Below are positions 1 to 64,000 of a stretch of 64,000 nt of DNA, piece by piece. Below the pieces are notes generated by a model. That model ran no database searches, was not told the origin of the DNA, and saw nothing but the letters and a program-made list of their open reading frames with translations. The stretch covers positions 40,982,001-41,046,000 of the forward strand of contig OX597814.1 in assembly GCA_951406725.2 (NCBI GenBank). The letters are read 5' to 3'. The stretch's first letter is position 1, and the number at the start of each line of letters is the position of its first letter. Both the position numbers and the translations under genes were made by a program. The stretch is from Octopus vulgaris. Its lineage: Eukaryota.

Positions 1-28
1 ATATAACTGAACAATGGCATATAACACA

Positions 29-69
29 CGTACGTACATACATACATACATCGACAGATAAACAAGGAA

Positions 70-124
<55 letters not shown>

Positions 125-295
125 TAGATAGATAAACAGACAGAAAGATAGATAGACAGATAGATAAATGAATAGATACATTCATCGATCGATCCATCCA
201 TCCTTCCATACATACATACATACATACATACATACATACATACATACATACATACATACATACATACATACATAAATACATACATGCATATATAC
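29..295. repeat. Compound microsatellite (TA)n/(GATA)n/(TACA)n
   Basis: Direct reading of simple repeats. Confidence 0.95.
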
Positions 296-1489
296 ACAGA
301 GGGAAAAACAGAAAAGATACAGAGAGATAATTGACATAATGCATGACATGAATTTCCATACGTATTCTAAAAGATGATTATGTTATAGAAATTTATAATG
401 GTACGAGATTCTGTATTCAATGAAATGACTGCTTGAATATACGTACCGATATGCCTGTGATACACATTATATAACAAATTGGAATATAAAATATTTTCTT
501 AAAGGCAATATACATTATGAACAAAAGCTGCAATGAATGTGATACGAAAACTTATTTATATTTTGCATTTTGCTAAGATCAATTTTAACAAGATTTGAAG
601 AGAGTATATTCATACATATATAGGAGGAACCGTAAATTAAAATATATGTTGCCGATGTATTTCAAAGAATTCACTCTGCATTGAAAACGTTGCACATGCA
701 CAATTCATTTGCAAGTGTGCAAATGCATGTTTGAGTGCATATATATATATATACACATGTATGTATATATGTTTCTATGTAGGCATTATGTATGTACATG
801 TGTGTGTGAGTTCGTGTGTATTCGTATGTGTTTGCGTATAAGTATATACCTGCGACGAAGTATCAGTGATGGCATGTCTGTGTCTGCGTGTGCAGAGAGA
901 TTTTTGATTTAGTGAGCGTGTGTCATTAAATATGTGTATATACATATATGTGAGTTTACTTGTCCGTCTATATACAATATCAGGACGAAATAAGAATGCA
1001 GAGGCAATTTCGCTTCAAGACGAAATGATGAATTGTACCAAAGTCTGTACTCGCATAACTCAGATGAAATGTAAGGAAGCATATATAGCCATGTCCCTTC
1101 TAACATTATTATAGCATATATCTTGTGGTGATATTCAAAACTTCGTTGAAAATAATGACGCTCGTGCAGAAAATGATATGTGGTATAATAGGCCAGCATG
1201 TCATTTATAATAAAGTATACACATTTCAGAGATAATTAAGTATATTTCATTACACTATTCCCAAGTATAATCTAATGTACGGCAAAGCAGATAAAATTAT
1301 TCAAAAGCAAAACAAACACTTGTATGCAACTTATATGGATACTTGTTAAAACACTGCATACAAAATGCATACGCGATTCTCATTCATTTATACTTACCGT
1401 GGCCCACACCGCCCTAATTTAACTTTATTAAAAGAGAATATATTTCTATATGTAAAGTTGAATTGTGTATCTGTCTGTCTAACTGTATA

Positions 1490-1728
<239 letters not shown>

Positions 1729-1734
1729 TAGTTC

Positions 1735-2002
1735 TTGATCTGCGATGTGAAGAATGTCTTCAGAAAGGCTTCCAGTTCCTTTTGGTTGATGAAGCTTTAA
1801 GAGTGTAGTAAGTGAGCCATAAATCGGAGCGAATAAAAACCGGAAGCAGTTATTTTTCCGCAGTCCTAACGCACATAAACAGTGTCGCCAGACATGCGCG
1901 TTCCGAGCACATCATGATGCTCCCCGTTCTAATGCAATTACGATAGCTTGTTCCGGATGGTAACACCATCGACACTAACCTCTGTTACAAACAACTGGAG
2001 AG
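1735..2002. mobile_element. Rearranged mariner transposase fragments
   Basis: Plus strand ~1945-2002 reads LVPDGNTIDTNLCYKQLE (mariner catalytic-domain segment). Minus strand ~1735-1795 reads FINQKELEAFLKTFFTSQ (mariner C-terminal helix). Confidence 0.5.
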
Positions 2003-2902
2003 TACGAGGGCGTGTTGAAATGTCCCTGGCTTGAAGGTTAGAGCGAAGTGGTTGAGATTTTAGCTTTACATGGAAGCTGGACAATTATTTAGGAAAAGAT
2101 ATGGAGAAAATGCTGATGTTATACAATATATCTTTCATTCGTTTGCAGATTTAACTCATGATTGCAGCTCATGCAGTGGATTTCGGTAAGACTGATGTAC
2201 GAGTGGTCATGTTGTTCCTCACTTTGAAAGGTAAATAAGCGAAGCAAATCGATGCCAAAATGACGGAAGTCTTGAAGGATCGCTACCAATCTTACACCAC
2301 ACAAAAATATGGGTTTCAAGGTTTCAGAATGGTCATTTGAACGTTAATGTTAAAGCTCAGTTACGACAGCGAACTTCTACGTAGTTTACACATTCATGAT
2401 TCTCGTAGACCGTCAGATTTCAGCTTAAGTCATAGCTGAGGTTCGAAGGAATTCTTGCAAATAAGAGCACCACGTCATCCATTCTGGACATAAATTTTCC
2501 CCAAAATGCGTTGAGAAATACCTGAACGCAGTTTGGAAGCGAAGCAGAGGGACAACATCAAAGTTGTTTTGGGGCCGATGATCGCCGGACCAAGCAGCAA
2601 TCGATGGAATGATCCACAGCGATTCTCCGCTTCCCAAGTATTTTCTGACCCAAATGTCAGCTGGAGTACATCTCATAAAATACCTCCCAAAATATTGCAT
2701 CACCAAGAAAGCTGCATGTGTGTGCTAGACGAACTGCGTGAAGGTTTGCATCAGAAATACTGATGAAAGTTGGGCCCTGTGAATGGACCACTGTAATAAG
2801 TGTGTGAACCTAAAAGGTGAATATTTCTAATAAAATCATAATGGACTGATCCTCCTGTATTTCCCTTTATCCAAGACAAGGAATGTTTCAGCACTCTCAT
2901 GA
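2003..2902 (+). mobile_element. Decayed, internally deleted mariner DNA transposon
   Basis: Imperfect TIRs TACGAGGGCGTGTTGAAATGTCCCTGGCTT and AAGACAAGGAATGTTTCAGCACTCTCATGA. Broken transposase motifs ILVDRQIS..IAE, TKQQSME..HSDSPLPK and C-terminal KCVNLKGEYF. Confidence 0.8.
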
Positions 2903-3479
2903 CGTAATTATTTCATGAGTTGTGCTTATTTGCGAATACCTATTTTCGAATAATATGCAAGGGAAAAATATTTCTCTTTAGCTTAGGATAATAATATCTA
3001 AATGTACAGTCGTATCTCTTTTATTATTTAGCAAATATACATTCTCTAGACAGCCTATCCTAAACTCTACTGCTCGTGCAACAGTTTCAAACCTATAGTT
3101 ATATATCTAGATATAAACACTCTAAGCTGATAGCATCGTGATGGCACTGGAATTTCTCCCTGTTTTCCGTTCTGAGTACAAATAATATATGCAGATTTTC
3201 AATTTAAAAATCTAAAATATAACAGGCCAAATATGAGCAATTTACCGTGGAGAAAGGTTGAGAATATCATCGAAAAGTTTAAACTTTAAGCTCATCCTCA
3301 AATTAGGCAAGTTTCATTTTTATATTTTTGAAAGAGTAGCCTATAACATATAAAACAAATTAGATGCGTCCCTGCATAACGCAATTGGGGACGATATGTG
3401 TTGATAGTGTACAACTATTTCTCTCATAAGTAATACTGTTTCAGTATGCTACAATCTAAAAAATCTGATTTATTATTGA

Positions 3480-3778
<299 letters not shown>

Positions 3779-3782
<4 letters not shown>

Positions 3783-3962
3783 ATCCAAACAAGAAAACAC
3801 AAAAAACACAACAACTCGAGGACGTAGAACAAATATAGTATTATTGGAAGCTCAGGAAAGAAGGGAAGAAGGAGGGATTAACGTTTCAAGCGGAGCTCTT
3901 CGTCGGAAACATAGGAGAAGGAAAGATCCCGTGAAGGGAAGGCAGAGGAAAAAAAGTGCCAA
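3779..3962 (-). mobile_element. Short PLE pLTR-like repeat (family A) with a hammerhead-like motif at 3876-3910
   Basis: Homologous to 46220-46410 in opposite orientation. Minus strand reads GTTT-CCGACGA-A-GAGC-TCC-GCTT-GAAAC-GTT. Flanked by (TA)n. Confidence 0.7.
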
Positions 3963-3984
3963 ATATATATATTTTTTTGTTGAA

Positions 3985-4318
3985 GGCGCATGGCTCAGTA
4001 GTTAGAGCGTCGAGCTTACGATCGTGAGGTTGTGAGCTCGAATCCCGGACCGGGCTGCGTGATGTGTTCTTGAGCAAGGCACTTTATTTCACGTTGCTCC
4101 AGTTCACTCAGCTGTAGAAATGAGTTGCGACGTCACTGGTGCCGAGCTGTATCGACCTTTGTCTTTCCCTTGGATAACACTGGTGGCGAGGAGAGGGGAG
4201 GCTGGTATGCATGGGGGACTGCTGGACTTACATAAACAACCTTGCCCGGACTCTTTCTAGGTGGGTAACTTTCTAGGTGCAATCCCATGTTCATTCATGA
4301 CCGAAGGGGGTATTTACC

Positions 4319-4320
<2 letters not shown>
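3985..4320 (+). mobile_element. tRNA-derived SINE (family 1), full length
   Basis: Head has A box TGGCTCAGTAGTTAG and B box GCTCGAATCC, then a CORE-like TGTGTTCTTGAGCAAGGCACTT. Homologous to 58205-58536. Confidence 0.9.
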
Positions 4321-4388
<68 letters not shown>

Positions 4389-5699
4389 TGCATGTATATA
4401 TGTACATTGTATTTCAATCCTGAAAATGGCAAATCTGATCTTCAAAACACTTTCAGTTGTCCACAAATTAAAATTAGACAAAATTAAAAAGATACCAATA
4501 TATTTTCCTCATTGCATAGAAATGTTCGTGATGAGCTTAATTATCACTCTGCAGATGATATATGTTAACTCTCATTTGAAATAGTTAAAATTTAGCAAGA
4601 AACGAGTAATTACCAGAGACTAATCCGATATGTAAAAGAATATAACAGGTGAGAAAAATAAACAGGCAATAATGACAGCATAACACATACATATAAAAAA
4701 AAATATTTTTCATAAATAAACATCAAGTAAACAAATAATACTGTTTTATTTCGATGAGAATGAAAACGCTTCTTGCGTAAATGCAATGGTACCAATTGTG
4801 ACAGGCAAACGAAACTGCTTTGCATACGTAATACGTTGCATTATACACCGTGTCAAATTCAGCAACATCCAAGTTTGACAACAACGACTATAGAATATAA
4901 AATATTCACGAATGATGAAGTAGCAGACGTTTTCCAACCAAGATTTATCGGGAGATTTTGCGTCGAAGCAGACTAGTTTTCGATAAGGAAATAATGTCAA
5001 AGTATAATATTTAATGTGTTCACATAAAGTTCAAGTGTGGTCTTGATTTTCTTCCGACGAACTATTTGTATGAAACAAAATAAAATGTTTTCGTGAAAAG
5101 AAATATTAAAAGGAGAGATATCAGAAATAAATTCTTTATAGTTTCCAAAGGTTACGCCCATAAGGATATTCACAAATCGAACAAAAGAAAAGAAAACTCA
5201 TTTACTCACACACCCACGCACGCGCGATCACACTCAAAGGGGAAACACATATAGACACAAACATCTGTATGTGTGTGTCAGTGTGTGTGTGTATGTTTGT
5301 GTGTGTATCAGGATGTTTGTGTTTTGGGGGTGCGACCATTTGAGTGTAGATATTACAATTTTTCTTTGAATACCTTGACACGATTACGTAGAATTTACTC
5401 ATGAGCAAATATTTTTCAGCATCATTTTGGTTACTTTGGAATTGACTGCATACAAAGTGCTTTCCGTGTCAGGATTACACTTTTAGTATTTTGGATCCAT
5501 TATTTAGTGGTTTTTGCAATTGCGTATGAACAACCATATACGGCAAATTTGATTTGCTATGTAAGCCACTTGTGCTTTTCTTTCTAATTGCTTTTTGATA
5601 TTGAATATTTGAACGCTAATAATATGAGTTCAAAATCATAATTATTTTTATAATTCTAAGACGACTTCATATACTTGGCTAAGGTAAGCATTTGCTTAC

Positions 5700-5873
5700 G
5701 ATGACGAGTGTCCCATTTGGTTCGATCAACGGAACAGCCTTTGCCAGTAGAGTGTTCAGGTGTTCGATGAAAGAAGTTGCGTTGCTCTAAGACACAACGC
5801 ACCAGTAGGATTCAAATGTAATCTCTTACGATAGAGACACGAATGCAGTAATCACTAAGCTACACACCTTCAC
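5700..5873 (-). mobile_element. Degenerate tRNA-SINE head (family 1-like)
   Basis: Weak similarity to the heads at 3985 and 58536. Confidence 0.45.
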
Positions 5874-5919
5874 ATTCATACGATTAATTCAAAGTGGAAT
5901 GCACTATGGTCTTTTCTAG

Positions 5920-6870
5920 GCTGTGCGTTACTTGGTGAAAAGAGTTTTCCTAATTGTTTGATTTCAAAACATTGAACCTACCAAAACAAGTACGGTAATA
6001 CGTTAATTGCCCAGCACATGCGTCTAAATTCAGTCCCACGCCGATTCAGATAGAGCATGAGTAGCTTTTACTATAGTCTCCGGCTCTCCAAAGACTTATG
6101 AATAGATTTTCTAGACGAAACTGAAAGAAAACCGATGTGTGTGCGCGCGCGAGTGCGTATGCCTCTCGCCACTTCTCGACGATGGCCGATGCTATGTTGA
6201 CATTCCGATAACCTAGGAGTTTGTCAAAGTGCTTGCCAGAATAAACGCAAGTCTTTAGAATATAAATCTTTGGTTCGCTCCGCTCGTCTAAAATTCCGGA
6301 CTGTGATGTCTCAGAACTAACAGAAGCCACTAATATATTTAGATCCAAGCATCTCTGTGTGAAAAACTAGAAAGATGATTATCGTGATGTTTTAGATATA
6401 TATAAATATTTACAAAATGCATGCCTCTTACATCTTTTAGTTGCTTCATTAACTGGACTGCGAACATTCTAAGACATCGCTTTAAAGTGTAGTCGAACAA
6501 AGGGAAGAAATACTTTTTTATGCCAGTTTAGTAAAATAATATAGGTCTCTTTTGCTGATACACTAGATTACAGTGACGTAATGAAACCACCATATGTTGC
6601 CATGCGATTTTGCAGGAGAAACACACGTAGGTAGACAAAAAGGAAACACGGGTGCACAGACACTTACAGACACACACGTGTACACAGAGTTACGCGCATG
6701 CGCACACACACATACACAGATAGAGGAATATAAGGCGCACGTTTTATATAAAAGAAATTACTCACAAGGCATGCTTTAGTCGACCCTAGTTTGTTATGTG
6801 ATACACCTGCCAAAGGTACAAAACAGTGAGGTTGAACTAGAAACCGCTTGACTGCAATTTGAACTTCGTA
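5920..6870. mobile_element. Two degenerate family-2 SINE copies in opposite orientation (+ ~5920-6300, - ~6430-6870)
   Basis: Patchy similarity to 59158-59558 and 50393-50848. Confidence 0.5.
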
Positions 6871-7409
6871 ACCCCTTATTCATTCTTCATTCTTGTGTTT
6901 ATTAACCACATACTTATATTTACAAGTATAGTTTTAATATATATATTCACAAGGTATACATGAAGCAATTGTACAAACTTAAGCATGAATGGATATATAT
7001 CCGCAAAGTTCCTTGGCACAGTGCGAAAGAGTATATATAATTTGGAACAACTGTACGAAATTTCTATTCATATCAGCAATTAAGGCATAGCAAGGAAGCG
7101 CTAATATTTCTTGAAACAGGAATTATTTATTACATTAATGATGCGAAATTGTAATTATATATAATCGTTACAAACAATTTGTTGTATTTCTTCATTTCCA
7201 TTGGGAACGGACATGCATCATTAAGAACGTCATCTGACCTCGTATTAGAAACGAAAGAAGGATGGAAGGAAGCGTTCGGAAAACCGACTTCTTTGGACAC
7301 AATAGAGCTTATGGCAGCATCAGCAGATATTTAAAAAAAATATATAGCATACACACAAAGACAAGCGAGCGCTCGAACACCCGTATACACATACACATAC
7401 ACAAAGATA

Positions 7410-7443
<34 letters not shown>

Positions 7444-10400
7444 TATACACACATATCTCTCCAAAGGCTAAGTCTTCAACCAGGCTTTCGCGCCACACTT
7501 AAAGCGAAACATCTGCTCAAATACATATTTACTTTTGAAAGGGAGACATTAATAATAGTTAGTTGCTGCTTGGGTTAGACAAATTTCCATTCCTTTATCT
7601 ACATTAATATTTTTTCAATTAGGTTTGGTTATAGAAACTTATTCTATAAAGTACATATTATATATCACAATTAAAAGGCTAAAACAGTAATGCACATTCA
7701 GAAATATTAATACATCAAATATCAGGCAACAAACAACAATTACTTATGGAAAAGATGCTATCTCCATACGCGCGCGCACACATATAATTTCTAAGGATGG
7801 ATGTAATTTATGTATTCATATTACTGGGAACGGAAGAATTTTTTAGAAACTGATATATGTATTATTCATCAACGTATTTGTTATATTTCCATAATTTCAC
7901 AGATATATATTTTGCGAAGATACAATTACCTTTACACGAAATAAATAGCAGGTGGTATATTAAGGAATGTATTCTGATTAAATACTGAATCTTCTGTAGA
8001 ACAAAATGTTTGATGTAAATTAGCAACACACTTACAGTACCTCAGTTAATGTTGAAATAAATATCATTAGTATATGAAAATGGGAATGAGAAAATTGCTG
8101 ATGAATTTGTGAAGAACAATAATATATGCAAACACCTTAATATTATAAGTGAAGATATTAAGAAAACCTCAGATTAACATTTATTTCCTCTTATTGTTTC
8201 AACAAAGTTGATATCGAAATTCTGTGTTACTACAACGTAAAATCATGTAGGGAACGAGTGAGTTGACATTACATATGAAATTCTCCTCAATAGTGGCAGA
8301 TGTGATTTCCGTTTAAATATTGCTCAGTCCATAAATCATAATGTGAGGTATATTTGCAATCTCAATATGGCTAACCACTAAGGGTGGGTGTTACTGTAGC
8401 TTGTAGCCTCAGGAGAACATCGTCTCCAGATGGCTTTATGCACACTTTCTGTGCCCTTATGGTATTTGCAAAGGGAGGTCATCCTTCCCTCGTCAACCTA
8501 CGTGATACGCACGGACTGCAGTCTCTAAGTATTGACCTGTCCTCAGCGTACGGCAATCACCGGTTTTCAATGAAAGGAGTCCCAATGCAAATACTTATAT
8601 CGTTTTTCCAGTAACTTTTCGTCACTGATCTCTAAAAGGCTGGCGCTAATAAATTATTTTGCTATACAGTCTAACTCATACTACTCGTGAAATCTCAAAT
8701 TCACCACCGAAAACTCACACAGCGGAAATTATATATTTTACTATAGATATTCGTGCTTGTTTATCACATGTTAGACTGGAAATCAAGAAAGAATGGAAAT
8801 TATTCGTAACACTGTTATTAGTTGATATTCATATAGCGTTTTAAGCATAATACCTTGCTAACAATGTCATTGGGTGTGAGCGTGTTTGTTGTGCGCGCGT
8901 GCGCGATTGTGTGTGCGTCTGTGCTTCCATATAGGTCTTTTTCCAGTTCACACGTTATGTTTACTAAAATGTATGCAATTGTAACAATAACCATTGGAAA
9001 TATTTTTCTAGCATAATGAGTACACTTTGGTTATAGCAGTATTTTATATTAAAGACAATATATGTATTGCTAACTGCGTTACAGCAGTGCATTCATATAG
9101 CAAACAATCTAAACAATGCCAATTTAAGAGAATATATGCTGTTTCCATTTATAGTAATTCATAGTGTAGTTTGAACTTCTGAAATCTATTTACCTTTATG
9201 ACTGGCATCATACATGTATTGAAGCATGTAGTGCTTTAGTGTAATTTGTATTTTATCCAAAATGGTTGAATGTTTTATAAAGAAATCTGGCAAAATATAT
9301 TTCATTGTCCGCGGCAATATAGCTCTTAGGATGCTCACGGTTGAGAAACAGTTTCTAGGCAAAAGTTCTTAAGCATTATAGCTTTTATATCATATTTTTG
9401 AAAGTATCATTGAAACATTAGGTGGAAATATTAACTACAGGTTTTAGGAATTAAGAAAGTGTACGTGTCTTTAAATTATTCCCTATGACATACACATATT
9501 TTTAACAATGATGTCTTCGTACTGGTAGATCAATGTCATCAATTGTTTTACGAATGTATAATCAGAAATCAGGGGAGAAACATATACATGATTTCTATTG
9601 ATTGAATTCGAATCGGATATTAACTGCTAAATAGAGTCATATGGTGCAGAAAATTTTCTTTAAGTATCGTGCAATGAAATTTCGTGGACACAGTTCATCG
9701 TACTAGGATGGAAAACGCCTAGACAACGAATCAATAAGAACCACTACCAAATAGTTTACATTTCTTCCAGCGATGATATAGGATATATGTTAATAGACAT
9801 GAATATTTAGAAAATAATATATTTAGAGTAGGTGATTGGGCTGCTGCTGCTGATAAAGATGAGGAAGATAATAGCTATGAAGAGGAGGAAAATGATGTTG
9901 ATTATATTGGTTTAAATGGGAATAACTATATTCAAGTGTTATAAGAACGCACGTAAAGTAAGCATACAATAATGGTTACATATTTTCCTCTTTCACCTTG
10001 CTTCAATTTCATTATGATATCTATTTTGCGGTAGTATTGATGCAGAAATTCAAACGTTGATATATTGCATATTTTGTTATATTATATCAATACTGTATGT
10101 CATTCCGCTAGGTAGGGAAAGGCTATTTGTAGAGAAAAATTTGAGACGACATGCTGAAGAGGAGGACAGAATATGGACTACTTCAAACCTGTGAATTAAA
10201 ACCAGTAAACATGAATATTAACCCTGCCATGCGGTATGTATGTTATAGCAGTAATATGTTAAACATAGTTGGTAATGAACAACACACGTATAAAAATAAA
10301 ATTTAGCCGATCTCTCCATTAGCTTCCCCTCCCACACCCACACACATACACCTGGAATCCGGAGGAAAAACAAATTAATACAGCGGAAGCATAATGATTG

Positions 10401-10490
10401 CAGGCAAAGACAGGCACAATGGACCAGGTCTGTGAGGGTTGTGGATGAAATAATAATAGTAAAACCATGACAATATCTGAGATGAGCAAT

Positions 10491-10552
10491 GAGATAAGGA
10501 ATTTGCCCCCAGTGGGATAAGGAATTTGCCCCCAGTGAGATCAGGAATTTGC
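10491..10552. repeat. 23-bp minisatellite, ~2.7 copies
   Basis: GAGATAAGGAATTTGCCCCCAGT repeated. Confidence 0.9.
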
Positions 10553-11328
10553 ATAAAAGAAGAAAAGGAAGAATAGAAGAAGAAAATAAAGAAGACGATG
10601 AAGAAGAAAAAGATGAAGATGAAGGAGAAGGAGTATGGAGATTAAAAACAAAAACAGCAGCAATAACAGCAATGCATGATTAACAAGAAATGAATACGAC
10701 AAAATAAAAAGTTGAATAGTAAAAACATAATACTAAAAATAACTATCGATAAATGTGTATACGATTCTTTTTGTGAAACGCTACTTGGGGATTCTAAACC
10801 GTTGGTGATGTCAAAATATTGTTTTCATCCTACCCATGTATTCACTGAAAGATTAGTTACTATACTTAACGGTTGACTTGTTTTTCTCCTGCTGTCATAT
10901 TTCTTCTTCTATGCAGAATTGAATTTTCCGTTTATTTCTTCTTTTCGTATGTTCGTTATTTTATTTTTACATCTGAAATGTTTTGCCTTCTTTTAAATCG
11001 GTTTTAAGTTATTTAATTCATTTCTATTCTCGAAAGCGTAAAGTCCATTATGCGTTTCATATTTTTATACTGAAATTAAAATAACGCTGATACAATCACA
11101 CAGTGCAACTTTCACAGACTATTATTGCTTTTGTTTGGCCTGAATCTCAATAAAATTGATTTACTCGAAATTTCCTTCGATTCTTTGTATATTTCCTTGC
11201 TGAGAAGAAAATCATTTTCAGTTGATTCTTTTAGATTTAATTTGAAAATATTCAAAACTTGATTAAATCCAATGGGAAACATTTCAGCTTATGAAACATT
11301 ATTTTGCAACTTGAATTATTTTCATTTA

Positions 11329-11505
<177 letters not shown>

Positions 11506-11559
11506 TTGTCTTTGTTCTTGATGATTTATTGTTATTATTAGCAGCATCAATATCATTAT

Positions 11560-11958
11560 CATTTAACTTTAATCTGCATGTTTCATACAGTTACATGTAG
11601 AGATACACCCAGCGTCCTGAGGCGAGTGAACGATAAGAGATGTTACATTATGACTGAACGCTTGCAGATGAGGTGTGACAGGGGTTGTAGCGAAATAACT
11701 TTACTTAGTACAACAGACATTCAAATTGATAGGGTTTTTCTAAGGACGTGGGAGGTACTTGTCAGCACATTCTTTTGGATTACTCTGAGAAATGGTTCTC
11801 TTGGGAACTTATCTAAATGCCTGTTACATCCCTGTCTTATCATACATAGCGCACCAACAATAACAGGAACAGTTCTCGCTTTAAGATACAACATCGTTTG
11901 TATTTCAATTTCCAGGTCATTATATTTACATATTTTTTCTAATTCTTATCCTGATATC
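11560..11958 (-). mobile_element. Dong/R4-clade LINE 3' fragment (REL endonuclease C-terminus plus 3' UTR)
   Basis: Minus strand reads ELEKICKYNDLEIEIQTMLYLKARTVPVIVGALCMIRQGCNRHLDKFPREPFLRVIQKNVLTSTSHVLRKTLSI*. Embedded between (ATT)n tracts. Confidence 0.85.
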
Positions 11959-12069
11959 TTATTATAATTATCATTATATTAAAAGAATTAATAAAATAAA
12001 AAAAATCAATTATTATTATCATTATATTTATTATCATTATATTTATTATCATTATAATTATGATTATTA

Positions 12070-12151
<82 letters not shown>

Positions 12152-12165
12152 CATCATTATTATTA

Positions 12166-12201
<36 letters not shown>

Positions 12202-12207
12202 GTATTA

Positions 12208-12244
<37 letters not shown>
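11959..12244. repeat. (ATT)n microsatellite
   Basis: Direct reading. Confidence 0.95.
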
Positions 12245-12251
12245 GTTTATC

Positions 12252-12700
12252 AAGATGCTGAGTTGGCAGAATCTTTAGCATGCAGGAAAAATTGGTTAGC
12301 GGCATTTCATCCAGATTTACGTTGCGAAATCAAATTCCGCTCAGCTCCACTCTGCCTTTCACCATTATGGTGTCGATAAAATAAGTACGATTGAAAGAGT
12401 GAGGACGATATGATAGACGTATTTCCGTTACCCAAATTGCTGCACTTGTGGCAAAATTAAACTATTATTTTTATTATTACTATTATTATTCAAGTCTTTA
12501 AGCTAGCATAATCGTTATCTCGCTGGGCGGAAAGATTAGTGGTACTTCGCCCGTTACTGCTTTCTGAGTTCAAATTCCAGGAAGCTTCATTTTACCCTTC
12601 CTCCTTTCTGTATCAATAAAATAAGTATCAGTGAAACACTGAGGCTGATGTAAAAGACTAGTCCCTCCTACAATCTTTCAGGCCATGTGCATTTAGTAGG
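12252..12700 (+). mobile_element. Two tandem degenerate Nin-domain-type SINE copies (family 3)
   Basis: Two similar ~210-bp units, each with CCTT(T)C..C.TT.....GT(C/A)..TAAAATAAGTA resembling the Nin domain, separated by (ATT)n. Confidence 0.65.
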
Positions 12701-13859
12701 CTGGTTGAACATCATCTCAATTGGATTCCCAGTAGAGTGGTAATGATCAACAAACGTAGAAAAAGAAAATGCAACTGATATGTCCATTAGCTTCCCTTCC
12801 ACCTGGACTCCGAAGGAAAAACAAATTACCACTTACATATACAGTTCAACTACGTTGCAGTTGGGGGCTCAGGTGCAATTTTCTTCAGGTCGAATAGCCC
12901 ATCCCCCGCGAAAGGTCCCTGAATAAATGTTAATAACGTTGAAAGAAACACACATGTTTGCAGAGATGAAATAATTCCTCTAAAGACATGGCTGTGATGC
13001 TCTCCCACTACTTCTGTCCGTGACTAGAGATGCACATATCGTCATTCACTAAGTAACATACGCAACTGGCTCCTGTCAAACAACTGACAAGTAAATATGT
13101 GGTATTGAGCAGAATATTTGCGGTAGCCCATCTTTTATTCGAAGACGAAACGATGTACATGATAGCACTTCTAATCCGTTAAGATGGGAGGTTTTCGGCG
13201 ACAGTGTCTGGTAATGCATTAGGGCATTAAACTGCATCATGGCATTATACCGCATCAGGGCATTATTATAATTATAATAATTATTATTATTATTAATATT
13301 ATTATTATTATTATTATTAGCGTCTTTCAATTCTGTTTCCATTTCTTAGCCCGTATCTTCCTGAAACCTCGAACAGGCAAAATCACTATATACATTGGTA
13401 GGTCATTAAAATAAACACTCCAGATTGTTTATTTGCTGAGAAAAAGGGAGGAATAAAAAATGAAAACGAAAATAAAGAAAAATAATGGAGGAAAATGAAA
13501 GAAAATTCTCTATTTTTATTATTATTGTTGTTGTTGTTTTTGTTGTTGTTGTTTTTATTATTGTTGTCATCAAATGTCATTCATACACACTCAAAAGATT
13601 AGAATGTTCGAAAAGAATAGGATCCTAACAGCTTTGCAAAAGAAATTGCCTGAGATTCCAAGAACATTCCTATCGGATTACAGCAAATAACCTTAGATGC
13701 CGAGAGCCCTCCTAAGTATCCTAGCTCTCCCTAATCACACTGCTTTCTGCGTCTGTACTAAAATATGTTTTATTATTATTGAGTGATAGTGACACTGTGG
13801 AATTATCATTATTGTTGTTGTTGTTGTTGCTCTTTATCCTGTTCTTGTTATTCATTGTC

Positions 13860-15024
13860 TTTGTACAGCTTCTGTCGCTGGAGATATACTATGGTACAAG
13901 CTGTTCCTCACCTGTGAACCAAGATAACACCTCTTATATTTCGAGCACCATCCGGCGTATTCGATCGGTTCTTAGCAGTGCTGTTTCTGCAAGTGCTCTA
14001 CCCTTATTGCCGCCCCTATTTGTTCCATGTCCTTCTATAGATTTTTAATCAATGTTTACTCCGAGAATTATTGGTACTACAACTGCTTCACTTCCTGAGC
14101 TAACTTATCATGTCAATCGACTTTTCTTTCTTCCTTATCACATAACTTGTTGTCAGCTGGGCATGCTATAGCTATAATCCAGCATTGTTTGCTTTCTCAA
14201 ATAACACTATTTCTGGTTTGCTATACTCTTTCACATGAGAATCATAAAATCTCATTTGTCCTTTGCATTATCTTTTTCGATGATGACTTCGGGTTTATGT
14301 TCGTACCACATTTTTGGTCTGCCAAGTACAAACGTCTTGCAAAGTGACCAATAAGCAATTCTTGCTATATTGTCCTGACGTCTCTTCTATTCTTTCTTAG
14401 CTAGTAGTGCACATTGACTGGTAATATGCCATACGGTTTCACCATTTTGTCCACAAATTCTGTACTTATGAACTTTTGATGTGTTGTCTATTTTATATTT
14501 GGTGTAATTTGTTCTTAACGCTTGTTCTTGGGTAGCACAGATTAGAGCCTCTTATCCCGGTTTGAAATAATTTTTAGACATTCATAGCTATCTATTTTCT
14601 GTCTTATCTTCAGCAAATCTATGAAATTGTTCGCGCTTTCTTTTCTTTATCCACCTATTTTCAATTTCATTCATTCTCATGTACTTGTAGAATGCTTTAT
14701 CTTTGCAATCTTCCATCCTACATGAGCCTGGCCGTCTTACTTCCAATAATAGTGGTTCTGTAGCACTGTTTTCTTCTGCTATGCTGTTTTCTTCTGCTCT
14801 AATGTTGAGTTCGCATACAATCAGTCGTCTTTTCCCTATTTTTATTGGTACATATATCAGCCTGTGTCACGTTTTGGGTTAAATATCCCATATCTAGTCA
14901 GCAACTTCCTTTTCTTTCTGTCTATGCTGTTTATTTCATCTACTGTACATGCTATTAACCCTGCTCCATATCTAAGTAGTGAAACCGCCCAGGTGTTGAT
15001 AGCTTCAATCTTATTCCACAGGTT
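13860..15024 (-). mobile_element. Dong/R4-clade LINE, 5'-truncated and decayed
   Basis: LWNKIEAINTWAVSLLRYGAG...IDRKKRKLLT, QEQALRTNY, zinc-finger remnant RICGQNGETVWHITSQC and REL-type C-terminus. The 5' junction abuts (ATT)n. Confidence 0.88.
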
Positions 15025-15699
15025 TATTATTATTATTTTTATTATTGTTGTTGCTGTTGTTGTTATCGAATGAGAGAGCAGCACATGCTATCACAGTGAC
15101 AATGGGGTACAATTATACGAAGCCCAGTATACCCATCACGAAATCTGGACTAATAAGACTCTGCACGCTGTGCCTTGAAAAACAGCCTTAAGAGAATTAA
15201 GCCCTGTTCAATGTGAAACAACATGGGCAAGTACATTCGATCAGAAAATAGTTCGAATCCTCTACACTTTCAGTTCTCAGAACACAGGAGAAGAAATTTC
15301 CTTGTGAGTTATTGACATCGCGCCCTGCAGCAATGAGTACAATGATAGGAGAGTTTCATCAATTTTCCGCAAATCTCTTAAATTCATTATTCTTCTTTAA
15401 TTTTTAATTTTCTTTGCTTTCACCCAGTTTCTATTTCTTTTTGCTAGTGGCAAACTTCATAATTACTGGCTGATGATGTCATTCCATGAACGTGGGAACG
15501 CTAGTTGCAATGCTCCAATTTGGGATGTGAATTTCTGTAATTTCGAATTTTGTATATCACTTTTCGGGCTCAATTCCACAATGTCAGGCTAGCTGGCGAA
15601 ATATCGTTGAAATATCAAAACAACTACTGCATTCGCATCGAGATCTTCGTATTGTCTATCTCTTTGAGAGGAGTTACGCCAATCCTTAAAAAAAAAATA

Positions 15700-15701
15700 A
15701 C

Positions 15702-15737
<36 letters not shown>

Positions 15738-15743
15738 AATAAC

Positions 15744-15816
<73 letters not shown>
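15700..15816. repeat. (GAT)n-(AAT)n microsatellite
   Basis: Direct reading. Confidence 0.95.
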
Positions 15817-15879
15817 TGTTACAAACTGTTAATGATCTCAAAATGCATGTGTTTCCAAACGTTGCACAAAACTTTAGCA

Positions 15880-16648
15880 ACAGTAAATGGCTACGTGAGT
15901 GAGCCATCTTAGCTTCACCTAATGATGTTATCGACAAAATCAATTAGGATCTCTTGCATTTGTTGCCTGGAAATGAACAGTCTTTCAAATCAATCCACAT
16001 TGTGATTGATCAGGATCAACCTATAGTTTTTTCCAACTGAGTTCCTGAACTCTCTAAAGCTATCTGGGATGCCACCTCACAATTTAACACTTAAAAACGT
16101 GTCTGCAATCATGCATGCTGCTCAGGAATCTGGATTCTCCTCACCTGAACAATGACAGAAGATAGTTGTGAATGTGACGCAGCCCCATGTCCTTGAGGCA
16201 GCAATTATCACTAGGAAATATAAGGGTTAGGATGTCATCATTACACGGATCCTTTTAATCCCATCTTACCTCCCCTTTGAATTTAAACGCCTCCAATGAA
16301 ACTAAGTTTTGCTATGTCGATAAACAAATCTCAAGGATAATCTCTCAAGGTCTTTGGGCTTAACTTTCCTTCTCATTGCTTCTTTCATGGGCAATTAGAT
16401 GTAGGACGTTCGGGAGATGGAAGTCCCTAAACTCTTTTAATGTGTACCACAATTAAAGGATACACTGAAAACATTTTATATTTCGAAGTTCTACAAATTT
16501 AAGCTATGTGTGATTTCAGGGGTTGTTTTAATAATTTTGTGTATACTGACGTAATCATTTTTCTTAAAATATATCTTTTATCATAACAAATATATTTGTT
16601 TCCCTTAACATTCTTTAAACGTCCGAGCAACACCGGGTATGAGGGTAG
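15880..16648 (+). mobile_element. Helitron 3' remnant (Pif1-type helicase C-terminus, pseudogenised)
   Basis: PTEFLNSLKLSGMPPHNLTLK, MLLRNLD, LPFEFKRLQ, FAMSINKSQG*SL, CFFHGQL. 3' hairpin CCGAGCAACACCGG followed by a degenerate GTAG end. Confidence 0.9.
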
Positions 16649-17076
16649 TGTAAATATATATATCAGTAAAACAATTAAGATTCAAGTGAATTCCAATGAA
16701 TTCAAATGAATGCGGTACTTAACTTAGATGCACCAGAAATATTTATGGTATTAGCCATAAGATAATGTGGGGTGATTATAAACAGGAAAAAAGCAGCAAG
16801 AATGGATTAGTTGTTCAGTACAATTGTTTCATACGAAGAACAGATTTATTTAAAGCTGCAAATATTGCAGCAAATACAAGTGTCCAGTATTTATCAGCCA
16901 AAACACATATGAGTTTTCCAAACATCCTAGGGAGTGAGGCTACACTCATGAAGTATCGAAGAGAGTTCTATGAAAAGCAAAGTTAGGTTGTAAGCAGACT
17001 TAAAATGTTTTATAATGATGCACAGTTTTATAAAACGTTTTTAAAAAGATTGTTAGCTTCTCAGAAAAGGTAAATC

Positions 17077-17203
17077 AATCCATAATAATGCAGGTGTAAT
17101 TTCCGGAGATATGAGGAAAGATTTTATTCACAGAGAAGATGAATGTATCCATAATAATCCAGATGTACTTTCCTGATATATGAGGAAATGATGTTGATCA
17201 CAC
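17077..17203. repeat. Two-copy ~70-bp tandem duplication
   Basis: ATCCATAATAAT.CAG.TGTA.TTTCC.GA.ATATGAGGAAA occurs twice. Confidence 0.8.
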
Positions 17204-17294
17204 ATCTATTCAATTCACAAACTAAGTTGTTGGAAGAAGAGATTGGCTATAGTGGCTAAAAGAAGTCGCAAAATCCATTCATGTTGCTTTTTTC

Positions 17295-17363
<69 letters not shown>

Positions 17364-18589
17364 CACATACTCACTCACATACAGGGAACATATAAGAAAA
17401 CACACAACACGATATGTATAATGCTTGAATTAATGTATGCATCATAACACCCGGTTGTAATAGTTCAATATAAGAATTAATTGGATCTATTCAATGAAGA
17501 TTAACATTATTACTTGCATAATCCTTAAATATAACCAAGAAAGTGTTTCACGATTTGTTGCATTTCGGATCTCCACCTGTTTTGATTTTAGAATCTGTAC
17601 GCGATCCAAATTATTGTCGTGTAGATATATCTTATGCGGTATCCCTGCTACGTATATTTGTGATGTGACTACGATTAAAGTATACATTTGTCTTTTAATA
17701 TTCTGTGACAGACAGATGGGATTAAATTTAACCACCGGAGCACCTCTTCATGGACATTATAATTATGATACATAACACACAGAAATTTGGCTGTTTGAAA
17801 GGGAAAATCACGTGTCCCTGACACATTGAATAAGGCAAGGTTTCCGAATAAAGAAAAGTGTTAAATATTAAGAACAAAGTTTAGACGTGAATGAGCTAGT
17901 TTTAAAAGCAATAGACGAAATAAAATTTCAGCATAGATAAACAGTTGGCTAAATATGTTTACTAAATATATGTAATATTTTTCACTGAACTCAAAATTTG
18001 AAAACTGCTTTCACAATAAGATGGAATTTTGAATACGTATATCTACCACTGAAATCATGAGTATGAATTTATGAATTCTAGAAAACCAACACAATACCTG
18101 CAGAACACATTGAACTTAGACGGCAGAAAGTCGAGATCTTTAACAATACATGAATGGAGACTTATATATCAAAAGAATGCAATTCAAATCGTCACGTCAA
18201 TTTACAGACATTTATTTGAAGAATATACCTTGATAAAATGAATGATAAATAATGAATTTAGCATGTTGAAAGTATGAGTACTTTTATGATTAAACCCTTC
18301 TTTATTCTTTTTTCACCGGCTTCAAAAGCCTCCAAGGTAAATTTTGTCTCAATTTTCTTTAAACTTAGAACATCAATATTATTAAAGATCGTGCATGCAA
18401 ATGTTTTAGTATGAAATTTTACAATTTATCAGCACTGAATCTGTTAAAGAGAAAGAAAATATTTCAGATAGTATACTTAGAATGAGACATAAAAACTGAC
18501 TACATGCCATTTTATATAGAGAAAATACCTCGAGATTCTTATTTTCTTTAATGCTACTTCTTTCGTCTTGGTGGCATTTTATATACAAG

Positions 18590-18724
<135 letters not shown>

Positions 18725-19363
18725 TGTTTTGGCTATTGTAGTGGTAGTGTTAGTAGATGTTAGTAGTAGTGATTGTAGTGGTAATGATAACAGTAGTTAT
18801 CTACGCAACTACCTCGTCATAAGTATCATCATCCAGCCTGAACAAAACATACCACGTTCGCTATTTTGAAATATAACAATCAAATAGATTGAAAACAGCT
18901 TTGACCAAACAAACCAGAAAATATCACAAGCAAAAAAAAAACATATATGTTTATACAGCAAAACATACACATACACAAACACACATGCAAATACACACAT
19001 ATGCACACACATACGTGTATATAAAAGTATTAGTGTGTTGTGAATGTGTGCGTCCGGCAACATAAGTGTCATATCATCACATCGTTCCAGAATATAGGTA
19101 TATATGCATGCAAATCTCTGTATATCTTACATAGGATAATCGTATTCTATTCAAACTTTAGCATCAACAAAGCTGACCTTTAAGATATCTGTCTTCCATA
19201 TCAAAATAGATTCAAATCTGATCATATTTAACAATACTGTAGAATGCACGCTATTCAGACAGATTTGATGCTACTACCGTTAACATTCCACTTTGTTTAT
19301 GAAAACATATACCTGAAATTTTCTTTCTTTTCAACCTTCGTGTAGTTTCTCCCATTCTACATG

Positions 19364-19432
<69 letters not shown>

Positions 19433-19507
19433 TTGTATGTATGTATGCATGCGTGTATTAACAAATAGATAAACTTCAAGAAAACATTGTTTTGACAGTA
19501 GCGGACG

Positions 19508-19544
<37 letters not shown>

Positions 19545-21938
19545 ATATATTATTTTTTAAGCTTTTCCTATGGATTTAGTAAACTTCATTTTTATCAATG
19601 AAGTCTTGTTAGTATTGTATACAGCAAATAAGTATGGAACTAAATGATGGCATTGTAGTTAATATAATTTTTTACTACGATATATTTTACCATGCCTGTT
19701 GAGTTTTACATGTATAATAACATAGTTCACATCTTTTGTTATTTAATTTCGCCATTTCAATGTTGTTTCAGGAATTAGCTTAGCAGGATATACGCTTCCG
19801 ATGTGTTGATCTTCCCAAATATCATAACGGCAAATACCGCTGTGGATATCAAATGGTCGATATCTTTCAAAACAATATTTATTGCATATTTCTTAGAAGA
19901 CGTTTTGACATGAAATTTGATTTATAATTATTATATTTGTTTGCTTATTCACCCTAAGAATATTATACACACTCTGGGAAGTAATTTTCATCCCGTTTGA
20001 TCACTTAAGATAGTACGCACAATGCTTCTAACCGTAACATTACGGTAAATCATTCAATTCTACAATCGTCGAATATTCAATGTATTACTTACTTTGTTTC
20101 CTCATTGTTTTAATTGCATTACTATATTTTATACTTGTTATATATCTAAAGGCTCGGTTGACATACCTCCCGGAGAATAATGACAACGACGCCCTTATAA
20201 TCGTGCACCTGGGATTCATGCTAATTAGGAAAATGTGGTAGTCAGTGCCTCAGTAGTTGTGTGTGTGTGTGTGTGTGTGTATTTGTGTGTGTGAGGGCGA
20301 GGGCGTATCTGTGTGTGTAGTTACACCACACAAATGGACATGCAATTCACACACAAACATAAAATTGTCACTTCCAGACCGAGTTCGTCAACCATCTGGA
20401 TCACCATTTCTGCAGTCATATTCTTTCCAGGAAACTTAATTTCTATATATGAAGGAAATTAATGCCTCTGAATTCAGTTTCCTTTAATAAAATGAGGTAC
20501 ATTTATCAGAAATGTAAAGCTCAGATAATGTCTTTTCTGTTTAAATACATTTATAATCTCTCCGTATGCGGTTTTACGTTTCGCTGGCAAGATATCGAAA
20601 CACCTAGGACGTATGGACACGGTGATGCGTAAGACCTTGACTTTTGATAGGAATCGTGAAACATTTCGACCTAAAGTGTACTGCCCAAGAAATTGCTATT
20701 ATATTGCAATAAAAGTGTTTAGGGTAGGCACTCGAATGATTTTTTCCCTGGATAGGTTAGAGAATTTCTTATCCGTTTTCTCAAGAGGGTGTTTTGGTGC
20801 TTTCATCTTCCAGTAGATTCCTTGTTGCAATGAAGCGATTTGCCTCTTGAAGGATACACATATTGGACCAAGATTCGCTGTTATTTCAGTGATAGTAGTC
20901 ATGAAAATTAATATAGAGAGAATATATGGATTCTTGCCCTCATATACAGACAATAACGGATCATATCTAGTGAGTATTTTGTACCCGTTGCGATTTTTCC
21001 TAAATGTGCATGATAAAGAGTTATCGAAGCATATTTTTATCCCATGGGACACACTGAATGTGAGTTTGGACTTTCAGTCACCAGGTTCTGTACATTCTAG
21101 TTGCTGGGTACATTAGCTTTTATAACGAAAAGACAGAAATCTATTTTGAAATCGGTGAGTATTTCTTACACCTCACTTGCAGCTGTTATCAATAGAACTG
21201 CATATTCGTGATATTACCTAGACTTCACTGCGATAAGACAGTATACTAAGCAAGGTTAGTAAAAGTTGGTGTTTATATAATTGTACCATGTAAAGTACCA
21301 AAAGAAAATGCCACGGCCTACATATAATGTTTATGTGTGTCAGCGCGTGAGTGTGTAAGAAGGTTTGTGTCGATGTTTTTATGTATGCATGAATCTATAT
21401 TACAATATATATATACACTGACACATACACGCGCACACAAATAACTATGTGAGCGTTATATAAGTAGGTAAGAATATATGCATATACATGTATGTATGTA
21501 TATATGTATGTATGTATGTATGCTTGTATGTATGTATGTATGTATGTATGTATGTATGTATGTGTGTGAGTGTATGTGTGTGTGTACCCGTATGATTGTG
21601 TGTCTGATCTCTATAATACATTTGATATTGTTCTGAATATTCATATAAAAGGTACATAGTCTTATGGTTTCTATGATATTACGCTAACTTTCCCTTTACT
21701 TTATATTAAAAGAAATTCCTCTACATATTTCTGTCAAAATATTATTGGAAATTGATTGTTAAACTACAACATTTTTAAAATAGCCTTCGAGCAAAACATC
21801 TATGTAGAGATGGTAACACAGGAAAATTTAAAGTCATAAATATTCATATCTATGTAATTTTCTCAAAATATATCCACTCTCATACATACATACATACATA
21901 TGCATACACACACACTATAAATACACATATACATAGAA

Positions 21939-22045
<107 letters not shown>

Positions 22046-22089
22046 TGTGGTGTGTGTGTGTACAGATATGTATATTATATGTATATGTA

Positions 22090-23454
22090 TCTCTTATTAT
22101 AAAAGGCAGATTTTATCTGCCTCCCTTTGGGAGTTATAGAAATCTACAATATAGGATTTCTTCAATTACAATTTACCTGGCATTTTGAGAGTACAATGCA
22201 TCGCGTCATGCCAGGTCCAGTTTTTAAAATTTAAACTCCAATTAAGCAAAATTTACAGAAAACTCACATTCTGGTGTGTGTGTCAAATGCTTTTCTTAGT
22301 CTGGTTTACACCACACGCAAACGCACACACACACAAAGGGAGCGAATTGTTTCACTGACGCTATCACCCTTCTCCTCCTTTGTCTTTGCAAGTTGGCAGC
22401 TATTAAAGTGAAAACAGTGAATCCGACAGCGATAAAGAAAACGAATTGGTACCTGAATGGAGTGAAAATTTAAAAACTGTTTCTTTCGGTGAGTTTTCTG
22501 AAGAAACTGGAGCCACAGACTTTCCCAGAAGAGTAAAGCCTTAGACTATTTCTATTTACTTTTTCGAATGAGCCTATTTGAAATCATTACGCTAAACGTA
22601 AACAAACCGAAAGAAAGGATAGTTTGTTATTTCCCACAACCTTAAATGAAATTAAGGCCTATTTTGCCATAAATATTATTATGGGTATCAGAAAGTTACC
22701 CAGAATAACAAATTCTATCGTAAAATTTTGTTGTATACCCAATTGAATATTAGCTAATAACCCATTTTCTATAGCGATGTTTGAACAAAATTTTAATAAT
22801 TTTACAGAAAGTTACCCAGAATAACAAATTCTATCGTAAAATTTTGTTGTATACCCAATTGAATATTAGCTAATAACCCATTTTCTATAGCGATGTTTGA
22901 ACAAAATTTTAATAATTTTACAGAAAGTTACCCAGAATAACAAATTCTATCGTAAAATTTTGTTGTATACCCAATTGAATATTAGCTAATAACCCATTTT
23001 CTATAGCGATGTTTGAACAAAATTTTAATAATTTTACAGAAAGTTACCCAGAATAACAAATTCTATCGTAAAATTTTGTTGTATACCCAATTGAATATTA
23101 GCTAATAACCCATTTTCTATAGCGATGTTTGAACAAAATTTTAATAATTTTACAGAAAGTTACCCAGAATAACAAACGAGCCCTTCTGGGTATTAGCGCG
23201 CGTCTACGATGAGTCTACGATTTAAAAAACAATTACCATCATATTTTTCCATTTTAATGCATTTTTTTCGCTTTTATATAAGGGAAGTAACTCTCTAAAA
23301 ATATCTACGATGTGTCAACGATTTAAAGAAAAATTTACCTTAATTTTTTTTCAATTTTTAATGCATTTTTTGCTACTTTTTGGCTATAACTCTCTAAAAA
23401 TGCTTATATAGTTATTTCCCTTACAACCCGAGCAACGCCGGGCGATACTGCTAG
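22090..23454 (+). mobile_element. Non-autonomous Helitron with intact termini
   Basis: A|TC 5' end at 22090, subterminal hairpin CCCGAGCAACGCCGGG, CTAG|T 3' end at 23454, no TSD. Confidence 0.88.
22689..23176. repeat. 116-bp tandem repeat, ~4.2 apparently identical copies, inside the Helitron
   Basis: CAGAAAGTTACC starts at 22689, 22805, 22921, 23037 and 23153. Confidence 0.95.
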
Positions 23455-23697
23455 TATATATATAAAAATATATTTAATCAATATAGGGTGCCAAAAAAAT
23501 TTTGTAGAATTCTTTTGCCACCAGCGGCCTAGTGGGAAAAAATTAAATAGTCATAAACCATTTTTAAGTTCAACATCACAATCAAGGAACGGCCATAATA
23601 GGCCATTCACCCACTAGAAATAACAGCCAAAAGCTTTAACCGCAAAATAACATCAATTCCGTAAACCAGGAGAAAATTAAAAAACATTTACCCTGTA

Positions 23698-23804
23698 ATT
23701 TCTTAGACGATGCACCGTTTCATCTACTGTTTAATGGTAAACTAACCTGATTAAATTAAATCAAGCCAATCCACCATAGGCCCTTAGATTCATCAGTAAG
23801 AAAT
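23698..23804 (-). ncRNA. Type I hammerhead ribozyme, array copy 1
   Basis: AUUUCUUA-CUGAUGA-AUCUA...UAGAU-GAAA-CGGUGCAUCG-UC-UAAGAAAU. Confidence 0.9.
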
Positions 23805-24188
23805 AGCCAAGTCGGAACAGATATTTTTCACGAGGTATTCTCGTTGCTACCTCGGCAATATCTGACCTAAAATTTTCAAATCGTCGCACTCACGCCAAAT
23901 TTATCGGCAGCAAATAAATATAAGCCGCCGATTCCATTACGGAATTAACCAGAAAATTCATAATTAATCAATATAGGGTGCCAAAAAAAATTTTGTAGAA
24001 TTCTTTTGCCACCAGCGGCCTAGTGGGAAAAAATTAAATAGTCATAAACCATTTTTAAGTTCAACATCACAATCAAGGAACGGCCATAATAGGCCATTCA
24101 CCCACTAGAAATAACAGCCAAAAGCTTTAACCGCAAAATATCATCAATTCCGTAAACCAGGAGAAAATTAAAAAACATTTACCCTGTA

Positions 24189-24295
24189 ATTTCTTAGACG
24201 ATGCACCGTTTCATCTACTGTTTAATGGTAAACTAACCTGATTAAATTAAATCAAGCCAATCCACCATAGGCCCTTAGATTCATCAGTAAGAAAT
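24189..24295 (-). ncRNA. Type I hammerhead ribozyme, array copy 2
   Basis: Same intact core and helices as copy 1. Confidence 0.9.
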
Positions 24296-24675
24296 AGCCA
24301 AGTCGGAACAGATATTTTTCACGAGGTATTCTCGTTGCTACCTCGGCAATATCTGACCTAAAATTTTCAAATCGTCGCACTCGCGCCAAATTTATCGGCA
24401 GCAAATAAATATAAGCCGCCGATTCCATTACGGAATTAACCAGAAAATTCATAATTAATCAATATAGGGTGCCAAAAAAATTTTGTAGAATTCTTTTGCC
24501 ACCAGCGGCCTAGTGGGAAAAAATTAAATAGTCATAAACCATTTTTAAGTTCAACATCACAATCAAGGAACGGCCATAATAGGCCATTCACCCACTAGAA
24601 ATAACAGCCAAAAGCTTTAACCGCAAAATATCATCAATTCGTAAACCAGGAGAAAATTAAAACATTTACCCTGTA

Positions 24676-24782
24676 ATTTCTTAGACGATGCACCGTTTCA
24701 TCTACTGTTTAATGGTAAACTAACCTGATTAAATTAAATCAAGCCAATCCACCATAGGCCCTTAGATTCATCAGTAAGAAAT
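24676..24782 (-). ncRNA. Type I hammerhead ribozyme, array copy 3
   Basis: Same intact core and helices. Confidence 0.9.
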
Positions 24783-25155
24783 AGCCAAGTCGGAACAGAT
24801 ATTTTTCACGAGGTATTCTCGTTGCTACCTCGGCAATATCTGACCTAAAATTTTCAAATCGTCGCACTCGCGCCAAATTTATCGGCAGCAAATAAATATA
24901 AGCCGCCGATTCCATTACGGAATTAACCAGAAAATTCATAATTAATCAATATAGGGTGGCAAAAAAATTTTTTTTTTGCCACACGATATTGATTAATTAT
25001 GAATTTTCTGGTTAATTCCGCAATCGAATCGGCGGCTTATATTTATTTGCTGCCGATAAATTTGGCGCGAGTGCGACGATTTGAAAATTTTAGGTCAGAT
25101 ATTGCCGAGGTAGCAACGAGAATACCTCGTGAAAAATATCTGTTCCGACTTGGCT

Positions 25156-25262
25156 ATTTCTTACTGATGAATCTAAGGGCCTATGGTGGATTGGCTTGAT
25201 TTAATTTAATCAGGTTAGTTTACCATTAAACAGTAGATGAAACGGTGCATCGTCTAAGAAAT
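25156..25262 (+). ncRNA. Type I hammerhead ribozyme, array copy 4
   Basis: CTGATGA at 25164-25170; 8-bp helix I; 5-bp helix II base; GUC site with predicted cleavage after 25254. Confidence 0.9.
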
Positions 25263-25648
25263 TACAGGGTAAATGTTTTTTAATTTTCTCCTGGTTTACT
25301 GAATTGATGTTATTTTGCGGTTAAAGCTTTTGGCTGTTATTTCTAGTGGGTGAATGGCCTATTATGGCCGTTCCTTGATTGTGATGTTGAACTTAAAAAT
25401 GGTTTATGACTATTTAATTTTTTTCCCACTAGGCCGCTGGTGGCAAAAGAATTCTACAAAATTTTTCTTTGCCACCCTATATTGATTAATTATGAATTTT
25501 CTGGTTAATTCCGTAATGGAATCGGCGGCTTATATTTATTTGCTGCCGATAAATTTGGCGTGAGTGCGACGATTTGAAAATTTTAGGTCAGATATTTTCG
25601 AGGTAGCAACGAGAATACCTCGTGAAAAATATCTGTTCCGACTTGGCT

Positions 25649-25755
25649 ATTTCTTACTGATGAATCTAAGGGCCTACGGTGGTTTGGCTTGATTTAATTT
25701 AATCAGGTTAGTTTACCATTAAACAGTAGATGAAACGGTGCATCGTCTAAGAAAT
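25649..25755 (+). ncRNA. Type I hammerhead ribozyme, array copy 5
   Basis: Intact core; predicted cleavage after 25747. Confidence 0.9.
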
Positions 25756-26137
25756 TACAAATTAAATGTTTTTTATTTTTCTCCTGGTTTACGGAATTGA
25801 TGTTATTTTGCGGTTAAAGCTTTGGCTGTTATTTCTAGTGTGTGAATGGCCTATTATGGCCGTTCCTTGATTGTGATGTTGAACTTAAAAATGGTTTATG
25901 ACTATTTAATTTTTTCCCACTAGGCCGCTGGTGGCAAAAGAATTCTACAAAATTTTTTTTGCACCCTATATTGATTAATTATGAATTTTCTGGTTAATTC
26001 CGCAATCGAATCGGCGGCTTATATTTATTTGCTGCCGATAAATTTGGCGCGAGTGCGACGATTTGAAAATTTTAGGTCAGATATTGCCGAGGTAGCAACG
26101 AGAATACCTCGTGAAAAATATCTGTTCCGACTTGGCT

Positions 26138-26243
26138 ATTTCTTACTGATGAATCTAAGGGCCTATGGTGGATTGGCTTGATTTAATTTAATCAGGTTGG
26201 TTACCATTAAACAGTAGATGAAACGGTGCATCGTCTAAGAAAT
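26138..26243 (+). ncRNA. Type I hammerhead ribozyme, array copy 6
   Basis: Intact core; predicted cleavage after 26235. Confidence 0.9.
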
Positions 26244-26627
26244 TACAGGGTAAATGTTTTTTAATTTTCTCCTGGTTTACGGAATTGATGTTATTTTGCG
26301 GTTAAAGCTTTTGGCTGTTATTTCTAGTGGGTGAATGGCCTATTATGGCCGTTCCTTGATTGTGATGTTGAACTTAAAAATGGTTTATGACTATTTAATT
26401 TTTTCCCACTAGGCCGCTGGTGGCAAAAGAATTCTACAAAATTTTTTTTGACACCCTATATTGATTAATTATGAATTTTCTGGTTAATTCCGTAATGGAA
26501 TCGGCGGCTTATATTTATTTGCTGCCGATACATTTGGCGCGAGTGCGACGATTTGAAAATTTTAGGTCAGATATTGCCGAGGTAGCAACGAGAATACCTC
26601 GTGAAAAATATCTGTTCCGACTTGGCT

Positions 26628-26734
26628 ATTTCTTACTGATGAATCTAAGGGCCTATGGTGGATTGGCTTGATTTAATTTAATCAGGTTAGTTTACCATTA
26701 AACAGTAGATGAAACGGTGCATCGTCTAAGAAAT
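26628..26734 (+). ncRNA. Type I hammerhead ribozyme, array copy 7
   Basis: Intact core; predicted cleavage after 26726. Confidence 0.9.
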
Positions 26735-26929
26735 TACAGGGTAAATGTTTTTTAATTTTCTCCTGGTTTACGGAATTGATGTTATTTTGCGGTTAAAGCT
26801 TTTGGCTGTTATTTCTAGTGGGTGAATGGCCTATTATGGCCGTTCCTTGATTGTGATATATATAAATATATGTATATATATACATATATATATGCATATA
26901 TATATATATATATATATATGCGTGTGTGT

Positions 26930-27130
26930 GTCTCTCTTCCTTTGTCACCCACCAACGCTTAACAACCGAAGTTGGAATATTAGCGTCCCCGTAAAATAGC
27001 AGTTCGCCCCCAAAAAATAAAACGATAGGATAAGTACTAACATTGCAAAAATAGGTCCTGGAGTTGATATGTTCGACTAAAGGTGGTGCTCCAGCATAGC
27101 CAAAGTGAAATGACTGAAATAAATAAAAGA
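26930..27130 (+). mobile_element. SINE family 2, 3' part
   Basis: Tail CGACTAAAGGTGGTGCTCCAGCATAGCC...AAATGACTGAAA, as in 59158-59558. Confidence 0.8.
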
Positions 27131-27755
27131 ATATATATGTGTGTGTGTGTGTGTATGTGGGAGTGTGCCTGTGTGTGTGCGTCTCTGTGGGTGTGTATGC
27201 GTGTGCGTGTGCGTGTGTTTGTGTTAGTTCCAATGTGTACAAAGAACATACAAAATATATTGAAGAAATTTATCATCATTAAGCTTATTAATGTTGGCTG
27301 TTTGGCTCGACAAAAATTGCATTATCTTGTATGAAAGTAATCAAAGTATTACATCTGTCATTAATTGGTATTTAAGCATTTTATGTTGTGCGCAATATGT
27401 GTAGATATCAAATGAGATTTATATATTTGCGAAAAATTTATTTTAAATTAATAGATTGTTTTATTTTGAATGTTGATGTTATTTTGTTATTATGAATAAT
27501 TAATATGAATCTGAAAAATAGTTTTTCTATCTTTTTTTTTATTTTTCTGTCTGTCTGCATCTATGTCTGTCTCTCTTACTGTCTGCCTGTCTATCTATCT
27601 ATCTATCAATTTATCTATCCACCTATCTATCTATCTACATATGTGTGTCTATGTGTGTTTGTGTCTCTTTATATGTGTATGTGAATATATGTATACATAT
27701 CACTGTATAGAGGTATCTATACGTCTACCTAACTTTCTACCTATGTATCTATCTG

Positions 27756-27805
<50 letters not shown>

Positions 27806-27832
27806 AATCTATCAATGTGTCTCTCTCTCTCT

Positions 27833-27871
<39 letters not shown>

Positions 27872-27874
<3 letters not shown>

Positions 27875-28000
27875 TCGAAATTTAGAAAAAACAAAAGACG
27901 ATGACAGATTTGAAGCTCGGGAAGATGAGAAAGTATTTTACGTTTCGAGCCTACGTCCTTCAACACAAAAGGATACGCGTATATAAACAGACAGAGAATA
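27872..28000 (-). mobile_element. Short pLTR-like repeat (family B) with a decayed hammerhead-like motif at ~27935-27970
   Basis: Minus strand GTGTTGA-AGGACGTAGGCTC-GAAACGTA; homologous to 38840-38990 and 57030-57160. Confidence 0.55.
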
Positions 28001-28036
28001 ATAATAAAAAAACTTGAGAATCATGGGGACTTTGTG

Positions 28037-28097
<61 letters not shown>

Positions 28098-28116
28098 CAT
28101 ATATATATATACATAC

Positions 28117-28179
<63 letters not shown>

Positions 28180-28424
28180 ATCTAATGTAGGATAAAAATT
28201 TTTTGGGGAAAAATATTTTTATCCTACGTTAGTTATAAATTGAATAGTGTTCACATCCGGATTCTCTCACTCTGTGAAAGTTTCTATTTCGAATGAAGCG
28301 TGTCTCTAGATGTGCCGAATTTTTTCTAATTTGGATATATTTGGGGTACTTAGGTCTGCTCAGGACTTAGTACTTGCTTTTTCCATGGGTATGAGTAAGT
28401 ATTTCACTTATATCCCACGTATTT

Positions 28425-28482
28425 ATCGCTGAAGAGGGGAACATTCTTATGAATTAACCCCGAAATTGGGACCAATACGGAT
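28425..28482 (+). ncRNA. Type I hammerhead ribozyme, single copy
   Basis: CTGAAGA(28429)-GGGG...CCCC-GAAA-TTGG-GA-CCAA-TA. Helix III is a near-palindrome, the site is AUA and helix I is short (ATCG/CGGAT). Confidence 0.75.
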
Positions 28483-28597
28483 TTTTTAGAAATGTCTATC
28501 GGTTTGTTTCGAGACGCATAAATTATAATGGTTATTGACAATTTTTGTCTTTTTTTCGGCTAATTTGGCATTAGAAATTTTCTTTTGCCCTTATTTT

Positions 28598-28628
<31 letters not shown>

Positions 28629-31600
28629 ATATGTATTTATATATATGTGTGTGTATATATGTATATGCATATATACATATGCATGTACACATTTCGTTGA
28701 TTTTTGTATGGTTTGATACATTATTAACGTGAAGTTTGCAAACTTTGTCCATATATTTCGTTTTTGTATCTCCTTTGAAAGCGTGACTATTGACTCAGTC
28801 TGTTATATAGGCAGCATTTTTTTGCATGAGATTTTGTTGCGTATGTGCAGGTGCGTGGTAGGTGGTACGTATGTTTGTGTATGTACGTACGTATGAGAAT
28901 ATTCCGTTTTGTTTGAATAATTCTTACTAATAGTGAATGAGCTGGTTTGTAGCTCATATCGAATGTCTCCGTTATTTAAATCTCAACATCAATAGGGTAT
29001 TTATGCATGTATGTGTGTATGTACATACGTATGTATATATGTATGTATGTATGTAATTGCAATATGTATGTGATCATAACACCACGCTCCCACCAATGAA
29101 GTGTCTATATAGGCGGCACGGTTGATTCGCTGCGCCGCTACCGTGCCCACTTAGACTATTTCTCCTGACCAAATTCTAAATTATCTACATACGTAGTAAC
29201 TTATATACACAAACGTAAAACTCAAAATATTTCCTAAACTTTATTGCGTTCCATCGTAAGTGTAAATTATGTTCACGAGAACTTATAACCATCCTCTCAT
29301 TTTACCTTTGCAAAAAAACCACAACATTCTACCTCCGTCATAGCCTCCCCGCCCTCACAAGTGGTATTTTCCCATTTCTCTTCCTCAAAGACAAACGCTT
29401 AATGCTACTACCCCACTCATTTGGATGCTAACCTTTTAGCCCTCTCGCTATTTATCCACTTACTTCTATACAATTTCATACACCTCTGCCAACCATAGTA
29501 CTTACTATCCAATATCAACCCATATTCATTATCCAACTAAACACTGATATTTTTGACCACCAACTCAACACCACTCTGTCCACTAACTCTATCGTCTCTC
29601 ATACATTTATACACATCTTAGTAATCTCCCTCTGTAACTGAACTTTACACTTCCCTTCCCTCAAATAATTGCCATTCCTTTGTCTCACTGTCTCAACCCA
29701 TATATCTATAGTTCTCTTTAATAAACTCAACAATATAAACTACCATTCGAATACTATCTACCCGAACGCCCTATTCATCATCTTACTTTCTACCTCTACT
29801 ACAACACCCTTAGCAACCTCATTCTTAACCTCTCATTCTTCTTCAACTATCTTTTTTTCTCTCACTATTCTCTGTTATAATACCGACCAGCCCCCCTTCT
29901 CATATGTAGAAATATTCTTTTAGCAAATGGAGTGAATCGAAAACAATGTGTCGACAATTCTTTTATTTTATTTCACATTTGTAACGTATGGTTTGGTATA
30001 TCACATATAATTCCTCACTGATTTATATACGACGGCATCGCAATTTTAACAATAACAACATCGCAACAATACGGCAGAATTCCTTCGTAAACTATAATAA
30101 ACAGTGATTGTAAAAATAACATACAACAAATGAATGCAGAAATATTGTTCTTTCAAGGAGCAAATAAATATCTTGTCTACTGAAATTGAGTATGTACAGT
30201 TTAGTTACCGATTATAACTGACCGGAAAATATTCATCAAACGTGAATTAGTAATTAACTTTTTGGGTAATATTTCTTAAAATTTACACGTTATGATCACT
30301 CTTTCAGATTATCGAATTTTTACGATAGACAAAATTGTGAGTCAATGTTACACACCATTAAGTGAAATACATTTTTAATATCTGCACACAGTATTTAGAT
30401 AGGCGAGAATCTAATTTATGATTAATGGACGAAATTTTGATCACTATTCATAGCCAATTAAAATATCATCGATTGCAATTAAACCCGACAAAACAAGAAA
30501 AGATGAAGGCAAAAATGAAATAATATCATACTATTTTACTTCTAAATCAAGTACTTAGAATCTGACGTAGAAAGAATTAAAAAACCATTAGTTTTATTTA
30601 TGAATTAAAATTTATATCTTGTATCTAATAATTCAATAATATAGTAGCTCTTTCAAAGAATATAATAATGTTAAAAATAATTTGCATCAACACTGCTACA
30701 AATGATATTGAGAATTATTTTAGAATTAGCCAGAAGGTTCCGTATGTATGACACAATACGTACCAAACAAAATAGTTGTACACATATACACACGCACACA
30801 TATACACACCTGATAAAGTGAATGTTGGCGTAAAAGTCCTATATGCTGTATTAATCATTTCCATGCCTTGTAATACTAATATATATATATATATATATAA
30901 ATGCAAGTAATTTATATCAGTCCAAGACCGCTGACTACGTAGAATCAATAAGTGCTAACACATCCTAGTATATTCCGTACCAATTATTTTCTCCAAAAGT
31001 TGATATTGAAAGATTGTCCGAGAAATCTTGGCCTAATGCGACCCCATTTCCGAGCACGTGATGCCACAATTTTCGCAATATTTCCTGGTATGTTTTCTAT
31101 CAACCATTTTTTTTTATCATATATAATATAATTTGAATCTTTTGTTTCACACCTTTGTCTGAATCCGCACCATAATATGAGCAATTATTGATTAACCAAG
31201 CAAATACTCAACATAAGAACAATGCAAGTTTCACCTATATTAGTGTCCAGTTTCCCCTAATGTTAGCCATCCGCGTTTTGTTTTCACTAGTCGCATCATT
31301 TTCTTGTAGTACACATTTTACCCAACCCACCTAAATGTGGATGTTATGCTGGGACAAACTATAAAGGGGTAGATACCGCAGTATTATATTTTTCAAATAC
31401 TATTTCTAGCTGTCGAGCTTGTATCATTGCCAAGATCAAGGAAAGTGGAAATCACGTGATCTTGTGATCTCGGTGCTGGAGATAACGGTGATTTATCTCA
31501 CCGCTAACAAGATAAATAATGGTCCATGTTGCACCAAAATACAATATGAGAAATTCTTCCAGGAAAACTACAGTCATATGATGTGATCTAACAGAACATC

Positions 31601-32787
31601 CATTTTTAAGTGATCATACATATTACCTCTTAGTAAAAATGTTGTCTCTAATATTTATTTTTAATGTACACTTCTCTAGTAATTCTCACCACCACACAAT
31701 AATGTATTGCAGTTACTTGAAGCATCTGATTTGTTCTGAAATGAATTATGAAATCGTTTGATATATCGGTCTCCGTCCACGAGCATTAGACTTCTTATGA
31801 AATACGAGAGGTTATATTTTATTCTGTATCATATTCACTCGGAAATAGGAAGGTTGTAACACGTAAATAGTGGAATAAACAGACATGATTTCATATATGA
31901 TGCTACGAGTTGCTTGTGAGCGTGATGCTGCAGGCTTGATATAGTATATTTCCGTCGTTTGCTGAGAGTTTGACACTCATAAGGCATTTATTATTATATA
32001 AACAGATACATAGCACTGCATTACCAGTCACATTGTACTCCTCACCAATTTGCTCACCTTAAATGTCCGCAGATCCACTTTATCTTTGAGTGATCATGAT
32101 GACATACTAAATTAATCCAATCCCATGATATGGGTCGTCACTACCCCCTTAAAAATGGTACTTAATATTGTTCAAATTGGTGATTAACCGAGATTTGACA
32201 TCTGTTATTTCAGTGGTCCAGCAGAATTACCAATATAATGCCTTTCAAGAATGTGATGGTAAGATATATTCAAGTTTTAAGACGGTCAAAGTATACCCTT
32301 TCTCATGGAAAAGATATGTCCCACTAGTTTGACTTTCAACAAACAGATCACAACACCGTATCTTAAAGCTAACATAGTGACGAAGTCCACATTAGATAAA
32401 TCGGAAATCAATGACACAAATGTGGAATGCAATAACATACAATTTGAAAACACATGTAATCAACAACAGCATTAAATGCGTTGAAGCCATGGTCAATTAA
32501 TCTACTAAAGCTACAAAAACGATATGTTTCTTTAAAGACAGACCTGCTACGATGGACGCTGACAGTCAGAAGATTAACGTTAAAAGCTTGAAGCATCACC
32601 TTAATGATATAAGGAAAGTCTTATTTGTATTCCATACGATAAGGTTATTCTGAAATAGGAGTTGCGATTCTATAGGTAAAATCCCGAAATTGTAATAATA
32701 TTATAAATGATACTATTTATATTGCATTAGTAAAGTGTAAAATAGTAAATGTTCTGATAACCTGGAATACTTATTATTCCCTAAGGC

Positions 32788-32837
<50 letters not shown>

Positions 32838-32864
32838 TATACATATATATATATACATACATAC

Positions 32865-32955
<91 letters not shown>

Positions 32956-33069
32956 GCACATTAGAACACGGAGAGGATAATCAATCGACAAACACCAGCC
33001 TTTAGGAATTTATGTATAAGTAATCAAAATAAACAAAGTAATAAGAATAAATTAGTGAAAAATACTAAG

Positions 33070-33213
33070 CTCTTACACCTGTTTCTACTATGGGGTTGCC
33101 CAATCTGCCAATTTTTGCACATCATGTCAGTAATATATAGGGATGTTACAGAGGTTGAACAAACATTGGACAAGCATTGGACAAAGTCTGAGTCCCAAAG
33201 TTACATCAGAGAG
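33070..33213 (-). ncRNA. Decayed type I hammerhead with long loop II
   Basis: CTCT-CTGATGT-AACTTTGGG...CCCATAGTA-GAAA-CAGGTG-TA-AGAG; one core mismatch. Confidence 0.6.
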
Positions 33214-33407
33214 ATTAGAATTTTAGCAATATAACATAAGAGAAAGTAAGGTAAAATAATAAAATAAAATTTTAAAAAACATAATAGAAATAGTAAGTAC
33301 AATTAAAAACGATTCACACAAACGCAGACATACACTCATACACACACAGAGATATATACATACATATATATATATATACATATATATACATATATGTACA
33401 TATATAC

Positions 33408-33439
<32 letters not shown>

Positions 33440-33508
33440 TCAAATATATATATACATATATATATACATATACATATATATATATATATATTACATATAT
33501 ATACATAT

Positions 33509-33551
<43 letters not shown>

Positions 33552-34231
33552 CGAACACGTAGATAAATAGGTAGATAGATAGATAGATAGATAGACAGAA
33601 CTGGATTATTACATACACACATGCTTACGTACATATATACAAAGACGAAATATCTTATCATAAGTTGTAAGAGCTTAGTACTTTTCACTCATTTATTCTT
33701 ATTCGTTTTTTTATTCATATTTATGTGTTTATTTACTCGCTTATTTCTTTATTTCATTTGTTTATTTGGATTACTTATAAATGTATGTTGGATCGTTTCA
33801 CTTTCATCGGTAGATCGAGAAAATATTTTTTTGTAACTAAACACTTTCGGACACTGTTAGAATCTGTCATATAAAACGTATTTTAATCTTAGCGTTCTTG
33901 AGAAAGTTTTCTATTTACGTCGTTATTTCGTGTTAAAGTTGTCGAATTTCGGTAATTTCAACCAATCAATGACGTATATTCAGCTGAATAAAATTGCAGT
34001 AAATGACATTGCTAGAAATGCAGGTAAAGAAGTGAGTTGTATGATAGTATGATAGGGACTTCGATGGTGCCTGCGAAGATGGTAGTTTTGAAGAGGTTGT
34101 GGCAGGTGCGGGAGCGTGGGCAGAGGAACGAGCCAGTTTGTGAGGTGTGGTTAGGGAAGAAACCGTAGACCAGGAGGTCTCGTATACACACACACACACA
34201 CACACTCACACACACTTCTATATATTGTTGT

Positions 34232-34737
34232 GACACCCTTCCGTCATGAATGACCGTGGGATTGCAACTAGAAAGTTACCCTCCGAGGCACAAGTCTGGG
34301 CAAGGTTTTTTTATGGAAGACCAGCTGTCGCCCAATCATGCAAGCCTCCCCTCTCCATGCCACCGATGTTATCCAAGGGAAAGGCAACGGCCCAAAGGAC
34401 TTGGCACCAGTGACATCGCAGATCATTTGTTTACGTGCAAGTGGCTGAGCACTCCTCAGACACGCGTCACCTTAACGTAGTACTCGGGGAGATTCAGCGT
34501 GACACAAACTGTGACAAGGCTGGTCCTTTGAAATACAGGTACAACAGAAGCAGAAAGAAAGAGTGAGAAAAAATTGTGGTGAGAGAGTACAGCAGGGTTC
34601 ACCACCACCCCTGCCGGGACCCCGTGGTGCTTTAGGTGTTTTTGCTCAATTAACACTTACAATGCCCAGTCTGGGAATGGAAACCGCGATCCTACGACCT
34701 TGAGTTCGCTACCCTAACCACTGGGCCATTGCGCCTC
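34232..34737 (-). mobile_element. tRNA-derived SINE related to family 1, with a longer body
   Basis: Head GGCGCAATGGCCCAGTGGTTAGGG; 3' half matches 4150-4320 and 58205-58400. Confidence 0.85.
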
Positions 34738-34758
34738 CATATATATATATATATATAT

Positions 34759-34802
<44 letters not shown>

Positions 34803-34821
34803 TATATATATATATATATAT

Positions 34822-34908
<87 letters not shown>

Positions 34909-35500
34909 TATGTATGTATAATCATTATGTTTTCTACATTGTATACATCTATAAAAAATTGGTTAAAATGTCTGAAAATTTATCTGAATTGTACAACTAC
35001 ATTTTGGGAAGAAAGTTCTATCACCGTGTGAACATCATAAATATATTTATAAATATATCGATTCGTATTTTCTTAGTTTCATTACATTTCAAAAAAATTA
35101 TATAAATGCAATAATAGAAAATATTTTCTCTAATATCTCTTGCAAAGTATATTAAAAACGAATTATGTAGACACATTTTACAGGAGACAGTTTATTATAG
35201 TGTGTTATATGTGGTAATTTTTGTTAAGTGTTGAATTATACGGAAGCCATCCAGTATTCTATGATATATAAATATATGTGTTGAAGAATGTGATGACAAT
35301 AAAGCAATAATAACCCATCTTTGTAAACTAATGCTTATTGCTAGTTATCATTAAAAGACGTATAACCACATACATATATTCATAGTAATACACACATAAA
35401 CATATATGTATAGTCACACATACACACATATATTCAGAAACATTCATGTATGAATAACATTTAAAAAAAAGATACACACACACACTCACACAGACACACG

Positions 35501-35530
<30 letters not shown>

Positions 35531-35535
<5 letters not shown>

Positions 35536-37470
35536 TATATAGAAGATTCTACAGGACTAGTACTGTTTATTCAAAGAAATCTTCAAAGTATTTAACAATT
35601 GTATAGCATTTATACATTTAGGCAGGTTAAGAGTGGTGGTGGGGACTTTTGGGGTAGGCATACGCAAAATATCATGAGTGGTCAAGGAGTCAGTGTAGTT
35701 AATGAAAGAATAATAAATAAAAAAAATAAAAAAAAAAATAAAAAATAAAAAGTGTATATTGTTTTTTGCGTATGTATACATGTATATGTGTTTGTATGTG
35801 TGTGTGTGTGTGTTTTTTTTTTTTGTGTATATATATGTATATATATATATATGCATACATGTGTATGTACATGTATATATATGTATGCGTATGTGTACGT
35901 ATGTGTATGTACATGTATATATGTATGTGTGTATATGTATATATGTTTATATATGTGAGTATGTATATATTATATGTTGTATGTATGTATGTGTATCAGT
36001 GTATATGTATGTATGTGTGTGTGTATGTATATGTATGTATATGTGTATATATGTATGTGTATATGTGTATATATATATATATATGTATGTATGTGTATAT
36101 GTGTGTATGTATGTGTATGTGTATGTATGTGTATATATATCTATATATGTTTTGTTTTTTTTTTTTTTTGAGTGCGTGTGTGTATGTATGATATATGTAT
36201 GTATGCATGTATATGTGTATGTATATATGTGTGGTGTGTGCATATATGTATGTGTATGTGTGCGTGTATGTATGTTGCACGTGTATATATGTGTGTGTGT
36301 GTATATATGGATGCGGTGCGTGTGTGCGTGCATGGGTACCATGTATATGTGTATGTGGTGTATGGTTCGTGTTGTATGTATGTGTGTGGTAGATTTGTAT
36401 ATGTATGTGTGAGTGTGTATATATATATATATATATATACATATATAGATGGGTGTGTGTATGCGTATAAATGCATGTAAGTATGGATGTATGATGTATG
36501 TATGTATGTATACGTATGTTGTGTGTATGTGTGTATGTATATATATATGTGTGTATTTGTTTGTGTATGTGTTATATATGTGTATGTATGTGTGTGTATA
36601 TGTATGTGTGTGTGTATGTTGTGTTTTTTTTTTTTTTTTTTATATATATATATATATATATCTGTATGTAGGAGTATATATGTGTGTGTGTTATGTATAG
36701 GTATATATATATATATATTTATTGGTGTATGTATAGACTACTTAAGACACGATCTGTAGGTACAGTGCGTTTGTATATATGAACGTAGATGTTTGTATGT
36801 ATGAATATAACGCGTGTACGTGTATGTGTGAGTGTACAATGGGTAATGTAGTGCTAATGAGTGTGCGTGGGGAATGAGTACTTGCCTAGTAGACAGACAA
36901 ATGGACATGCAGCCATTGCGCTAGCCCTAGCGATCAAAGATAACAAAGTAATAATGGATAATAAAATTAAAATTAGGAATGGCCGTATTGGATTGTATAT
37001 ATATATGTATATGTATATTTGTATTATGTTTGTGTATGTGTAGGTATGTTTTTTTTTTTTTTTTTGTGTGTATATATATGTGTATGTATGTATGTGTGTA
37101 GATACGTATACATGTGTATGGTATATGAGAATTCTATTTCATGCTTCCCCTTTTTATATATATTATTTTTTATATATATTTTTATATATATTTTTTATAT
37201 ATTTTTTTATATTTTATTTTTATTTTTTTATTTTATTTTATTTTTTTTTTTTTTTTATTTTATTTTATTTTATTTATTTTTTTTATTTATCTATCTTCAT
37301 CTAACTTACCACTGACTCCTTGACCACTCCCCAGTATGATATTTTGCGCTATGCCTACCCCCAAAAAGTCCCCACCACACTCCTTTAAACCTGCCTAAAT
37401 TATAATCATTTTGTTATACTCCTGATTTCTTGAATGAAACATACTAGTCTGTAGCTCCTTCTATAATAAA
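35531..37470. mobile_element. Inverted pair of ~220-bp pLTR-like arms (35531-35750 minus, ~37240-37470 plus) around a TATG-rich spacer
   Basis: The arms are reverse complements with many small indels. Their combined consensus gives CTGAAGA-TTTCTTGAAT-GAAAC-AGTACT-A-GTC. Confidence 0.75.
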
Positions 37471-37493
37471 TTAATTTTACTCTGCTGAGAGAG

Positions 37494-37541
<48 letters not shown>

Positions 37542-38651
37542 TGGTGAAGAGAGAAGAAGAGAAGCAACAGAGGACGATAGATAGAAAGAGGTAGAGATGT
37601 AATGAGACTATTCTAACGAAAGCAAGGCAAAATAGAGTAAATATTTTTTTTTTTGTTTTTCAAATTGCGCAGACTGCTAATCTTAGACTCCCATTAGAGT
37701 AAATGATCTTCCTGCCATCTATCATTACAGACAACTTTTGTGTTAGAAGCAACAGAAACACGAGTCGATTACTTCTTGTCAAATACTGATACCACCTGCA
37801 CAACACCAACTAAATCTAAACGGTTACTTACGAATGTATGTCCACGGAATTGCAAACAAGCAAGTGTGTCCCTGAACACGGATCACCTGCGAGTACACGA
37901 ACTGATTAGTGCGGGAAGGAGGTACAAACTGAAATATGGACGCAAATCAAAACAGAAGCCACAAGGCGATTTTGATTGTATATGTTCAAACTGATTAGCT
38001 CGACAGTTGATCCTTGATTTGTAGGAGAGAAGGCAAGCCAGTTCTAAACGGATGGGAATCTTGGTGGAAACATAAGATGATCACTTATATGTGAAGTAGA
38101 GGGGGAAAGAGTGCGTATCATTATGATGCGAAGTCGGTGACGCAGTCTATAGAATAGTGATCATCGTTATTTTTTTTCCAAAATAACTTCACATTGAGTC
38201 ATAATATGAGGATGTACGTAAGCTACGAGAGCTAAAATGAAAGGATAAGTGATCTAAGAAAACAAGTAGACTAAACTGGTGGCAAATACATCGAAAAATA
38301 TTCTCATTGACCATAACAATTCGTGTGGAAATCAGTGCTGGCAATAAATAAGGCAAACAGCAGATTAGATTTTGATCTCTGACCCAAAATATATCCCTCA
38401 CCTAGTCGTGTCTCGCTTCCATCTCTAAAATCCAGAGAATGCACACATTCATGGACAAACCACGAGAGACTGGGGATATGAAAAACGGTGCATATGCATG
38501 GCGTGCGAAGACTATTGATTTTGCTTTTCTATAGAAATTGGCAATTTCTATAGAATTTTCTATAGAAATTCTACAGAAATTGCCAATTTCAGCGATCAAT
38601 GTCAATTGATTTCAACAATATCATTTTCATATATATGTTTGTGCATGCACG

Positions 38652-38705
<54 letters not shown>

Positions 38706-38839
38706 GGTATGTAGAAAAATACAACATGGACAAGAACGTATAACTCTTAGAAGACGACACAATAAACACGGACAGGACATTCGAAACCCTCAGTCTTCAG
38801 TCAAGAACCGGATCATCGTAGTAATTTCATATATATATA

Positions 38840-39600
38840 GTTGAAATTTACAGAAAATTCAAAAGACGAAGACAGGTGTATGAACAACAATCAGGGGTAA
38901 CTTTTGACGCTCGGAAGAGTAAGAAGGCCTCTTACATTTCGAGTATACGTTCTTCAACATAAAAGAATATGAGGAAAGAAACAGAGAATGACTAGTTGGG
39001 AAAAAAATAGTTTCACAGGAGAGCTAGCTAGAAGGGAGATAATAAAATACCGGTGATCCCAAAACTAAGGTGCGCATGCGTGTGTGTATGTGAGAGTGTG
39101 TCGGTGTGTGTGTATGGATAGGGGCTAGTGAGTTTCATATGTGGATGTGTGCGTTTGTATTGTGTGGCTGTGTGGATGGCGTGTGTGTGTGCGGTTGATG
39201 GTTTGGTAGTGTGCGAAAATGGGGGTTGATGGGAAGTGGTCAGGTCCAGTGTGCTTGGAGTGGTGTGGGTGGTATGACAGTGGGTGAGAGTGTGATTTGA
39301 GGGTGGGGTATGTGTGAGGTGAGGATTATGAGTGAGGATGTGGGTATGAGGTGAAGATGTGGGAGTGTAGGTGTGAGTTAGGGGTTGGTAGGTAGGAGTG
39401 GAATGTGTTGGGATGGGATGTGGACGGAGGGAGTATCTATGTATACAGTAGTTGGATAGGAGTGAAGAGAGGAAGCAGGTGTCATAGCAAGAGAAGAGAG
39501 GGGGGCAGGAGTGAACAAAGGAATTAGGTTTTATATTCCTTCGAGCTGTGCGGATAATACCGGATAGATTGAACTTAAGTACAAAATTCAACTCAATATT
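38840..39600 (-). mobile_element. Family B pLTR-like element with a strand-biased G/T-rich (plus strand) body
   Basis: Left end homologous to 27872-28000, with a decayed HHR-like motif at ~38930-38965. The 187-aa H/T/P-rich ORF is compositional. Confidence 0.5.
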
Positions 39601-39610
39601 ATCTCTCTCA

Positions 39611-39670
<60 letters not shown>

Positions 39671-39674
39671 CACC

Positions 39675-40365
39675 TTGACAGACCAGTCTGTCAGGTGTCT
39701 ATTTAACACCTCTGGTCACAGTAAGCTGTCCACTCCTCTCTGGATCGCGCCTTTCTCATCCACGTGATCCCATTCGTCCTCCTGAAATCGTAATTCCACC
39801 GTCGTGGAGGTCTTCCGGATGGTCGTTTCCGCTCGCGCCGGTACCACTCGAGAACTGCGCGGTTCCAACGATTATCGGTGAGCAGGGCGACGTGTCCAGC
39901 CCATCTAAACTTGCTGCGTGTATACTCTGCGATGACATCCCTCACGCCGGACTTCTTTCAGATGATCTCGCTACTGATGTGCTCTCTCAACGAGATACCA
40001 AGCTTTGACCTTTCCATGGTTCTTTGAGCCGTTACCAGTCTCTGCATTTCTCTTTGTGGTAGCCCATGTTTCACTACCATATACCATTGCAGGTAGAACT
40101 GTACTGTTGATGAGGTTGGCGCGGGTGGTCCTGTCCAACCTTCCTTTGAGCATATCCCTTATGCCATTAAACGCCTTCCATCCGGCCCTTACTCACCGTG
40201 AGATCTTTTCGATATCTCGGCACATATTTACTTCCTGTCCCAGGTAGACATATTCGTTTATCTCCTCTATTTCATCACTGCCGATCACCATTCGACCTGT
40301 TGGTACGTTGTCTCACCACATGAACTTCGTTTTCATGCGGTTCATCTTGAGACCTACTCAGAACT
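39675..40365 (-). mobile_element. RTE-clade LINE 3' fragment
   Basis: YVYLGQEV, VLPAMVYGSETW, KFRWAGHVA..TDNRW...LEWY....KRPSGRPPRRW. Confidence 0.92.
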
Positions 40366-40679
40366 TTATGATATATATATATATATATTATATATATATA
40401 TATATATATAAAATTCAGATTCAGTTGAATTAGGTACTTAATTTGAAGCACCAAATCAGTGCAGTATTGTCCGTACAACTTTTTTCTCACTTTCTGCTCT
40501 ATTAGAAAATGTAAGTAAAATTATATTAACGTGTACAACCAATTTAAAAAGCTTCATTTATTTATGCACCTGAGGATAGCCCAGCATTTCAATTTACGTA
40601 ATGATTGCATATTACTCTACCCCTGGTATTCGAGTACTCTTTTTTTCCAACCTTGTTTCACATTTATGTGTTTACTCCA

Positions 40680-40733
<54 letters not shown>

Positions 40734-42974
40734 TTACGGACCAACTAATTCACCAGGAAAAAATAATTTGCAAAGATACTTTTGACTCTGTTATCATCTA
40801 GTGTAACAATTTAAAAATGATAATAACATAATTAGCTATATAGGCAATTACAGGTCCCCTAATATGTAATAGCTGAATTACTGAAATTAATCAAAGGACA
40901 TTCGAAGTATCTATCCTCAGGAAATAAAAGTCAAAACTCTTATCTAAACCGACAAAATACTCTGATAATAACTACAGGAATAAATCATCCAAAGACAAAC
41001 ATACTAATACAATCTCCCAACGTACATTTAAGTATTTGGAGTCCATACTTATAGCAATATCATTAAAACAATTTTACATTAATATAAACCAGTGGTTCAC
41101 CAAAGATTTTGGGGCTGGCATGCCCTACTCATCACCACAGAAATATCAAGCAACTCTGTTTCACAAATAATGCTATAAGCTATTTCAACCATTATTTTGT
41201 TGTTTTTAGCCTACTGATTTAGAATTTTGTAGAGTACACGTTTGTTATTCTTGAACAAGAATATGATTGAGAGTAACTTCGAAGTTCCAGTCAATTATGC
41301 CATTGTTGGTTTCTGCCGTATTGCAGTTCATCTTGGCTGTGTGTGCGTGATTATTTAATTTGAGGAATATTTTTTTTAATATTATTATTTCTCCTTTCCC
41401 TAGGAAAAGAATAGCATCAAAGAACTTGAATTGTTATGCCAGCCCCGGATATTTAGATCTTTTATCTCACACGGGAATGTCTTCATATCCTTTCTTTTAT
41501 GTTGGAGCCGAATATTTAGTAACATCGGTATAAATATATAATCTTCGTAAGTTTCGTAGACTATGTTTTCTGCATTGCATGGTAGAGTTATCAATATTCC
41601 GATGTAGAAAACAGCTTTACAGTCACATATACCGCTTCCATTAATAATTTATTCTCTGTTCCGATGTATTGTAAATAACTATCATATATGAACATCTGAA
41701 TGGTGTATTCTGTCTGTTTTATTTCTGCTCTTTGCTTAACGGTTGTGTGTTTTTATAATTCAGTATTCAAACAGATAAGATTTCATTGACTTATACACAC
41801 ATTATAAGAAGTAGAAAGTTAAATACAGGTCTCGTAATTTTAAAAGTGATAATCTACGGAGTTATTTGTTGGACCAAATTGCATTTGTAAGATAATTTCT
41901 TAGAACTATTAAAGGCATTGATCATATCTTACCTATATAAATCCCATCAGAAAAGATAAACATGTGATTCGTGTCATGTACATCTCAATTGCTTTCCAGT
42001 TTTACAATCACATCCTTCCTTTTCTAATGTAGGCAATATTGCATTGCAGCTATTTCAGTTTGGGGCATTTGCATATAAACACGTGCCAAAATATCCTCGT
42101 AAATTTATGTAATGCTGTGGGCGTATGATTTGGTAGAGGAGGATATTTTATAGGAACGTCGCCAATATATATATTATCCATGGTCAATATACGCATGCGC
42201 GTGTGCACACATTTACATAGACATATGTACAAACGTATATATGTATACATTAAAATACAGAGTGAGTGACGTAATTTTAAACATACACGGAAATATGATA
42301 TATATAGGGAAAACAGAAAATTCTGTCTTCCAATGACAAAATGTCTGATATGAAGAAAAACTGAAAACAATTAATGCCGCCAAGCTTGCTGATTTCTCAG
42401 AAAGTAGTGATAGTCGAAGTTAAGAAAAGCTAAAACACCTTTAGAAAAAGAAGAGGAATATTGTACAAATATGCGGGTGAAAAGGAAAACGAGCTACGAA
42501 TTACGATGACATGTATGGAGCAAATATTAAATATAAAAACAAACCACATCAAAATTATATGCATAAAAGAATGACGTGAAAATAGATCCCAGAGGAACCA
42601 TACAAAGATATCAGGCTTCCATTCGTTGACTGACATGCAGATATTCCATAGCATAAACTATACAACATGAAGTATAATTCGTCTATAAATGATTACAAGA
42701 CTTCAAGACACACATAACAGTAAAAGCATTAGATGGGCAAACACATTGGATGAATGACAAGTAAACAATAAACAAAATACAAATATACATCGTGAACGAT
42801 TGTAAAATCTACGGTTAACTGGCAGTAACACCAACAATTCTATGTTACTTAAAAAACATAAAAGATGTGAATGAAACAGACACTAGGTGATATAAGAAAA
42901 CATGGAATATTCTCTCACCTACGAAGAAACAACACGAATATCCAAAAGATTTCTGTGTCTATGTAGATAATATG

Positions 42975-43330
42975 CATGGCTGTGAGGTTATGGAAATCGC
43001 TTTAAAATCACATGGATTCCTGTTCAGTACCAGTTTGCAATACAATTATGAAGAGTTTTCTACTATATCTCCGGGACAACCAATCTCTTATGAATAAATC
43101 TGGTGGATAGAAACTGGTAGAAAGCCTCACATATATGTATATATGTGTATTGTATGTATATGTGTAGCTTTTTGTTTGTCCCAGCACCGCTTGTGAACTA
43201 GTATTGATTACCTTGCCTTGTGTAGCTTAGTAGTTGCTTATACAACACCCATACAATGGGTACTAGAATAAAAGATTGATTAGTACGATGAAAACCGCGC
43301 AGCAATATCACAGTAAAAGACAACAGGTAT
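42975..43330 (+). mobile_element. Degenerate SINE family 2
   Basis: Patchy similarity to 54332-54476 and to the reverse complement of 59158-59558. Confidence 0.5.
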
Positions 43331-43355
43331 GTATGTAAATGACTGCATATAGATG

Positions 43356-43434
<79 letters not shown>

Positions 43435-43475
43435 GGATGGATAGATACGCTCACACACACATGTGAAATCTGGAA

Positions 43476-43640
43476 GGACGTGGAATAGTGGCTACGTTAT
43501 TGTATTCATGATCGTAGGATTCTTGTTTCGATTCCTTGACTGAATAGGGCGTAGTGTTGTTGAGCAAAATCTCTATTTAACGTTGCTCCAGTCCACTCAG
43601 TTAGCAACAATGAGTGATCCAACTACTGAACGGCGTCTGG
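43476..43640 (+). mobile_element. Degenerate SINE family 1 head and core
   Basis: TTGAGCAAAA...ACGTTGCTCCAGTCCACTCAG. Confidence 0.65.
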
Positions 43641-43719
43641 TTCAGGTGGGGAATATAGGTGGAGACAAGGCAAATGTCTTCTATTTTAGTCTCTTGATGC
43701 TGAAATCTTTGTATGTGGA

Positions 43720-43990
43720 TTTGATACATGGAAACTAAAAAAAAAATAAATTCGACCCATCTGGGGCATATTTTATAATCCATGAACGGATGAAAAGTAA
43801 AATCAGTCTCGGTGTAATTTGAGATCAGAGCGTGAAAACGAATGACAATTTGTTAAATACTCTCCAAGAATGCTAACGACTGTACTGCACGCTGCACTAA
43901 ATCATAAAATGCGAAGTCGACTACTAAGCACAAAGACGGGCGAAATACTGCACAACGTTCTGTCCGTGCTGATAAAAATCTGCAAGTTCA
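43720..43990 (-). mobile_element. Degenerate family-3 (Nin-type) SINE pieces
   Basis: Reverse-complement similarity to 12252-12700. Confidence 0.5.
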
Positions 43991-44452
43991 TATGAACAAT
44001 ATTAACATGAAAAATATATCGTTTGCCATACAATTTAAGGAAGATAAAATATAATATTAGAAATATTTGCATTAATCACATTTAAATCTATATAAACAAC
44101 CAATTACACTGAAATGTTTTCAAAAAAAATTACATTTTGGTATAATAAAACTGGTTATTTTATTTTGAATAAACAATTCTACGAGAGATGTGCAGGTATT
44201 AATTCTACATGACATCAAAGAGTTAATAAAAACCGAAATGGAGAAAATTATATACACTTGTATGAATATTCCTAACGAGTATGTTGGTTTCTTAATAGCA
44301 GTTATAGTACAAACACACGTGTGCTGAAAGACACACGAGCCCTTGCACATACACATATAACATATAATGAATGCAAAAAACACACATACACACACCCACA
44401 TATATATATATATATATGTGTGTATGCATATTTATATATATATATATATTTG

Positions 44453-44541
<89 letters not shown>

Positions 44542-44690
44542 GAGTGTAGTTTTACCTTGTAAACAATTAACACGGAAAAATAAATAAATAGTTACCAGGG
44601 CAGCAAAAATCTCAATATTAATAGCGTTCTGTCTATCGCTATACAAATCCATCATTATTTTGCTAAAATGTCTTATTGACGAGTTTCGAT

Positions 44691-44787
44691 TTTTTCACTT
44701 TCCTGAGGAGAAGATTGCATTGTTTATACCATTTATTCTTTTGAATAGTATCAGTGGAATTTTCGAAACATGTGTCGAAAGTAAAAA
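44691..44787 (+). ncRNA. Intact type I hammerhead ribozyme in a ~290-bp (TA)n-flanked element (44540-44830)
   Basis: ACTTTC-CTGAGGA(44703)-GAAGATT...AATTTTC-GAAA-CATGTG-TC-GAAAGT; GUC site with predicted cleavage after 44776. Confidence 0.85.
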
Positions 44788-44829
44788 TATTTGATTACAC
44801 CTGCGTTAACTCCATTTTTTATCCATATA

Positions 44830-44898
<69 letters not shown>

Positions 44899-44917
44899 AA
44901 TGTGACTGCGTGTGTAT

Positions 44918-46220
44918 CTTAAATCCTGAAATCATTTAAAATGTTTTAGCCCGAAGGCCGCGGCCATGCTGGGGCACCACCGCTGAATGAGCTACACTAA
45001 TATGTGAATCCACCTCTGATACGTGACACTTGATCAACAAGGGAGTTCAATGCTGCTGCCCGCATCTGCGTCTCCTGTCGTGAGGTAGGTTCATCTGGGA
45101 CTCCCAACAAGAAGAGATCCAGTTTAGTTTTAAAGAAACCCACACCCACACTATGTAAGTCTCTCAGGCATTTAGGGAGGATGTTTAAGAGCTGTGGTCC
45201 TCTGAAACCCAAGCTGTTGCAGCATCTGGACCTGTATTTTGATGGTGATGTTGGAATCTTTGGCACCATGCAGTGGCGCCCCGTTCTGCAGTTGGGGTAA
45301 CTTTGAATGCCAAAATTTGGGACAAGACCCTCCAGGATTTTCCAGATGTATATCACCGCATATCTCTCCCGCCTCCGCTCTAGGGAGAAGAGGTTTTATA
45401 CTTTTAGTCTTTCCCAGTAGCTGATATTTTGCATTGAGACGATTTTCTTTGTGTAGCTTCTCTGAATTGCTTCGAGTTCTGCTGTTAGTTTTATATTGTG
45501 TGGTGACCATAGTTGGGAGCAGTAGTCCAAGCTGCTGAGGACGAATGTTCGGAGTATCCATCCAGCTAGCCGTCTGCATTTTATCACCAGATTATTAATA
45601 TGCACTTGGAAATATGCATCATTGCTCATGTCAATGCCAGGTCACGCACTGATTTTGACTCAGGGATTGCAATTCTTCCTGGGCCAGTATATCCAGTCTG
45701 CACGTCGTTTACCTTTGTGTGCCGGTGGCGCAGGGTCTGGAATTTACCTGCATTAAACTTCATGTTGTTGTCCTCAGCCCACCTGTATATTGTGTCCAAT
45801 TCCTTTTGCAGATGCGCAATATTTTCAGGGTTTTGTATTCTGTGGGAGACTTTTGTGTCATCTGCATAGCTAGCAAGGGTGGCCATCGTAGCAAATGAAG
45901 GCATGTCTGAAAGGGCTACTATGAACATCAGTGGCCTCAAGACAGTGTCCTGTGGGATACTGCTTGTTATTTGTGCTTCGTTGGAGGTGGCTCCATTGCT
46001 CACAACTGCCTGTCTTCTCTCTTTTAGGAAGTTGTGCAGCCACTCTCCAAGTTTCTCGCCTATGCCGAGACCACGCAATTTGTGACAGATCATACCATGG
46101 TCAACTTTATCAAAGGCTTTTGCAAAGTCGAGATTTATTACATCCACCTTTGAGCCATTTAGTAGTTGTTTCAACAGCCAGTCATAGTGTTGCAGGAGCT
46201 GTGTTAGGCAGCTTCTAACC
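44918..46220 (-). mobile_element. CR1-group LINE, 5'-truncated (RT domain to 3' UTR)
   Basis: RSCLTQLL, LDFAKAFDKVDH, YADDTKV, KFNAGKFQ, LDYCSQLWSP, IYIWKILEGLVPN; frameshifted. Confidence 0.93.
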
Positions 46221-46410
46221 GTTGGCGATTTTTTTCCTCCGTCTTCCCTTTCTTGGATCATTCCTTTTCCTATGTTTCTGACGAAGAGCTCCGCTCGAAA
46301 GGTTAATTCCTCCTTCTTTCTTTCCTTTCCTGAGCGTCCAATAACACTATACTTGTTCCACGTCCTCGCGTTGTGTTTTCTCTTTGTGTTTTCTTGTTTG
46401 GATTAACTTT
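46220..46410 (+). mobile_element. Family A pLTR-like repeat with a hammerhead-like motif at 46274-46306
   Basis: GTTT-CTGACGA-A-GAGC-TCC-GCTC-GAAA-GGTT; homologous to 3779-3962. Confidence 0.7.
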
Positions 46411-46879
46411 ATATATATATATATATATATATAAGAAAAAAAAAACCTTTTATCAAATCAAGATGAAAAGTTTAATTACACCATCGAGAAAATTACATAT
46501 AATAGAAATATTAAATATAAGATAAAAAATAATATACCGACGTTTAAATAAGGCAGGAAAGTATACAGACCCAAAATTTAAAAATGCAGATTCTCCTTTG
46601 CTGTAAAGTAAATTAGTGGACAATTACTCTCCTAGTAATATGCCTTCCCCCAATCAATATGTCTATTTTCAACACTTTGCGTGGTTAGCAATGCAAAACC
46701 AGTTCTTACTTTACTTATGCTCAATGAATAAAATGTTATTTTGTACAAAACGATATAATATATTTATTATTATGACTATAATATACTCCTTAAACCTGTA
46801 AAACAAATTTGTGTTTTTTCATCTTTTCTCTTTCTGTATATAGCCATCCAAGTGTGTTCTCCCACTATAATATTTACTC

Positions 46880-46950
<71 letters not shown>

Positions 46951-47414
46951 TGTATATAGGATCTACAGAAGAAAAGGGTACAGCAGTAGTCTTTTGTATT
47001 TAATTATCCTCTAACTCATTGGCTGAAATATGTATAGGGATATTTGTTCATCTGCGTACAGTTTTGGTTATAATTAGTGAAGTATAAACACAGTGCCATG
47101 TCATACTCGTTTGCGCATGACCACTACGTTCGTATATATTCACATTCACACACACGCACGTACACACAAACACGCATAATCATGCTTTAAATTATACAAA
47201 GATTAATAAGTAAATGAAGGAACATCAAATAAGATTTCACGCTCAGAAAAAAACTGGAAGAAGTCTGACATTTTCTTTCTAAATTCTTCTATAGAAATAA
47301 ATGAGAAACATAACGACGGAAACGGTAAAACAATGGGCAGTAGAAAAAAAACCGTGTCTGGATCTGCATTATACATCTGCGCGAGCATGCGCGTGCGTCT
47401 GCATGAAGACGACT

Positions 47415-47535
47415 GCCACAGTGGTTAAAGCGTCAGGCTCACAATAATGATATAATGAGTTACATTTCCGCACCTGGATGTGTGTTGTGTTTTTGAGCAA
47501 GACACTTTATTTTTACGTTGCTCTAATTCACTCAT
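47415..47535 (+). mobile_element. Truncated SINE family 1 head
   Basis: CAGTGGTTAAAGCGTC...TTGAGCAAGACACTTTATT. Confidence 0.7.
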
Positions 47536-48679
47536 CTATTGTTTTTGCATTACATGAAAATCTAAAGTAGAAAAAAACTCAAATCACTATATTAACTGAA
47601 ACATGTATTAGCGTGCACTCGCACTGAGTCAAATGTAATTATCTCCAGCTAACACTATTTGCAATAATTTTTAAACAAATATTAACAAGTCGTAAACGAA
47701 TAGTATATATTTATCACGTGGATATTACGGCATATGAAGTAAAATGAATGTTCTTTATTCACTAATTATATTCAATCATATAACTTAATAATCATATAAT
47801 TTAAGTTTACAGTAGACTCAATCCATTCGAGGAAATTTATAATTGAATACATTTGCCAAAATAATGCTTCCTGAAATATTTCATGGTTAACAAACACGAT
47901 AGATTGCATCCGCATTTCGGCCTCGAGCCTCTTATAATTTTTATCTGGTATTACAGAACAAAACCTGTCATATATTGAAAATTATCATAGACATAATTTT
48001 AAAAAATGTTTATGATCGTAGCATAGATCAACAGAGCAATTGCATAGTTACAAGGTAGCAAACCTTCAATTTAATTTTTTTTTATACATTATGTACCTTA
48101 TTTTACTTAAAGAAAAGTCAAGTTCATGCAGGCGTTTCATGTTTGCAATAACTTATTCTAACACAATGTACAACTGACCGAAAATGACGTCGCTTTATTA
48201 CATTTAAAAAAAAAAAAAATTAGCATATATTATTTTAGAAGCTGTATTCGTATGTTGGTTTTCGACAAGTGATCTAGCTCTAGAATGCCGATTTAATTTT
48301 ACCCTAAGTAAAATCTACCAGTTCAATTCATATACCTAAGAGATAGTGTCATTATTTTAACATTACGTTATGTTAACACTGATCAAATATGCGCAATGAA
48401 ATTCATAGCACATTATCATAGAGAAGCTACCAGCTGTATTTCGATATACAGTGAGATACATATCCCAAATTGATTTTATGAAATGACATACAAATGTAAT
48501 CTAATACGTTACCTATTACAAGAGATATCAAAAGAACATAGGTGGAAAAGTTGCCCCAACAAAAAAAACACTGTACATGCAATGCTTACATGGTTAAATC
48601 AATATACCATATAAAGAAAACATATGATATTGTGAGAGGTGTACTTAATATTAAACATGGGCTATATTTTGAAAATGCA

Positions 48680-48927
48680 TTGGGTTGGTGCATAATTTTG
48701 TGGCTTTGTTGTCATCAAGTTTTATTTAACAAAAACAATAACATGTAAAAAAAACATTTAAATGTTTACTCCGGAGCAAATTCACCATCTACTAAAATTA
48801 CTGCTTCCCATTTGCTTGGAAGACGGTCAGACGGTCATTTAAAGAAGTTTTTGTTAAATAGTATTATTGATTTTGTTGAATAAATTTGCTGAAATAAAAA
48901 AGCCGCAATGATTATGCACCAACCCAA
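48680..48927 (-). mobile_element. Mariner-derived MITE (~250 bp)
   Basis: TIRs TTGGGTTGGTGCATAATT and ATTATGCACCAACCCAA; TA on the right flank, CA on the left. Internal DRLPSKWEAVILVDGEF is a transposase C-terminal remnant. Confidence 0.88.
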
Positions 48928-49364
48928 TATAATTCAGAAAATGTAGACAAGTATTTTAACGGGAAAATTAAATAAATGCAACTCGATGTAATTGAAGAAC
49001 ATTGAGAGATTCAAGAAAAATTTTTCAACAATTGATTTGGCTTAATGAGAAAAAATGTTTTAAATATAAATTGCAATAAAAAAAAAAACTGGTTTGTATT
49101 CTCCAGTCTTTTATTGTCTATCTGAGACAGTAAATGTCTATGCCATACGATTAAGCTACAACAACGAAATATTGTGTTAACATCTTAGAAATATTTATGA
49201 TAGAAATTTCCGGGAGCTTTAGGGTGTAGAAAGGCGTTACCCGCATGACATTCTCACATAGATATCGATTATACAGGTTAATGTCCTTTCAAAGTGAGCG
49301 GTAGTTTTTTTTATGAAAAACTATAAATAATTCTCTCTAAAGCACACATTTTTTCTCTGTAAAA

Positions 49365-50055
49365 CTCGTCTCAATTAGCCCACAGAGGCAATTCTCCACC
49401 CCCGACGACTACTACCCGTAGGACAATTACCCAACTTAGTTATTTACCTCCTCTTCAATATAGTAAGAAATTTTAAATCATTATCTAATACTGCAAATTA
49501 TACGGTATTCCTCGCAAAATGGGTCTGCTGCTAACTTTATTTGTTGTTGATGTGTATGTAATTCAAAATGCCGTATTTTACAACTATGAGATTTTATCTT
49601 ACTACAATCAATAGCAAACACATTTCATCAATATTGAAGACTTTATTATATTGAAATTAGCATTATTTAAACATGAAGGTAAAACAAAACAAATATGCAT
49701 TGTTTTCTTCTGTGCTCCAATGTACTGAAGCAGTAGTCTTTCACGTTTTTCACTGACCGACATTTCCTCTGAAAAATCAGTGGACTCATTTGATCTCCAT
49801 AAACAACTTACTTTCCTCCTGAATCTTATAAAAATTACACATATTGGGCTCACCATTGGCAAATTTCTGAGGTAAAAATTAGCGGCTTATACACAGAAAA
49901 ATATGATACACATCAAGGGTTAACTGCTTAGGGATAATAATCCGAGCGATGAATTGTACTGGGGGATTGTTGTCCTCGGGGCTAATTGACCTTCAGAGCT
50001 GTAGGTTATACGTCAGGTCTTAACTGCTTAGGCCATGGGGAGTAAATGTCATAGA
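49365..50055. mobile_element. Possible decayed foldback-type DNA element with a nested pogo/Tigger-like MITE (~49570-49908)
   Basis: Inverted CAATTAGCCC/GGACAA motifs at both ends; inner ends CCGTATTTT... and ...GCGGCTTATACACAGAAAAATATGATA. Confidence 0.35.
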
Positions 50056-50392
50056 CTCTTAAAACTATAGCAAATTCTCTCTAAAATATGTATACGAACA
50101 GTGTCGCATCACAGAAGCAATTTATTTATAACTACATCAAACATGTCATACAGAATCCATAAGTACACATAGATGTATTTCCGAGGGAAATATAAATTTA
50201 TTACTTTGTTAGACAATCAACTTGAGTAGCTTGCAACGTTACTATTTTCAGACATGTTATTTTCGACGATCAAAATTTAAACGAATGTAGTGCAACTAGA
50301 TTTTATATACAAAACTTAGTTTTATTGGTAATTCATGGTGTATGTTTCTGATAAATTTTCGGCCTCAACAATATATTATAAGTTGTATTATT

Positions 50393-50618
50393 CTTTACTC
50401 TTTTACACTTTCACTTGTTTCAGTCATTTGATTGTAGCCATGCTGGAGCATCGCCTTTAGTCGAGCAAATCTATTCCAGGACTTATTCTTTGTAAGCATA
50501 GTACTTATTCTCTCGGTTTCTTTTGCCGAACAGCTAAGTTACATGGACGTAAACACACAAGCATCGGTTATCAACCGCTGTCGGGGAGGGGACAAACACA
50601 GACACGCAAACATATACG

Positions 50619-50682
<64 letters not shown>

Positions 50683-50848
50683 CATACATAAATACATACA
50701 GTTTCCCTCTACCAAATCCACTCACAAGGCTTTGGTCAGCTGGAGGCTATAGTAGAAGACACTTACCCAAGGTAACACGCAGTAGGACTGAACGTGGAAC
50801 CATGTGGTTTGTAAACAAGCTACTTACCACATAGCCATTTCTTCGCCT
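50393..50848 (-). mobile_element. SINE family 2, full length, with internal (TACA)n
   Basis: Homologous to 59158-59558; tRNA-like head on the minus strand. Confidence 0.88.
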
Positions 50849-51811
50849 ATTAGTTAAAACTATATATATACTGCTGAAGAAATTTCAAAAATTAAATGAA
50901 CGTTGCTTATTGTCTAAAAAATTAAGACGTTACAATAATGTTAATAAATATCGATCGTGTTCTGTAAAAAATACCATAAATAAGAGAATCCAGCGTACAA
51001 AATACGCAATTAATACGTGTAAATTGCTAGCACCTTCAAAAACTTTTGTTGCTGTGTCATCTTTTTTATTTTGAATATTCAGAAAATGTTGCTAATAGTG
51101 TTTGTATTAACTATTTAATATTGTTTTCTTGCGTTCCGCCAAACATTTATTTATTGACAGCTTCTTAGGTGCGAAGAAAGTCTATATTACGTTATTTTGT
51201 GAGTAATATTACATTCTCACTTTCAGCGATATTTACCTAGATATTTTGATTTCTCTTTATATTTTGCATGGATAGGTAAAATGAATCACATATGCTGGAA
51301 AATTCCCATTTGATTACAGTTTTAAGGAGTTGCTCATGTCTGATCATCAGCTGGTCAAACGAGCCTAGTTTTCTTTGGGATATTCATTGTGTGAATATTC
51401 TGCTCGGAAGTATAATGTATCGTTACAAAAACAGTCCTGTAGCAGCAACGCAATTCCATCGCTAAGATTGTATAGACTATATACAACCAGAATTGAAGTC
51501 AAAAGCGTGTGTATGAGGCAGCCGTTTTCGAACTTATATTTCAGAAAGGTTTTTTAATGAGAGAGCACATGCTTGGGCATTCTCTTCTAATATTCATTAC
51601 ATATTTAAAGGATATTCTGACAGTGAATAATCAAAACTACCAGTCTTGTTTTTGCAGCTCATGAGCGGAAACGATAAAGTGTAAGTATTGGAAAATTGAG
51701 CATTTCAGTACAATATATTAAGCTATACTCTAAATTTCTTTTGAGTATTGTAAGTACTGTAATCTATCGTTTCTGTTCAACGAAGATATATACAATGCAT
51801 ACATACATGCA

Positions 51812-51889
<78 letters not shown>

Positions 51890-51892
<3 letters not shown>

Positions 51893-52045
51893 GCAGGAGT
51901 GGCTGTATGATAAGTAGCTTGCTTACCAACCACATGGTCCCGTTTTCAGTTCCATTGCGTGGCACTTTTGGTCTTCTACTATAGCCTCGAACCGACCAAA
52001 GCCTTGTAAATTGATTTGGTAGACGAAAACAGAAAGAAGCACGTT
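51890..52045 (+). mobile_element. SINE family 2, 5' part
   Basis: GGCAGGAGTGGCTGTATGATAAGTAGCTTGCTTACCAACCACATGG. Confidence 0.85.
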
Positions 52046-52067
52046 ATATATATATATATATATATAT

Positions 52068-52107
<40 letters not shown>

Positions 52108-52139
52108 AGTGAGAGAGATAGTATACCAAAGCGCGTGGT

Positions 52140-53975
52140 TTGGATGTGTTAGAAACAAAGTAGAGTAAATAAACTACAGAAGATTTGTATTATATGGTTG
52201 AAAATATATTAAAATAGGCATGTTAGGAATAAAATATAAAATTTCAAGTGTAGTGATATTGTTTTGGGAAAAATGACCGGATTTTTGTATTTTCTTTTCA
52301 AATGTCTCAAATTTCTTTAACGATGTCATCTTTTCGTCATGGTCTGATGTAGAAGGGTTCGAAACAGGGGAGGTAATCCGGGATTTTTTCGGTATAAGGG
52401 AAATAATGAAAAATATTGGAAATATTTAGGTGTATTTAGTTTAATATGATATGGTTTTTATTGAATGAAGTGCTAGAAATGGTTAAGTTTGGGTTTATAT
52501 TTTTCTATGAGGTAAGATTCCTTATTTAGAAACGCTAGAAATGGTTAAGTTTTGGCTTATATTTTTCAATAAAATAAGTTTCCATCTGTAATCTAACTTG
52601 TGCTGATGTTCCAATAGGACATTGATAAAATGGAGAAATTACAAATTGTGGTATCAGTCGTTTTCCGCAACTGTCAATGTCTTCACGATAGGGTATAATT
52701 CTGTATTCTGAGAAGGCAATGTGCTGTCGGTGCAGAGTGCATCTGCGTCTGAGCGATAATCACGTGGGCCCTATGTAATTCTGGTAGCAGCCGGAGCATC
52801 CTACAACATATACCAGGTTTTCCGAAGTGCAAGCTAAGTCAGATTACATTGTTAATTTTTGTCCTTCTTTAAAAAGGAATTCTGCTGCTTCTATAATGAT
52901 GTGGCATGTTACGCATTTTAGTCCACCACATTTTGTCGTTTTTGAGTCCGTTATTTTAAAAAAGATTTTTGACTTTTGAGGATATTTTTTAGTGACTTCT
53001 GTTGTTTGTGGATTTTAATGTTCTTATGTGTGTGTGTATAATTTCCTATAGTTTGGAGATTTAATGTAACATTGGTAGATTTTGTGTGATGATGGTGGAG
53101 GCTTCTTTGTTTCTGGGTTTGTAAGTAGATATGTACGGTATTATTTGGGGGGAGAGGGAGTTGCTGCGTTGTAGTTTTATGAAGGCCTTTATGTCGATTT
53201 GTGTTGCACGTCTCATTCTAAGCTCTATAAGTTGAACTGCATAGTATCTATCAATAAGGGTGTTTTTGAGTTCTTACAGCCTAAATCGCTGGCATTTTTC
53301 TGACAGTATGGTGCATATCCTTCTTGCAAGGCTGAATGGGATGTTTGAGTTGGCGTGTCTTGGGTGGCACAAATTATATAGTAGATATTGTTTGGCGTCT
53401 GCGGTTTTGTAAAATATATCCGTTTCTACGTTTCGGCCTATATTGTTAAATATTATATCCAAAATCTGGAGTTTCTTCTGGTTGTATTCCATTGCGAATT
53501 ATATGTTATGGTTGACGCTGATCAATATTCTTTTGAATTCAAGGAGTTTATGTGTCTTTTCATTCCAGAAGATGAAACTGACGTCCAGCAATATTTTCCA
53601 ATTCCATTTTATGTATTAGAAAAGAGGGTTTCCAAAGGTAGGTAAAGATACCTGTTATATTCTTATTTCCAGGTAGCACATTATTACATTCACAATGCCC
53701 GAAGCTGCTCTAGTACCCATAGCAATTCCGGATTATTGTCGATAAAAAGTGTTACCAAACATAAAATTATTGTTCCGTAGGGTAAACTTAAATGACTATG
53801 AATTCTTTGCTAATCATTTCCGGTATTTCTTCCGGATATTGGTCCGGCCAGAACTGAACTGCCTCTCGTCTAAATTTGTGTGGTATACTGGTATATAAGC
53901 TATTCACATCAAATGAAACCTTGACCTTTTGGGGGGAGGTGATTTAACATGTCCAAGTCATCTCTGATATATTTC
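52140..53975 (-). mobile_element. Penelope-like element, decayed (RT plus GIY-YIG endonuclease)
   Basis: VSFDVNSLYTSIPH, GIAMGTRAAS, thumb ETDIFYKTADAKQYLLYNLCHPRH..NIPFSLARRIC, KCGGLKCVTC and CTSENLVYVVGCSGCYQNYIG. The left boundary is approximate. Confidence 0.92.
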
Positions 53976-54177
53976 CAGAGTGGAGGTATCTCTTATAAAC
54001 CCTAATTTATAATTTTAATAATAATTATTACATTTGAAGGGTTTTTTTATTCCCATGTTGGCAACTTGATAAGATCGATAATTTAAATAACGATCTTATT
54101 TTTATTTACATATATATATATATACTTGGAAAATGATACGTGGCGTTCAAACATATAATAATATAAATAATATATAT

Positions 54178-54214
<37 letters not shown>

Positions 54215-54217
54215 TAT

Positions 54218-54289
<72 letters not shown>

Positions 54290-54331
54290 GTGTGTATATA
54301 TATATAAATAACATATATATATAAATAATAT

Positions 54332-54476
54332 AGGCGCAGGAGTGGCTGTGTGGTAAGTAGCTTGCTAACCAACCACATGGTTCCGGATTCAGTCCCACTG
54401 CGTGGCATCTTGGGCGAGCGTCATCTGCTATAGCCCCGGGACAACCAATGTCTTGTGAGTGGATTTGGGAGACGGA
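54332..54476 (+). mobile_element. SINE family 2, 5' part
   Basis: GGCGCAGGAGTGGCTGTGTGGTAAGTAGCTTGC...TTCAGTCCCACTGCGTGGC. Confidence 0.88.
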
Positions 54477-54616
54477 ATCGGCAGTTTCTTTCTTGGAGTA
54501 AATTATAATTTTAACCATAATATATGTTAAAGTTAATTAATTAAACAATCAATCAATAATTAATAATTTTACCAAGTAGTCAGTACGTTAAAAAAACCTT
54601 TTCAGGTGAATTATAC

Positions 54617-54880
54617 AAAATATTCTATAATAATATAAAATATTATTATTGAGGATCAGCGAAGTCCCTCGCCACGTACTGAATTAGAAATAGACACTAA
54701 TGCCTTTTCAACTGTCATAAAAATCTCCGAGATGATAACACACTCATTTAAGTGTGTTATTATCTCGTAGATGTTTATGGTAGCTAAAAGCACATTAGCA
54801 TCTATTTGTGATTCAGTATGTGACGGAGGCACTTCGCTGAACCCTGATTATAATTTTGTACATAATCATAGAATATTTTT
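54617..54880. repeat. ~260-bp imperfect palindrome centred at ~54748
   Basis: The arms pair almost continuously around a 6-nt loop, e.g. TCAGCGAAGT/ACTTCGCTGA and AACACACT/AGTGTGTT. Confidence 0.9.
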
Positions 54881-54923
54881 ACATATATATATATATATAT
54901 ACAGATATAAACATATGTATATC

Positions 54924-55045
<122 letters not shown>

Positions 55046-55166
55046 TATATATATTTACATATATATATATATAGAAACATATATATGTATATATATATAT
55101 AAACATATATAGATATATATGTATATATAGATATACATATGTATATATGTGTATATATATATATTG

Positions 55167-55207
<41 letters not shown>

Positions 55208-55892
55208 CATATATATATGCATTGAGAGAGAGAGAGAGATTATGTTTACTATGAGCATGTAAATACATTACTGAGATTGTTAATTCGAATCAAGTAACTC
55301 ATCTGATTACATATCTTATCACCATTGATTCATGCATGCCTTATAAGCACAAAAGCAACAGCCATAAAACGTGTGCAAACAACACCATCAACACCTACCG
55401 CAATAAAATTTATCATAAATATGGAAACATTAAATATACTTGGAGATTTGACGTTGATAATGCCGTTAAGGTGTGGAACTTTAAGGGAATATAAATGCAT
55501 TTAATAGTTGTACATCTAAGCCCTCTGTATGACGTATTTAGTAGAGAAGCGTGCCAAATAATTTATAACATCTAGTTAGATACATCCAAAATCTCATGTC
55601 AAAACACGTCGGATTCCCTTTGATTGTCCACTGGTTTCTGCACACTCCTTCTCTAAACTCACATCATAATGAAGTGCCATAAGCTTTTAGAATAGTACTT
55701 AGTGCAGGATTCCTTTGGCTGACGAGACACAGTATTGTCGGAACACCGGCTGTCCCAGCATCCCATTAAGCTAAACCAACGGTTGTAATATCAACACGCA
55801 TTCGCTTGAAACTGTGTGTCTCCACTGCCCTATTTTTGTTCTCAACTATCGGCCTCCATGAACACCACATTTTATTTTGATGTTCATGGAAG

Positions 55893-55970
55893 CAGCTGTC
55901 TTCGAAGACTCATATTGTCATTCAATGCTCGAAATGCAGTGGAGATAGACAGCTGACATCTGATGAAGGA
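55893..55970 (+). ncRNA. Decayed hammerhead-like motif followed by a second orphan CTGATGA
   Basis: CAGCTGTCT/AGACAGCTG 9-bp closing helix around TCGAAGA...ATGCTC-GAAA; CTGATGA at 55960. Confidence 0.4.
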
Positions 55971-56362
55971 CCATTTTTTGTTTTACTCGATCTGTTACTT
56001 GTCTCTCGTTGTCTGCGTATCTATCTCATTTATTTTCGTAATTCATGTTGTTTACGGATAAATATTAATTAGCTCTATTTAGGGAATCATGAGTACTGTT
56101 CATTCTATAGCTGTATTGGCGATTCCAGTTTTACTTTAGCACTAGTTTTATCCTACTACAACGTATACACACTGGTACCCAAACATAAACGGACAAGAAA
56201 TAAATTATTTTTTCTAGCTCATTTGCTAATTCACTCTTTCATATGGAGTTCAAGCTTCACACTGCAAAATAGTAGGATTCTAGTAAACTGAGTCTTATGG
56301 CCTCATCTCTAGGCACTGTTCTTTCCTCTTCCCTTCATTTATCTTATTTTATGTATTTGTAA

Positions 56363-56487
56363 TTACTCTGATGAAGCTCCATCTAATGTATAATGATGGC
56401 GTATATGATTTTCGGAATTTTCTCTGTAAACACCGATATATATATATATATATATATATTGGCAGCGGAAACGGCCGAAAGAAGTAG
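56363..56487 (+). ncRNA. Decayed type I hammerhead with a (TA)n tract in loop II
   Basis: CTGATGA(56368)-AGCT...AGCG-GAAA-CGGCCG palindrome; the conserved U16.1 appears mutated to A. Confidence 0.55.
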
Positions 56488-56587
56488 TATATAATGTTAT
56501 GTTATGTTTTGTATGAAAAAATAATTAACCGATGTTGGTCAATTTGTTTGTTTCTTGATCAAACGTTTTCTCCATTTCCTGCTTATT

Positions 56588-56621
<34 letters not shown>

Positions 56622-56659
56622 CATGTGTGTGTATGTATGTATGTATGTATGCATATATG

Positions 56660-56735
<76 letters not shown>

Positions 56736-57029
56736 GTATATATGTATATATGTACAGAAATTGATTCCTTTCACCACTGCTTGTCCAGGCATAAGAAAAT
56801 ATTCACGCTGACTAGTTATATAAAAACTTATGTCAGTGTATATGTATACAATTATGTGTTTTAACTACATCATTAGAGCTTTTTATCTCTTAGTTCTAGC
56901 AATGTCATTGTTCTAACTTCCATGCCATTTTTTGCGACAATTATATTCTTCGTTCTTGGTAATATATTGCGCACGGCTCTCTATATGAATCACACACGCA
57001 CAAACATATATATTCTTCAAAACTATGCA

Positions 57030-57160
57030 AAATATTAAAGACAATAGTAAGGGAACAACAATCGAGGCATATTAGATTGACGTTCAAGTAATATCAAAGA
57101 AGTCTTGACGTTTCGAAACTACGCTTTTTTACAGAAGGAAATGTGTTGAGGATAAAAATA
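57030..57160 (-). mobile_element. Family B pLTR-like repeat, decayed
   Basis: CTGTAAAAAAGCGTAGTTTC-GAAACGTC-AAGAC; homologous to the copies at 27872 and 38840. Confidence 0.5.
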
Positions 57161-58204
57161 GAATGTGTGTAGTTTAAAAGTTTCCCATGTTGAAAGTACA
57201 CACATATATATTTATATTTACAGAGGCATATACAGAGAGATAGACTGGCAGATAGATAGATATAGTAAAAGTATATACATTTATCCGTACGCCATGCTCG
57301 GTGATACAATTATATAGCGTTTGCGCATTATTGTCAATGGTTGTTCCGCAAATGCACCAGCTGCGAATTAACGAAGATTTTCACGTAAATAATCATAATT
57401 GTGTCTGTATCTAATGAAAATCTACAAGGACCGGATATTGCGATTTAAATAATTTGCTTAAGGCTTCAAGTAAACAAGGAATGTGCTGTGCATTATGAAA
57501 GTCAAATATCAATACATTCTGATATATAAGAATCAGTTTCAATAGATGTACCGAGAAAACATAAATTGAGTATAATAAACAAATAACAGAAAGCAATCAC
57601 ATACTGAGAAATAATTAGTATCGGATAATTGTTTAAACAAGAAAATTTTTTCACCATCATAATGACGCAAGTATTCATAGACTAGAAAATTACTTTAAAA
57701 TTCTATGAAACACCGTTGAAGACTGATTAAATATTTCAGATACGTCATCTTCAAATACTGGTGTTTCTAAGTAGATGCCAAAGTAGAGTACAAAATTTAC
57801 AAAGAATGGATAGCTGTGGAGAAGGATATTGCAATTACCGATATTCCAAAGACAGCACATACTTCGAAATATATTCAACAATGTTAGAACAATTTGTTTT
57901 TCGTTTTTTTTTTTTTTTTTGTTTTTCAAAAGATATCTCTAATTACATGTAGAAATTCCATATTTCACTGAAAGAATCATTAAAACAATTATTCACTGTC
58001 GGGGGTACCAAAAGTAAGTTATTTTGCATATGAGATGTTTGGATATTATCAAATACAAAATATAACTAACTAAATGTTAAGTTGAGTGAGATTTCAGTTT
58101 TGGCAAAAACAGCTGGATTAAAAAAAAAATTCAAGGAATCTATAGAGTGCAAATTTGGTTATATAACATTCATTTAATTTTTGAAAGTCACACACAAATG
58201 CGCG

Positions 58205-58536
58205 AAGACTCCTTTCGGTCGTGAATGTCCATGGGATTGCACCTAGAATGTTACCCCCGCAGGTACAAGTCCGGGCAAGGTTGTTTATGGAAGACCAGCG
58301 ATCACCCATGCATACCGGTTACCCCTCTCCACGCCACCTGTGTTATACAAGGGAAAAGGCAAAGGCCGATAGAGCTTGACACCTGCGACGTCGCAACTCA
58401 TTACTACAGCTGAGCGAACTAGAGCAACGGGAAATAAAGTGTCTTGCTCAAGAACACAACACGTAGCCCGGTCCGAGATTCGAACTCACAACCTCGCAAA
58501 CGTAAGCTCGATGCTCTAACCACTGAGCCATGCGCC
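58205..58536 (-). mobile_element. SINE family 1, full length
   Basis: Homologous to 3985-4320; A box TGGCTCAGTGGTTAG, B box GTTCGAATC. Confidence 0.9.
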
Positions 58537-59033
58537 ATCACCACATAAATAGGTAATTAAAGAATCATTTCTCGCTCATTCTCCCTCTCATCGATGTATA
58601 ATTCTGCTCTTGTTATTTTCCAAGAAATATGCAGATTTATATCGGTGTTTCTTTAGCGTCTACATCTAAATGCATCTAGGATAACTACCAAGAGTTTTCT
58701 TCACTTTTATATTGCTTGTTCCTCATAAATTTCAATTTCCCAGTTTCATACATAATTTCAATTATCAGTATCGTATCAAAGGTAATTTCAAGCGTAAGTG
58801 GTTTCCATTAATATTTAGGAGACATAATGTTGACGAAATGCGAAAAATGTTATATTACAATGGGTGTGTCCTTCTCTGTTGTGCTATTTGCTAGTAAAAA
58901 TTCATGATTCTCGCAGAGACGAGTAGCGTCAGTGTATATATGATTTGCGTGTGCGCGCGATTCGTTGCCTTGCTGATTCGAGAACTCTATATATAGACCT
59001 GTATTCATACACACACTCACACACACAAACACA

Positions 59034-59077
<44 letters not shown>

Positions 59078-59157
59078 TATATATGAACATAGAGATTGAG
59101 AATGCCCTGAGGATAGTTAAAATAGTTTTTATTATTTTATTCAAAGATTGAACTGGT

Positions 59158-59558
59158 TTACTCTTTACTCTTTTACTTGTTTCAGTCATTTGACTGCGCC
59201 CATGCTGGAGCACCGCCTTTAGTCGAGCAAATCTACCCCGGGACTTATTTTTTGTAAGCCCAGTACTTATTCTATCGGCCTCTTTTGCCAAACCGCTAAG
59301 TGACGGGGACGTAAACACACCAGCATCGGTTGTCAAGCAATGCTAGGGGGACAAACACAGACACACAAACACATACACACACACATACACACACATATAT
59401 ATATAAGCATCTTTCAGTTTCCGTCGACCAAATCCACTCACAAGGCATTGGTCTGTCCGGGGCTATAGCAGAAGACACTTGCCCAAGATGCCACGCAGTT
59501 GGACTGAACCCAGAACCATGTGGTTGGTTAGCAAGCTACTTACCACACAGCCACTCCT
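59158..59558 (-). mobile_element. SINE family 2, near full length
   Basis: tRNA-like head, internal (CA)n, tail ending in (GAGTAAA)-type repeats. Confidence 0.9.
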
Positions 59559-59559
59559 T

Positions 59560-59990
59560 TCAAAATTTACGCTGCGTTTCAAAAGGTTAAAATAGGGAGA
59601 TGGACTTACGTCGCAACTATGTTTCTTCTGACTAGTGTTCCAAGCTTGCTTTGTTTTCATAGGTTGTTCATGGCTCAAATTTGTATATATTTTGAATATG
59701 GTTTGATTAGTAGCGGATAGTCACATGATTGGTCTTAGAAATTTTTGTAGGTTTCCCGCTACGTCCACGTGTTAGTAATCAGTGACAAAGGTTAACGTAA
59801 CAAATTAAGACTGATACGGTTGACTGAACAGATATGGTGCTAATACTGAGTGGTTTTCTGTCAATTGTTTGTAGAGGATAAACGAGTGATTATGTTTAGA
59901 AGCTTCTTTACGATGACCGCTACGTTCATGCCTTATGTCACGCATGAGTATATTTCGCCCTAAAATGAAGGCCGTGACGGTTAGGTGAAA
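59560..59990 (-). mobile_element. Penelope-like fragment, heavily decayed
   Basis: 59580-59770 is homologous, inverted, to 60445-60640 (DVAGNLQKFLRP vs DAAGNLQTFLRP). Confidence 0.55.
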
Positions 59991-60029
59991 ATGTTTAGGT
60001 ACAATTAAATCACTCCAAATTAAACCTGT

Positions 60030-60660
60030 AAAAGTTACGTAGATGACTGACTAATCCTAAGGACGCACAAATTGAGCAATCTATAGATTTCGAAAAATAA
60101 AATCACGATCATAAACAGCAATATAAACTTCACCATGGGATACAGTAAAACTCAACTATCGTTCCTGTATATACTAATCAGGAAAAGTGATAAAATCATT
60201 GAAACAGACATTCACTACAAACAAACCTACTCTATACAATAATTACTGTACTCCTCATGCCATCTGAAACATATGAAAAATAACATTCCCATGAATGTAG
60301 CAAGACGAATGTGCATAATTGTGTAAAACCCGAAACTAGCCATAAAAGACCAAAACAAATGCTATTTAAAAGATAAAATCCTTTGAAGTTAATAGACAAT
60401 GGAATAGAAGGTGCCGGAGCAATAAATATCCAAGAACTACGAAAAACAGACGCAGCGGGCAACCTACAAACATTTCTAAGACCAGTCTTCAGACGATCCT
60501 ATACCAGTCACAACCTATCCAAAATATATACTAATTTCTGTCATGAAGTCCCAATACAAATAAGGAAATCTCGAAACACCAGTCACAAGCAAGACAGCTG
60601 GCACATTAGCCACGTCTTTGCATTTCAACAATTTTGAAAATCATTGTAATCTGTGAAACC
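60030..60660 (+). mobile_element. Penelope-like RT C-terminal fragment
   Basis: SYVDD, FTMGYSKTQLSFL, IETDIHYKQT..Q*LLYSSCHLKHMKNNIPMNVARRMC, LIDNGIE. Confidence 0.85.
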
Positions 60661-60836
60661 GATTAAATGTTTAAGTATAACGATAAAACAAACATCTTAA
60701 CTATTCTTCAGTACATTTTCAATTACTATTTCTCTATAATTATGTCCTTGTGAAATAAAATAACATTGTTTTATAAATGTATATATACTATTTGTGACAT
60801 ATTTACAATGTAACAACCAGGAGGTATCCGTTGAAC

Positions 60837-60895
<59 letters not shown>

Positions 60896-61149
60896 GTGTG
60901 TGTGTCTGTGTGTGTGTGTGTGTGTGTCTCTTAATGTGAAAAAATATAGAAATATTGTTTGTTTATATAAAAATTATTTAATCCGCTATATGTACTGAAT
61001 CGCCCGGATTCATTTTGCTAATGTTATGTAATCATAATAAGGCACAAAAAGAAAATGACTCTCCCCAGAGAACTCATATAATGAATCTTTCAAACCAAAT
61101 CCAAAAACGAAATGTAATCATAAGTTTTACATTTAGTTTTGCGTAGAAG

Positions 61150-62640
61150 AGGATATGAAAGTTTGAGTTTATACAGGAGACTTGGGGGTTGATCAGTGAA
61201 TGTAATTGTTTTATCTTAGGCGATGATCAGTGAATATGATATTCCTTATGTAATGGATGGTAAATATTTTATGCATTTTTTCATTCCGATATGTATGTTA
61301 AGTTCTGGTTTCTATTTTTCAATAAGTGTGACCTCTTTATCTAGTCGTTTTTGAGTTGATGTACTTTCCGTGCATTGACATAGTGAGAATATTGTGAATA
61401 GTGGCTGGTGTTCCTTAGCACATTTTACTATTGCACGTTTTATACCATTATCTATAAGCTAATTTAGGTAGTATCTGTCGACGAATACGTTTTTAAGTTC
61501 TTGTAGTCTGAGTTCTATGGTGGGCTTTCTGACAGTATACTGCAGGTTATTCTCGCTATATTGAATGGGATATTCATTTCCCTATGCCTCGTGTAGCATG
61601 AGCTAAATAACAGGTACTGTTTTGAATCTGTAGTTTTGTAAGATATGTCAGTTTCTATTTCTTACTTCATACTTTTGATTCGTATATCTAGAAAAGGGAG
61701 CTAATATCTGTTGTGTCACATTGTTAATTCTATATTTGTATTTATGCTACTGAGGAATCTTTTGAATTCCAAAAGGTTCTCCAAGTTCTCATTCCTTAGA
61801 TTGACATAATCAAACACATATTTTCCAAGTTTCCTTTATATATTGGGAAACTGGATTTCACAATTTTGTGAGTCATTTCTAATAAATTGTTAGTTCCAAA
61901 AGGCCTATTGTCAGGTTTGCAAATCACACTTTCTGTCTGTATGCAGTAGTGTCATACATGAAGTGATATTTCCGGAGAATAAATTTTAATGATTCAGTTA
62001 TGAACTCTTTGCTAATACATTCCATTATTTCTTCTGGATATTTTTCCATCCAGAACTGGGTGGCTTCTAGTCCATAATTATGGGATATGTTTGTATGCAG
62101 GTTAACAACACCAAAGGAGACCATATCTATTTTTCTTTTACTCTTTTTAGGAGGTGGTTTAGCATTCCCAAATCATTTCTAATGTAACATCTAATATATT
62201 TTAGAAGTGGTTTCAAGAAGGTGTCATTTAAGTAACACAGTCGGTGTTTTTTCAGGGGTTTGTCCAGCTAAAATGAACCTTAATTTAATGTCTCCTGGTA
62301 TTGCTACTTGTATGTATGTCTTCGTTGATTTTTTAATTGCTTCATTTATTATATGGCTTTTATAAATTTTCGGTAAGCCATAGATGAGTCTGGGTTTACA
62401 ATTAAAGTTAGTTATGTAGTCTTTTGCAGTTTTCGTAAGGCCCTTTCCGTGTAGTTGAAACATTTTTCATTATCCTTTTCGGATTGTCGTCTTCGATCTT
62501 TTCGTAGTAGTCTTCTTATTCAGCATGGATACTACTGGGTTTTTGTAGTAGTCCGCGTCTATCACGATTACCAGATTCCCTTTATCGGCTTATTTAATTG
62601 CTAATTCCTCATCAGTTTGCAATTTAATTAAATCTCTCTA
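61150..62640 (-). mobile_element. Penelope-like element, decayed RT
   Basis: IK*ADKGN, IYGLPKIYK, VSFGVVNLHTNISHNYGLEA, LPFLDI, ETDISYKTTDSKQYLLFSSC. Confidence 0.92.
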
Positions 62641-62659
62641 ATTACTGAAATATGTAATC

Positions 62660-62842
62660 TTAACAGAAACATATGAAAATCTTTGACAATGCGTACAACG
62701 CACCACTCTAGGACAGATGTAGAACGACTGTACTTGCGAAGAAAAGAGAGTAGCCGGGGACATTTACAATGAAGTTTGTCACAATTCACCTAAACATCTA
62801 CCTAAAAACGCTGAGAATTAAAACAACAATAATAATAATAAT
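62660..62842 (+). mobile_element. Short Dong/R4 LINE fragment
   Basis: HHSRTDVERLYLRRKESSRGHLQ, followed by (AAT)n. Confidence 0.65.
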
Positions 62843-64000
62843 TGTTTCTAAATAAGTAGTTTTACGTATCCGATGGAACCAATAATTGTTCACATGAAAT
62901 TTATCGAATCTGCAAAATTGAAGGACAAATATAATCTCTGGCTTAGCTGAATATGTGTACACTGTCGAAAAGCACTTCTTGCAAGCTCTAACGATTCTTA
63001 CTTGTCAAAGTCTTCAAAAACAGACTGTGGATACATGTAGACAACAACACACATGGCATTTTGTGAAAATATATTAATTTTTTACGATCACCATTTGTTT
63101 TTATACGGCTAGTTTCAAGAGTAATATCTATATTGTTAAAAAAAAACTTATAACATATATGCGTTGGTTTATGCGCATTAAAGAAAAAGAGCCAACATAC
63201 CATTTCCTGCCATAAAATGGAGTTATGCTTTGCATAATATAATCTTAGAAGTGAAAAATAGCACGAAATGCACACAGTTGGAGATAATTTGATTTGTATA
63301 TTCTCATGAATTCTTTTCTGAGGCTAAACAAATGCAAGAATTTCACTAGTCTTGTTTGACATCAGATTGCTTATCCTAAATATTGAATATCATATCGTAA
63401 ATTTTCTCTATTCATCTATTTCGACTTCTGTTATGCAAGAAATTATAACGGTCAGACAATCTCGACAAACGAGCGCTATAGTTTAAAATCTATTCAATTA
63501 TTATGGAGGGTTTATAATTCTCAATTATTTAACACAACCAATTCAATACACATTATAATTACAACTCAATATTAAGTCGCTGGAATATGTCGTTAATAGA
63601 TTATTGCGTGTTGCGAAGCATCAAACCATTTAAACGGAATAATACTTGTGTATTACAAACACTTTGAAAGCTATTTCTAAACCTTCCTTCTGTTACGTTG
63701 GTGAGGTTAATTAACAATGTCTTCAGATTTGTTGTTGGCTGAGACTGTTTCTGGCAGTAGTCAAAAGTGTATATCCATTGTATTCAACTGCAATTCAGAG
63801 TGTTCTTCCTTTGACGCTGTTTTCCTATCTCCAATGTATACACCATTCTATGTACATCTATGTATAATATGCATAACGTGCATATTTTGTAGGGTAAAAA
63901 AAATGAAGGTCATAAAATATGAATCAAAAGATATATATCTGCGTTTAACACAGTTCTTTCGTTGACAATTAAAAATCTAGGATGTTAAATAAATCAATGA

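What the first reader, a model, noticed from the sequence alone, without database searches (positions are those of the whole stretch)
24990..25480. The monomer is a branched, almost fully paired RNA with G-U pairs on one strand only
Seen on the HHR-sense strand: a 19-bp hairpin extending helix II (AUGGUGGAUUGGCUUGAUU/AAUCAGGUUAGUUUACCAU) with 6 G-U pairs and no mismatch. Other stems are AUCGGCGGC/GCUGCCGAU, CAGAUAUU/AAUAUCUG enclosing CGAGGUA/UACCUCG, GAAUGGCC/GGCCGUUC, CUAGUGGG/CCCACUAG, GCGGUU/GGCCGC, GGUGGCAAA/UUUGCCACC, and a long-range UUAAUUCCGUAA/UUACGGAAUUGA (best seen in units 5 and 7). Inference: the non-Watson-Crick positions in these stems are G-U here and would be A-C on the other strand, which points to selection on RNA structure and not on DNA cruciforms. 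It fits a compact viroid-like circle.
Basis: partly seen in the sequence, partly recalled or inferred. Interest (0 to 1): 0.75.

Follow-up and report, generated by a model that had tools for sequence, protein, structure and literature searches.

The report
Structured hammerhead retrozyme with conserved fold
This is one unit of a 490-base non-coding repeat found at over a thousand candidate sites in an animal genome; it carries a predicted self-cutting RNA motif and keeps the same set of stems across diverged copies, so it likely spreads as a folded RNA circle copied by a Penelope-type retrotransposon enzyme, as proposed for known animal retrozymes.

Summary
The nine quoted stems are present and predicted at high probability. 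'Almost fully paired' is wrong: 63.5% of bases pair, against 63% in shuffles. The G-U argument from one copy is weak, because the strand is G+U-rich: shuffles give more G-U pairs (31 vs 25) and most of the strand gap in energy. The conclusion survives a better test. Across 21 genomic monomers (63-97% identical) the stems covary, and changes to G-U are kept more often than changes to A-C (share 0.71 vs 0.55; 0 of 300 tree-aware nulls). The unit is a type I hammerhead repeat of the non-LTR retrozyme kind. Of 40 insertions examined, 36 are back-to-back arrays in or beside (TA)n, and 34 end at two fixed points, the Penelope-type footprint. Variants are mostly all-or-none per insertion, as a single circular template predicts. 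No antisense hammerhead core was found, so the canonical viroid-type test fails. Expression, cleavage and circularity are untested. The scan noted what appears to be this family earlier elsewhere in this genome (e1-8672319). New here: the covarying fold, a junction hotspot at one hairpin, and a possible short pseudoknot.

The parts
23470..26857 (.). Whole insertion: two back-to-back tandem arrays of a 487-493 bp unit, between TA-repeat tracts
23470..24972 (-). Left arm, about 3.1 units, hammerhead sense on -; outer end near unit position 237 counted from the cleavage site; predicted cleavage after 24684, 24197, 23706
24955..26857 (+). Right arm, about 3.9 units, hammerhead sense on +; outer end at unit position 131; predicted cleavage after 25254, 25747, 26235, 26726
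24955..24985 (.). Inversion junction, centred on hairpin S7 (unit positions 184-220)
25157..25261 (+). Type I hammerhead motif of the finding's unit: helix I 25157-25163/25255-25261, core CUGAUGA 25164-25170, helix II 25171-25175 with its partner just before GAAA, short palindromic helix III, predicted cut after GUC at 25254
25183..25226 (+). 19-bp hairpin extending helix II (13 WC, 6 G-U); covaries in relatives; shortened or absent in four older relatives
25152..25181 (+). Possible 3-bp pseudoknot: GGC (25152-25154, 5' of helix I) with GCC (25179-25181, internal loop of helix II); inconclusive
25028..25057 (+). Stem S1 (9 bp)
25096..25142 (+). Stems S2 (8 bp) and S3 (7 bp, 25106-25129)
25317..25437 (+). 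Multibranch domain: S6 (25317-25322/25432-25437), S5 (25343-25350/25425-25432), S4 (25352-25373); holds the position-131 end site
25439..25476 (+). Hairpin S7; hotspot for the inner ends of position-131 arms
26277..26495 (+). Long-range stem S8 (26277-26288 with 26484-26495), shown in a unit where it is intact
26858..26919 (.). (TA)n tract at the right end; a short TA tract lies at about 23455-23464 on the left

Best explanation
The unit is a non-coding 490-base tandem repeat with a type I hammerhead motif and stems that covary across diverged copies, and it likely works as a non-LTR retrozyme whose folded RNA circle is copied into (TA)n by a Penelope-like element's protein. Steps: (1) Inferred: an array is transcribed on the hammerhead-sense strand. 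(2) Inferred: neighbouring hammerheads cut, probably as dimers through the 12-nt palindromic helix III, and release monomers that a host ligase closes, as shown for other animals. (3) Shown by comparison: the monomer's branched fold is conserved, with G-U tolerated and A-C less so on the sense strand. (4) Shown: insertions sit in or beside (TA)n as two opposed arrays ending at unit positions about 131 and about 237. Inferred: a Penelope-type endonuclease/RT cuts both target strands and primes one cDNA at each site. (5) Inferred: RT runs round one circle for 0.1 to 11 turns, and the two cDNAs join by 0-6 nt microhomology, often at or beside hairpin S7.
For: Hammerhead core in every unit, with covarying helix I (first pair A-U 14, G-C 15 of 30) and helix III (third pair in four Watson-Crick types). 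Stems: 90.3% of cells paired, 20 of 85 pairs with double changes; tree-aware nulls exceeded 0 of 300; one-sided transitions to G-U 28 vs A-C 14, against 40.1 vs 46.9 expected from unpaired columns, p about 0.006. Architecture: 1,226 candidate loci; 36 of 40 insertions have two inverted arms and 34 of these 36 have one end at 131-136 and one at 232-244. In diverged subfamilies, 43 of 65 arms end near 131 and 17 of 65 near 237. Two internal RT start sites and extension of both strands were shown in vitro for a lizard PLE (PMC11167929). Shared variants are fixed in all units in 58 locus-by-variant cells and partial in 25, against 8.6 and 122 when permuted; 7 variants private to one insertion are fixed in all its full units. 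A young (copies mostly 98-99% identical), intact 781-aa RT + GIY-YIG element with (TA)n targets and two 3' ends 39 nt apart is present in the genome.
Against: No RNA molecule, cleavage product or circle was observed. The candidate helper shares no detectable sequence with the unit (best E 0.14) and no hammerhead was found in it. Some arrays show variants with multi-unit periodicity (L035 period 4, L033, this window's + arm), which a single monomer circle does not explain without later duplication or oligomeric circles. Units on opposite arms of one insertion differ by 4.6 substitutions on average (20 pairs), between the within-insertion mean (2.5) and the between-insertion mean (6.8). 6 of 36 position-237 arms stop 1-14 nt from the cleavage site (p 0.0005-0.02), which also fits linear templates with a cut 5' end. 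The 40 insertions were the best-scoring of 1,226 candidates, not a random sample. The stems were chosen on family 1, which supplies 3 of the 21 rows. In Xenopus only 1 of 9 predicted retrozyme dimers cleaved in vitro.
Confidence: 0.8

Rival explanations
1. The same Penelope-type passenger, but copied from linear multimeric transcripts (uncut, or cut only at the 5' end). The fold would serve ribozyme geometry and protein recognition and not a circle, and homogeneity within arrays would come from homogeneous parent arrays and local conversion.
For: 6 of 36 arms stop just 3' of the cleavage site; periodic variants in L033, L035 and the window; in the lizard PLE, uncleaved RNA was the dominant substrate in vitro.
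Against: Private variants fixed in all full units of an insertion, on both arms in L041 and the window; arms of up to 11 units; circles shown by northern blot for coral, mussel and axolotl retrozymes.
Confidence: 0.3
2. The stems are DNA-level features (cruciforms or single-stranded cDNA hairpins) or by-products of AT-rich low complexity in a satellite that expands by unequal crossing-over; the G-U pattern reflects base skew only.
For: The - strand also folds better than shuffles (z -1.9 to -7.2); G-U count and paired fraction are not above shuffles; with strand-symmetric stem definitions the excess is modest (distinct G-U:A-C types 21:13, 31:15, 30:23).
Against: Covarying hammerhead helices on one strand only; G-U kept over A-C beyond both background and tree-aware nulls; dispersed insertions with fixed ends on many chromosomes.
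Confidence: 0.07
3. An endogenised viroid-like replicon that copies itself RNA to RNA.
For: Size, hammerhead and branched fold; RNA-RNA replication was raised as a possibility for mussel retrozymes.
Against: No antisense CUGANGA core in 21 of 21 monomers; retrotransposon-type ends; pairing no denser than in shuffles.
Confidence: 0.05

Closest known systems
Animal non-LTR retrozymes (Cervera & de la Pena 2020, PMC7229834; Li, Clavereau & Pollet 2026, 10.64898/2026.07.22.740005)
   Same: Non-coding tandem repeats, one type I hammerhead per unit, GC below 50%, short palindromic helix III, stable branched predicted fold with the hammerhead helices left free, co-occurrence with Penelope-like elements.
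   Different: The unit of about 490 nt is above the 150-450 bp range of the 2020 paper but within the 51-972 bp of the 2026 preprint. Helix II carries a long optional hairpin. The fold is tested here by covariation. Two-armed insertions with two fixed ends were not described in the sections I read. Expression and circles are not shown here.
EN+ Penelope-like elements (PAc in vitro, PMC11167929; structural features, 10.1101/2021.04.23.441226)
   Same: Inverted 5'-truncated partner copy, two alternative 3' ends a 'tail' apart, AT-rich or (TA)n targets, start sites roughly 85-240 nt downstream of a hammerhead cut site.
   Different: No ORF (longest ATG frame on the circle 19-66 aa); the tail is 106 nt, not 30-40; no sequence match to the one autonomous family examined.
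Hammerhead viroids and satellite circRNAs (family features partly recalled; passages of PMC7761336)
   Same: Small size, hammerhead, branched fold.
   Different: Canonical hammerhead core on one polarity only; genome-encoded and dispersed with a retrotransposon footprint; the ribozyme is not blocked by complementary sequence (helices I and II form in the ensemble).
Pseudoknot-stabilised hammerheads (Perreault et al. 2011, PMC3088659)
   Same: A base-paired contact between the helix I and helix II regions would align the two stems.
   Different: Only 3 conserved pairs here, one double change, not tested for function.

Membership tests
Non-LTR retrozyme | Type I hammerhead with full core in each unit | tested here: met
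   7 of 7 cores in the window; helices covary in 30 domains. Rfam gave no hammerhead hit, probably because of the long helix II insertion (inference).
Non-LTR retrozyme | [quoted passage not shown] | tested here: met
   Period 487-493; 1,226 candidate loci, 40 scored.
Non-LTR retrozyme | No protein-coding capacity | tested here: met
   Longest ATG frame 19-66 aa in 21 monomers.
Non-LTR retrozyme | Stable self-paired predicted structure | tested here: met
   z -3.8 to -8.3 on the sense strand in 9 of 9 monomers; covariation.
Non-LTR retrozyme | Self-cleavage of the transcript | not testable with these tools
   Needs in vitro transcription; 6 of 36 arm ends beside the cut site are an indirect hint.
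Non-LTR retrozyme | Expressed as monomeric linear and circular RNA | not testable with these tools
   Only assembled contigs were available; these cannot show strand, ends or circles.
Penelope-like element passenger | Inverted 5'-truncated arm plus two alternative 3' ends | tested here: met
   36 of 40 two-armed; 34 of 36 with one end of each kind.
Penelope-like element passenger | Intact autonomous PLE with the same target in the genome | tested here: met
   781-aa RT + GIY-YIG frames, (TA)n flanks, two ends 39 nt apart (RVT_1 at 28.9 bits, just under the 29.6 cut-off).
Penelope-like element passenger | Sequence homology to the helper's pseudo-LTR | tested here: not met
   No BLAST match better than E 0.14 to the one family examined; other PLE families among 6,136 GIY-YIG candidates were not examined.
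Hammerhead viroid / viroid-like replicon | Ribozymes in both polarities | tested here: not met
   No antisense CUGANGA in 21 of 21 monomers; other ribozyme classes were checked only through Rfam on the window.
Hammerhead viroid / viroid-like replicon | RNA-to-RNA replication | not testable with these tools
   Needs stranded raw reads or experiments.
Pseudoknot-stabilised hammerhead | Covarying base pairs between the helix I and helix II regions | tested here: inconclusive
   GG/CC(U) core in 25 of 25 anchored rows (the anchors were chosen on it); third pair kept in 24 of 25 (C-G 20, U-G 3, U-A 1; shuffle p 0.037); flanking pairs not above shuffles; 5 of 30 rows not anchored.

The most novel reading that the evidence does not exclude
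Each insertion records one RNA circle being copied round and round from two fixed starts by a Penelope-type dimer, and the RNA's conserved fold sets the geometry: the two starts flank hairpin S7, and the cDNA begun at position 131 tends to stop and join its partner at that hairpin (16 of 34 arms; 7 of 19 arms too short to have been selected by the query). The family would then be a natural read-out linking retrozyme structure to the still unvalidated later steps of Penelope integration, with a hammerhead variant braced by a short pseudoknot under an optional long hairpin.
Probability: 0.4. Interest if true: 0.65.

Novelty: new member of a known kind. Interest (0 to 1): 0.4.

Why it matters
A stable branched fold is expected for retrozymes, so the feature as reported is not surprising. 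What adds value is the evidence. In the papers read here, animal retrozyme structures rest on energy predictions, and their copying from circles by Penelope-like proteins is a proposal. This family gives covariation support for a whole-monomer fold. It also gives a large set of insertions whose ends, junctions and haplotypes can test rolling-circle reverse transcription and two-strand priming from sequence alone, and a defined RNA for in vitro work.

Tried and rejected
(1) G-U count and +/- energy gap as evidence from one copy: explained mostly by G+U-rich composition. (2) A-to-I editing as the source of the G-U pairs: no A>G excess on the sense strand among variants private to one locus (A>G 7, T>C 15) or shared (3 vs 1); low power. 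(3) Rfam: no match at gathering scores; three weak matches far below threshold, none a hammerhead. (4) Sequencing runs: no RNA holder listed on record. Runs only guessed to be RNA were laid as contigs and are not used for or against expression. (5) One variant pattern found nothing in the genome. (6) Helper search: 14 short-helix hammerhead matches gave 4 older relatives and no RT frame; the 781-aa family shows no homology to the unit. (7) Alternative pairings: the consensus fold prefers a local partner for the S6 5' strand and a longer-range partner for the S3 3' strand; the data do not settle these. (8) Literature: searches for octopus + hammerhead ribozyme + genome, retrozyme/hammerhead/octopus, Penelope + twin priming and retrozyme + covariation listed no paper on this family. 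The library lacks most subscription papers. The supplement of PMC7229834, which shows more invertebrate retrozymes, could not be read and may bear on novelty. bioRxiv supplements are closed.

Full report
What is there. The finding covers one period of a tandem repeat of 487-493 bp. In the window it forms two back-to-back arrays: about 3.1 units on the - strand (23470-24972) and about 3.9 units on the + strand (24955-26857), between TA tracts. Each of the 7 complete cores is a type I hammerhead motif: CUGAUGA, helix II with a long insertion, GAAA, a short palindromic helix III and a GUC cut site. The window lies in a 2.8-Gb, microsatellite-rich animal assembly. Size and repeat content recall a cephalopod; that label is recalled and was not tested.

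Checking the observation. All nine stems exist as quoted, with the stated G-U counts, and most of their pairs have probability 0.8-1.0 in the circular ensemble. The stretch folds better than dinucleotide shuffles on both strands (z -5.4 and -3.55). As a circle, the unit gives -140.8 kcal/mol on the sense strand and -93.9 on the other; 100 shuffles give -109.7 +/- 6.9 and -73.0 +/- 5.7. So the gap between strands (-46.9) is mostly compositional (-36.7 +/- 6.4). The sense fold pairs 63.5% of bases, the same as shuffles (63 +/- 3%), and holds 25 G-U pairs against 31 +/- 4. With G-U forbidden the sense strand is still far better than shuffles (-99.3 vs -69.9 +/- 6.2). The fold is therefore unusually stable and well defined (ensemble distance 71 vs 134 +/- 25 in 40 shuffles) but not almost fully paired. 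In 9 family members the sense z ranged from -3.8 to -8.3 and the antisense z from -1.9 to -7.2; the gap exceeded composition in 2 of 9 (20 shuffles each). The mismatch-free 19-bp hairpin with 6 G-U occurs in 3 of 93 full family-1 units.

Family and covariation. A genome search gave 1,226 candidate loci, of which 40 were scored. Pattern searches found a subfamily at 92-94% identity and 163 hammerhead matches mostly from more diverged subfamilies. From 64 complete periods I kept one member of each of 21 clusters at 97% identity, spanning 63-97%. That control ignores relatedness, so I built a tree-aware null that redistributes each branch's substitutions among stem columns. Same-branch compensatory events were 5.1 against 1.4 +/- 1.2, the paired fraction 0.90 against 0.72, and the G-U share among G-U and A-C changes 0.71 against 0.55, each reached by 0 of 300 nulls. 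Against rates from 86 unpaired columns, G-U-making transitions were seen at 28 sites and A-C-making ones at 14 (expected 40.1 and 46.9; p about 0.006), and 13 vs 5 when shared by two or more rows (p about 0.012). Few unpaired columns are G or C, so these rates are rough. Strand-symmetric stem definitions give a smaller excess (21:13, 31:15, 30:23). The consensus fold scores -57.2 on the sense strand and -28.6 on the antisense strand. The stems were picked on family 1, which biases these tests somewhat.

The ribozyme. In 30 hammerhead domains helix I covaries (first pair A-U 14, G-C 15, G-U 1), and the third pair of helix III takes four Watson-Crick forms while the whole segment stays a 12-nt palindrome. 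The central UGCA was part of my search pattern for diverged copies, so its invariance is not evidence. Helix III does not form in the monomer ensemble (p about 0.01), which fits the dimeric hammerheads described for animal repeats (PMC4209133, passages). Four older relatives have a shortened or absent helix II hairpin, so the 19-bp hairpin is optional. A conserved GG(C/U) 5' of helix I could pair with (G/A)CC in the internal loop of helix II. The third pair holds in 24 of 25 anchored rows with one double change, flanking pairs are not above shuffles, and 5 of 30 rows, including family 1, were not anchored by the script. I rate this pseudoknot inconclusive; such contacts are known in all three hammerhead types (PMC3088659, passages). 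No antisense core occurs in 21 of 21 monomers, and the longest frame is 19-66 aa.

How it is copied. Of 40 insertions, 36 have two opposed arms and 4 a single arm. In 34 of the 36, one arm ends at unit position 131-136 and the other at 232-244, nearly always against (TA)n. Diverged subfamilies keep both ends: 43 of 65 arms near 131 and 17 of 65 near 237. A run labelled as another organism shows the 131 end followed by AT repeats. Fixed ends are the sense 3' ends and ragged ends the sense 5' ends, so the template is likely the hammerhead-sense RNA. Inverted truncated partners, a tail on one end and microsatellite targets are Penelope-like hallmarks (10.1101/2021.04.23.441226, passages). A lizard PLE protein extends both target strands and starts at two internal sites that define the tail (PMC11167929, parts 1-2 of 4). 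Junctions show 0-6 nt overlap in 26 of 36, extra bases in 6, and in 4, including this window, centre on hairpin S7. Inner ends of 131-arms fall in positions 183-225 in 16 of 34 cases, and in 7 of 19 arms too short to have been selected by my query (p about 0.0008). Inner ends of 237-arms lie within 14 nt of the cut site in 6 of 36 cases (p 0.0005-0.02).

Circle or linear template. In 18 insertions with two or more full units, shared variants are fixed in all units in 58 cells and partial in 25 (permuted: 8.6 and 122), and 7 private variants are fixed in all full units of their insertion. A monomer bottleneck, as in rolling-circle copying, predicts this. Against it: periodic variants in L033, L035 and this window, a larger distance between arms (4.6, 20 pairs) than within insertions overall (2.5), and the ends beside the cut site. 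A circle is therefore likely, not shown.

Helper. A GIY-YIG search found a young family with intact 781-aa RT + GIY-YIG frames, (TA)n flanks and two 3' ends 39 nt apart. It shares no detectable sequence with the unit and I found no hammerhead in it, so it is a candidate only.

Comparison and verdict. The element meets every sequence-level feature of animal non-LTR retrozymes that I tested (PMC7229834, parts 2-4 of 6; 10.64898/2026.07.22.740005, parts 1-3 of 5; PMC7761336, passages). Those papers already predict stable, self-paired circles and propose Penelope-like helpers. It fails the two-polarity test for hammerhead viroids. My reading was formed before I consulted the scan's notes, which report what appears to be the same family elsewhere in this genome and similar ones in other genomes; they are unchecked AI notes and add no support. 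Verdict: a real, conserved RNA structure in a new member of a known kind. Interest 0.4, resting on the covariation data and the testable link between fold and insertion junctions.

Noticed in passing
window 22689-23176 and 23430-23456: A 116-bp unit in 4.2 identical copies, followed about 250 bp later by a short GC-rich hairpin and CTAG just left of the retrozyme. This resembles the 3' end of a Helitron-type element (motif recalled, not tested).
   Followed up: no
window about 52500-52850, - strand: Broken GIY-YIG fragment resembling the C-terminus of the 781-aa Penelope-like frame.
   Followed up: no
L154-L169 (e.g. L154:2745-5087): Young Penelope-like family, mostly 98-99% identical, with intact RT + Cys-rich linker + GIY-YIG frame, a 93-bp internal repeat in the 3' region, a long upstream region that looks coding, and no hammerhead detected.
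   Followed up: partly
window 25011-25015 and 26002-26006: A two-base variant that weakens stem S8 recurs at a two-unit interval in the + arm only, suggesting later duplication or a dimeric template.
   Followed up: partly
L035, L033: Private variants repeat with a period of four units in L035 and irregularly in L033.
   Followed up: partly
L126-L129, L133, L137: Isolated short hammerhead-like motifs unrelated to this family by BLAST; L133 ends in (TA)n about 95 nt after the cut site. Possibly remnants of Penelope pseudo-LTRs.
   Followed up: no
L057 junction: The junction holds short templated repeats of the S3 hairpin sequence, as if RT slipped there several times.
   Followed up: no
L120, L121: Two-armed insertions of diverged subfamilies with both outer ends near position 131.
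   Followed up: no

What the first reader, a model, noticed from the sequence alone, without database searches (positions are those of the whole stretch)
24940..25000. The array inverts exactly inside the unit's own hairpin, and neither outer end is a cleavage site
Seen: the arms meet at GGTGGCAAAAAAA|TTTTTTTTTTGCCAC, i.e. within the GGTGGCAAAA...TTTGCCACC hairpin of the unit. Both arms point outward. They end about 230 nt (23474) and 130 nt (26857) downstream of a cleavage site, in AT microhomology with TA-rich flanks. Inference: both target ends primed reverse transcription at arbitrary points of a circular or multimeric RNA, rolled for 3-4 turns and were joined through the hairpin. This resembles twin priming and the inverted pLTRs known for PLEs. 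Any read-through transcript could also form ~1.5 kb of dsRNA, a likely ADAR or Dicer substrate.
Basis: partly seen in the sequence, partly recalled or inferred. Interest (0 to 1): 0.7.

Follow-up and report, generated by a model that had tools for sequence, protein, structure and literature searches.

The report
Retrozyme insertion with two fixed starts
This is one of hundreds of insertions of a 490-base repeat with a self-cutting RNA motif, and in its mirror-image copies the two outer ends nearly always sit at two different fixed points 105 bases apart, which likely means a Penelope-type reverse transcriptase copies one RNA from two preset start sites at once, one from each side of a DNA break.

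Summary
The array is as described: about 3.05 plus 3.85 head-to-head copies of a 490-nt unit with a type I hammerhead motif, between TA runs.

The "arbitrary priming" reading is refuted. The two outer ends are the family's two fixed termini, A (unit 490) and B (unit ~100-105). Of 120 inverted insertions examined, 109 are A+B, none A+A, none B+B. A sister family about 65-70% identical uses the homologous pair. The inner junction is what varies: the hairpin is a hot spot (33 of 200 inner ends, 17 expected), but both arms stop in it in only 3 of 100.

The two arms of an insertion share one template haplotype (69 of 80 identical, 4.2 expected). This is the inverted-copy-plus-tail signature of Penelope-like elements, with an unusually long 105-nt tail.

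Best reading: twin priming at two RNA-structure-defined sites, probably on a circular monomer. No autonomous partner was found, and no read was shown to span the junction. A new variant of a known kind and a good test substrate for Penelope-type insertion.

The parts
23474..24972 (-). Left ('B') arm: 3.07 units of the 490-nt hammerhead repeat; 3' end at family terminus B (unit ~101), inner end at unit 71
24970..26857 (+). Right ('A') arm: 3.85 units; inner start at unit 75, 3' end at family terminus A (unit 490)
24961..24978 (.). Head-to-head junction A7/T10, at the AAAA|TTTT mini-palindrome on the 3' side of the unit's hairpin loop; about 3 nt shared by both arms
23474..23574 (-). The 'tail': the 101-105 nt between terminus A and terminus B, present at the outer end of the left arm only
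   Evidence: unit position 1 = first base after terminus A
23455..23473 (.). Left TA-rich target remnant, directly after the CTAG end of a neighbouring high-copy element
26858..26919 (.). Right (TA)n target remnant
26628..26734 (+). Type I hammerhead motif, outermost right copy: stem I, CUGAUGA, long stem II, GAAA, short stem III around a TGCA palindrome, predicted cut GUC after 26726; same motif at 25164, 25657, 26146
   Evidence: no Rfam match at gathering score
23698..23804 (-). Type I hammerhead motif, outermost left copy, predicted cut at 23706; same motif at 24287 and 24774
25337..25480 (+). One internal copy of the predicted RNA structure around the two termini: a closing stem with three hairpins (terminus A at the loop of the middle one), then the GGTGGCAAAA...TTTGCCACC hairpin; terminus B follows about 15 nt later
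   Evidence: predicted; 3 of 38 pairs changed on both sides between two families

Best explanation
This is an insertion of a non-coding 490-nt hammerhead-motif repeat (a retrozyme) whose two arms end at two different fixed family termini, A and B, 105 nt apart, and it was likely made by a Penelope-like RT-endonuclease that primed reverse transcription from both ends of a break in (TA)n, one end at A and one at B, on one probably circular RNA. Shown: the anatomy, the strict A+B pairing, the TA targets, the variable inner junction, one haplotype across both arms and all turns, and conservation of both termini in a diverged sister family. Inferred steps: (1) self-cleavage and circularisation of a monomer; (2) binding of a Penelope-like protein, plausibly a dimer, to the structured A-B segment; (3) cutting of both strands in (TA)n and priming through 2-3 nt of AU pairing, one DNA end per site; (4) rolling for up to many turns with strand displacement; (5) stalling at variable points, favoured at the hairpin and U-run; (6) joining of the two cDNA 3' ends by microhomology, here AAAA/TTTT. 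Odds: real insertion about 0.95; made by Penelope-type machinery about 0.85; two primings rather than fold-back about 0.75; circular monomer as template about 0.55.
For: End pairing: 109 of 120 inverted elements are A+B, 0 A+A, 0 B+B, 11 have one other end (140 elements, 2 edge-cut ones dropped). In the 79 loci not chosen by their ends, 62 of 69 inverted are A+B, 0 same-end. 107 of the 109 have TA on both sides. Exact end-plus-TA patterns occur 418 (A) and 909 (B, includes the sister family) times, controls 0. Sister family: 19 of 20 inverted copies among 26 loci are A+B and none B+B, though all were found with a B-containing query (counted by eye). One template: arms differ at 15 of 2831 diagnostic sites within a locus against 32% between loci; 69 of 80 loci identical, 4.2 expected. 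Eight locus-private alleles are fixed in every unit of both arms in 7 loci (64 eligible); allele 229A is in all 7 window units that cover it and in one other unit among 70 loci. A is a start in its own right: single-arm A insertions with TA on both sides exist (L037, L095, L098, L101, L224). The A arm is longer than fold-back from B allows in 43 of 100, and 18 of 100 fit neither fold-back direction. The window's arms are not mirror copies. A young 781-aa RT + GIY-YIG element in the same genome also ends in (TA)n at two termini about 40 nt apart, with one of each in its two inverted copies L164 and L175. PMC11167929: a Penelope-like protein cuts and extends both strands at AT-rich DNA, is predicted to be a dimer, and starts at two internal RNA sites that bound the tail.
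Against: No autonomous element sharing the unit's sequence was found in 80 Penelope-like loci, so the enzyme is inferred. In vitro the anole protein showed no difference in start site between strands (PMC11167929), so strict pairing is not reproduced there. 13 of 100 insertions have the B arm equal to the A arm plus 105 nt (2.0 expected, maximum 9 in 5000 permutations), which fold-back explains as well as a shared stall does. The register test for one shared RNA molecule was inconclusive: 10 cross-arm shared variants in no consistent register against 215 singletons. Inner ends cluster just 3' of the predicted cut site (16 of 200 at 360-375, p 0.001, window chosen after seeing the data), which suggests that some templates were linear cleaved RNAs. 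The minimum-energy fold of the hammerhead region is not the active fold. Some long arms show period-2 or period-4 variants (L056; A1 and A3 in the window) that a monomer circle does not give by itself.
Confidence: 0.55

Rival explanations
1. The same two fixed primings, but on linear multimeric RNA (or on two RNAs from the same source array) rather than on one monomer circle; array length comes from the source array, template jumps or later DNA-level duplication.
For: Inner ends cluster just after the predicted cut site, and L218 has both arms ending at unit 360. Period-2 and period-4 variants in L056. The anole element uses unprocessed RNA and does not need its ribozyme in vitro (PMC11167929). 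A homogeneous source array also gives one haplotype in both arms.
Against: Private alleles fixed in all units of both arms and arrays with only 0.04-0.07% singletons over 3-5 kb (L042, L045, L114) need a monomer-to-multimer step close to the insertion. Few unit-specific variants are shared across arms (10 against 215 singletons). The hammerhead is kept with compensatory changes in two families.
Confidence: 0.22
2. One priming only: the cDNA folds back at a local palindrome, is copied back towards the start, and the second end is fixed by endonuclease resolution at the other terminus; asymmetric junctions come from later deletion of the palindrome centre. This follows the self-priming idea in PMC3846280 and the resolution idea for the tail in PMC8557442.
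For: 16 of 100 junctions are near-symmetric and 13 of 100 fit B = A + 105. Several sit on small palindromes or on the hairpin itself (L055, L089, L104, L117, L124). It explains one haplotype and strict A+B without a dimer.
Against: 84 of 100 junctions are asymmetric; 43 of 100 have an A arm too long for fold-back from B and 18 of 100 fit neither direction. Single-arm A and single-arm B insertions both exist. The window's arms share none of their unit-specific non-CpG variants. Both tail ends are RT start sites in vitro (PMC11167929).
Confidence: 0.16
3. The inversion in this window is an assembly or library artefact (fold-back read, or a join of two loci).
For: The junction is a near-perfect palindrome around an A7/T10 run, and the window's units carry more singletons (0.5%) than most of the 17 long loci compared.
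Against: The flanks differ and are not mirrored. The ends are B and A as in 108 other insertions, which a fold-back read cannot give. Both arms carry the near-private 229A allele, which a join of two loci would not.
Confidence: 0.04
4. One reading: both ends primed at arbitrary points of the RNA and were joined through the unit's hairpin.
For: The hairpin region is enriched among inner ends (33 of 200; 21 of 124 in arms longer than one unit, p 0.002), and L055 is joined across the whole hairpin.
Against: Outer ends are fixed. Both arms stop in the hairpin in 3 of 100.
Confidence: 0.02

Closest known systems
Metazoan non-LTR retrozymes (Cervera and de la Pena 2020, PMC7229834, passages seen; Li et al. 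bioRxiv 10.64898/2026.07.22.740005, parts 1-3 of 5 read)
   Same: Short non-coding tandem units with a type I hammerhead in each, low GC (about 36%), dispersed in hundreds of copies, proposed to be mobilised by Penelope-like elements through circular RNA.
   Different: The word 'inverted' does not occur in PMC7229834. The preprint's parts that I read treat origin and distribution, not insertion ends, and leave the mobilisation mechanism open. The unit is slightly above the 150-450 bp range of the 2020 paper but within the 51-972 bp range of the preprint. No homologous pLTR was found here, unlike 24 of 57 Xenopus families.
Insertions of endonuclease-positive Penelope-like elements: partial tandem, inverted 5'-truncated copy and tail (Craig et al. 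2021, PMC8557442; Arkhipova et al. 2013, PMC3846280; passages seen)
   Same: Head-to-head inversion, variable inner truncation, an extension at one end only, microsatellite targets, hammerhead in the repeated part, palindromes at some junctions.
   Different: Tail of about 105 nt rather than 30-40; no ORF; both arms can run for many units; the tail is called optional or 'often at one end' in those passages, whereas here no inverted insertion has it at both ends or at neither among the 109 with two recognisable termini.
Poseidon element of Anolis (PAc) in vitro (Frangieh et al. 2024, PMC11167929; parts 1-2 of 4 read)
   Same: Two internal RT start sites bounding the tail, AT-rich target, both strands cut and extended, start sites away from the ribozyme cut.
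   Different: Its sites are adjacent within one AC-rich stem-loop and were used alike by both strands. Here they are 105 nt apart, in AU-rich context, and one is used per arm.
LINE-1 twin priming (Ostertag and Kazazian 2001, seen only as described in passages of PMC10760644; geometry recalled)
   Same: Two cDNAs primed from the two target ends and joined by microhomology into an inversion.
   Different: No poly(A) priming; the second start is a fixed site, not a chance annealing site; the arms overlap in sequence instead of abutting on the RNA.

Membership tests
Metazoan non-LTR retrozyme | Type I hammerhead motif in every tandem unit | tested here: met
   7 of 7 window units that span the site; core invariant, with stems I-III changed on both sides in the sister family (read by eye). 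Rfam gave no match at gathering score.
Metazoan non-LTR retrozyme | Short non-coding monomer in tandem, low GC, no LTR | tested here: met
   490-nt period, GC about 0.36; the only frame of 150 aa or more touching the array is a simple-repeat frame at its right edge.
Metazoan non-LTR retrozyme | Dispersed, many copies | tested here: met
   636 exact hammerhead-core matches; 418 exact A ends.
Metazoan non-LTR retrozyme | Self-cleavage of the RNA | not testable with these tools
   Needs in vitro transcription; 8 of 9 predicted Xenopus elements did not cleave in the preprint.
Metazoan non-LTR retrozyme | Accumulation of circular monomer RNA | not testable with these tools
   Only contigs were served. 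The unit folds stably as a circle (z -5.1 against 30 shuffles), which is only suggestive.
Insertion made by EN+ Penelope-like machinery | Inverted 5'-truncated copy in head-to-head orientation | tested here: met
   120 of 140 elements; 60 of the 140 were picked mostly for having two arms.
Insertion made by EN+ Penelope-like machinery | Tail at one end (two fixed 3' termini) | tested here: met
   109 A+B, 0 same-end; length 105 nt, longer than the 30-40 nt described.
Insertion made by EN+ Penelope-like machinery | AT-rich or microsatellite target | tested here: met
   TA runs on both sides in 107 of 109.
Insertion made by EN+ Penelope-like machinery | Target site duplication | tested here: inconclusive
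   Cannot be read inside TA runs.
Non-autonomous derivative of a named Penelope-like element | Sequence homology to the pLTR of an autonomous element | tested here: inconclusive
   None in 80 loci from two searches; these are a small part of 6136 and 19467 first-look candidates.
Autonomous Penelope-like element | RT + GIY-YIG ORF | tested here: not met
   No such ORF in or joined to the array in the window or in 98 family loci.
LINE-1 twin-priming inversion | Poly(A) priming and a second, variable internal priming site with abutting arms | tested here: not met
   No poly(A); both starts fixed; arms overlap.

The most novel reading that the evidence does not exclude
Penelope-type insertion is obligate, programmed twin priming: an asymmetric ribonucleoprotein, probably a protein dimer on one structured RNA, assigns start site A to one end of a double-strand break and start site B to the other. 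On a ribozyme-made RNA circle both enzymes then roll for many turns. The Penelope 'tail' and 'inverted pLTR' would be one and the same event, and these retrozyme arrays would be the genomic record of two-ended rolling-circle reverse transcription in an animal.
Probability: 0.4. Interest if true: 0.75.

Novelty: new variant of a known kind. Interest (0 to 1): 0.5.

Why it matters
How Penelope-like elements make their tandem, inverted and tailed insertions is described as unresolved (PMC8557442, PMC11167929), and mobilisation of animal retrozymes by them is proposed but not shown (PMC7229834; bioRxiv 10.64898/2026.07.22.740005). This family gives more than a hundred young, countable events with a wide 105-nt spacing. 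They show strict pairing of two different start sites and one template haplotype per event, which any mechanism must explain. The short structured RNA is a ready substrate for an in vitro test.

Tried and rejected
Reads: the run search listed 21 runs, all as contigs; no RNA holder listed. Laying contigs on 22000-28000 and on 24880-25060 listed no piece with 31 letters on both sides of the junction and no empty-site joint; with high-copy repeats and cut tables this decides nothing. Run X1 has depth 13-15 over 24978-24998, where two locus-private letters lie, but may be the assembly's own sample. X13 (RNA is a guess) holds unit words and was not taken as evidence of expression.

Editing: among family copies A>G 10, T>C 16, G>A 65, C>T 41 of 217 singletons, and 1 A>G among 8 fixed private alleles: no ADAR trace in the DNA copies, which says nothing about the RNA.

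Partner search: the 781-aa element and other GIY-YIG loci share no sequence with the unit (local scores 24-32 against shuffles of 26-31). The hits in L131 and L274 are separate retrozyme copies, with no matching repeat downstream of the ORF. A search with the window's own broken Penelope fragment (52544-52933) did not run because of stop codons and was not repeated, so that lineage was compared only through its window flanks. Register test for one shared RNA: inconclusive. One search was an alignment with wrong coordinates and was discarded.

Literature: six searches ran. None listed a paper on strict pairing of two termini in retrozyme insertions; subscription journals are mostly missing, and no supplements were read (the preprint's are closed and may bear on end structure). 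PMC5785218 was not held. One search used 'octopus' as a guessed host; the host was not established. Earlier scan notes near this place or by sequence: none.

Full report
Observation. The window lies at G000:C1:40982001-41046000 in a 2.8-Gb, microsatellite-rich genome. Two arrays of a 490-nt unit meet head to head: 23474-24972 (minus, 3.07 units) and 24970-26857 (plus, 3.85 units). Each unit that spans the site has a type I hammerhead motif with a long stem II and a short stem III. Rfam gives no match at gathering score, and the minimum-energy fold is not the active fold. The outer ends are 232 and 131 nt past a predicted cut and run into TA. I numbered the unit from window 26368-26857, so the right end is position 490 and the cut follows 359. 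The left arm stops inside at 71 and the right starts at 75, at an AAAA|TTTT palindrome on the 3' side of the hairpin loop. The hairpin's 5' stem is not in the junction.

Family survey. I fetched 138 other regions: 39 by similarity to a whole unit, 20 with a B pattern only, 19 with an A pattern only, 20 with both patterns close together, and 40 picked mostly for multi-unit arms on both strands. With the window this gave 140 elements after dropping 2 cut by a region edge. 120 are inverted: 109 have terminus A on one arm and terminus B on the other, none has A+A or B+B, and 11 have one other end. In the 79 loci not chosen by their ends the count is 62 A+B of 69 inverted. 107 of the 109 have TA on both sides. 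112 of 125 A ends map to 490 and 93 of 123 B ends to 105; positions are uncertain by a few bases because the ends share AT with the target. Of the 20 single-arm elements, one (L086) belongs to the sister family, and two (L069, L084) carry an 8-9-nt A stub below the detection limit. Exact end patterns occur 418 and 909 times, controls 0. The window's two outer ends are therefore the family's standard pair.

Inner junctions. In 100 simple A+B insertions the inner ends spread over the whole unit. The hairpin (49-90) holds 33 of 200 (17 expected, p 2e-4; 21 of 124 in arms longer than a unit, p 0.002), and both arms stop there in 3 of 100. 16 of 200 fall just after the predicted cut (p 0.001, window chosen after seeing the data). 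16 of 100 junctions are near-symmetric, and 13 of 100 have B = A + 105 nt (2.0 expected). The A arm is too long for fold-back from B in 43 of 100, and 18 of 100 fit neither fold-back direction. In the window A is 385 nt (490 minus 105) longer than B.

One template. The family has many haplotypes, but one insertion has one. Arms differ at 15 of 2831 diagnostic sites within a locus against 32% between loci, and 69 of 80 testable loci are identical (4.2 expected; 20 of 100 lacked enough overlap). Eight private alleles are fixed in all units of both arms in 7 loci. In the window all 7 units that cover the site carry 229A, seen in only one other unit among 70 loci. Its arms are not mirror copies. 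A test for a shared register was inconclusive. Some long arms show period-2 or period-4 variants, so later duplication, gene conversion or multimeric templates also occur.

Sister family and structure. L086 led to a 494-nt family about 65-70% identical by eye (local score 193 against 30 for shuffles). It has homologous termini, TA targets and 19 A+B among 20 inverted copies in 26 loci (counted by eye). The hammerhead core is invariant and its stems change on both sides. This is one comparison between two families, not independent events.

Enzyme. The genome holds many GIY-YIG loci (148 scored matches), among them a young 781-aa RT + GIY-YIG family. It has a cysteine motif before the nuclease like that described for the Neptune and Nematis clades (PMC8557442). 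It inserts in (TA)n with two termini about 40 nt apart, one of each in both inverted copies seen. It shares no sequence with the unit, and no partner was found in 80 loci. Penelope-type mobilisation rests on the insertion signature.

Mechanism. Best reading (0.55): twin priming at two preset, structure-defined sites on one probably circular RNA, rolling, variable stalling and microhomology joining. Rivals: the same on linear multimers or two RNAs from one source (0.22); fold-back plus endonuclease resolution with later central deletion (0.16); artefact (0.04); arbitrary priming (0.02). That Penelope-type RTs lack RNase H and could displace strands, and that DNA palindromes suffer central deletions, is recalled knowledge. 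Public contigs neither confirmed nor refuted the junction.

Comparison. It works like an endonuclease-positive Penelope-like insertion and files as a metazoan non-LTR retrozyme on the features that could be tested; cleavage and circles were not testable. The inverted copy and one-sided tail are in print (PMC8557442, PMC3846280; passages). The tail as the span between two RT starts is in print too (PMC11167929; parts 1-2 of 4). A Penelope origin of retrozymes is argued in bioRxiv 10.64898/2026.07.22.740005 (parts 1-3 of 5). PMC7229834, PMC11722881 and PMC10760644 were seen as passages. Six searches listed nothing on strict A+B pairing, a 105-nt tail or one haplotype across both multi-turn arms; supplements were not read. 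Earlier notes of this scan report the same pattern for other families; they are leads, not support.

Verdict. The feature is probably real (about 0.95) and typical of its family. New variant of a known kind; interest 0.5.

Noticed in passing
window 22090-23454: High-copy young element with TC...CTAG ends, a 3' hairpin and an internal 116-bp tandem repeat (22689-23176), in a TA context; Helitron-like by recalled features. It ends about 20 nt from the array's left end. 40 scored copies of its 3' part are 98-100% identical.
   Followed up: partly
L086, L180-L208: Sister 494-nt hammerhead family about 65-70% identical, with homologous A and B termini and the same inverted anatomy.
   Followed up: yes
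L162:768-5490 and L159-L175: Young Penelope-like family with a 781-aa RT + GIY-YIG frame, preceded in full copies by an overlapping 479-aa frame with no convincing Pfam match; about 500-nt pLTR, 40-nt tail with a small hairpin, (TA)n target.
   Followed up: partly
window 52544-53971 (-), 61429-62634 (-), 60030-60323 (+): Broken Penelope-like RT/GIY-YIG fragments, 37-52% identical to the 781-aa protein over the long matches.
   Followed up: partly
window 45626-46402 (-): 258-aa open frame that looks like a LINE-type reverse transcriptase fragment (recognised by eye, not scanned).
   Followed up: no
window, right arm units 1 and 3 (about 25021-25025 and 26003-26007); right arm unit 2 (25463-25951): Two private substitutions 4 nt apart are shared by non-adjacent units, and unit 2 carries about 10 private changes; gene conversion, a period-2 template or consensus error are possible.
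   Followed up: partly
L056, L225: Very long single-haplotype arms (11 and 18 units); L056 shows period-2 and period-4 variants that suggest block duplication.
   Followed up: partly
L218, L223, L082: Arms whose inner end lies at the predicted ribozyme cut (unit 359-360); in L218 both arms do, after different numbers of turns.
   Followed up: partly
L032, L035, L082, L088, L112 junctions: Short templated duplications or fillers at several inversion junctions, as from repeated re-annealing during joining.
   Followed up: no
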